DNA of 64,000 bases from the human T2T-CHM13v2.0 reference genome, Homo sapiens. Below, piece after piece: positions 1 to 64,000 of this stretch. How positions within the stretch are numbered: the stretch's first letter is position 1; each line of letters opens with the position of its first letter. The notes beneath the pieces were generated by a model, which saw only the letters and a list, made by a program, of their open reading frames with translations, was not told where the DNA came from and searched no databases. The position numbers and the translations under genes are program-made. The stretch lies in NCBI RefSeq assembly GCF_009914755.1, contig NC_060930.1. One strand, 5' to 3'.

Positions 1-333
1 CCAAACAGCCAGTCTTGGGTTTATTCCAGTTTTTCGTTTTTCTATCATACATCTTCACCTACAGTCCCAGATGAGCAGAACAGCTTTAAGCATTGTGCAA
101 TTACACATACAGGCATCTATAAGGCATTCTCATATTGGATGTCAATCAGTCTCATGGCAAATTTAATAACAGTAGCAGTTGTCAAGCATACCCAAAATAA
201 ACTAAATTATCCATCCAACCTTTTGTATTTAAGGGCTTTTTTTATTATGTGTTTTAGAAAAACACTTTCACTTTCAGCAGTGTCCTATCTATGATCAGTC
301 TCTCCTGAGAGGTTTTTTAAATAAGATGGAATG

Positions 334-2137
<1,804 letters not shown>

Positions 2138-2192
2138 CGATTGAAGATAATGACAAACATTAGTCATTACCATTAGCATAAGGCATGAGACA

Positions 2193-2194
<2 letters not shown>

Positions 2195-2250
<56 letters not shown>
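2195..2250. repeat. (AT)28 microsatellite
   Basis: Perfect AT dinucleotide run. Confidence 0.97.
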
Positions 2251-2253
<3 letters not shown>

Positions 2254-5200
2254 GCTGGGACATGGCAGTAGAAATCTGACTACCTATGGCTTGGGCAAGC
2301 TTCTGACTACCGCTGACCATTATTTTGTAAAGTGAAACTGGTTAAGTCTGGTAGCAGTATCCTTAATGGCACGTGTATCATAAGACCTTATTGTTTTCCA
2401 CCACACGGTATGGAGCTTAATGTCCTCTATTAACTGAAAACAAACAGTTATACTGCTTAATGACTGTTCAATTAATGTTTATGTGCTACTTTTACACCCT
2501 GAATTATTTGATGAATAAACTTTAAGATGTCACTTGAAAACTAAGTTTAATGAAACCTCAACTACTATTAAAAATTCCTGGGATTCTTATAGTATCTCAC
2601 ATTATCAGTTAGGGAGTAAAGAGCATATATCAATATTCAAAAATGTACACTCATGTAAAAATGAAAGAAAAATCAAAAGTTTGGAAAGAATTGATGTATG
2701 TGGCTTGACTCTTGCTGCCTTGTAATTGAAAATCAAAACAGGGTTAAAATAGAAATAACCGGGTCAAACCAGTCAAAGGTGAAACTTGGTTTATTATACC
2801 AGAAAGGCTTAACCTTTGTATTTCAATTGTTTTCTGAACTTGTAACACCACACTTACTGATCTTTCTACTTTTCTTATATAAAAGCTAGCATTTTAAAAG
2901 TACAAGCAGATTAGATGTTTTAATTCAACACCCTTCCTTGGGTAGAAGTTTTATAAAATTACTGAAAATATAGTATCAATGGAAGGTTGACATATTTGAA
3001 TTTATGAGAAAAAATGACTTCTGAATTTTGTAGCATTTTGGATATAGCAGTATTATATTTATCCATTGTTATTCATTCTAATATATCCAAATACTGGGAA
3101 AATTAGTTAACAATACCCCTTATTGTCCCAAATTTAGTTGGGAATCATCTGACATAGGAAAAAAACAACAACAAGAACTGAGGAAAAGACAGTGCCCATT
3201 TCCTTTTGGAAAACAGGCATCCTTTAACACCATGCATGGTATTTGCAAATCCTGATGTATACATATTTTAACAGAACTGTAGCCATCTTCTCCTTCCTGT
3301 ACTGTGGTTTTACAGATCAACATTAGGTTCATAAACACGGACAAATTAGATGCAAGTTTAAGAGATGTCAAGCCTTCTTGATAACTTCCTGCTAAGAACA
3401 CAACTGGAAAATGACAAATTTATCATATACCTGATGGGTAGAAGAAGTTTAAAGTTGACTGCTTTTGATTACAAAGCAATGAGTTTTTCATTCTTTAGTA
3501 TATTTTGCATTTCTTAAACACTGTTTCACTGAAATATATTTGGTTAAATTGATTTGAATTTGATTAGTTTAGCACTATAGTTTTAATATCTGTAATAAAT
3601 AAAGGTGTGTCTATGGTGTTACAACACATTAAAAATATTTTGGCTGAGCAATTAACTTACTTCTAATTTTTAAATATATACCTATTGGATATTAACACAA
3701 TTTATTTGTAATTTAAAAGATATACTTTTTCTAATTCTACATATTGTTAGCTAATATAATTCATGCTCTAATTCATGTCTAGTCTATTTTTGATGTTACA
3801 TAAAAATTTGTGTTTGGTATGCATTTCATAAAGGAGTTGAATTATAAATTCTAATTTTACTTCCAATTAAAAATAAATATAGTATGTTTCTCCAGTTATT
3901 TTATAGCTAATTTTCATATGTCAGAAATTAAAATAGAAGAAAATATTTTAGGAAATAGAGTATTGGACATACGGTTTAGGTATTATCATGTTAATATAGG
4001 ACATAAATCACTGGTTTTAAATGTTGCCAGAAGTATTAGGAAATATTTAAGTGTTTTACTACAATGTAAGGGTATATTTTTAAGTGTAAGAGGAGTTGCA
4101 TCACTTATAAGTAATGCTTGCATTCTCAGAAAAACCAGGGAGAAGAAAGAGTTAACAGGTTGTTGGCTAATTCTGGCAAGTGTCCTATTTGAATAGATGA
4201 TCAGTTCAATAGATAATACTTATTTCTAAACTTTACTGGCTTAATGTAGAAAAAAATAAACTTTCAAAACTGTGTAATCAATAAAATTAGAAGGTTGGTA
4301 AGTATATGATATAGAAAATAGAAAAATTACATAAATAATGTTCTATTAAAGTCTGAAATACAATCTTATTCATTTATGTAAGTAAGTGCTGGTAAAATCT
4401 GAATATCTTTTGAAGGAAAAAAAAATCCAGAATTAAATGTATTACAAAACTGATGTTCTGTGTAATATAAAGAATACTTTAATTTTTAATTATAAAGATT
4501 ATTCACAGTTTTTACTCTAATAATTTAATTTTGAAATTTAATTCCATCATAATGAATAGTTATCAACAAATTAATAGATGGTGCTTAGTTCTGAAATTTC
4601 TGTTCTCAAGTTATAGTTTCACATTTTATACATTGAAAATAATTTTAAAAAACTATTATACTTAGGAACCAAAAGTCTGACAAGTTGAATAGTTATATTT
4701 TGATGTTGCTTATGATTTTATTAAGATCAAAACTATTAGTCATATATACAAATCACTTGAGAAGTGAGATATGTGTTATTTCTGTTACTTGATAAGTCTA
4801 TGAATTGACTAAATGCAGCTGTAAAACATTAATGCTATCATAGCATTATTTTGAGAAAGAAGGTATACTTCTATTGCAACAAAATAAATCCTACTTGGAA
4901 AATAAATACAATAGAGCACTTATGTCTTCACATTTCTAAAAACATATCCAGAGAATAAAATAATGCCTAAATATTTACCAAATATCATTATCAAATAATT
5001 TAGCTTTATAAATAAATACACATTCTAGAAACATTCTTTAGCATGTAAAATATTATTATAGTATTTTTGCTGTGGACATTGTAGACATACTTGAAGTTAT
5101 TTTTCATTTACACTGTGTTTCTAGACCCTTCCTTCTACGTTGCAGGATGAGAATAGGTGGTGGGGGAAATTTTATTACCAAATATATATATTTGTTTCAC

Positions 5201-8200
5201 AATTTGCAACTTAGGGTCCACTTCCTAATACAAAAGTGCATTTCCTGATTCTTGCAGTTAACCAGAAATCTGTCTGCTTCTGAGTACACCAGACCCTGAA
5301 GTGTACAGCACAGTGGAACTATCTGACCACAGGAATGAAAATTCAGAAACTTGTGTCGAATTTGAAAATAGAGTAAGCCTAAGACTTTGAAATATGTTGC
5401 TTTTATATTGAAAAAGCTTTTTTTCTTATTAAACAATATAATACAGCAAATTAATTGTAAAACACTAAACTCTCTAATTATTTGCCATGTATTGCTTCAA
5501 CAATGGTTTTGTGACAAATAGGTATTTCTGGGTCCTTGCAATGCACTTTAGCAATAAAGGTGGACAGAGATAAATTAGATCAAATAGTAGAATCCTCCAG
5601 ATGGCTACACTTTCATGGAAGAAGCCCAAGTCTCTGAACTGCTAAATGAAATTGTTTAGTAAATTAAATTAAGATCAACTGCTGACCTGTTTAATTTAGA
5701 CACAAACCTTCTGGGTTTTTTTTTTTTTTTTCTCAAAAGAAGGATTCTTGGTTGAAAATTAGAAAACTTCTGTGAATGTTCTGGCTTTTGCAAACCAAAC
5801 AAAAATTAGACTTTTAAACTCATTTAAAAACGTCAATTATCCAATAGCCGCAAAGTACTTTTTTTTTTTTTTAAGATGGAAGGACAAATGTAAGGAAGTA
5901 TATAAAAATAATGACAAAAGTTATGTTAATTTTTATCTAGTGGTAGAATAACAACTATATTCTCTTTTTTTAATGAAGTTCTTGTAATAGTAGATCCTAA
6001 AGAAATGAAATCACAATTCTGATATTTTAAACATAAATTAGAATGTTTCCATTTATTTATGACTGTCTCACATTTTTAATTAATTTCAATTCTATTCTTC
6101 CCCAGCTAAAGTTTTATGCAATTTATCAAAAATCATAAACAGTACATAAGAAGTATTTTAAGACCAGAAAAGATGGAAGCATATTGATATTTATTCATTT
6201 AATTAAATTTGAAAAATGTCTCTCTTCAACTTGGACCAATATACCAGTTAAGAAAAAAACCATTAAGCCTTTTCCTAAGAGGGCTCCAATTTTTGCATCA
6301 GAAAGGTAAAGCCTGGCTGCTTTTCTGCAAAATATTTCTTCGTCATCTTTAAACCAAGATACTGCAGTTGATGTCATTTTTCCTTATGTGACAGCTAGCA
6401 ATATATTTAGCACAGCAGACTATTTGGCATTCACTGAATATTTTTTAACTAAATTGTCATGAGGCTACTTTCTTCTGAACCTACTTCATTTAGTCACAGG
6501 CTAGCATTACTAGCATTATTTGCAGGGTGAAGTGTTTTCTTGGGTGATACAATGAAATGGTAGAATTAGTGATGGAAAATTATGTGGATTCAATAAATCA
6601 TTTGAATATTACTTAAAATATTCAAATATCTTGGAATTAAATCCTGAGAAAATTAGTGGTTATCTCCTACTTCTGAGGAATCAAATAAACTCATCACTAA
6701 GTTTTACCTATGAGTAATTAAGTTTTTAAAATACTCTATGCTAGGTATTTCCTATTAATCTAAATATAACAAATAAAAAATGCATTTTTATCGAGAACTT
6801 TATATTGTTAAGGCTTGCAAGAGGGTCTATTTTTTACCTCACAATATATAGTATTATATACCAAAATACAGAACTCTTAAAATGTAGGTTCAAAAACACT
6901 GTCTCTCAAACATCAATATATTTATAAAATAGTGTGGTAAAATGACTTTGGTATACCTTTGGCATGCATAGATTTAGTAGTCCTATTTTTTAATATCTCT
7001 GGACAAATCTTAAGGTGCATAATATGCAGTATTTATAATTTTCTAAAAATACAAATTTTATTTAACAGACAAGTGAGAGGCTGGTATAAATTTTTATTCT
7101 TTACCTAACACTGGACACAGACATTTTCCAAAATGATAAAAGAAAAATCTGCTGGTGGAAGTAAAAGGAAAGTGTGTAATGGTCTAAGAAAGTAATTATT
7201 CTGAGACAGAAAAAAGAAGCTCCAGATGTATTCAGGAGTTGAATGTTCTTTTTTCACTGTAAAGGGAATGCATATTTTAAGTATCTAACGTTATTGTTTT
7301 ATGTGATAAACAGTACAAGATGGCAATTTATGAGAATTATTAGATCTCAGGACATTACATTCCCTAAAGGATGTAAGGAGAGGTGTATCTTTTGTTTTTC
7401 ACATTACTATCTGTTTAATCCCAGCACTTCTAATGGATATCAGCTTTTAAGCTACATTCTTTTTCTTTCCAAATCTTTTTCCTTGTTTTTATATTCACCT
7501 TCACTTTGGTATCCTATTACTAAATATAATAAGGTATAAAATATATTTTAGTAGTGGGTATCATCAGATTGGAAAAGAGATAAATGGAAAACTCCATTTT
7601 ATTTTTGCAGTCACACAGACTGGGACAAATCAATACAATACAGGATGCTGTTAGTAAACAAATAAGTAACCATGACTATTTTTCTAGAGGGACAATTTCC
7701 CATTTATTTTCATTTTTCATGGAGATTTTATGTTATTATATTGTTTAGGATATCTCAACCTCCACAAAGCCTAAATTCTATACTTAGATACACATAGCTT
7801 CCATTTAATCAATGGTAAATAGGCAAATATAGACAGGCATAATATACATGATGATTAGGGTTACTGTACAGGACTCAATATCTTGAGCCAATATCAACTT
7901 TATACTTAGGGTTGTTGAGAAAATAAATGAAATAATTCTCAAAAACACAACAGTCTTGACAGGTAGTATGCACTTAATTATTTAAAATGTCTTTTTCTTC
8001 AGATTATTATTATTACGGAAACAATTGTTAGTCTCACTTTCATTTTTACCCCTGACTCTTTCATTGTAAACAATATATATGCAACATCATTGTAAGGATT
8101 CTTATATATAAACATACCTTATAGTACCTATTATAAATACATCCAATATATATTTGCTTATAAATATAATGATGATTTCTTAACAACTTCTAAAGGCTAC

Positions 8201-10559
8201 ATTAGCTAAATATTTTAAAGAGAACATTATAAAAATGTTTAAGGTGTTTAAATGTTAAATATATTTAAACATATTAATATGTTTATAGACTTAATTTTTA
8301 TTTACACGTTTGATATATATCTTGGATATTTTAAAGTAAAAATGTTAGCCCAAGAAAAAATAACTAACTTGGGGAAGATATTTACTAAACTTGGGAGAAT
8401 ATACACAAACCTGCATGATTTTAATTAACATAGCTCATAATTCTATGAGTATGTACTATTATTATCACCATTTTACCTATAAGAAATTTAAGCTTGAAAA
8501 GATAAAGATATTTTGCTCACACTCTAGAGTGTGTACTATGGATTAGTTCCATAGTACATGATACAACTTTAATCATCCCCGCATACACAAATCAACCTAT
8601 TGGAAATGGGTATTAGCTTATTTTTCACTAAGAAACAAAATTCAGCTCACTTCTGAAAATTGAAATTGCATATATTTACACACCAGAATCCCACTTCAAA
8701 TAAATAAATAACAAACAGCTGAAGAATGGAGGAGGAAATGAAGGAAAGAAAGACAAAGAAATAGAAAAGAACTATAAACCAATCTATTAACAGCTATCTC
8801 TGAGGAGTAGGATTATACATTTCTTATTTTTAAACTACATATTTACTTTACATACTATTTTTGTTTACCTTGAGAATGGACTACTTTGTAATCATAGTTG
8901 ACAATGTAAAAACAAAGAAGCCCTCCAAAAGTACTAAGTTCCCATTAATTCTGTCAAATCCTAAGACAATCATTATTTGTACCTGAATTACTCACTAGAA
9001 ACAAAAAAATCTTTAAAAAGTTATGCCAATTTGTGCTTCATTAAAGGTTATCAGGTGATAAAAGGATTCCAGAGAAGTTTCTCTGATGAAATGTGATATT
9101 ACTTATTTTACAAATTATTGCCTTACAAGAAAGCATAAAGCAGCATATCTACATAAATTCTAAATAATTATTTACTGGTCAATAAATTAATTTATACTCA
9201 TAAACCCCTAACAAGAAAGTTAAAAGACACAGTTTAAAAATTCAACATTAATTTCATTTTAAAGAATATCTTCAAGCAACATATAATTATAATTTTCCCT
9301 GTTTAAAGATATTTAAAACTGCCTTCATTCCAGTCACAGACTTTATTTAATGGTCTTTGTAAATTCCGTAAATAAGTGTTCATTTCTAATTTTAAAGTTT
9401 ATACTTTGAAAAAATTACAGAAGTTGGACAAATCAGAGATGTTTGCTCATCTAGTTCATCCTCTTATACTTTATAGATAAGAAATCAAAATTTTATGAAC
9501 AGAGATTACATATTAATGTTAACAGTTGTTATTTTTCCATTTTCATTAAATATATTTCTCTTTCCTTTTATAATTTCTGGTTTACAATGGACACGTATTG
9601 GTTTCATAATTAACTCAATAAACATTTCTCATTGTAGGAGCTCTGTTGAATAGATTGGACACTGCACTCTCCCACATAGCTGTCAATTGCCTTTCTCTTT
9701 GTCTTCTCATTTCCCCATATGGTATTGCGAAAATGACACAAGACACTGAGAAGATAGGAGCATGATGACATTACAGTAGTTGAAAAATTTCATCATGTCT
9801 AAAAAAGTAGACTGTGAATTTAGAGGATACGAAATATGGTGTACCATTGTGAGACAAAAGACAATGAGACAGAAGAGAGGGAAAACAGTAGAACGTTTTT
9901 CTACTGATGTAAGTCATCCTGAGAGGCATCAAGATGATAGAAAACCTGTGAGATCAAGCATCTCCAATTTTCTCCTGGGTATAGATCCTTCACTATATTC
10001 CATGGTGAAGTATGAAGCATCGTGGAACAGGAACTTAAGATTAGTGTTCAGTAACTAGTTGCCAATTTTTAAGTTGGTTCATTCTGTATTTTTTTGTGTT
10101 TGGGTATAAAGAAAGATAAGCCAGCTGTTGTTAGGGCAACTGGTAGTATATGAATCAGACAACTATTTCTCCTGTTTTCTCAATTCCTCTCATAATAAAG
10201 TGTAAGAGACTGAGAAAACAACATATCAAGTAGAGTGACTTTCTCCAATGCACACTGTAAATATTCTTTTGAATAACAATTAATAATTTCTACATAAAGA
10301 GACTAAGAAACTAATTTTAATGATGGATTTGGAAAACTGGTACCTGTTACCAAAAACAGCTATCTTATTGTTACCTCAGATATTTAATTGGAAACTAGAA
10401 TTTAACTAGAATTTTGCCAAATGTTACACATTATATCGACAACAGGAAATGCCTTTTAAAAATATTTAACACTGAATGGTATCTTCACTTGGGTTCTTAA
10501 CACATGACTGCATGGCTTATACAAGTATATTTCTAGTTTGAAATTGACCCTTATTCTTT

Positions 10560-12721
<2,162 letters not shown>

Positions 12722-13620
12722 TAAAGCAGAGTTTTGATCTACAGATTGACGAATAAAAGCTTGAAGTTGCTTTCATGCTTATTTAATCATGTGAGTGGTT
12801 TTCTTAAATGTGAAAATGGAATTTAGATTATAAATGAATTCATTTGTTCCACCAATGACTGTAGTCATGCTTTGTGGCAAGTGTGGAATACTTTCATCTA
12901 TGTTTTTCTATGATGAAATCAGAATGATGAATGGGGAAAGATCAAAGTAAAATGACTGACTTCAAGTTAAGATGTTTTGTCATATCATTTTTTACATCAA
13001 TATTCTTCATATTGCTGCAGAACAGAAATTATGTCAAGGCTACCTGGAATTCTGTCTCCTCTTTTTGATCAAATTTATTCAGTTAGAAAACTCCACAGTA
13101 TTTTGGAAAATGTGTGGGTTATCAAACTTTGTTTTAAATTTTGGCTTTGCTATACATCTTAGCAGTGTGACACTACTTCCTCTTCTGTAAAATGAGTTTA
13201 ATTATACTTCATTTGCATTCTTGTTCAAAGAATTACAGATGCTTCAAGTAAGTTTTTATGTGAAAATTCTAGTAACTTGTCCAGCATATATGCTCAAAAA
13301 CCAGAAGATTCCACTATCATTATTGTTATTAATGCTATATACCCTTATATCAATCATAAATCATGTAATCAACTTTAACAACTACTATACAATTCAGTAT
13401 TTTCAATCATTTACTTACTACATGATTTTTTTGCAGTAAAAGTTAAACATTGTTTTAGCAACAGGCCTTTTGATACTGAAACTTTGTATGTGATACTCAG
13501 CCAGCTCAAATTACTGATCACTTTTCTCTCTTCCCTTTAGAAACAAGACAAAACAACCCTACAAACTTCGGTATTACATGAACGAAAATATAGAGAGAAT
13601 GATATAAGGAGTAACATTTT

Positions 13621-13896
13621 AAAATTTTATTTATTGTTATGTAATAGAGTACATATTTTTGGAGTACAGGTGATAATCTAATATGTTCGTATAATTTGTA
13701 AAGATCAAATCAGTGTAATTGGGATGTCCACCACCTTAAATATTTGTCTCTATTTATGCAAGAAATGTTTGAATTAATCTCTTCCAGCTACTTTGAAATG
13801 TATGATAGATTATTATGAACCACAGTCACCCTACTGATCTATCAAACACTTGGTCTTATTTCTTCTAACTATATATTTTTACTCATTAGTCAAACT
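13621..13896 (-). mobile_element. Old L1 3'-end fragment (L1MA-like)
   Basis: Resembles an L1MA 3'UTR (gatcaaatcagtgtaattggg...cagtcaccctactgatctatcaaacact); TSD-like flanks aggagtaacatttt / aaaagttacatttt. Confidence 0.7.
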
Positions 13897-14047
13897 TAAA
13901 AAGTTACATTTTAAAAAAGCATTGTAGCTTTTAAAATACTAGTCTATATATTTTCATGTAAAGACCTAAAAGAACAAGAGTAATCATTTAATAACATAGT
14001 TTTAAAAATAATTTCCTTTCAAAGAATTCTTGATAACCTTTCATATG

Positions 14048-14310
14048 TCATTTTGTGACAACTTTATTTAAAAACTGTTAGTGCTTCAACTGTTATTAAG
14101 CTAAATGGTCACAGTTCTATTAATACGGTATACTAAAAGTGAAAATTATCTAAATATTACACTAAATATTATCTAAATATCATTTTGTGACAACTTTATT
14201 TAAAAACTGTTAGTGCTTCAACGGTTATTAAGCTAAATGGTCACAGTTCCATTAATACTGTATACTAAAAGTGAAAATTATCTAAATATACATTAAATAT
14301 TATCTAAATA
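14048..14310. repeat. Tandem duplication, 2 x ~132 bp
   Basis: Unit starting tcattttgtgacaac at 14048 and 14180; about 5 differences. Confidence 0.95.
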
Positions 14311-16710
14311 TTACATAGTGACCTCAGGGCACTATAAGACCTCAGGACACCACTATTCAGTTTCCTAAATGGCATCAAATTGATTCTGATGTAATCATAT
14401 TTGAGTTCAGTAATACTTTTTGTTGCCCAGATATTAGTAGGCACAAATAATTTATTCTTAATTTTATTATTACTAAAATACTTTGTTTAGTTAGTCTGAT
14501 TGTCTAGTTTTTAGCTAATCTGATTTGTTTATTTAATTTGATTTTTCAGTGAGGTTTCCAGTTGTTATGGGATCATCTAACCAAGAGTTAGAGCATTATC
14601 TGAAAATATACATAGACCACGCATACAGATAACTTTAAAATATGCTTAGGCTGCACTATTATCTAAAAACCTTAAAATGCCATGCAAGTTTGTGTCACTT
14701 GCATGAGGTGGATGTCAGACATGATGTTTGACAACTTTGGGAGCCATCACATTGAAGATCATGAGGGCAGACATGATGCCATGAACCCATATGGGACCAG
14801 CATTGTTTCCTGATACTGACAAGAGAAGGCATCCTCTGTTCGTGCATATGCTTGCCAGTTAGGACTACTTGCTGATGGTTTTTGTTCAAATAAAAGTTGC
14901 CACTAAAAGGATACTAACTTAAAGAAATTATCACTCTCTGTCTCTGGAGAAGCCTAGCATATTCATTTATGATTATTTTAAGAGTGAGGCAAGTTATGAC
15001 TTGCCTATAAATGTCTCTGCTATATATAATTATATTTTTCTAAACCTTAACTTGATTTCAAACTTAAGTCTCCATTCCGCTGAGTGCAGAAAAATCATCC
15101 CAGCCAATTCAGATTAATTTTGATCAGAAGTTCCTTTGTCAGGGATTTATTTTTCCCCTTCTCTTTTTCCTGGCTTGGATTTAAGTTCTGGAGGCACTGG
15201 TGGCAGGGAGCAGCTGATCTTCTCACCTTTCCATGTTATTGTGTCCACTGACAACATCTGCATCCTGGCCAGCACTGGTCTATGTTGAAGCTACTGCATC
15301 CTCCCTGCCTTCCTGTGAAAGCAATTGTGTGTGCAGTTTTCTCTGCCAGACTTGCTTCACTCTTGCTAGTGCAGTGAAACATCCTATAGATACTTCTACA
15401 GGATTGCGCCTCACACAGAGTGGTGTGGACAACTCTGTGAGGCTTGCTGCCTCCCAGACTCCCCTTTAGTCAGAGGTCCTCTCTGTGTTCCAAACCCATC
15501 TGAGGCTTTTATTGGATAAGTGACACAGTGTATAGAACCCATATTAAAGGCCATGCTAATATTTTAGATATTGCTGCCTCTTGAGCTCTCTTCTGAGCCT
15601 GGACAACCTTTATCTTGCAGACATATGTAGGTAGGTAGTAGAAGTCTTTTATATCTACTGTTTAATGCATAAACTTTATGTTCAAAGTAAATCAGGCTTA
15701 CGTTACTCAAAATGAAGTTATCTGAAAATCAAAATTCCCTTTCTTGCAAATCATTGTTTTTGTACTTAAAAATAATGTTCTCTTTTCTTGTTCAACACTA
15801 ATTTTTCTGCTGCGATAACCCTGCCCTGAGTTAATGCATATAAAGATCTAGTCTGAATGGTGAGAGAGTCATAGGTTTATAAGACCACAACAACAATCAA
15901 ATAATTACAGTGAATAAAAAGTCATATTGATTAACACATCAAAAGAATAACAACCTATAGCTGGTTGTTCTTTCATTGCTTTATCAGATCAAGCCCACTG
16001 TTTGAAATGGATAAAAGAGAATAATGAGTAGGATGTCTGGGTGAGAGATTCTTTTTCCTCTTGCTTTACAAAAATAGTGACAATTTTTATACTCAAATAT
16101 ATATGAAATGTTACTGATAAGTAAAATTTCAGAATTTAACTCTGTAATTTTTGATGTGCAATCTTGCAGAGAAAAGAACTTTAGTTGAAGCAATACAGTA
16201 TCAAATAATTGTTTTAAGAGTTTGAATTTTAGAAAAGCTGTCTCAGGTGAAGGGGCAGTTAGTAATGATAAAATTGACTAAATGTGAGGTTTATCTTGTC
16301 TTACGGGGGTAGTTTTATTAGGAACAGCACTCATTCTTTACTTCAAACCTGTAATAGCTTCTTCTTCCTTTTCCTTATAAAATTTGAACAATTCAACACA
16401 GCACTTAGTGACAACTGGGAACTGACTTGAACCCATAGTATTTTCAGGCTTTGCCTTTTCTCTGTGTACTTTTGTAAGTCTGCCCCTCAGGGCCCACTGG
16501 GCTTCTGCTTTCCTCTCAAACACATTGAATTTTTCCAGCTGCACAAACTGAGACAGCCTATTCCCCTCACCAGGAGGTGTTGCCTTCCTCACAGCGAATG
16601 AGCTACTCCTTTCCTTCCACTCCACCTCATATCTCTCTCAGTCTCTGTCACTGCCCCCTTTTCCCCCATCATAAGGAATCTCCAGGCTCTCTCATAGCTC
16701 TCCTACAGCC

Positions 16711-16930
16711 GATCATTAAAGTTAACATATATTATGGATATTTATGTAGTAAAAACAGGACTAGACACAGAAGATTAAAACTTGGGGTTTAAAACCCTGC
16801 TTTAAACATCAGACCAAGTCGATCATTAAAGTTAACATATATTATGGATATTTATGTAGTAAAAACAGAACTAGACACAGAAGATTAAAACTTGGGGTTT
16901 AAAACCCTGCGTTAAACATCACACTAAGTC
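16711..16930. repeat. Tandem duplication, 2 x 110 bp
   Basis: Unit starting gatcattaaagttaac at 16711 and 16821; 4 substitutions. Confidence 0.95.
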
Positions 16931-17610
16931 ATTTCAGTTCTTTGAGCATCAGCTCAGCCTGTGGATTTCATAACTGTCCCTGCACTCTTTTCAGTTGAAG
17001 TTTATTGGCTAAAGTTTTCAACTTCTCGTGTACGGAAACCAAGTCTCAATTTCAAACAGCGATTTTACTCCGTAACTATCTGCTAAATAAAATGGAATGC
17101 TGGATGAGAAGCAAAAAGCTTACTGATCAGTCTAATGGGATAACTGGGGAAAATAATGGTAATGTTTAGTTATTTTATTTTATTCTTATTGACAAGGGAT
17201 AGGTAAGGAGTTGGTCAGGGACTACCCTGTCCCTTCCCTTTATTTTAGCCAATGATTGTGAGTTCCTTCTCCTATAACCAAGTTTTATTGCGCTTTCTTT
17301 GTAAAACTAAGGAGAGGTAGAATATAGTAGTTCATAGCAAAGAAAAAGGCAGAAGATTAACTACTAATTCACAATTCACTTGACAAGCTTCTGATTAAAT
17401 TCACAAAGTCTTGCCAGGTAAATACTAAATCATGCCACTTTATTTCAAAGAGGACAAAAAATACTTCAATTTCTTGACAACAACCTAAGCCTTTTCAGTA
17501 GTTCAACAAGTGGCATTAGGTGTTTTAGCTCATCACTATAGCTTCACGTTTTATCATGGGTTCATGCTGATGAGATTATCTATTTCAAATAAGACAAAAA
17601 ATAAGCTTAC

Positions 17611-17671
17611 CTCCATCCTTCTTAGCAAATCACATCGGTTATTCAATTATGTGTTCTTTGTTTGTGGGTAC
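17611..17671 (-). other. KHDRBS2: Candidate non-coding/poison exon of KHDRBS2 downstream of the poly(A) site (61 nt)
   Basis: Strong acceptor tctttttctattccttctcattatttcag|G and strong donor GAG|gtaagc; same strand as the gene; unique sequence; stops in all three frames. Confidence 0.7.
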
Positions 17672-18698
17672 CTGAAATAATGAGAAGGAATAGAAAAAGA
17701 AAATTAAATATAACTCAACAGCATTTTGTAAAAGGCAAATATTTACAATTTTAATTGATGACAGACACACACTTCATAATACGATTAGCATGCAACTCCA
17801 GCTGCAAAAACTGAACAGCAATATGCCTAAGCTGGTTAGCAGCAAAAAAGTAAACCAATCACATCGACAAAAAGCCACCATAAACAAAAAAACTGTATTT
17901 AAAAGATTAACAGTTTTGGCATTCATCCCTAGCATCAAGTCTTTCACTTTCTTTTTTTCCATCAAAATTTAGCTTACATTTGAAGTTAGCAAGAGTTGCA
18001 TTACTATTATTGTTAATTTTAGTTCTGTTTATTGCCTTGAGGGTTATATAATGTCAAATAATTTTGGTGCCTCTAGTTAATTTTAATTAGTTGTTTTAAT
18101 AGCCTATAGACCTATTTGTTATATTTTTGTAGGTTTACTTTTTTAACTATCAGGAACTTAATAACTGAGAATATTTAACATTACTGTTGCATAGGCAAAA
18201 TTACAGAGTTACTATTAGTGTTACCTGTTTAACGTTTAGTCATCCTTTGAGTCCTGCGACATATTTCCTTAATAATCATCAGCCATCAAGTCTGATAGTC
18301 TCAAAAGAAATATCAGCCCTCTAAACTGCCTTCTAGGGCGGTGATATTTAGCACTGAAAATTACAAATAAAGTTTTTGAGGTTGAATAGCAACAACTGGC
18401 CAGTGACACTGATGATTTGTTTGTCAAAACAAATTGTTATAAACTACGCGAATGAAGTCCACGCACTCCTTTGAGTGAAAACAATAAAGTGAATCTACGC
18501 AATGCTTACATGTTGGATGGGATATTTAATGTGCGGGGAAACTCAAAGGTTGAAGAACTAGGCATTTAGACAGTGGTAAGTGGTAATCTTACCTCTTTAT
18601 ACTCCATTACTCTTTCTCACGAGAGACATGCTAATGCAAACAAGTCAATCAGAATTTGTGTTTAGCAAGATAAAGCTTAGAGGATAGTTTAAAATCCA

Positions 18699-18704
18699 TT
18701 TATT
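18699..18704 (-). terminator. Distal polyadenylation signal AATAAA of KHDRBS2
   Basis: Plus strand tttatt at 18699-18704, about 1 kb after the stop; U/GU-rich sequence (ttctgattgacttgttt) follows on the minus strand. Confidence 0.65.
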
Positions 18705-19252
18705 ATTCTAAATCCATTTTTTTCCATTAACATGTTATACATTAGTGTTTACTAACCATGATTCATGTAACAGTTTAGTTTGTTAACTTTTAAATTATTT
18801 AACAACCATAAGTTATTAATACATTTTTAAGTATTACACAAATATCTTAAAACAGACTTGGGTTCATTTTTGTAATTTTTAAATAGAAAACATTTTAGGC
18901 ATCTCTTGAAGAAGAAATAAAGCAGGCATTTAAAGCTAGAAAACAAGTAATTCCAAATTTAATTTTTACAAAAGTTTTCAGCTTTATTGACAAATTATGG
19001 CAAACATATTTGACAAATTGTGGTTTCCTATTTAGAGAAGCTTACACATGGAACTTTATGTGTGTTTTTTTTTCTTTTTTAACAAATACAGGTTAAAACA
19101 CTGAACAAATTCAGTTAGCTACATACATACAGTAGCTGCTTGTTTTCAACCCCATTAAAACAGCATTAAAATTAAATTTACAAACTTAATATCAAACATC
19201 TTTGTCTAACTAACAGATATTAAAAGACAGGTTAAAACATCTTATCTACAAC

Positions 19253-19258
19253 TTTATT
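19253..19258 (-). terminator. Candidate proximal AATAAA in the KHDRBS2 3'UTR (another at 18983-18988)
   Basis: Plus strand tttatt; usage cannot be shown from sequence. Confidence 0.35.
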
Positions 19259-19686
19259 ATCAGCTAGTTCAAAAATCATATTACAGTCTTTTAGCAACCC
19301 TAAACAAAGTTTCTGCTAGTTGGTTGAGACTCAAAATCTGTTAACAAATTCATGCTTTTCCTCAAAAAAAAAAAAAAGAAAAAGAAAAAAAAAAGATTAC
19401 ACACAACAATGAAAAACAACCAAGAGAATATCATCCTACTGAAAGGTTTATAGACTATGCTTGCTAATGTCTTTTTCAGTCTGTTTTGTAAAATAATACT
19501 AGTGTCAATGTCACGCCAACAGTACAGAGGGAAATACTAGAAATATATGGGAGTAATCATGAGCAGTTATCCCTAGAATAGAAACAAACAAACAAAAAAA
19601 GGACTATTACTTGTCTTGTTGCTGTTTATGTGGAGACCACAGGCTATGAATTGTCTTTGAGGTGAGGTCACAGGTGGGAAGGACCT

Positions 19687-19784
19687 TCAATATCTACCAT
19701 AGGGGTGTTCCCTGTATCCCCCTCTGGCTGACCTTTGCGGTGGTGCCTTCAAGCTAGAGCGGGTTGTGGCCCATTCTTCTGGTG
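19687..19784 (-). CDS. KHDRBS2: KHDRBS2 (SLM-1) last coding exon, coding part with C-terminal PY-NLS
   Basis: Acceptor tttctctttttcacag|CACCAGAAG...; translates (A)PEEWATTRSSLKAPPQRSARGGYREHPYGRY then TGA (19687-19689). YREHPYGRY is the Sam68/SLM C-terminus, and the preceding residues match SLM-1 rather than Sam68 or SLM-2 as I recall them. Confidence 0.96.
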
Positions 19785-20091
19785 CTGTGAAAAAGAGAAA
19801 GATAGTAACACACACATGACTTCACAGTTACCAAAAATAGTCATTTAAGACACAATAGTTGACCGAGAAAAAGAAAACAAAAGATCTCAACACCGAACGC
19901 TAAAGCCTATTTTTTCCACATCGTGAGACCATCAAAAAAGTGTGTGTATATAAATGTGTACTGTGTATTTATTATGTGTTAGATTTAAATGCCACAAAAT
20001 AGAAAGAGGAGTATCAATGTAAACCCCTGCCCATAAAATCTTTTTACATAGAATTCTTAAAAATAAATAAATAAATTGGATATAGGAAACC

Positions 20092-20284
20092 AGTAGTCCT
20101 TAGCCCTTGAATAACTTGAGAATCACCTGGAAATATTAAACAATCAAAATAAAAGATAACTAACACCTGCTCTCTGTCCCCCAAATCTACTGATTAGAAA
20201 ACTCTATGGGCTGGGACCTACGGTTTGGTATTTTTCAAATACTCCCCAGATGATAGTTATATGGTCCAGGGTTGAGATCCATTG
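20092..20284. mobile_element. MER5-like hAT DNA transposon remnant
   Basis: gaatcacctgg...ctactgattagaaactct...tccccagatgat...gggttgagatccattg pattern. Confidence 0.65.
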
Positions 20285-21192
20285 TGTTAAATTGTATAGA
20301 GAAAGTGAGAGACAAGCAGAATATAGAGTAGAAAAAACCTTAAGCAGCAAAATCAGTAAACAAAACAAAACACAAAGATATCAGTTTTTCCAAGTAAACA
20401 ACTCAGTAAATAAAGAAGTATTAGTACACCAGGAAAACTCCATTTACCTGCTAATTTTGGCTAGGTTCCAAAACATTGAGGGTAGTAGAAATCTATTATT
20501 CCAAAAAAGCAAGAAACAAGTAACCAAGCTTTTGAGTACTGTGGAAAATAGCTATTGTAAAATCTGTGTCCCCAGAAAAGAAATGCAATTCTTCTTTAAA
20601 ATAACTCAATGTTGGCTTTATGGTGACATTTTATGTGATTCCAGCAACTAGGTTATTTTGGTCTCTCAATCAGAATTTAGTTCCTCATCAAGAGCAGATT
20701 TCATGCATGGGTGTGTAAAAGGAGGTGCAGACAAAGGAAAGAAGGTTACTAGAGACGCATAGATATTGATAATTGATATATAAAAAAATGGAAATATTAA
20801 CTGGGAAACAATTGCAGATTGAGGGCAACTAATGTAGGGCATTTGCCCCCAGATAGTTCCTCCGATCATAAGAATTAGTTGAGAAAGACTACTAGAAAAG
20901 CATAAAAAATTTCAATTGTACTCATTATAATATAGAGCAAATGAAAACAATCTACTATGTAGAAAAATGATCAAAAGTTTATCATTGTTGGGAAAAATGG
21001 CACTTAAGTGGACAAATATTAGTTTTTTGAGAATATTCTCACCAGGGCATTATTATTACAACTGATACCTGATAATAAATAAAAAATTATATCTCTTTCA
21101 CTGTTTAGTCTTTTATAGGATATAAAATAGGAGTAAGAAAGAAATAAATATAACAAATGTTCCCATTGCTCAAAATACAGGTTTACTTGGAT

Positions 21193-21412
21193 CAGAGGTT
21201 GGCATACTCTGGCCTGTGAACCAAATTTGGCCAGCTGATTGTTTTATAAATAGTTTTACTGGAACACAGGCATGCTGTTTATTTACATATTGTCTATTGC
21301 TGCTTTCACGATACAAAGGAAAAGTTCAGTAACTGTGATAGAGATTATACTGCTTGAAAAGCCTAAAATATTTATACTCTGGGCTTTTACAGAAAAAGTT
21401 TACAGATCTGTG
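21193..21412. mobile_element. MER58A-like hAT DNA transposon
   Basis: cagaggttggca...ttttactggaacacag...aagcctaaaatattta...tttacagaaaaagttt pattern. Confidence 0.8.
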
Positions 21413-24400
21413 CTCTAGACCATGTTGTTTTTGGTGGGAAAATGCAGATGTTGGTCTTTCTGATGTAATCTTTTGAGGGCAGGAATTTATCCCCAAACCA
21501 TTTGACTTTATCAACATAAAAATGAAAAGAATTCCATGTATTTGCTTGATTGGAACTAAATAAAACTGTTTTTGGTGTACTCAAAGGGAAAACACATTCA
21601 GTGTGTGCAAGCTTGAAAGTACCTTCTTAGCCTTATGTAAAATGAATATTTACACCACGTTTATGAGATAATCCAGGCTATATCATTGTTTTTGTCCTCT
21701 GATGGTAAAATGTATCCCAATTTATCATGGTTTTTAACAAAAAGAATGTACTACTTTTTGCTCCAATTATTCCAGAGTGTTAGAAATCCCTGGGTTTCAC
21801 TCTACAGGATTTAAGAGCTGAGACAATAGAGGCTTCAAGTTTTCCCAGGAAATAGAAGTCCCAGGTCCTTTTTTAGATTCTGAATGTTCCTGAAAAACAG
21901 CTAAACAATCATGAGCGGAGTGACAGAATACTTGTCACATACACTCCCAGATTTTTTCAGAATTTTAAATTGACATAAACCTAGGGACTTGCTACAGAGG
22001 ACATAAGTGTTTAATAACTACTCATCAACTTGGCTTCAGTTGACTTTTTCTAAATCTCTAGGGCAGTTAATTGATGAGCTAAAACTCTTCATTTCCTAAA
22101 TGTTAGCCAACATTAGAATAGGGACTGTTGCTATTCACTGTTGTTTCCCAAGTGCCTGGGAGAAATTCAATGCCTAGTTAGGGCTGAATGTAGTGAAAGG
22201 TTACATGAAAGAAAGGATGGATGAATGAACAAGGGAACTATGCAGAAAGTTCCAGTGATAATTCAAAAAACAGAAACAGTTGAGCTAAAGAAATTTAACA
22301 TTTATTTAAAAAACTCTTTAATTAGAAATCTTATATATTTGTTATAGAGTTAAAGATCAGACTTCTTACTCAAAAGGGTTATCTAAGTATCAAAAATATT
22401 TCACTATTGAATTCAATGAAGTAATCGTAGTGCGATCTCATTATTAAAAAGTACAAAAGTATCATATTTCATGGCACAAATATGTGCTCTTTTATAACGC
22501 TCTGCTTCTATGTGAATTAATACTATGCTCTTTCTCCTTGCTCAAGGCTAGGAAAATGGAAATTATTGTTAGTTCATGATACTTGTACGTGGAAAAGTAA
22601 ATCGCCAGCCAAAGTGATTTCCTATCCAAGCAAAAGTAAGTTTCTAATTTTCCAAGATTCCATACCATTAGCAGAGGAAATTAAGGACTTATTTCACTTA
22701 ATTCAGACCTTGCTTCCATTGTTTACATGTTCTTGGTAACAATAGCAAAGAGAGATCAGGAAAAGTATTATTTTTATTTGTGTCCATCTTTATCTTTCCT
22801 AATATCAGAATGTTTATGTATAGTTACACATTTACAATTGCCACATGATAATGCACGTCAGTTTTTCTTAGTGAAAATATGTTCTTTGGATTGAGATTGG
22901 AGAGTACTGAACCAATGAACGTTTTTCCAGTGCCACCATAGAGTGTGTCATTGAACTTTATATGGTTGGCCAAGCCCCTCATTGCTCACCAGCGATATTT
23001 AGGCCTCTGGATTTCTTCACTGCAAGTACCACATATAGAAGGGATTCTAACCTGAGTCCCATGGAACCTTGAGCATGGAAGAGGCCCAAACATAGGGAGA
23101 GACAAATCATGACTGGGTTCCTCATGATGGGAGTTTCTCTGAAATTTGAAGTTGTAAAGACCCACGAATGAACTTAGAATTTATCTGTCCTCTTGGGTCT
23201 CTCAGTAGACAAGCAGATTCTAAATATTTAAAGCCTTCCTACGAATTTTAGAGTCCTGTTTTTTTCTAGTCCCATGGTGTGGTCTAAGATGTCATTTAAA
23301 AACTCATTGCATCCAGTGAAATTTAGAAATTTCTTTATCCTTTAGGGAAATGATAAAATAAGTAAGATTCTCTCAATATCAGGATCATTGTCACATGAGA
23401 AGCACTGGCTAGGCTATGAATTAATCCAATAACAAATTCCTCCTCAAAAAAGGTACCAAATAACTATACGCCAAATTGAAATTATGGAATGGGTTACATA
23501 ATTGTGAATCTGAAAATAGCAAATCAGGATATGAGAAACAGAAGTTAAGTGACTTGATCCAATTGCCACCCTTTTTTGGCTTCCAATTCAGGCTTTAAAG
23601 TATCATATATTATAAGAAATATTAGATAAATTTATATTTATTATATGAATAATAAAGCATCACTAAACACATTTTTTATTTATTGAAGATCTCCTATATG
23701 CCAGTTACTATACTATGTCCTGCATATAAGGACAGTTTAAGGGGCCCATAAAAGACACAGGAAAAAATGAACCTGAAATTTCATAGGTTATGACACAATT
23801 TTAATTGATGTTTTAAGAAAATGCTGGGGAAAGCACAGGGAAGGGAGGTCTAACTTTCATCATTCAGTTGAACTTGCATTGAACTCTAACATTTAATCAT
23901 CTCAAAGAAGAGATTTTCTGAGCAAATATACTTAGTAAGAACACAGGTGCTGTTTAACTTATCTAAGAGAATTCACTTTCTTTAAAGACTTTCCTGTGTT
24001 AATTATTTTGTATTATCTGGCCTTGTTTCTAAACTGGACTCTAAGATCTATGAAAGGAGAAATCGTCTACAGTGGTAGACACTGAATAAGAGCAAATAAG
24101 AATATTTGTAAGCTGCATATAAATAAATGGTGCTACTAAATAAAAAAGGGGTTTCAAACCAATTATGCAAAATAAGTAAAATAGAACTTTTCAGAAAGGC
24201 ATTATTAGCAATTAGGTTGTCATGTTGCATGTATACAGTATATGTCAATATTTCTTTCAAAAGTTCTATCTGTTTTTTATTAACTTAGGCTGCTATTTTA
24301 CCCAGTGAATCAGGTTTTACAGACTGCCTAGAGTGCATCTCTATTTCATGGTAGTCAGCGTCACTGAGGAACATTTGACTGTGATAGAAGAATGTAAATT

Positions 24401-27400
24401 ACCTAGGTAACTCCTGTGCATTAAATATTACTGTGACTTCAAAAGTTTCTGTATCTCAAATACTGTGCGAAATGAGGCCTATTAAGTGCTATGCATTTGT
24501 CAATGTGTTCTTATTTCTGCAGTGGGACCAGGTACCTTGGGGAGCATTCACAGTGGGAAAGAAAAATCTGGATGATTTTTAAAGTTGCAAAACTGTGTTC
24601 TCTGATAGTTCCAGAGATACTGAGGTAGTTGGGAAAAACATGAAGCATAGGAACGAGGGGTCAATTCAGGAAAAGTTGACATTATTTAAGTATCTGGAAA
24701 GCAAACTTTTAATGTTTATCTTTCAGGAAGTAGTTTTAAAATGCCACCTAAGAGGAAATTAATATTAGAGATCAGTTCAGAAAGGATAAAGGAGATCATG
24801 GAGCTTACTGAGTGCAGTCATGATACTCTTATTTTGCTATCTTAGATAGCTATTTGTCTGTATATCTGAAATATGGAAAAGAATCTAAAAAGAAGCTTGT
24901 TAAACCCACAGCAAAACGAAGGAAGCTCATGCGATTTTTGGTACACTGTAAATCAATATGCAAAAATCACAACTAAAGTAGGAAACCCAAGTTAGTCTCT
25001 ACCATTACAAACCGCTAGTGTTTTTGCTTTGCAAATCATATAATGGCATTACGACATGGTTGATTAAAATTCATCCTGGCTTTGAGCCACTCAGTTTGTT
25101 CATCTCAGCTAAGTTTCTGATGTTTCTAAGGAGTATTATTCTATTTGAAAGCACCTTTCAAATATATGTTTGTTGTTTTGAGGCTATTTAATCCCAAAGA
25201 ATATGTTAGGTTAGATGTTTTGCTGTTGTTGCAACTCACTATTATGATAGCATCCATTTTATTTACTTAATGTTTAAACACCTATCATATTTTAAAAAAC
25301 TCTATCACAACTTTGAAGGGCCTATCACAGTGCTAGGTGTTTTGTGTATATTATTAGCAAATATCACAATTTTCCTACAAGGTAGCTGTTGACACTACCT
25401 TCTTTTTAAAGCTGAGGAAACTATGACTCAGAAAGTTTAGTTGTTGGGAAAATACAGAATTTTTGTCTCTAAATGTCTCACTATCTATTCACCAACCCTT
25501 TCTCTTTTTCCTCTTTTTTTCCCCCTATAAAACAAGACTTAATTTATTTTACTTCCCTTAAATTATATAATTAGTATTAATTATATAATAATTAGTGTTG
25601 ATTCCAACAACAATTAATTAGCCAAAAAAAATGAGATTTACTGTAGTTTTAATTTTGTTAGCAAGAATGTGGGCCGCTTCAACTGAATTTGTGAAGGTGC
25701 AAATCCAAAGTGGAATGCAGAGTTCTCTGCACTGCTCTGAGCATTTTAAAATATTAATGGAAATTTGCAACTCAATGGCTCAACCATTTCAACTGTACAA
25801 CATGTATTCCCACTATTTGTAATTATATAGTTTATTATTTTAAGATGCAGAGGGTAACAGAAGAGGGAGAAATATGGGTGACCAGCATCTCTTTTCACAG
25901 ATGAACATGGTGCATTATGTTCCAAGAAAAAGGGTTGCTAACTTTGAGTTCACCATCATTTGTCCTCTCAGAAAATTCAATCAGCTTCTGGGAAGCATTT
26001 ACAACTTTTATCACTCTTTCAAATTTTTAATTAGATGTCCTCTGTTAGAAAAAATGTATCACTTGGGATAATCCATTCAGAGAGTAACAAAGGACTTAGC
26101 CTTTCTTTGAACTCCATTCTCAACCCTAAAATCTTACCATGCACATGGCAGGCACTCAGTAATCATTTACTCAATAAATTAATTATATTTAAATATTTTG
26201 CATCTTCCTTTCAGACCCATAGGCTTCCCTCAGATGGATTCCTTCACTTTTGAACGGTAGTTCCCAGAGTCTTACAGATGTTCTGCATTTGCATTACTAT
26301 CCTGCCTTTTTCTTGTTGAAAGATTCCTTTCTGCAATCTTAAAACCATTTTTTAACTTTTCTGTATTTTTATATTATTGTGCTTAATATCTCCAATTTAC
26401 TTTATGTATATACCTAATTTCCATATTATAACCTGGTTTCACAATTTTATCTTCTGTGCCTAAGCTTAGTTGGTTTGAATTACTGCTATATTCTAATTGT
26501 GAACTCAAGGAAGCTTAAAAAATATTCCTGACAAACTTCAGGCTGTGCCAAGAACAATATTCCAGGTAGTTTTGCATGTGATGCATAATTTTTATCAGCT
26601 TCTGTTTTCCCAGGTGAGGCCACTGTGATTTGCAATATTAGAAAGAATCCCCATAATTCAAACTTCTTGGTGGTAGTGGTGGTGTTTTCAAATTGCCTAT
26701 TCAGTTCTAGTCCCTGTCCTATACATTATTGTATTTAATAAATTGACTCAATCTGTACCATTTTATTTCTAATTATCATCCATTAATAATTGAAAATTAT
26801 ATATGTCATTAAAATTTAAACAAACATATTTTATGCTTGACTCTGCTGTATAGTATCCTGCAGCTGTAGAATAATACAGGCCAGTGGTTCTTAACATTTT
26901 TAAATAAGTGTGTGTCTATCTTATTGCTATGGAGTTAATAACTCATTTAAATAAAAAGGAGACAAAGAAGCTAGCTAGAGAAAGGATTTTCAAAATGGAA
27001 CATACAGAAAAAATGGTGAATGATAATTTGGCACAATGTAGAAGGTTATCTGACTAAAGTCTAAAACGTACTTTCATTATTGTCAAATAAAATGCTGAAT
27101 CATTCAAAAGACTGCGGAATTCAGCTAGAGGCTTTTTGAAATGCACATAAGGAGTTTATAATATGAGGAATAACAGAAGGGAGAATAAAAATGGTGGTAT
27201 AAAGTAATATGGTATAATTCTCTTCTCAAAGAATTCCAATACTCCCTTTAACTCAGTGAAGAAGGTAGGCTTGGTGACAGAGCTTCATAGACAGAGATTA
27301 CATTTGTAGTTACCTGATTGTCTTACTCCCCCTACATTCTTCATTTTTCTACCTAAGAGCAGAAATGAGCCATAGTTATAGCAATTAGAGAAAATCAGGT

Positions 27401-27518
27401 TTTCAGCTCTACAAATGTTAATCTTTCTGTATGACCTACTCTAAGTGCAAGTGCCTGTGTTTATACCACAGTGTGCCTTTCCCTGCTTTTCCAGGTTGAT
27501 AAATTGGCTCCCACCACT

Positions 27519-28223
27519 TGTGAAAGATCTTAGTTAGTCTTTGTCCCTGGTTACTGGGAGGTAAGCTCTAAATCCTAAAATTTCCCAAGTGATTGGAGTG
27601 TCTTTGTTATTCATGGTGAGCCCCTTCAACCACACCTTATAGTTTATACTAAGGAGATGATTCAAGATGGCAATGGTCATGCCGGGAAGACTAACCATAA
27701 TATTAGAGTTTGGGCTTTGGCCTATGTGATATCAGCCCAACCTGAGGAGTGGAGAAGGCTGGATATTGATATGATTTAATCTATCATGTCTATACAATGA
27801 AACCATAATAAAATGTCTGGACACTGAGACTCCTGTGAGCTTCCCTGGTTAGCAATACTTTTATCTATTATTACATAATGACGTGCCAGGAGGATAATGT
27901 GACCCAGCAGCTGTCAGAACCTTCATGTTTGGGATCCTCTCAGACTGTGCTCTTGTCATATGTGTCTCTCTCTTTGACTGGTTTTGATTTGTACCCTTTT
28001 GCTATGATAAAACTATAATCATAAGTATAGCACTTTCCTTTTTCCTTTGAGTTGTTCTGAAAAATTATTAAACTTGATAAGACCGTGGGAACCCCCGAAT
28101 TTGTAGCCAGCCGGTCAGAAGTAAGAATAGCCTGGAGTCCCCCAAACTTGTGAGTGTTGTATGAAGTAGAATTTTGTGGAAATTTTGTGGAAAACTGTGC
28201 CCTTAGTTTGTGAAGTTTGGCCT
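27519..28223 (+). mobile_element. Solo LTR, MER21-like (ERVL)
   Basis: tctttgtccctggttactgggag...gtctttgttattcatggtgagcccc...gggaacccccgaatttgtagccagccggtcagaagt pattern. Confidence 0.7.
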
Positions 28224-29687
28224 ATCTATGGGCATCCCCTTTGTCTCTTTGCTTGCTCTCTCCAATCTTCTCAGAAGTGTAAATCTTAGCTCTTGGCCCA
28301 TGATTGAACCTATCTGTGCCAGAACTTCTGGATACCAAAAGCCTCTTGAGTTATCTGCCTATTACCTGCTGCTGCACTCCCCTGAGCATGAGGGAGCTTC
28401 TACTGGGATCTTCCTGGACAATCGCAAACTTCAGAGAGACTGATCTAACTATTTTAGTTGTTGTCTTTGTTCGTCTATTTTCTGGCATCTCTTGTTACCC
28501 ATTGAACTAAAGGTTTGATAAGGTACCAGTACGGTTAAGTCATTTGTTCAATACAAGAAGACACTGATTGTGAGTCATATATACATGTATATATACAGAT
28601 ATACATAGATACATATATATTTGCAATGTTGGGAAGAATCCCTGTAATTCAAACTCCTTGGTGGTGGTGATAGTTTTTTAAAATGCCTATTCTGTTTTAG
28701 TCCAGAGCATTTAACAATATTCTAGTCCAAAATACTTAGCAAATATGCCATCATTCAATAAATTATGATGCTTGATAAATCAAGTGTAGCACATTTATTT
28801 CAGACCAACGTATTTTGTCTTTTTTTCTTTTAATCATGCTCTCTTTTAATACACATAAAAATCTCCCAAATTCTGGAAATTCTGTAATGATTTCCTAAGG
28901 TGGCATATCCCTGGATATATTTTTTTTCTTAGCTGGCATACTTCCAAGTGGGCAAAATTTTTCACCATGTTCATATTTTGTATTCTGTACTTTGTGCTTT
29001 ATAAACAATTCATTTTTCATATATTCTAAATATAAATCTATATCCTATTGAATATCCTTTCTTGTACATGATCTGTTCATCCCAAGAGTTCGACAATAAG
29101 TCACTCAACTCTCCCCTCCCTCTTAGCCAAAATGATTGTGCCATTAACTCAGCAGAAAAGGAAGTGATTAAAAAAATAAAAAACACCTTTCCTATGGCTT
29201 GTTTTATTGTTTCAACAAGAGAGTTGTTAAACACATGTGGACTATAATTTTTTGTTGACTCTACCTGTTGGGTAAATTTTTTAAAAAGTCAAGGTTGAGA
29301 TTTAACTGTTCAACACACAATTGTTCAAAAAGGTAGTTACTTATGTTTATTACTACTTAAACTTACAGTTTTTATAAAGTGGACTTAAAATATCAGGTTC
29401 TCTAACAAACACAATGTTTGATTACAAAATACCCAGTGTTATAAAAGGAGCCTGCATATAAGTTATGTATCACCTTCAAAAATGCAAATGACTGGCACAG
29501 TTTGGCAATTCATCCTTTCAGTAGTCATGAGAAGCAGATACTGATAGGAAAAAATAAAAGGGCTTCAAGTACAATTTGGTCTTATTACTGTAAGAGAAAT
29601 TATAAAGATAATTATCAAAAAATGGATATTACCAATTAAGATCATAGGATCCTTTGAATGTGCCCCCATGCATGTGGCTATCTAAAA

Positions 29688-29867
29688 CTTATTCTCAACC
29701 TTAGCTTACAATGGAACCACCTATGAAGCTTTTAGATAATTCTGATGGCTAGTTCTCATCTCCAAAGGTTGTGATAGATCCAGTCTGGTATGGAAGCTGA
29801 ACGTTCGTATTTTTTTCAAAGCTCAACAGGTGATCCTAAAATGTGTAATCACGGTTAATAATCTCTG
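29688..29867. mobile_element. MER5A-like remnant
   Basis: ttctcaacctt...gaaccacct...aagctcaacaggtgatcct pattern. Confidence 0.55.
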
Positions 29868-32800
29868 AAACACTCAATAGCAGATTTCTTTCTCACCTAA
29901 AACTGTTGGATTAAGGAGTGCATTATTCAAAACAAAATTGAAACTGTAAATACTTTGAACCTAAAATAAGCAATACAAGCATTGATGTAGTGGTGCACTG
30001 CTCTTTTTCATTGTTTCTTGCCTAGGCAACATGCTCTGCACTTATTACCAAGGCTAATTGGATTAGATATCAATCTAATGGCAACCCCTGAAATAGCAAA
30101 AAGAGAAAGCTAATTTTAAAATTAATTTCACAAATGAATTTTAAAATACTTTAGAAGCATTATTTCACTAGGCTTTCTTCCTTTTAATTACAAATAAAGT
30201 TTAAAAATCTATATGAAAAGTAAAGCACAGTCCTATTTTCCCCATAACCTATTATGTAACAACTTTAATACAATAAATCTCAGAAAAAATAAATTATTTG
30301 CATATATTATTTTTAAATGACTGATAAATTATTGCCAATATTAAGAAATCTCATTTCCATTTGTAAGTCAATTTTCCCAAATTTATATTCTATTTACTAT
30401 TAAAAATAGACAGTCTTTGTTCTTGAATTAAATGGCTGCCACAACTGCCAGTTAACTTCATTTTCCTTTGCTGTTTTCACAGATTAATCAATGCAGGCCT
30501 TATTTTCACACAGGGAAAATAATCATTCCAGCTCCTCAACACAAAATGAATACATTTGTGTTCCACAATTGACTTGAAGTGAGGCACTCAAATGCCCTAG
30601 AATATGGCACAAAATTTCTTTTTGCTTTCATTCATTTCAAGATAGTGTATTAATATTATCCTCCTTGCTTCCACACAGCTGTCATCTAAAATGCCACTAA
30701 AGAATGGATGCATAATTAACTCTTTAGCTCATACATTAAATACATTTTAATAAATAGCTCTTTTCTCAGAGAAGAGAATATTTCTGTCCATTCTTAGCTA
30801 TCAGTCTCAGAGAGAACTTAGAGAGTATTTCTTATGTGAAGCAGTGCTTAGCCAAGCTAATGTAGGCACTGTATTTAAAATGCAGCCTTAGTGAATTATA
30901 AGCCATTCTGACTCATCTGAAACAATTATAGTGATTCTGATAAATTAAGAAATATTTTTAAAATGCAGAAACTGATTTGGAATTCCTGTAAGTCAAATAT
31001 TCATGCTCCAAAAACAAATTCAAGTGATGAGAAATGTAATATTTAAATGTTAATAGTAACCAATTGAAAATTAATTAAATATTTAATAAATACCAATGCA
31101 TTAAACATTAATATTTATAAGATAATTATATGTTAATAAGTCATTTATAATTTTAATATTTAGATGTTATTTACATTATAATGAGCAAGATAGTTTAATA
31201 TTTAATATTAAATTATTTGCAAAGATCCTGAATAATTTAACTGTGATAAAACCTAAAATAATACATTATTTTCTCAAAGTCAATATATTTATTATTTCAG
31301 TGATAAAATATAGGCCCCAAGGAGACAAATACAATTTCAGTTTTCATACACAAAACATAATGTATGAAGATTTAGAATGAAGTGTCCCACTGAAGGACTG
31401 AATTTTTATTTCTGCTGGCTTATTTCAAATCATTTCTAGAGGAAGTCCAAATGAGAAGCTCCATCTCTGAGTCTTTGGAATGCAGAACCCTGCCATTCGG
31501 GAGAGCATTCCTTCTTCCTCTCCCAATGCCTTCACTTGTCCCCACAGTTCTTCCTGCCAATGTGAGCTGCAGAGGAAGGTGCCTGGGACAACTGACTCTG
31601 AGACTCCTCACATAACTCTCCAAGTCTAGGGGGTTGCCAGGAAACTAAAAATTGAGGCTATTAGTTTTGTAAAAATACAGACATTCCATTGGAATTTAGT
31701 ATCAGTCTACGATACGACCACAATGTAACACAGAGGAGTTACTGATTCAGCATGAAAGTGAATGAATAACTGGAGATATGAGATTTATATTTTGGAATAA
31801 CTATTATTGATTTAAAATATTGTGTACCATTGACTAAAGATAAATTATAAATAGATAATAGTTAATATGTAAAGTATGGACAATTAATAAAAATAATCAA
31901 TTGATATTTGACTTGTGTGGGTCCTCAAATCACTGCTCATCATCTGTATTTACATTTTATCATCTGCCTATTTGGATATTTTATTATAAGCAACTTATCA
32001 CCAACTACCTAATACCTAATATCCTACTACATGATATCTAATACCACAATCTGAGTGCACATAATGCATATTAATTTAATTGGGCTGCAAGGTTATGGTG
32101 CTGAGCTCTTACTATTCTTTGTCCTCTTACTTTGTCCTTGCTCTATTGCCTGCATAGGATATGAGAGCAAGAAGATTCTCAAAATTCAAATCTCATGACC
32201 ATATGAATCTAGAGCAAGTACTTTAGTTTTTGGCTGTGCAAAAAGAGGAATGAAATTTAGTTAGTAAAATAGGTAAATACAAGTTATTAGGTAAAAATTG
32301 CTGCCTAATTAATATCTTCCTTATTCTGTTCAGACAGTAAAATCCCTTTCTACATTTTCCTTATTACTTTATTATGAAGAATTTATTGGCTACTTTCTAT
32401 GTGCAGAAAATTTCTTGTTGGTAAGTGGTAATTTGGCCCAGAATGAAATTTAGTGCTTATGAGCAGTTAGTTCTCCTAAAGTAAAATGCATTACTTCTCT
32501 CTAGACTTTGCAACAGCAGGAGAACCAGACTACAAAGAAAGTACAATATAAGACTCGGGATTATAGAGGTGAGCCCTGGCCCTCCAGACCATAACCCTTG
32601 CATCTCCATTAAAAGGCTTGAGAAGCAAGAGTTGTATTTAAACACTTTTTCCAATAGCATTACGTGGCATTGACATTTCAAAATGTAAATAATTCCGAAA
32701 TAGAAATCTCATCTCTTATCACCAGTGATCCTGCCAGATATCATCAAATTTATCCTTTCCTTTGATCTCAGTGCATGTAATTCTGTGAAGCTCATGAGCA

Positions 32801-34692
32801 TGATTTTCCTCAAATTGATGTAGCAAGTGTAAAAAATGATTGTATTTTGCAAGTAAAAGTTTGATTTTTCAAAAAATGACTACTTACAAATAATAATATG
32901 CCTTCTCATCAGAACATAAGCTTCAAGAGATTGTTCACTACAACATCTCTAAGATTGAGATCAATGGCTTACATGTGTTAGCCATTAAGTAAATACTTGT
33001 TAAATGAGTAATGTTCTCTAAACGTGTATAAAATTATTACTTAAAATGGTTTAAAATCTGGTGCAAACTTTTATATGTAGTTGTAAGTTTCTCAACACCA
33101 AATAGCAGAAACCAAGGAGGGACAATGTCCACCCTGTACATCATCATGTTCTCAGAGACTAGTGATACCTATATGCAAATTTTCAATGAATTAAAGAAAG
33201 GCCCAGTTTGTGTCTTATTCATTGATCATCCTGTGTAACCAATTGTACAAGGCTTGCGGCCTCATTCCTATATGATTAAGAATGTGCTTGGAACAATAGA
33301 AATATATTTATTTTTGTGTTGAACTCAAAGAGTGCTGCAGGGGCAGGTGTGGATGCTCTAAAATGCTAGGCAATCTTACACCTCAGCCTGGCTGGCCCCT
33401 GGTGTGGCTTTGGAGACAGCCTGGGATTTGGATGCTAGTGTTTTTATTAAATACCATCTAATGCCTTTGACCCCTTCCTTCCAATGAGTGGAAATTATAT
33501 AAGGAACAAAATTATAGCTGCACTTCCTATGGCAGCTTATCAACTGAGCCAGAACTGTGCAGACTTGTTCATCACTTGTATTTCTGTGAAATAATTTCTG
33601 AAATTATGTTAATTTGTTTTGGAAAATAGTTCTGTCTCCTATAACAGCAAAATATTAGGTTAATTTGATTAGTGCTAGAGAAACTTAGATTTGGGAGAGA
33701 GTAAGCCTGGTGCTCATTTTGGATTAATTATTTACTTTTTTTCCTGAAAAATAGTATAAAAGATCTCCTTCCCCTTAAAATAGTGAAATAGCAAGTGATA
33801 GCATTTTGAGAAATCCTAATTTAGGAAGGACGATTTAGGATTTAGGAAGGAAGCTGAACGCCTTTCCTTTAAACAAACTCAGGTTTAAAGTACCACATCC
33901 TGTTCTTTTTACCAAGTCTACTGAACCCTGCTCCCACCTCCTGACAAAACAAACAAACAAACAAACAAACCCCCAAATAATCAGACACACTTGAATTCAC
34001 ATTCTTGTTCTGTTACTGGCAAATTGTTGAACTGAGGCAAGGTACTTAATGCTCTCAGTCTTAGTTTCTCACCTGAAAAATGCAGATGACAATATAAGTG
34101 TGCATCCCAAAGTCTTATCTGTTTCCCATCCTTCTCTAGAGGATTCTAATGGAGGTTAGAGTAAACAAATAGATAGATGTATAATTTCTATAAGGATTAC
34201 TTCTGCAATTGCTAATCCTTATTATAAAATGCTTAGTACAGAGCCATAATAGGTACTCCATGTGTGGTAGCAGCAATTAATAGTATTTCAACCACCGATG
34301 AGAATATAAGAACAGAAGTTGAGCTTCATAGCCATACTCTCACATTGACTTCACCTTTGTTGTTCAGTTTCCTCATAAAAATGGAGATAAAAATACTTAA
34401 TATTTCAATTTACTTTAAAGAAATAAATACAAAATATCTGTAACTAATCAGCCCATGGTTAGCAATAATTGTGGTGGTGGCTTATTTTTCTCCTCCTATT
34501 TCTGGGCTTGGCCTTGTGTTAGTCAGTTTATGACTGGTTTTAAGGAAGATACTCTTCTTCCTTTCCTCTCAGCATCAGGACGTGCCCTTCGCCAGCCTGA
34601 TGCAGCATCATATGAAGCCCCAAACACAGCAATAACCATTGTTTCCTTTTCTCTTCCCCACAGAGAGGAATAAAGTGAACATGGTATTATTT

Positions 34693-34872
34693 AATTTATT
34701 TATTTTTGTTAGAGACCGGGTCTCACTATGTTGCCTAGGCTGGAGTGCAGTGGCTATTCGCAGGCATGATCATTGCACAATTATGGCTTCAAACTTTTGG
34801 GCTGAGGCAATCCTCCTGTCTCAGCCTCTGGAGTAGCTAGGACTACAGTCATGCACCAATGCCAAGCAGCCT
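34693..34872 (-). mobile_element. Fossil Alu monomer (FAM) with 11-bp TSD
   Basis: Monomer carrying the FAM/7SL-type segment gcagtggctattcgcaggcatgatc; TSD tggtattattt at 34682-34692 and 34873-34883. Confidence 0.85.
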
Positions 34873-34921
34873 TGGTATTATTTTAATAAAAATTCAAGAC
34901 TATAAATATTTAAATTAGTAA

Positions 34922-35280
<359 letters not shown>

Positions 35281-35918
35281 ACATATGTATTTTAAAGAAT
35301 CGCAAACTATGTCTCAAACATGATGTACTGTATTGATATATCATAGAAATTCAATAGATCTTAACTGAGTATAATTATGATTAATTTTAAGTGGCATTTT
35401 AATTAAGGAATATATTTTTTAAATAAATTGATTTTATAGACTGACATCCTTATTGACTATCAATTTTTTTGAGCCAAGCATTATTTGGCTATGCATGCTA
35501 GAAAAATAACTTGAGAGTTATTTTATAGTAACAATTTCTGCCCTTAAAGTTTGTAAATATTTTAAATGTATGTTACTCTGATGATCTTTTGACAGCAGAA
35601 AAGACACAATATTGTTGCCAAATCAATGAGTCAGACAATGAACACAGTTAAACATACAAGACGCTATTCAGAATGATCACTGTTGCTGTTGAAAATGATT
35701 TATGATTGTGATTAATTGCTTTTAAAATTTTGATCAAAATTGATCTGTCTAATTTTCTGGTACTAGCTGTGTAAGTCAAATCTCACCCTGGAATTACATG
35801 AATCAATTTAGTCTAGACTTCTGGAAAAACTAGGGGGAGAAAGATGGAAATAATGTTTGAATTGTCGGTGACTGATGGATGTTCCGATTTCACAGTTTTA
35901 GTAAAGAAAAGGTCTTAC

Positions 35919-35977
35919 CGTAGCTGTCATAGGCATCCTCACTTACTCCATGACCGTAGTCATAGTATTCAGGCACA
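35919..35977 (-). CDS. KHDRBS2: KHDRBS2 (SLM-1) penultimate coding exon, 59 nt, tyrosine-rich tail
   Basis: Minus strand reads aaatttgttgcag|TGTGCCTGAATACTATGACTACGGTCATGGAGTAAGTGAGGATGCCTATGACAGCTACG|gtaagacc, giving (S)VPEYYDYGHGVSEDAYDSY(A). Canonical AG/GT sites; phase matches the next exon; typical Tyr-rich C-terminal region of the Sam68/SLM family. Confidence 0.95.
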
Positions 35978-36559
35978 CTGCAACAAATTTAGATAGCAAT
36001 CAATGTTACTATAACCAGGAAATTCAACCCAGAAACTCATATGGAATTTGAAGGCAAAATGTGTGCTGAGGTAATATTCCAGGAACTTCAAGGCATAAAA
36101 CACAATCCTAAATAAATCTTCAGTAAGAAAAACACAGGTTATTGACAAGGAGTGCTATGATTTTTTTTAATGCCATCTCAGTATTTCTTTCTCTCTATCC
36201 ACCAATTTGATAAATCAAATTTCCCCTAAAACACAAGTATAACACTTCAAAATCTGTCAAGAAGAGAGTTATAAAAGGCCTATTTCCAAGAAAAAGTGCT
36301 CTCTAAGATGACAATCTGGTCAATCATGTATAGCTTTTAATGCTGTTATCTTAAGAAATATGCATCATTTTTTCACTTTGAAACACTAAACTGTATTTAT
36401 AATCCCCTTTATCCCTTTTACATCATGTCTGTGCACTCCCCAAATATATAAGCTATTTTGTTTCACTCGATATTTTGCTAGATGCTTCCATATTTCAATA
36501 ACTGTCAAAGGTGTTCTTCCTCCATTTCTTACTCAAAGGAAACTCTCTCTCTGACTCAC

Positions 36560-37900
36560 TCTGCTACCCCTTTACAATTGTCCTCACTGTTTCCTGCTGC
36601 ATCCACTTCCCCCTTTAAGGCATAATGCCTATTAGCACTCCAAAGTCTTACGTGTTTCTTATCCGTAAAAAGCTCTGCCTCATCCACATAATTCCTTCTA
36701 GCAACTATCCCATTTCTTGAAAAGAAGTGACTTTACTCACTCTTTTCACTGACTCTTCTCCATAGGCATTTGAAGACAATCAGGCTGTCGTTCCACTGCT
36801 CCACTGAAACAGCTCTTGACAAGATCTTAACATTTTCACATTCAATGGTCAAGACTTAGTGTTCATTTTACTTTAGCACCATTTAACACAGTTGATTATT
36901 TCATGATTCTGCAAACATTTCACTTGCTTCAGATATCTCCTCTTTCATGGGTCTTCAAGTGCACTTCATTTCTTCATTTTTCCCTATGGTTACCTTCTCA
37001 TTTTTCCAATCACTTATTCCTGGAGACCACTAGGGCTCAGTTGAATGTTTCTCTTTTCTATTCATACTTACTCCCTAGGCAGTCTCATCTGGTCCTAATG
37101 TTCTATCTAATAGCAAATTCACTTCGAATTGCAAAATATATCCAGAATCTGAACACGTCTAAACATATCCACAGCTATCACTGAGTTAAAGTTATTACTA
37201 TCTCTCATTTAAATGAGTATGCTATCCTTCTAAGTGGTTTCTAGGCCCTGATTGCTCTGTTTCTATTATCGATGTAGCAGTCAAAGTCATTCTTATAGAA
37301 GTAAGTTAGATCATATTAGCTCCCTACTCAAAATTCACAAATAGCTTCCCCATAGTCTTTAGGAGAAAAATAAAAAATTCTTATTTTGCTTACACCATTT
37401 GTCCCCCCCTTGTATTTCTCAGACCTCATGCTCTAACACTTTCTCCTTGCTCACTCACCCTACTCAGGGGGCATGGCCTCCTAGATGTTCTCTGAACATT
37501 ACAAACACATTACTGCCTCAGGGCTTTTTCATTTGCTGTTTCTCCTACCTGAAACAGGCTTTCTCTAAATGTCCAATTGTCCCTTTTCCCATTCTTTCAG
37601 AGCTCACTCAAATGTCACTTATGAGAGATTTCCCTGATCAGTCTATTTAGACCAGGGACCACCTACCTTGCTTTGCTCACCTTAGCATTCATTGATCATC
37701 ACCATACATATTATATAAACAAACACACAAACACCCATTTGCTTATTTATTTATTGGCTGTTCCCCTCTTCTAGAATATAAACTTCTTGTTATAGAAAAT
37801 TGGTCTCTCATTTATTTCATTTATTCATTTGCTGTCGTTGTTCCAAGCAGATTTTCTAGAACAAAGTTTGGCACATAAGAGCTGCTCAATGAATATTTAT
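36560..37900 (+). mobile_element. LINE-2 3' fragment
   Basis: Pyrimidine-rich degenerate L2 body (gttccactgctccactgaaacagctcttgacaag) ending ctagaacaaagtttggcacataagagctgctcaatgaatattt. Confidence 0.7.
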
Positions 37901-39269
37901 AGGACAATAGAATAAATTACTCATAGGAAGCCCAGACACCATTTAATTGAGTAGCCTAATAAAACCACGTCACAATTTAAAAAAATAACATGCAAAAGAG
38001 AAATTTAATTTAATTTAATTATTATTGGGCTAATTCATGTATTTTTAATCTTACTGAGGGATCTATAAATATTGATGATACATTATATTTTCCTTCAAAT
38101 ACACTTCTTGGTTTAAAGTTAGATGTCAAGCATTGCCCCCCTATATAATTCTTAATTTATAAGTTACCTCAAGGTCAGTAATTCATTTTAACTATATAAA
38201 AGTGTATCAAGACAATGGCTGAATATCAAAAACCAAATCATATAAGGGCTGAGGGTAGGGGATAGATGCCAAAGGGTTAGGATGGAAGGAACGACAGAAG
38301 GGCCTAAAATTAGATGTTCTCTGAATGTGGTTATTATTATCCCACAAAGCAATTCCATAGGTCTCATTATTTTAAGTACTTTTGATTTTATTGATAGTAA
38401 AGCAAGAGAAGCAGAAAAAGAAAAGAAAAGTCTATATATCAGAGATAAAAAGAGGGGCAGAGAGAACTTTGGTCATCCTTATCTTCCTTGGAGGCAATTT
38501 ATAATGCATAAACTTCAACATAAGTGTAAAGAAGCCGAAAAAATGATTGCCTAGCTCAGCCCTCACTGCCCAACATGTTTACATTCAAACTGTCTAAAAA
38601 ATTATGGTAATGTGTTCTCTTCATCCTTCGAATGACTTGAGATTGTAGAAGGCTAATGGCATTGGCTGGAATCTGGATGTGTATCTCTTCTTTCACATAC
38701 TTGACATGATAAAAATGATGCAACCCAACTCAGAGTCCTCATATAGGGGTAGCAAATTCCTGAGAGTTGTTAAATTGATTCCTTAAATGATTAAGAGGTG
38801 GACTTCATGAGAAAATAATTTAACAAGCAGCAGTCCCACTTATAGCAGCATAGAGGAAAATGCTGGCATTAAGGGAAGCTTCTCCTTCCCTTGTCATCAT
38901 CAATACATTTTCTATGAGTAAGCCCCGATCATGTTCCCCAAAGTGTGCTATGTAGCACTATAACAGCATCAAGTGGTATTAATATGTTTCTCACTTTTTA
39001 TTTTAATTGCTTAAGATAAGAGACAGAAAAAGAACAGTAGTGGGAGAGAATATGATAAAGAAGCACAGTTATTGTCTATCATAAGTGATACATACACAGC
39101 AAGAGGGAATTTTAACTTTCAGAACTCTAAACAAGGGAGAACAGAGCATACTAGATATTTGTAAAATAATGGAAGATAATGGAAAATGATGTATAATAAT
39201 CAAAATGGACTCTGCCACAGTCTATACCTTAGATTATTAAAATATAACTTCTCATTTCTTCCATAGATA

Positions 39270-41221
39270 AATGTTTACTTGGACAAATGGCTGCACTAAT
39301 AGTGAATACACCCTTTCAGCTAGATGTGCCACCCTTTCAGCTAGATGTGCCCTCGTGACTAAGTTAGGACACATGGGATGTGTGCAGAGATGGGAGTGTA
39401 AATTAAGATCCTTTCCCGTTTAAGAATAATCTCCTCATCCTGGGCTTGTGCACATTTACCTTCTCAGTTGGTAGAAGGCATTCAAAGTGATGATCTAGTA
39501 TCTGCAATGCAAACAAAGACAATGCCTTAAGAAGTCATCAGTTGCAACACGGGAGGTACCTCTGCCTCTAAAAGATCACATGGAGCAGACTTATTTTACA
39601 CTACTGCTTGCCTCGGGGATTGTTAAGAGAAAAATACATTTTAAAAATATTATTTGAGTCACTGAATTTTGAGCCTCTGTTACAACAGAGTAGATGAATA
39701 CAGGAATAACTATGTAGAAATGTGGAATTACCATTTATATCCCAAACTATAGGGCATTATCTTAGTGGGAGGGTGGTGGGTGCAAAGAAAAAAATACTTT
39801 AGGGTGAAAAACTGATGGCCCTTGTTATGCCATTGCCAGTGACAACTTGGAAAGCAGGCTATGGGCCTGGATATACTTTGCTCGAGAAAAATGTTGAACA
39901 AAGCCCAACTATTGGTGATCCTTGCTACTTTTTAGAAAGGTTTACAAATTATAAGAGCTCAAATAAGAATGGTCATTTTACAAGATGAAACAAAAGTGAA
40001 CAGAACTTTACTAAGAGTGGCTTTTTCTGATTTCTGTGTTAGTTCTATAATTTAAATTGATAGAAGGTTCAAAAATTTGAGGCTTAACAGGATACAGTGA
40101 AGCTAGTTACTTCTCTATTTCAATCGCAAGAGATAATATACAGTGCTCAAAGATGTCCTCACATCTTTCCATTGGACTTTGCTACCATATATGACCCCTA
40201 GAACAATCCTTAGGCTTCCAAACATACACCAGAAGAAAGCATGCTGCAAAAATTGTAAAGTTCCCAAGGAGGGCATACTCTACTTTACTGGATTAAGATA
40301 CGGCCATGGATAAGTCCATTTATCCACTGGGATAAAGAAGACCCTTCCAGGGTATCTGGCTTAACTCCCAGAAAAGAGAACTGAGGTTGCCAGATGCGCT
40401 TATTAAAAAGACAAAACAAAACAAAACAAAACAAAACATTTCACTGCTGTTTCTAGGTGCCTTTACCTCTTGGCAGGATTTTATAACTGTTATTGCCCAC
40501 TGAGTCTTATGTGTTTTCTTCTGTTTTTCTAATGATAGTTTCTATTGCAGTTATTCTGTTCCCCTTTGACCATTTTACATTGTGTGTTTTGTATGGGGTA
40601 GAAGGTTGAGAATAAGAAAGATAATCTAACATTTTTCAGGTTGCCAAATTGTAAAGAACTACACCAATACTTAATGTGGAGATGTGCATATTTTCTAGAG
40701 GTCCTGGATTTTGGACTGGTTGCAGTAATTGGAATGAAACTTAGATTTTCTTTGTTGGGAAGAAAGTAGGTATTTTTTTTTTAACAGAAAGAAAGATAAT
40801 CACTCACATGTGGATGACTAGAGCATTGGGCTATAGAAGACTTCTCGTTGTTCCCCTCTACAACCAATCTGTCCCTTATTCCATAAGAGATACTGATCAG
40901 CTCAAGACTACATTTTCTAGTCTCCTTTACCTTTGAGTGTCTATGTGCAGAGTGATGTTACTAATTTTTTACGACTTGTTTATCCTCTATTTCCTTTCAG
41001 TTTTCATGTAACTGGCTGGAAATGGCAATGGCTAGAGTAACTTTGGACTCATGTTAATGATGGCTTCTCACTAGCCTGGATCAGTGAATGATGCCATGGA
41101 GCAGAGCCCACCTACCTGCCCTAGCCTATTATGTAGGAGAGATAAACTTTTCTCTTGTTTGAGCCACTGAATTGTGAGACATCCTTATTATGGAAGCTTA
41201 GTCCATATCCCAAATAATATA
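39270..41221 (+). mobile_element. Ancient MaLR/ERVL-type LTR - internal - LTR remnant
   Basis: Two LTR-like blocks (~39270-39700 and ~40810-41221) share catggagcaga and tttgagycactgaattktgag, separated by ~1.1 kb of internal-like sequence. Confidence 0.55.
39309..39350. repeat. Perfect 21-bp tandem duplication
   Basis: caccctttcagctagatgtgc x2. Confidence 0.95.
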
Positions 41222-44200
41222 GTTGGCAATTAATACAATCCCCTGAAGACTAACAGACATTCAGTAACATTTGTCGAATGAATGAATAAATGTTTTAATT
41301 TTAAAGACTGAAACTAGAGATCATTGTATTTGAACATGAATAATCTTAGAACATTTTAAAGGAAATTTGTTTATAGAACTTTGTGTATGCTTTAGCGGGA
41401 TGTCCACTTATATTGACAGCAATTGGAACAGTAAAACAAAAACAACTCATGTCTTTTCTGATAAAAATAAAATTCAAATAAAAAGTAATATATTAATCTG
41501 CTATTGGCTCCTGCCTCCTTCACTCCACTTATTTACGTATTAATCTATTTCATTATTTTTAGTGTCTAAGGTCTAGAAGTCAAAAAGCCAAAATCGTGTG
41601 TAGAATTTTACTAATAATTAGATATATTTTGAGTCAATGCAGCTAACATTATATATCTTGATTTTAAGTATGTGCCACTTCCTAGAAAAATTATACCTGC
41701 TATAACCACCGAAGTAATTAAGTTCCAAATCACTGATAATTGCCATAATTTTAATTAAAATCTCTGTAATTGTAACAATGTGTTTAGAAACCTTAATCAC
41801 TATATTTCTAGAATATAAAATAGAATAATAGTGAATTAAAAATTAAATAACCAGGTTGTATTTATATAAAATCCATTTGTCTACATTTATTCCTATTTCA
41901 ACATGATTAAAGAACATGATAAATGAAACAAATGTAATAAAAATAGCAGCTTTCTGAAATAATGAAAAGTATACAGCCAACTTTTGCCAGTCAATGTCAC
42001 ATATTTTAAAAATTCATTTTATTATTTTATTGCATATATTTATGGTTTAAACACGAGCTTTTGATATACATGGTGAAATGGTTACTATAATCAAGCCAAT
42101 TAACTTATGTTAAAAATATTATGAAATAACAATATGAAAATTATATGTGAGGGATATATATCTAACTATTTTTAGCATTTAAGGGGGTATTCTTAAATTT
42201 TGTTCTCATCAGCATTTACACTGAAACCTTATTATACTGTGCATTTATATTGTATTGATAGAGATATTAGTCAAGCAAAGATAAATTTTCAGCCAGGTCC
42301 CCATCCTCAAATTGCAAATTGATAGTGCCTTTATTTTTATATCCACTTATGTGTCTATCAAATTATTCTATTAAGCTTCCTAAAGCTCCAAGAAAGTGCT
42401 ATTTAAAAAACATTAAAACTACTGTGTAGATGAATGAGTATAACACACATGTAGATATATCAACTCTCACCACCAACCAGAACCCCCTCTTAATGTCATT
42501 CATGGTATTCACTAAACACTGATAGATTGAAGGAATGGGAAACCTTTCACCAAATAGCTCAAGACTCCACAACTTCCATCCACATCTCAGTACTGTTGTA
42601 TTATCTGCTAATTCTGATGGTTATCCTGAATCTTCCCTTGGAGGAGAACATCTATGATTCCCAGTGCTGAAGGTGAAGTTAACCAACAGTTCAACTTTAT
42701 GCCTATGGTGGGAAACCTATACCTATGGAATGCTTATGTTGGAAAACCTATTTGCAGGTAGGTTTTAAAGATGATTTTCATTTGTCTATTCCTTCTAGAC
42801 AAAGTCTTACCTTCCCATAGAAACTAGCTGCATGTGTCTTTCCCACCTTCACCTATCCCAACACATTCTTTCATTTTCATTATCCCTAACTATACAAAGT
42901 AATAATATAACAACCATAAAACAAAAACAAATGCCTAGTAGCTACATATACATACATTCAGTCTGTTTTTTAAAACACTAAACAACAAATAAATGGGGCT
43001 GAAAAAGGCTTCACGGAAATTACAGTCTAATAGAAAAACCATTAAACAAGTGTTAAGGAGTCATTAATTCATTCTTTTTGTTGTTGTTGTTTTTCATCGT
43101 ATATGGAAACCCTAAAAATAAGTAGGAATTTCCTGGGTAAGATGGAATGAAGAAGCCTTATGGTAGGGGGTCAGCACCAACCAAGTCCCAGAGGCAAGAA
43201 AATGTGTGCCATTAGCAGCTACTTTGCTGGAGTGACCGCGTATCAGTATTAGGGAGAGAGGGGCTCAATATTCAATCTTGAGACATATACAGGGACCAAA
43301 TCTTGAAGGACCTTGTCTTAACATGGTAAGCAGTTTGGATTTTATATTAGGAGCCATTGAAGACAATGAAGGATTTAAGAGGGAAGCATGATTATATTTT
43401 GGCTTAAACAGGTCACTCTGCGGGCAGTGTCTTTCCTTTTTGATGCCTTATCATCAACACCTGGCACATTATTCAACACATAGTAGTGCTCTACAAATAT
43501 TTATTGTGTAAATAAATGTATAAGCAAATCATTGTAGTATGAATAATTTTCACAATTGATCTCTGCTTTGTGTTTTTACACCTATATTTCCTTTATATCC
43601 ATGAACTTGGGCTTTTTTGTTAAATTAAAACGTGAGAAAATTGACATATTAAGATAAATGATTTGTAAACACAATTTATAATATCTCAGGTCATTAGATG
43701 CTACATTTAGGATCCATAATTAAAACTGCTAAATGTAGTTTTTATACAACTTTGCAGGATAATTCTGGGCTAACTTCACTCATCAACTCAAAAGCATTTT
43801 GAAAGGTTTGTAAAATCTGATATTTTGGAGGCCCAAACTCAAATGCATAGATTATTAAGAAGCAGGATTTGCTTAATTCTCTTTTTGCCAAAATTTTAAT
43901 AACATCTGCAGTGAAAGAGAACCTATATCCATTATATGCTAATTCCTAATTGATTTTACTCTTTCCGACTCCCTACCCCTCTACCAACTGATTTCTGAAT
44001 TTTAAAATAAGAGGGGGCCTTAAACAACAAATTAAGTAATCTGTATCTTTAACATTCTTCTACTTCTTCTCCCCTCCAAGAAACAAAAATAACCATAAAA
44101 AATATATATTTAATGCTTCTCTGGCACTTGGTACACACCAAACACTGCTAAGAGGTTTACATAACCTTTCTTATTTAATTGCCACAATTTTTGAATGATA

Positions 44201-45529
44201 GTATTAGCCCAAGACCAGAAAAGAAAATTTATTTTTAGCTAATTAAGTTACTTGTCCTAAACTAATCCAGCTTTGCAATTCATCCAGTCCATAATATGCA
44301 TCCAAAATAGTCACTCTCATTTGTATTTGCATAATACCAGACTTAAAAAATGGGTAACTATTTACAGTATGATCTTGAGCTGATTGAGATTAGGAATATT
44401 AGATGAGCTGTGAGCTCCTCTCTACATTTAACTGTCCTGCTCTTCCTTCTCAGAAAAATCTCAGCTACCATCAAGAACAAGGTCCTGCCCCAAGCACACA
44501 TGCTTCTCAGCACCCTCTCAATCCCTTTCAATTTTTTCCTCCTCTGGGAAGCTTTCTCAGATACCCAATAACCCTACAATGCCTACAATGCTATACACCT
44601 CCTATAAATAACATGGTATTGTTGAAAATCCATCTTTATATGTGCTATTATTTGCTTATCTGTCTTCCCTACTAAAATGTGATTTTCATGAGGTCAGGGC
44701 TATTTGCATCATCATTGTATTCCCAGGGGGCAACCCAGTGCCTGACACATAGTAAATGGAATATTGGCCAAATGAATAAACTGAAGTATTGGAACTTCTG
44801 TGCTTTATATTCATTCCAACTCTAAACAGCTACCTCCTAACCTGCAATCCTCATCCAACAACTCATTGCATCACCATTGATCACCACCCAGCCCTCCCTG
44901 TGTACTCTCCCTTTCACTACGCTTTCTACTTCGGGACCCTCATGCGATCTTATGCCACTGATCAATCACCTTAGCATTCAGTTCTATCTGGAACAAGCTA
45001 CATAATTTCCTTTACCACTTTCCTTGACTCTTCCACAACTTCAATAAGAGTCAACTGTCTGACTATATTTAAGAAATGAGTGGGAGAACCTAAAGGTTTT
45101 GAGAAGTTTGTATCTAGAAAAGTAGACTTGGCTATTAGACAGCTCCTAAGTGATAAGGAAAAGATGCTACTCAGAGAGGATAAGACATGGGCTGAGAGAT
45201 TTAGATAAGAAGACTGGAAACTATGCCAGGTAATGAGGCTTGGGTTTAAGGTATGGAAATTTGAGATCATTCTCTTTTACTACTTCTCATGGGATTGAGG
45301 ACCAAAGCCTTTGCCTTCTATTTACCTAGACAATTGTGATCACATAAAAATCATTACATAATTCAATAAGTATTTAGAGTACCAGTACTATTCTGGGAAT
45401 ACGAAGTGGAAAAGATATATTAACATACCACTTAGATATGTTGGAATAAAATATATAAATGTTGCAAGGTATGCATGAACAGAATAATATTGTGAATGTT
45501 TTCAACCTACTTTATCTCAGTTTATGTGA

Positions 45530-45990
45530 CAAAATTTATTTATAACCTATTATGTGCCAGACATTATTCAAAGTGTTAGGAAATACACAGTGAACAAAAT
45601 AGGCAAAGATTATTTGCCCTCATGGAGTTCACAAGTAAAATACTATACAAGTAAAAAACAAAAACAAAAACAAAACAAAAAAAAAAACAGTTATAAGTGC
45701 TAAGGAGAAAAGACTAAATCTGGAAGGGGGAACATTAAGTTTTGGGATAAAGGTAAAATTATAGTTAAAGTGGTTGGGAAAGTCTTTACAGATGACATTA
45801 CACTGAAAAAAGACCTGAAGGAGTTAAAGGAGTAATCTTTGGAAATTCAGAGGAAGAGCATTCTAGGAAAAAAGAATAGAAAACATAAAGGCATTGAGGG
45901 AGGGGTGTACTTAGGATAGTCAAGGAATGGCAAGAGCCAGAGTGTCAGGGCAGAGGAAGCAAGAGAGAGTTGCAGATGAGGTGGGGGATC
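45530..45990 (-). mobile_element. LINE-2 3' fragment
   Basis: tttataacctattatgtgccagacattattc...gccctcatggagttcaca...agacctgaagga...gaagagcattctagg pattern. Confidence 0.65.
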
Positions 45991-48900
45991 AAGGATTCTA
46001 CTCCATGTCCACCCCTAAGTGCAGTCTTTCCCAAAGTTGTATCATGAACTCACTTGGCTGTCTATCTTCTTCATCTTTGCCATCAGGTCCATTCCTAAGC
46101 CTTCATTGACCACAAACTCTGTAAGTTCTATAAAGAAATTTCCAATATAAAAATAGAAGTTGTAACATTAGCATCAAAGTGGCATGACTGTTTAAAAATA
46201 TTGGGTTTAATTCTGTTAAGGTTAAAAATATACATTTTCCATTCAAATGCTAAAAGCCAATTATTTTAGTTAAATGCAAAATTACAGTGATTTGGGAAAA
46301 CATTAGTTTATTTGAAAGTAACCACATTCAAGCAAGCTTGAATTTTGATAACTAAATTAAATAAATGAGTAGTAGTCTCCGAATCCAGTCATGATTAACA
46401 CTATCAATACTACAAGCTAGTATTAATACTAATACTGTAAGTAGATAGAAGTGAAGTTATATACTATTTATCGGCTGCTGTTAATTTCAAGGGATGAGAA
46501 ATGAAATGCTCTGAGTCATTAAAATAGATAGGTATAACAAACAAGTATGATACATCCAGTCATAATGGAAAACCATGGGAAAGATAATATATTCTATACG
46601 TAACTGCTATTATGAGTTAATTCCTATAGAGTTAAAAATTCTTAAACAATCTCTTTTTATAATAAAATCACAGGTGCCAATATCATTGGAATGGACAAGC
46701 TATTTAAATATAAAAAATATATAGCTTATTTAGCCAGCATTTGGTGCACATATTTTAGACAGTTAATTTTTCATTCAAGATTTTTTCCATTTAGAAATTG
46801 GCCTTTAATCTGAGGACTTCAAGATAATTAAAACATACAAGTTAATCTCTCTGATATTAGAAATTAGTGCTCACATGTGTGATTATTTGCTTTGCTGAGA
46901 ATTCAGTTTCCTTACATTCACATTGTTATGAAAATAAACCACATCAACCCTTTAAACTCCCTAAATAACTTTTATTTTACACATTTTAAGTATAGGAATA
47001 TTAAAATATATTCAAAGAAGCAGAAATATCTCAACAATTTTTACTCAAAAATTGAAAAATTGATCATTTTGTGTACTAAAAAATATTAAATAAAATATAT
47101 TGTCTTTTTGCATGTATATGTTTCAATCCAAATGCAAATACATCTCTCTGTGCTCAAATATCACTGGCTCTCACAGACTAACAAAGCAAAGATCATGGGT
47201 TTTATTAGTATATTTCTAAAGTATCTTTGAAATTCCATTAAGATTAAATAATTTTTAAATATTTTTGAAATTTTATTACTGTATTATTTACTTATTCAAT
47301 GCATTCAATGAATAATGTTACATGGAAAGCCTTGTGCTACAGGGCAGTCATGTTTGTGTATAAATGTAACATAACTTTTTGTCTTCCAAAATTAACGAGT
47401 ACACTAAATACATTAAACATAAATAGATATATAGGTATATTGATAGATAGATAGTAAACAGTATAACTTCCTGCAGTTGTTTTTCTGACTGGTTTGTTTT
47501 GAGAAAGTCAAAGATGTAAATCTCCCACTCACAGCCAACTTATTGTGAGACAAGAAAAGACCATAGTCTCATGATGGAGAATAGCGAAGTCTCCATTCTG
47601 GGTTCCACTTGGAATACAATCAGTACTTTTTCTAAAAATTATATACAGAATCCAAAAACAGTATTTGAAATTAAAATTGAGAATTGCTGTGTGTCATTTT
47701 GGACAAATCATTTAATCTCACCAACTCCCAGTTTCCTGATCTTTAATATGGGCAATAGTGATGTCTACTTGAAGTATCAATGAGATAACCTGTGATAGGG
47801 CTGTTTTAAGTGTCTAGTACATATCAGGTGCTCAATAACTATTAATAATTGGTATTTGTCAACTCAGTAAACATATAGAAGCAAAGCTTCTCTTTTTCGT
47901 ATACATAAAGGTTGCAGCACTGGAGAGATTTCATCTTCTTGAAATATTCTGAAACATGAAATAACCATATATGCCCTCTTAAGTTTTAGTTGATGGTATT
48001 TAATGTTCACAGGATGAAATATAGGCGGATTATTCATGAGGACAGTGACATATTTGCTCTACTCATAGATTAAGAATCAAGATAGATGATCTATATAAGG
48101 CATCTAGTGTAGAATTATGATCAGCTTTGCAATGATTCCTTTTATAAAAAATGGGTATTTTGCCTCATTTGAGGCAACTTCATACCTCAAATAAGAAGGA
48201 AATATATTTATATATGCTTTTGCTTTTTGAATATAACAATGTGCATACAATTCTGCAAATTATCTCCCTTTATAAACACTCTTCAATATCTTCTTTTCAG
48301 TTTAGCTTTTATTTTTTGCTTACTTTGACCCTTTATTACATGAATGAGCGGTGAGCAATTTTATAACAAAACACTAATCTTTTGTTTTATTATGTAGAAT
48401 TATTATTAGAACATAGCAAAAATTTTCTATAAATAATGCTTTCCACTGACTAATTAGGCTCAGTGGTACATGACGTTATTAAATGAACTGTTACATGCTT
48501 TTGGTACAAGTATATAGAAGCTATTGAACCCTAGTTTGAAATGGACATAATTTTAACTATATCACGTGTTTCTTTGGCTGTCACAATTCATGAGTTGTCA
48601 GTAGGATTTCAGTGCTGTAAATATCAGTATAATCTCTAGTTACTTCAATACTTTAATCTAGTTGACTTTGCTACTGAATTCATTGGTGCAAGCTGCACTA
48701 CAGCTGTGTGTTAATAGTGATTTATATTCTTCCTCATTCAAGTCCCAAATGGAATCTCACCTGTGTTTGCATGATGTTCCAAAATCACTTGTTACTTATT
48801 AAGAAAAAGGTTATTTTCATGCATCAGACTTTAGAAATTTAAATGACCAGAGTCTGGGGAAAGAATATGTGAGTTGACAACAATGATTTCATTTTGACAG

Positions 48901-49559
48901 TTTTTCTTTGTGTAAGAAAAAAAAATGTCACATTCACCCAGAAACTCTTGGCATGTACCGAAAGTCAGGTGAAGTTTTTACTGTTTTGTGATTAGAAGCA
49001 TTATAAAGCCTGCTTACTACAAAACATTAGTAATAATGCCAAATTACTGCAAAGAGAAAGGAAATCAGAATTCTGTTTGTCTTTGTTTACCATCACTGCG
49101 GCATACTTTGAACTCAATTTTAATTATGTATTTTCATGTCTTCCTCTTTTCTCAGACTGTGAGTGATTATTCCTTAGCATTGAGCACAAGTCCATTTTCT
49201 ATGTTTTAATTCTACCCAGCCTCTTCCCTGTCACTTCTCTCTTAATATACTCTGTATCAAGGCATGGTGGAGTGTCTCTTAAAGACCCCAGTTTTTTTAT
49301 GACTCTATGTCCCTAACTATGGTAATCTTTTTCTACATGGAACTCCTTCTACTTGTTCATCCAGGAAGGTATTCATCATCCTCCTGAGATTCAGCTCAAT
49401 GGTCAGCTTTGTGTTATGTATTTACCCACCCTCCTAGGCAAGATTCACCCTTTCTCACTTGTCTTGTGTAAGACTCTGCTCATACCTTCAGGTAGATCAG
49501 CTCTCATTGTACCTGAGCTCTTTTTTTTTTTTTTTTAATCTTGATCTCATTCTTTATCA

Positions 49560-49740
49560 CAATGGTTTTTAACATCTAGTATGCATAAGCATTATAAGGA
49601 TGTTGTGCGAAAAATGCAGGCCTCTGAGCCCCATTCTTCAGATTTTGATGCAACTGGACTCAGCAGGGGCTCAGAAATCTGGAGTTTCATTTACAGTGTT
49701 CCTAATGCAGAAGCCCGAGATCATACTTTTTAAAAACCTA
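49560..49740. mobile_element. MER5-like remnant inside an L2 fragment
   Basis: aaaaatgcagg...gagcccc...cagattttgatgca...ggggctcagaaatctg; an L2 3' end (caataaatatttgttgaataaatgaatga) follows near 49820. Confidence 0.5.
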
Positions 49741-50249
49741 TAGTAACTGTGAATTAATCAAAGCCTGAGCAATACCTTATTTGTTTCTGCATACATAAGT
49801 CAAGAATAGTGATATTCAATAAATATTTGTTGAATAAATGAATGAGTAATTTAAAAATACTAAATAATTTCTATGTGAATAATTTGTAAGCTGACTGACA
49901 GTACAGACACATAGATTTGTGGCTATGTTTACAACTGTTCTTATGGAACTTTAACTACCAGTCAATGTCAATTTAAGGGTTGCTACTAAACTTAATTCTT
50001 GGTATTCTTTTTTCCTAAAATTTTTCCTGAATAGTACTTGAATAAAAATGATAAATATAAGATGTGTTAGGAAGTATAACTAGTATCCTGTTTTAAGAAT
50101 TTATATTCAAAAGATAGTTCAAAACCAGCAATAAGAAGCTTAAACAACAAGGTGAAATGTCACAGAGATAAATGTGCATTTCTAGGTTTAGGTTAAAAAA
50201 ATCAATTGTGAAAACTCAAGATAATGTTAGAACTGGTTTGACAATAGTT

Positions 50250-51250
50250 AATTTAGAAACAACCTAAGTTTTCAGTTGGTAACAAGTTTAATAAAACACA
50301 ATAATATGACATAGCCACTTAAGAAAACTACAACTTCAGATTATGTTGAAGGACTTTTGAAGAAAGAAACACAGGATGTAATAGTGCCATTTTTTTGTGC
50401 CAGTCAACTCTCATCTGATATATCTCAAGATCACTGAGCCCAACTTTAAGATGAACACTAGGACCACTGGAATGGTTTCAGAAGAAAACATCTAAGATAT
50501 TTGGTGAAATGGGAATTATGATATACCAAGAATAGTTGAAGGAAATCAGGTCTATGGGCAATTATTCTTGATACCAGTTTGTTACTGGTATAGTAATGCT
50601 GCATAACAAACAACTACAAAATATCAACATCATACAACAATAAGAAATTACTTAGTTCATGTGCTTTTGGTTTCGCTGGAAGTTGGCTGATCTAGGCTGG
50701 GCTTCCTGTACTCTGTTCTAGCTATGCAAAGAGCTGGGCTTGGCACTCCCTGAGGTCTGAGCTCCTCATGTGTTCAATCTGAAGCCAAAACTAAGAGAAA
50801 ATCAGGCACATGGGGGAGCTCTTTTCACGGCAATGGCAAGAAGACAAGCGGAAACACATAAACCTCCTAAGACCTAGGTTACCTAGAGGTGACTTTACTG
50901 TATCAGTTGAGGCAATATACATTACAGCAAAAAGTCAGAAAAACATACTCTGCCACTTTATTGAGAGGTACTGAAAAATCACACAGCAAAGGTCATGAAA
51001 GTAGGGAGGGGTGAAGAACTGTAGCCAAGAATACTCTACCGCATTCTGGGTTGGATATTGACAGAGGGATATTTTCTTCTTTAAGCAAGGCTGACATGTG
51101 GATGCAAAAACAACCTAGATTCATTTATGTGTAGGTTTACATGACACATTAGAGACCAATGTATGCAAATGGAGATTACAAGGAGGTAGGTGTTGTTTCA
51201 GTTTTAGAGTTTCCCAATAAGCTGAGGTGTTTAAAAAATAGAATGAAGTA
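50250..51250 (+). mobile_element. L3/CR1 fragment interrupted by a minus-strand MLT1 LTR (~50575-51043)
   Basis: CR1-like gtaatagtgcc...ctggaatggtttcagaagaaaa...gaatagttgaaggaa; MLT1-like taatgctgcataacaaacaac...ggctgatctaggctggg...agggaggggtgaagaactg. Confidence 0.6.
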
Positions 51251-51612
51251 TTTGGGAAGCAATATGATATTAGGACAGAGAGTCCATCTTTGGAACTGGA
51301 CAGAAACCAGTTTAAAGTTTGGGCCTTTTACTTATTAAGCTATAAAGTCCTGAACATGGCAAACATTTTGAATCCTAGTTTCTTTATCTGTAACATGAGG
51401 ATAAAATTATCTACTTCATTAGATAATGTTTACACAGTACTTAATACAGGCATCTGGCACATAGCAAATGCTTAGTATTGTAGCTATTATTATTAGTAGT
51501 AGTAACGTTCTACCTTTAGATATGGTTGTGCCCCCCACCTAGCCTTTTATACTTCTCTTTTGCTTCTTTCATATGTCTCCTATAATTTAATAGTACTGAA
51601 TATTATGTAACT

Positions 51613-51936
51613 CAAGTCCACAATTATTTATCCTCAAATTCCAAATCCAAAAGCTATAAAACCAAAAGTTTCTTCTTAAATAGGGTGTCTGAAAGAATTA
51701 AGCAACAAAATTCTGACCTAAAGTGATAAAAAGCTATTTATAATGATTTATATCTTGCTTAGTATAGTTCTTCATATATTAAATACAATAATATTAATAT
51801 ATATTTTTGGCCCAGATGTCACAAGTAGTGATATGCAATATACAAAATATGTGTTGTATTGTCTTTCTAAAATACAAAAAATTCTGAATAAGAAACATCT
51901 GGTGTACAGCATTGCAACTGGAGGATTGTGAACCTA
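51613..51936. mobile_element. Tigger-like (TcMar) DNA transposon remnant
   Basis: Degenerate terminal inverted repeats caagtccacaat... / ...attgtgaaccta. Confidence 0.5.
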
Positions 51937-52256
51937 TACTTTAATGTACCATATTTGTTAACCATTCTGTTTCTAGCACCTAGCAAAATAGCAAACCCTT
52001 AATAAACATGAACTTAATAATATATCAAAAGATGTTGAAGAAATTTGAAATTCTAATTATAAAAAATAAATAATATCTGTATCTTCTTTTGACTCTATCC
52101 TATATTTTTCCCAGATAAATTTGATTTTTCTTTTCTGAGGTTCTCCAAAGATATAAAGTGTGTTGTTATTAGTTTTCCAATTCTATGATTTAAGATCACA
52201 AAGATCTATCTTTTTCCATGTGGACTGCAGTGTTAGAAGAGAAATATCTTCCTTAT

Positions 52257-53812
52257 CTATATCCTTGTAGTACAATTTGAAGTCAGGTGATCTGAAACCT
52301 TTAGCTTTTTTTTTTTTCCCTTAGGATTGCTTTGGCTTTTCAGGCTCTTTTTTTGATTCCATATGAATCTCAAGCATATAGTAAGCAAACAGCATGGGAC
52401 TTGTATACAATATACACATAGATCAATGAAGCAGAATGTAGAACCCAGATATAAAACCACATATTTACAGCCATCTGATCACTGGCAAAACTGACAACAA
52501 TATAGACTGGGGAAAGAACACACCTTCTTCAATAAAGGATGTTAGAAAAAATGGATGGCCATACACAGAAGAATGAAACTAGATCCCTATCTTTTACCAT
52601 GTACTAAAGCCAACTCAAGATGTATTAAAGTCTTAAATGTAAGACCTGAAACTATAAAAGCACTAGAAAAAAACTTAGGAAAAACTCTTCTACGCTTTGG
52701 TCTAAGCAAATAATTCATGACTAAGACCACAAAAGCACAGGTAACAAAAACAGAAATAGACAAACGGGACTACATTAAATTAGAAAGCTTCTGCACAGCA
52801 AAATAAATAATTAATAGAGTGAGCAGACAACCTGCAGAATGGGAGAAAATATTTTAAAACTATTCATTTAACAAAGGACTAATATCCAGAATCTACAAGG
52901 AATCTAAACAACTCAACATAACAACAACAAAAAAACCCCCAAATAATCCCATTAAAAAGTAAGCAAACACATAAATAGACATTTTTTCAAAAGAAGACAT
53001 AAAAATGACCAACATCAACATTACCAATCATTAGAGAAATGCAAATTAAAACCACAATAAGATACCATCTCACATCAGTCCAAATGGCTGTTATTAAAAA
53101 GTCAAAAATAGCAGATGTTGGCAAGGATGTGGAGAAAAGGAAATGTTTATAAATTGCTGGTGGAAATGTAAATTAGTACAACCTATATGGAAACTAGTAT
53201 GTAGATTTCTCAAAGAACTAAAAATAGAACTGCCATTTGATACAGTGGTCCCACTACTGAGTAACTACCCAAAGGAAAATAAATCATTTTATATATACGT
53301 ATAAAAAATACCTGCACTCATATGTTTATCACAGCACTATTCACTATAGCAAAGATATGTAATCAACCTAAGTGTCAATCAGTGATGACTGCATAAAGAA
53401 AACACAGTATATGTACACAATGGAATACTACTCATCCATAAAAAAGAATGAAATCATGTATTTTGCAACAACATGGATGGAACTGGAGGCTACTATCTTA
53501 AGTGAAATAACTTAAACACAGAAAGACAAATACTGCATTTCTCCCTTATAAGTAGAGCTAAATAATATGTACCCATGGATGTAGAGTGTGGAATGGCAGA
53601 CAATGGAGACTCAGAAGAGTGGGGGAACCAGATGGTAAGTGGGTGATGAGAAATTACTTAATAGGTCCAATGTACAATATGTGGGTGATGGTTACCCTAA
53701 AAGCCCTGACTTCAATCTATGCATAGAAGAAATTACAACTATGCATAGAACAAATCTATGCATAGAACAAATTACAACTGTACCCCATAAATTTATACAA
53801 CAAATATAAAAA
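52257..53812 (+). mobile_element. Old L1 (L1MA/L1PB-like) 3' part with inverted 5' piece
   Basis: 52257-52368 is minus-strand ORF2 sequence; 52371-53812 is the plus-strand continuation through a 3'UTR with gatgagaaattacttaat...gggtgatggttaccctaaaagccctgacttc. Confidence 0.88.
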
Positions 53813-54671
53813 CATCTCTCTTCTCTCACTACCAATGTGCAAGTGCAAAATAACAAGACCTGGAGGCTGTTTTTTTAACATGCAAATTGACTAAGAAACC
53901 AAAGAAAACAACGAACGCATAGAAATGTTGCTCAAAAAAAGGATGGAATGGCAACCAATGGAGAATTTATTGAGCTCAGATAACTACATTGGCCTGGTGC
54001 AGAAAAAAGATGATTTTTTCCAAACATGAATTTGGTCTTGCTAAATTCTAGGTTTGATGATAACCTAAAACTCTATCCCAATACCACTTTTTTTCTTTTT
54101 TCCTAGTGGTATATTTAGGCTTTCTTGTTTCCTTCCTATCGCCTCAGCTATATGCCCCAACACTTTCAAATATCTGATCTGCCTGAAGAAAATGTAATTC
54201 TATAGTAATGAATCATATTCTCATTTCTTTGTCTTTGCAAGTGATGAGGTCCTTGCCTAAGTTTCACTTAACATTACAATCTCAGCCTGGCATCAGCTCT
54301 TCTGAGAAGCCTTGTAATACTTTCTCTTCACCCTCTATCTGTGTGACCTCCCATGCTCCCTCATGTCCTCTAACACATCCTCCCAGCACAGTACTTATCA
54401 CATGCTATGTGTTTATTTGAGTGTCTCTCTTCTTCTCTAATTGTTTACAAATAGTCCTCTGTATTTTAGTAAGTCCTTCCTACTGTGCCTTTGGAAGAAT
54501 TTCCTGTATACTGAGTTTTTTTTTTTCTCTATCTTGATTATTTTGTGTTGGACAGAATTTAGAAAATCAGGACCATAGCTATCTATAGATATATTTGAAT
54601 CCTTAAAATGTTTAATTTCTTTAAATTAGTTGCCAGTATCTAAAAATCAGAGTATTGCACAGAAAAACTGA

Positions 54672-55221
54672 CGTAGCAGGTTATATTTTTTTAAAATGGC
54701 TACAACATTTTTTTTTCCATTCTCGAACCATGCTGTCACCCACTGACAGGTAAAGACTATTATCCCTTCTCTTGAATCTGGCTGGACTTGTGAGGTGCTT
54801 GTAACTACTAGCATGAGGCTAAGTCATAAAAAGTAATGCAACTTCTCTTTTGCTTTTCGGGATACTCATATCTGGTACCCTGAGCTGCCATGCTATGAGG
54901 AAGCCTAAGTGACATGGAGAGGACTGTATGGGTGTTCCATGCAGCAGTGCTAATTAAGGGACAAGCTGACAGCCAGCATCAACTGCTATATATAATATGA
55001 GAAGAATCCCCAGGTGATTTCACATCCCAGCCATTGAGTCACCCTTGGCTTCTGAGCCTTTGCAGCTGCGGCCCCAGACATAGTGAAGCAGAAACAAGCC
55101 ACCCTTGTTGTACTTTGCTAAGACTCCAGATGTATAAAAAAATTCCTGAGCATAGTAAAAATGGTTGTTCTATACTACTAGGTTTTGGGGTGGTTTCTTG
55201 ATGCAGGAATAGTAACTGGAA
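54672..55221 (+). mobile_element. MLT1-type MaLR solo LTR
   Basis: aaaatggctacaa...cttgaatctggctggacttgtga...gctgacagccagcatcaactgc...ttttggggtggtttc...aatagtaactggaa pattern. Confidence 0.75.
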
Positions 55222-56669
55222 AATCTAGACTTCCAGCTCTTCTTGGGGAGGAAAAGATAACAAGCATTACTGACCTTCATTTTTTTTAAAAAACCTAGGC
55301 TACATGGCCACAATATCCTAATGTTGAAAAAACGATAGTCGCTTTAGATAGGGCACATACATTCCAGTCTGCCACAGTCTCTACCACTCCTTATTGCATA
55401 CTTTGACAGTCGTATACATTCACAAACATTCCTGATTCCTTAAATATGTTATTCATATGTTAAACTTTTTTGTGTGTGTGTGAAGCTAGGCTTCTCTTCA
55501 CCTACCAGTGAAACCAGAATTTCACCTTAGGTTCTTTCTGTCCTTAATGCTGGGCTTTTTGCAACACATCAGGTTCTTTCAGAATTTAGGATGATCTAAT
55601 GCTTCCTATTTTTGAAGCACTGATTGTGTATGGTTTACCCAATACCTTCTTGTTTCCTCCTGAGGAGTGTTTCCAATTCTAAATTAACCTGGTGAGGAGA
55701 AATGACTGGCATGTTGACATGCCTTGATCTCAATAAAAGATTAAGCAGGTTTCAGTTACTATCTAAAACACTTCCTTAGGTTTTCTTGAGAGACTTGTCA
55801 TTCATGTGAGTAGAGAAAATGGTTTTTCTAACTCTTCTTATTAGAGTTTCATAAAAAGTATTTTAATGGTATATTTTTAAATACAGATTGACTATTTAAA
55901 CTACTTAGGCAAGTAGTTTAGTTATTATCAAAATTAACCTTAAATTAATTAAAAATCGACAAATACAATGTATACATACTGATAATTTGAGGAAACACAT
56001 TGTTTCTTTCCTAAAACTAACAGTGGTTCTCTGAAGTGCCTAAAATAAATACGTCAAATAAGAACTAAAAAAGAGAGAGAGAAAAAAAACAGTGTTTATT
56101 GAGAGCTGAATTCTCATCCTGTGATGGTAAATTCAAACAATATCAAACCTACTGTTTATGCATGCAGAGGTCTGTAGATGGCAGGAACATACAATTAAAT
56201 TGTAGAATAACTGTGGGAAAGTAATTAAATCCAATAACCCTCTGTAAATTCAATCTCATCATAGACTATAGCATTGAGACATTAGAGAAATAAATTACAA
56301 AACGAGGGCGAGTGACTTTATAGTGAATAGTGCCACTTAAATGAATAGGACAAGCTTAATATTATAACTTTTATTAAGTTACTGGATAACTGCAGTGTTT
56401 CACACTTTAGTTTTCATTAGAGGGATTTCTGTAGACTCAGTATCAAATATAAGGACTTACATTAAACATATAGCCTGAAAACAGTAAATAATTTCTTCTT
56501 TTTTTCTTGCTCAGAAGTATCTTTTGGTCAGAACTTTTTGCAAAGCATGCAGATAGCTCCCTATTTTCTTATATTAAATGCATATTCTCTCTGGCCTTTT
56601 GAGGTACATAACAGACGTCTGAATTGATTTAGGTTTTCAGGTAGTAGTATCTGTTGGTCTTTATGTCTA

Positions 56670-56880
56670 ACACCGTGGAGTTGGCAGATATGGGTTCAAA
56701 TCCAACATTTACTATTTAAATATATTATACTTGGAAAAATCACTTAACATTTCTAAAATTTAAATTTTCTCTATATAAAATGAGGAAAAAAATACCTGCT
56801 TCATATGTTGTTGCAGGGATTAAATGAGATAAAACACCTCCCAACACTTAGCGTAGCAGCTAGCACAAAATGATTGTTAG
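56670..56880 (+). mobile_element. MIR (similar MIR remnants near 7800-7980, 13130-13320, 25320-25440, 33990-34090, 34310-34460, 47690-47845, 51260-51495)
   Basis: gggttcaaatcc...aatcacttaac...tataaaatgagg...gggattaaatgagataa MIR core. Confidence 0.7.
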
Positions 56881-57184
56881 CTATTATAAACTGATAGCTC
56901 CAAGTAGTGTTTGAGCAAAAAAAGCAGTGGCTCCCATCCTATAGGCTCTGACCCTTGAGGAGCTAAGAAGTTTGTGCGAGGGGTTTGAGAACCTATTTTT
57001 CCACCAAATGTAGATATGTATATTCACTGTATATTCTTTCTTTTGCTTTCTCATAAATAAAATATACATTGTATTTAAAAGCATTACTGTTTCCATAACA
57101 ATTTCATATCATTATTTATATGTTCAAGCAACTGGCACTAATATGTACAATTACTACTTATTGAAGTGTGATAAAAATTTTAGA

Positions 57185-57653
57185 TGTTGTGCTGGATCTT
57201 TTCAATTTGCTGTCCCACTTTCTTTCTTGCCTCCATCCTGTTCTCTCCCTAGAGGATGACTAATGGCAACACCGTCTATTGGATTGGTTTTCCTCTGCTT
57301 CCTACTGGGTCCATCCAGTGGGAGTAATGGTAGGAGACTGGCAGGAGAAAGGAGAGTGAGATCAGGATAGAAACTCCCTGTACTTCCTCCTGTAGGATGG
57401 CCGTGGTTGCCATTCTGAAGTAGAGGTCTCAGTTCCTGTCAGGTGGCCTCTCCCACAGCTTTCTCTGTTTCCCTTTAATTTCTATTTTTGGTAGTAGAGC
57501 ACCTCACCTTATGGATACTATCTTCAGGGGACTAAATTGTCCCTTGTGGTACTCGTCCACTGAAAATAGTTCCCTGGTTAAACTCTCCACAAATTATCCT
57601 AATTTAGGAGTCTAATTCCCCGCCCCCACACTGTTTCAGCCCTGATAACTACA
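57185..57653 (+). mobile_element. ERVL solo LTR (LTR33/LTR16-like)
   Basis: ctgcttcctactgggtccatccagtgggag...ggagagtgagatcagg...aaactctcc...ccctgataactaca pattern. Confidence 0.55.
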
Positions 57654-58486
57654 AATATTCAAAAAAGGTTTTCATTCTAGAACACTTTATAATAATGCCT
57701 TATATTTCAGAGGGAGGTGTCTATCTACATCTATATCTATGTCTAATCTACATCTGTATCTATACATCTTTGCTCTCCTAGTACATTCTCCACAGAAGGG
57801 AGGCTTCTTTTCCTAGGTTGTGTGAGTTCCTCACCTGATACATTATTTAAGAAAAGCAAAGACTTCCATTTAAATATTTTGCCTATTATACCAATCTACA
57901 GTTAAAATTTTACATTGGAAGATTATAAATTTTTAACATTTCACATCCAAATTAAATTACTATTAGAATCAAAGATCTGAATTGGTCTTTTGGCTTTTAT
58001 TTGCAATATTGCCACTTGTATCTAAGTAAATGAAAACCACTTTTTTTCTACTTGTATAATTTGGTTTGGTAGAGCTGTTTTTCTTTTTTTTTTAATTTGG
58101 ACATTGGGAAATGTTGACAAAATCTTGTGAATTTCCATGATTTCAGAAGGTTGACCTTTGAAAATGTTAATGTCTTTGAGGAGTATGTAGAAAAAAAAAG
58201 GTTATCAGAACATGAACAGAATTTAAATGTTTGGTCCAATTAAAGGTGTTAATCCCAGGATGTAACTTGCCTTAAGTCAAAACTTCAAGTATGTGAGTTC
58301 CCCTGGAAACTGTAATACTAGCCCTGCAATTTGAAGCTTGCATAATCAACTCATCAATTTATTTCTTTACTTTTTCTCCTCATAGACACAGGGTAAGAGA
58401 AAAAGATGATGGTCAGAGACACCTTATATCATTGTCATCTTTACCAGTCATTAATGTCATTCAGTTAAGCTGCCTCCTATGGACTC

Positions 58487-61034
<2,548 letters not shown>

Positions 61035-61434
61035 TCATTTGAAATTTTCCTGAACTAGCAATACCTTGCAAAATAACTGGGGGATTAATTAAAATTGTTT
61101 TAGCTGCTGAACTTCAGGTGAACCTTTGTAGGATTGTTACCTTGTGAACCTCCTCTAGAATCTCTACTGAGGATGATATAATTATTCCATTTAGGCATCT
61201 TCCAGATTCTATTTTATAATCTCACAAATTCTATGTTCACTTATGCTAACTAATCAGTTAAAGTCCATTTTCTCTAAATATTTTTATCTTTTATCTTAGT
61301 TCTACTAAGTCACACATATTCTACTATTTTATTTTCACAATTCAAAATCAGCATTTCTTCTGATTTAGACTGTGACAGTGCTCATATAATATTAATATTG
61401 TTTGTAAATGCTGGAGGATGATTCTAATTATATA

Positions 61435-61725
61435 TTTCTATTTTTTTTTTTTTAGATGGAGTCTTGCTCTGTCACCCAGGCTGGAGTACAGTGGCGCGAT
61501 CTTGGCTCACTCTAAGCTCCGCCTCCCGGGTTCACAACATTCTCCTGCCTCAGCCTCCTCAGTAGCTGGGACTACAAGCGCCCACCACCATGCCTGGCTA
61601 ATTTTTTGTACTTTTAGTAGAGATGGGGTTTCACCATGTTAGCCAGGATGGTCTCGATCTCCTCACCTCGTGATCTGCTGGCCTTGGCCTCCCAAAGTGC
61701 TGGAATTACAGGCATGAGCTGCGGC
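61435..61725 (-). mobile_element. Alu (AluY/Sc8-like), last few 5' bases missing
   Basis: Dimeric Alu with aagctcc, ttagccaggatgg and cctcgtgat diagnostics. Confidence 0.93.
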
Positions 61726-64000
61726 GAGGAAGAAGCAGAGGAAGAAGCAGGCTGCCATCTTTGATGTTTTGCAGCTTTCACTGGTGATACCTTCAGGTAT
61801 GGGAAAAACTGAGGCAACTAGGGTCTGAAGCAGACCCAAGCAAACCACAGCAGGACTATAGACAAGTGGCCTGACCATAAAAAACAAACAAACAAACAAA
61901 CAAACAAACAGAAAACAACAATAATATCAACAAAAAGAACCCACAAAAACCCCATTCAATGGTTTGCAACCTCAAAGATCAAAGGTAGATAAGGCCACAA
62001 AGATGAGAAAGAATCAATGCAAAAATGCTGAAAACTCAAAAAGCCAGAGAGCCTCTTCTCCAAATGACCACAACACCTCCCCAAGGAGGTCAAAGAACTG
62101 TGCTGAGGCTGAAATGGCTGAATTGACAGAAGTAGACTTCAGAAGGTACGTAATAACAAACTTTGCTAAGCTAAAGGAGCAAGCTGTAAAACAATTGCAA
62201 AGAAGCTAAGAATTATAATAAAACAATACAGAAGCTGCACTGCACTCCAGCCTGGCAACAGAGAAAGACTCCATCTCAAAAACAAACAAACAAACAAACA
62301 AACAAAAAAACAACAATACAGAAGCTGATAGGCAGAATAGCCAGTTTAGAGAGGAACATAACTGACCTGATGGAGCTGAAAAACTCAATACGAGAACGTC
62401 ACAATGCAATCAGAAGTATCAATAGCAGAATAGACTGAGTGGATGAAAGACAGAGCTTGAAGACTATCTTTTGAAATAAGATAGGCATACAAGAATAGAG
62501 AAAAAAGAATGAAAAAGAATGAACAATACCTCTGATTAATATGGGATTATTTAAAGAGAGCAGACCTATGACTGATTGGGGTACCTGAAGGAGAGGGAGA
62601 ATGGAACGAAGTTGTAAACTTGAATATCATCCAGAAGAACTTCCCCAACCTAGCAACACAGGCCAATATTCAAATTCAGGAAATGTAGAGAACCCCAGTA
62701 AGATACTCCATGAGAAGATCAACCCCAAGGCACATAATCATCAGATTTTCCAAGGTTGAAGTGAAAGAAAAGTAATTTAAGGGCAAGCCAGAGAGAAAGA
62801 CCAGGTCACCTGCAAAGCAAAGCCTATCAGACTAGTGGAGAACCTCTCAGTGGAAACCCTATAAGCCAGGAGAGATTGGGGGCCAATATTCAATATTGTT
62901 AAAGAAAAGAACTTCTAATCCAGAATTTCATATCTGACCAAACTAAGCTTCATAAATGATGGAGAAATAAGATCATTTTCAGACAAGCAAATGTGGAGGG
63001 AATTTGTCACCACCAGGCCTATATCACAAGAGCTTCTTAAAAATAGACTAAATATGGAAAGAAAAAACCATTACCAGCCACTGTAAAAACACACTGAAGT
63101 ACAGACCAGTGATACTATGAAGCAACCATGTGAACAGTCTGCAAAATAATCAGCTAGCATCATGATGAAAGGATCAAATTTACATATAACAATACTAACT
63201 TTAAAGGTAAATGGACTCATTGCCCCAATTAAAAGACAGAATGGCAAGCTGGATAAAGAGCCTAGACCCATAGGTATGTTGTCTTCAAGAGACCCATCTC
63301 ATGTGCAAAGACACACATAGGCTCAAAATAAAGGGATGGAGGAGAATTTACCAAGCAAACGGAAAACGAAAAAGCAGGGGTTGTAATCCTAGTTTGTGAC
63401 AAAATAGACTTTAAACCAACAAAGATCAAAATGGACAAAGAAAGGCAATACATAATGGTAAAGGGTTAAACTCAACAAGAAGAGCTAACTATCATAAATA
63501 TATATGCACCCAATACAGGAACAACCAGATTCATAAAACAAGTTCTTAGAGACCTACAAGGAGACTTAGGACTCCCATACAATAGTAGTGGGAGACTTTA
63601 ACATTGCACTGACAATATTAGACAGATAATCTAAACAGAAAATTAACAAAGTTATTCAGGACCTGAACTCAGCTCTGTATCAAGTGGACCTGATAGATAT
63701 ATACAGAAATCTCCACCCCAAAACAAGAGCATATACATTCTTCTCATCGTGACATGGCACTTATTCTAAAATTGAGCACATAATCAAGTAAAACATTCCT
63801 CAGCAAATGCAAAAGAACTGAAATCATAACAGTGTCTCAGACCACAGTGCAATCAAATTTGATCTCAAGATTAAGAAATTCACGAAAAATCACACAACTA
63901 CATGGAAATTGAACAACTGATCCTGAATGACTTTTGGGTAAATAAGGCAGAAATTAAGAAGTTTTTTGAAACTAATTAGAACAAAGAGACAATGTACCAG
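61726..64000 (+). mobile_element. Older primate L1 (L1PA13-16/L1PB-like): end of 5'UTR, decayed ORF1 (ATG 62003), start of ORF2 endonuclease (ATG ~63165); runs off the window
   Basis: MRKNQCKNAENSKSQ ORF1 start; atgaaaggatcaaatttacatataacaatacta resembles the MTGSNSHITIL ORF2 start; many stops and frameshifts. Confidence 0.92.
62238..62311 (+). mobile_element. Severely 5'-truncated Alu (40 bp + (AAAC)n tail) nested in L1 ORF1
   Basis: cactgcactccagcctggcaacagagaaagactccatctc flanked by perfect 16-bp TSD aacaatacagaagctg (62222-62237, 62312-62327). Confidence 0.93.

What the first reader, a model, noticed from the sequence alone, without database searches (positions are those of the whole stretch)
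17611..19689. Post-stop splice switch at the KHDRBS2 3' end (candidate splicing-coupled NMD circuit)
Seen: a donor CAA|GTAATA (exon end 19611) lies 76 nt after the TGA, and a strongly defined 61-nt exon (17611-17671) lies about 1 kb beyond the distal AATAAA. Established: an exon junction more than 50-55 nt after the stop triggers NMD, and SLM-1/SLM-2 levels in mouse are known to be cross-regulated by 3'-end splicing coupled to NMD. Inference: splicing 19611->17671 removes all 3'UTR poly(A) signals and turns a full-CDS mRNA into an NMD target, so splicing competes with polyadenylation here. Probably the primate version of a known circuit rather than a new one.
Basis: partly seen in the sequence, partly recalled or inferred. 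Interest (0 to 1): 0.8.

Follow-up and report, generated by a model that had tools for sequence, protein, structure and literature searches.

The report
KHDRBS2 post-stop splice, NMD switch
The human KHDRBS2 gene can splice away its normal 3' end from a weak splice site just after the stop codon, which should mark the mRNA for destruction; this is the human copy of a control switch already described for this gene family, so it is real but not new.

Summary
On the minus strand the TGA is at 19689-19687. A GT donor (CAA|GTAATA) ends the exon at 19611, 76 nt after the stop. A 61-nt exon (17671-17611) has a pyrimidine-rich acceptor and a GAG|GTAAGC donor. All four poly(A) hexamers of the annotated 3'UTR lie inside the 1939-nt intron this splice would remove.

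The donor is not distinctive by sequence: 31% of the GT sites on this strand pair with U1 at least as well. Two things support it:
- **Annotation:** RefSeq lists exons 19611-19784, 17611-17671 and -24..58.
- **Paralogy (found here):** the donor core AGACAA|GTAAT.GTC recurs, 14 of 15 bases identical, 95 nt after the KHDRBS1 stop. KHDRBS3 has AAA|GTAAT 58 nt after its stop.

This layout matches the published "alternative end 2" NMD switch of SLM2 and Sam68. Those papers call it analogous to SLM2's repression of mouse Slm1.

Most likely mechanism (inferred): a STAR protein, chiefly KHDRBS3, masks the UAAA-rich poly(A) region. Transcription then reads through, the weak donor joins exon 10, and the junctions behind the stop trigger NMD.

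Junction use, NMD sensitivity and regulation in human were not testable here. Verdict: real, already known in kind, low novelty.

The parts
19687..19784 (-). Coding part of terminal coding exon 9, ending ...PYGRY and TGA (19689-19687)
   Evidence: hub annotation (coding 19687-19784)
19611..19686 (-). 76-nt post-stop segment kept in the alternative isoform. It holds one UAAA and no UUAA.
19602..19616 (-). Internal weak 5' splice site AGACAA|GTAATAGTC (junction after 19611). It lacks G at -1 and G at +5. It is 14 of 15 identical to a site 95 nt after the KHDRBS1 stop.
   Evidence: hub annotation (exon 19611-19784)
17672..19610 (-). 1939-nt alternative intron. It comprises the rest of the canonical 3'UTR (19610-18685) plus 1013 nt of downstream sequence, and holds 9 AATAAA/ATTAAA hexamers.
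18685..19610 (-). Remainder of the canonical 3'UTR, with poly(A) hexamers at 19258, 18988, 18963 and 18704. NM_152688.4 ends at 18685.
   Evidence: hub annotation
18700..19300 (-). UAAA/UUAA-rich stretch (4-7 per 100 nt against a window mean of 2.2). It is the candidate STAR-protein binding platform and overlaps the poly(A) signals.
   Evidence: The density is explained by dinucleotide composition: 194 of 500 shuffles reach it.
18949..19057 (-). Block around AATAAA 18988 that is 71% identical over 115 aligned columns to the KHDRBS1 3'UTR around its AATAAA, 1226 nt after that stop
17611..17671 (-). Non-coding exon 10, 61 nt, with a strong acceptor and donor. Single copy in the genome.
   Evidence: hub annotation
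1..58 (-). First 58 nt of the next non-coding exon (83 nt, runs to -24). Acceptor TGTAG|GTG; donor GAG|GTGAGT lies outside the window. Single copy in the genome.
   Evidence: hub annotation

Best explanation
This is the human KHDRBS2 (SLM1) version of the STAR-family 'alternative 3' end 2' switch, a choice between polyadenylation and splicing that sets mRNA stability.

Default path: the pre-mRNA is cleaved and polyadenylated at one of the signals in 19258-18699, giving a stable mRNA.

Alternative path:
1. A Sam68-family protein binds the UAAA/UUAA-rich distal 3'UTR. The AAUAAA hexamers themselves contain UAAA. KHDRBS3/SLM2 is the most likely protein, possibly also KHDRBS2 itself or KHDRBS1.
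2. Cleavage is suppressed and transcription continues.
3. The weak internal donor at 19611 is joined to the strong exon 10 (17671-17611), then to the 83-nt exon at 58..-24, and onward to a distal end more than 118 kb away.
4. The coding sequence is unchanged, but exon junctions now lie 76 nt and 137 nt behind the stop codon. The first round of translation therefore leaves exon-junction complexes in place and the mRNA is degraded by NMD. The result is less SLM1 protein in cells that express SLM2.

Shown here: the anatomy, the annotation, and the paralogous conservation of the donor and of one poly(A) block. Inferred: use in brain, NMD sensitivity, the identity of the regulator, and poly(A)-signal masking as the trigger.
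For: Anatomy.

Annotation: RefSeq lists exons 19611-19784, 17611-17671 and -24..58, and a gene span reaching -118505 (hub table). An AATAAA lies about 32 nt upstream of that distal end.

Exon 10:
- It is the only strictly defined exon-like pair in the 10 kb after the stop.
- Its donor is in the best 0.5% of 3254 GT sites.

Paralogy:
- The pattern AGACAAGTAATNGTC occurs once in the window, at the donor, and in 0 of 100 shuffles.
- Among the 11 fetched loci it occurs only at KHDRBS2 itself and at the chr1 KHDRBS1 site 95 nt after that stop.
- KHDRBS3 has AAA|GTAAT 58 nt after its stop.
- All three candidate junctions lie beyond the 50-55-nt NMD threshold.
- UAAA/UUAA counts between stop and donor are 1 in 76 nt, 0 in 95 nt and 0 in 58 nt, with rich stretches downstream. 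PMC5199341 section 10 describes the same pattern for SLM2.

Literature:
- PMC5199341 sections 9-11: an internal 5' splice site in exon 9 joined to two non-coding exons; induced by the protein and stabilised by cycloheximide or UPF1 knock-down in human HEK293 cells; called analogous to Slm1 control by SLM2; proposed to be ancestral.
- PMC11077083 passages: SLM2 represses Slm1 and Sam68 by NMD, with a minigene test for Sam68.
- PMC10066595 passage: Slm1/Khdrbs2 is the most up-regulated transcript, 1.5- to 4.7-fold, after conditional SLM2 loss in mouse.
- PMC12830514 passages: in human PC3 and 22RV1 cells, KHDRBS3 knock-down raises KHDRBS2 mRNA and over-expression lowers it.
- Poly(A)-signal masking: PMC6909182 section 12 says AAUAAA is an optimal SAM68 site and that SAM68 binds and masks a cryptic poly(A) signal. 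PMC5122457 abstract and passages show the same for Aldh1a3.
Against: - No expression data could be consulted, so junction use in human tissue is unverified. The RefSeq models may be predicted rather than curated.
- The donor is weak and indistinguishable from background by sequence.
- The UAAA/UUAA density of the 3'UTR is high for the window: only 9 of 631 windows of the same 926-nt length reach it. It is not above dinucleotide-shuffle expectation, since 194 of 500 shuffles reach it.
- Unlike KHDRBS1 and KHDRBS3, the first 300 nt after the KHDRBS2 donor hold only 2 such motifs. A donor-proximal activation mechanism is therefore less likely here.
- Exons 10 and 11 show no similarity to sequence within 20 kb downstream of the paralogs. 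Conservation in other mammals could not be tested.
- The primary mouse paper was not readable. That the mouse event is this same junction rests on the word 'analogous' in PMC5199341.
- A second annotated unproductive route exists, the 74-nt exon 46054-46127. It could instead be the regulated event.
- Transcripts with 3'UTR introns are not always NMD-degraded (PMC13223760, abstract start seen in the listing only).
Confidence: 0.7

Rival explanations
1. Splicing noise or read-through. The downstream exons belong to rare read-through or model-predicted transcripts, or to an unrelated downstream non-coding transcription unit. The weak donor would be used only sporadically, with no regulatory role in human.
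For: - The donor is no better than 31% of the GT sites on this strand, and 7 comparable sites lie in the same UTR.
- The alternative transcripts run more than 118 kb beyond the window (hub table), unlike the compact two-exon ends described for SLM2 (PMC5199341 section 9).
- Exons 10 and 11 have no detectable paralogous counterpart.
Against: - The donor core is 14 of 15 identical to a site at the equivalent place in KHDRBS1, which is not expected by chance.
- The same architecture is experimentally validated in both paralogs (PMC5199341, PMC11077083).
- KHDRBS2 mRNA responds to KHDRBS3 dosage in mouse and in human cells.
Confidence: 0.12
2. A functional alternative 3'UTR isoform rather than a decay substrate. 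The spliced mRNA would escape or only partly undergo NMD. It would give SLM1 mRNA a different 3'UTR, changing localisation, translation or microRNA control, or giving translation-limited expression.
For: - The full CDS is retained.
- 3'UTR-intron transcripts are reported to be widespread and often highly expressed (PMC13223760, abstract start in the listing only).
- SAM68-family proteins are known to choose between alternative last exons for non-NMD purposes (PMC6909182, abstract).
Against: - Two junctions lie 76 and 137 nt after the stop, both beyond the 50-55-nt rule.
- The paralogous isoforms of SLM2 and Sam68 are barely detectable without cycloheximide or UPF1 depletion (PMC5199341 sections 10-11).
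Confidence: 0.1
3. The regulated unproductive event in KHDRBS2 is the 74-nt cassette exon 46054-46127, a classical poison exon. The post-stop splice would be a minor by-product.
For: If inserted between exons 7 and 8, the 74-nt exon gives an in-frame TGA after 7 codons. It has an 8-of-9 consensus donor. It is annotated in RefSeq (hub table).
Against: PMC5199341 section 11 places Slm1 control beside the alternative-end events of Slm2 and Sam68 and argues for a shared ancestral pathway. Donor conservation with KHDRBS1 points to the 3'-end site. The two routes are not mutually exclusive.
Confidence: 0.08

Closest known systems
Mouse Slm1 (Khdrbs2) repression by SLM2 through splicing-coupled NMD (Traunmuller, Bornmann, Scheiffele 2014, J Neurosci 34:16755). 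Not held here; known only through citing papers PMC5199341, PMC11077083, PMC4683092 and PMC10066595.
   Same: Same gene (the orthologue), and the same outcome: an unproductive Slm1 isoform and mutually exclusive SLM1/SLM2 expression. PMC5199341 calls it analogous to the alternative-end events.
   Different: Whether the mouse junction is the orthologue of 19611-to-17671 could not be checked, because neither the paper nor a mouse genome is on hand. Human brain data are lacking.
SLM2/KHDRBS3 and Sam68/KHDRBS1 'alternative 3' end 2' autoregulation (PMC5199341; PMC11077083)
   Same: - An internal cryptic 5' splice site in terminal coding exon 9, after the stop.
- Downstream non-coding exons.
- UAAA/UUAA sites downstream, with depletion just upstream of the donor.
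- A predicted NMD outcome.
- Candidate donors of the form AA|GTAAT in all three genes, at 58, 76 and 95 nt after the stop.
   Different: - In the mouse, KHDRBS2 is cross-regulated by SLM2 rather than shown to autoregulate.
- In KHDRBS2 the first 300 nt after the donor are nearly free of UAAA/UUAA.
- The human alternative end extends more than 118 kb, with at least two internal exons of 61 and 83 nt, rather than two nearby exons.
- The paralog donor positions are my inference from sequence, not taken from those papers.
SAM68 masking of poly(A) signals to steer the choice of 3' end (Aldh1a3, PMC5122457; Il1rap, PMC6909182)
   Same: A STAR protein binds at or near AAUAAA. Cleavage is suppressed and the downstream splice or exon choice is favoured.
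   Different: In those cases the masked signal is intronic and masking preserves the productive mRNA. Here the masked signals would be the gene's own terminal ones, and masking would yield the unproductive mRNA. Binding to the KHDRBS2 3'UTR was not tested.
PTBP1-to-PTBP2 cross-regulation by NMD-coupled splicing (named as a parallel in PMC11077083 and PMC12830514)
   Same: One paralogous RNA-binding protein lowers another by steering its pre-mRNA into an NMD isoform, which sharpens cell-type-specific expression.
   Different: The PTBP2 case, as I recall it, uses skipping of a coding cassette exon that shifts the frame. Here the reading frame is untouched and the NMD trigger is a junction placed behind the normal stop.

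Membership tests
STAR-family (KHDRBS1/2/3) 'alternative end 2' splicing-coupled NMD switch | Internal 5' splice site inside the terminal coding exon, downstream of the stop codon | tested here: met
   CAA|GTAATA with last exon base 19611 and TGA at 19689-19687. RefSeq lists an exon 19611-19784 (hub table).
STAR-family (KHDRBS1/2/3) 'alternative end 2' splicing-coupled NMD switch | Resulting exon junction more than 50-55 nt after the stop | tested here: met
   76 nt to the first junction and 137 nt to the second.
STAR-family (KHDRBS1/2/3) 'alternative end 2' splicing-coupled NMD switch | Downstream non-coding exons spliced on, bypassing the canonical poly(A) sites | tested here: met
   Exons 17671-17611 (61 nt) and 58..-24 (83 nt) have canonical sites and are annotated (hub table). 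All 4 hexamers of the UTR lie in the removed intron.
STAR-family (KHDRBS1/2/3) 'alternative end 2' splicing-coupled NMD switch | UAAA/UUAA binding sites in the region, depleted just upstream of the internal donor | tested here: inconclusive
   There is 1 motif in the 76 nt upstream of the donor and 4-7 per 100 nt in 19300-18700. Only 9 of 631 equal-length windows in this window reach that density, but 194 of 500 dinucleotide shuffles reach the count. Only 2 motifs lie in the first 300 nt after the donor.
STAR-family (KHDRBS1/2/3) 'alternative end 2' splicing-coupled NMD switch | Homology of the switch among paralogs (ancestral origin) | tested here: met
   - Met for KHDRBS1: the donor core is 14 of 15 identical at 95 nt after that stop, and a 115-column poly(A) block is 71% identical, E 2e-11.
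- KHDRBS3: only AA|GTAAT is shared, and there is no poly(A) block (best nhmmer E 1.1).
- No similarity was found for the downstream exons.
STAR-family (KHDRBS1/2/3) 'alternative end 2' splicing-coupled NMD switch | Spliced isoform stabilised by NMD inhibition (cycloheximide, UPF1 depletion) | not testable with these tools
   No expression data are available here. This has been shown for human SLM2 and Sam68 only (PMC5199341 sections 10-11).
STAR-family (KHDRBS1/2/3) 'alternative end 2' splicing-coupled NMD switch | Isoform choice driven by the level of a STAR protein (SLM2) | not testable with these tools
   Indirect evidence only: KHDRBS2 mRNA rises on SLM2 loss in mouse (PMC10066595) and on KHDRBS3 knock-down in human PC3 cells (PMC12830514).
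Orthologue of the mouse Slm1 event of Traunmuller 2014 | Same junction and exons in mouse Khdrbs2 | not testable with these tools
   The paper is not held. No mammalian genome other than the window's own is on hand.

The most novel reading that the evidence does not exclude
The weak donor core AGACAA|GTAAT.GTC and the poly(A) block around 18988 may be sequence-level remnants of a single ancestral cis-module that predates the vertebrate gene triplication and has been kept for about 500 million years in KHDRBS1 and KHDRBS2.

In human KHDRBS2 this module may have been rewired in three ways:
- a 300-nt spacer free of UAAA/UUAA after the donor;
- a downstream extension of more than 118 kb;
- a separate 74-nt poison exon.

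Two independent unproductive routes could then let different regulators set SLM1 dosage. The spliced isoform may be a translation-limited, Arc-like mRNA in neurons rather than pure waste.
Probability: 0.15. Interest if true: 0.5.

Novelty: already known. Interest (0 to 1): 0.2.

Why it matters
SLM1 and SLM2 set cell-type-specific neurexin splicing, and their mutually exclusive expression depends on this kind of switch in the mouse. Pinning the human cis-elements to exact bases has three practical uses:
- It gives a concrete handle for the KHDRBS2/KHDRBS3 reciprocal regulation reported in human cells without a mechanism (PMC12830514). The elements are the donor at 19611, the poly(A) cluster at 19258-18699 and exon 10 at 17671-17611.
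- It helps in interpreting non-coding variants at this locus.
- It supports the design of isoform-specific assays.

It adds no new principle. The architecture, the NMD outcome and the ancestral-origin idea are all in print for the family.

Tried and rejected
Sources that could not be read:
- Traunmuller 2014 is not held under its PMC id or its DOI.
Mouse primers could therefore not be mapped onto the human sequence, and the exact paralog donor positions could not be confirmed.
- One literature search was rejected for syntax.

Literature searches:
- Searches for an explicit description of the human KHDRBS2 post-stop splice found none. Several 'NMD' hits were NMDA.
- Passages on Khdrbs2 in 10.1101/2021.01.27.428525, PMC12358039, PMC8558292 and 10.1101/389676 say nothing about the splice event.

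Sequence tests that led nowhere:
- MAFFT of the three post-stop segments did not put the donors in register, because only the donor core is alike.
- RNA structure around the donor is no more stable than in shuffles (z = 0.34; 128 of 200 shuffles fold at least as well).
- Rfam found no family in 15000-22000.
- Exon 10 and 11 regions showed no blastn match in 20 kb downstream of each paralog.
- A KHDRBS1 candidate 60-nt exon is no more similar to exon 10 than chance: 74 of 1000 shuffles reach the global score, and 82 of 300 reach the local score with flanks.
- The poly(A) block shared with KHDRBS1 is not found in KHDRBS3 (best nhmmer E 1.1).
- A genome-wide search with that block returns only itself, so the 71% KHDRBS1 match lies below that tool's first look (a repeat of the unanswered).
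- UAAA/UUAA enrichment beyond base composition is not supported.
- The chr13 match to the C-terminal peptide (E 4.4, with an internal TAA) was treated as chance and not pursued.
Full report
**1. The observation**

KHDRBS2 lies on the minus strand. Searches show the following.
- Exon 9 begins at 19784, after ...TTTTTCACAG.
- The frame ends ...REHPYGRY and then TGA at 19689-19687 (translation).
- A GT follows CAA at 19611 (CAA|GTAATAGTC). That leaves 76 nt between the stop and the would-be junction.
- Further on, a 61-nt segment 17671-17611 is preceded by ...TTCCTTCTCATTATTTCAG and followed by GTAAGC.
- The segment starts 1014 nt beyond the annotated mRNA end (18685).
- The four poly(A) hexamers of the annotated 3'UTR lie inside 19610-17672, a 1939-nt interval. 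They are AATAAA at 19258, 18988 and 18704 and ATTAAA at 18963. Five further hexamers lie in 18684-17672.

Every coordinate and count in the finding is therefore correct.

**2. Is it more than chance?**

The donor on its own is not.
- It matches 6 of 9 consensus positions, as do 537 GT sites on the window's minus strand and 7 sites inside the 1-kb 3'UTR.
- Its predicted pairing with the U1 5' end is -3.0 kcal/mol. That is equalled or beaten by 31% of the 3254 GT sites on this strand.

Exon 10 is distinctive.
- Its donor (-9.6 kcal/mol) is in the best 0.5%.
- With strict criteria it is the only exon-like pair in the 10 kb after the stop: 1 pair from 7 acceptors and 10 donors. The criteria were at least 13 of 16 pyrimidines, YAG, a donor at -7.5 kcal/mol or better, and a length of 35-250 nt.
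- With looser criteria there are 29 such pairs on the minus strand and 23 on the plus strand of the window.

The first is annotation. The hub's RefSeq table lists, for other KHDRBS2 transcripts, exons 19611-19784, 17611-17671 and -24..58, and a gene span reaching -118505.
- I fetched the flanking genome. The third exon is 83 nt, with acceptor TGTAG|GTG and donor GAG|GTGAGT.
- An AATAAA lies about 32 nt before the annotated distal end.
- Both non-coding exons are single copy in the genome, so they are not repeat-derived.

The second is paralogy. Searching the same genome with the C-terminal peptide found the last coding exons of the two paralogs. One lies on chr1 (E 6.6e-7), taken to be KHDRBS1. 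The other lies on chr8 (E 0.034), taken to be KHDRBS3.
- At the chr1 locus, 95 nt after the TAA, lies GACAA|GTAATTGTC.
- At the chr8 locus, 58 nt after the TGA, lies TTCAAA|GTAATTT.
- The KHDRBS2 and KHDRBS1 sites are identical at 14 of 15 positions around the junction.
- The pattern AGACAAGTAATNGTC occurs once in the 64-kb window, at the donor, and in none of 100 shuffles.
- Among the 11 fetched loci it occurs only at KHDRBS2 itself and at that chr1 site.
- The sequence between stop and donor is otherwise not alignable. What is conserved is the donor itself.
- All three candidate donors share A at -1 and U at +5, that is, weak pairing with U1. From memory, sites lacking both G-1 and G+5 are uncommon. 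That fits a site meant to be used only on demand.
- All three lie just beyond the 50-55-nt NMD threshold.

That the chr1 and chr8 sites are the published 'cryptic 5' splice sites' is my inference.

**3. What the literature says**

PMC5199341 (sections 9, 10, 11 and 16 and the figure legends) shows the following for Slm2/SLM2.
- The arrangement is shared by human, mouse and chicken.
- UAAA and UUAA sites abound, but are depleted just upstream of the internal site.
- In human HEK293 cells the isoform is induced by SLM2 and stabilised by cycloheximide.

The same paper reports that Sam68 behaves likewise, with UPF1 knock-down evidence. [quoted passage not shown] It also argues that the pathways were probably present in the ancestral gene.

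Other papers add to this.
[quoted passage not shown] It says SLM2 represses Slm1 and Sam68 by NMD.
- PMC4683092 (one passage) lists the Slm2-to-Slm1 case among examples of NMD-coupled cross-regulation.
- PMC10066595 (passage) reports Slm1/Khdrbs2 as the most up-regulated transcript after conditional SLM2 loss.
- PMC12830514 (passages) reports reciprocal KHDRBS2/KHDRBS3 regulation at the mRNA and protein level in human prostate-cancer lines, without a mechanism.

The primary mouse paper is not held. I could not verify that its junction is the orthologue of this one.

Five searches found no paper that describes the human KHDRBS2 post-stop splice explicitly.

**4. How it most likely works**

The anatomy sets up a competition. 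Either the transcript is cleaved at one of the poly(A) signals in 19258-18699, or it is extended and the weak donor at 19611 is paired with the strong exon 10.

Sam68-family proteins bind U(A/U)AA. PMC6909182 (section 12) states that AAUAAA itself is an optimal SAM68 site and shows SAM68 binding to, and masking of, a cryptic poly(A) signal. PMC5122457 (abstract and passages) shows the same for Aldh1a3.

In KHDRBS2 the motif distribution is as follows.
- It is nearly absent from 19800 to 19300: 3 in 500 nt.
- It rises to 4-7 per 100 nt across 19300-18700, exactly where the poly(A) signals lie.
- The 926-nt UTR remainder holds 40 motifs, a count reached by only 9 of 631 equal-length windows.
- The count is nevertheless explained by dinucleotide composition, since 194 of 500 shuffles reach it. 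The density is therefore compatible with a binding platform but does not prove one.

In KHDRBS1 and KHDRBS3 the motifs begin directly after the donor (3-8 per 100 nt). In KHDRBS2 they begin about 300 nt later.

I therefore favour poly(A)-signal masking over donor-proximal activation for this gene. The confidence for this step is about 0.45. A U-rich run directly after the donor may help U1 recruitment; this is an inference from recalled TIA-1-type enhancers.

Once spliced, the mRNA keeps the full CDS but carries junctions 76 and 137 nt after the stop. By the established exon-junction-complex rule that makes it an NMD substrate.

No stable local RNA structure involves the donor (z = 0.34). No Rfam family lies nearby.

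**5. A further paralogous element**

A blastn comparison of the KHDRBS2 3'UTR with 20 kb downstream of each paralog gave one non-trivial hit.
- It is a 115-column block, 71% identical, E 2e-11.
- It joins window 19057-18949, around AATAAA 18988, to the KHDRBS1 3'UTR around its AATAAA, 1226 nt after that stop.
- The identical sub-strings include CATGTGTAAG, CTAAATAGG and TTTGTCAATAAAG.
- KHDRBS3 lacks it (best nhmmer E 1.1).

Both halves of the switch, the donor and a poly(A) signal, thus show sequence-level conservation between KHDRBS1 and KHDRBS2. The downstream exons do not.

**6. Rivals**

- **Splicing noise or read-through captured by gene models.** The weak donor and the very long extension speak for it. 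The donor's paralogous conservation and the validated paralog switches speak against it.
- **A stable alternative-3'UTR isoform.** This is possible, because not all 3'UTR-intron mRNAs decay. The paralogous isoforms, however, are clearly NMD-sensitive.
- **The 74-nt exon 46054-46127 as the regulated event.** Inserted before exon 8 it gives an in-frame TGA after 7 codons. This cannot be excluded without the mouse paper, but it is not exclusive of the 3'-end switch.

**7. Comparison, novelty and verdict**

The feature meets the structural criteria of the STAR-family alternative-end NMD switch. The functional criteria could not be tested with these tools: NMD sensitivity, dependence on a STAR protein, and orthology to the mouse junction.

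It is annotated in RefSeq and corresponds to a circuit published for the mouse orthologue and for both human paralogs. I rate it as already known. The modest additions are exact human coordinates, the 14-of-15 donor match with KHDRBS1, and the shared poly(A) block. Interest is 0.2.

Noticed in passing
window 46054-46127 (minus strand): Annotated alternative 74-nt exon with acceptor ...TTTCTTTATAG|AAC and donor CAA|GTGAGT (8 of 9 consensus). If it is a cassette between exons 7 and 8, it gives an in-frame TGA after 7 codons (TYRVCGQ*), with exon junctions 49 nt and 108 nt downstream of that TGA. That would be a classical poison-exon route in the same gene, separate from the post-stop splice.
   Followed up: partly
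window 18949-19057 (minus strand); L008 1309-1422: A block of 115 aligned columns around AATAAA 18988 is 71% identical (E 2e-11) to the KHDRBS1 3'UTR around its poly(A) signal. This is non-coding conservation between paralogs separated by the vertebrate gene triplication. It is absent from KHDRBS3.
   Followed up: partly
window 19361-19394 (minus strand): A pyrimidine run of about 31 nt, almost all T, ends in GAG|G at 19362-19361 inside the 3'UTR, 249 nt after the internal donor. It looks like a 3' splice site apart from G at -3. If used, it would create a short 3'UTR intron that keeps the poly(A) signals. It is not annotated.
   Followed up: no
L008 2860-2919 (chr1, 2707-2766 nt after the KHDRBS1 stop): This is the first strictly defined exon-like pair downstream of KHDRBS1. 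It is 60 nt (TTTTCAG|GTGA ... CAG|GTATGT) and lies about 1.5 kb past the poly(A) signal, much like KHDRBS2 exon 10 (61 nt, about 1 kb past). It has no significant sequence similarity to exon 10: 74 of 1000 shuffles score as well. It is unverified as an exon.
   Followed up: partly
L007 (chr6, about 118.5 kb beyond the window start): The annotated distal end of the alternative KHDRBS2 transcripts, at -118505, is preceded by an AATAAA about 32 nt upstream. The alternative 3' end therefore lies about 137 kb past the canonical poly(A) site, far longer than the two-exon ends described for SLM2.
   Followed up: no
L005 (chr13): A weak match to the SLM1 C-terminal peptide (52% over 27 residues, E 4.4, one internal TAA). 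Probably chance.
   Followed up: no
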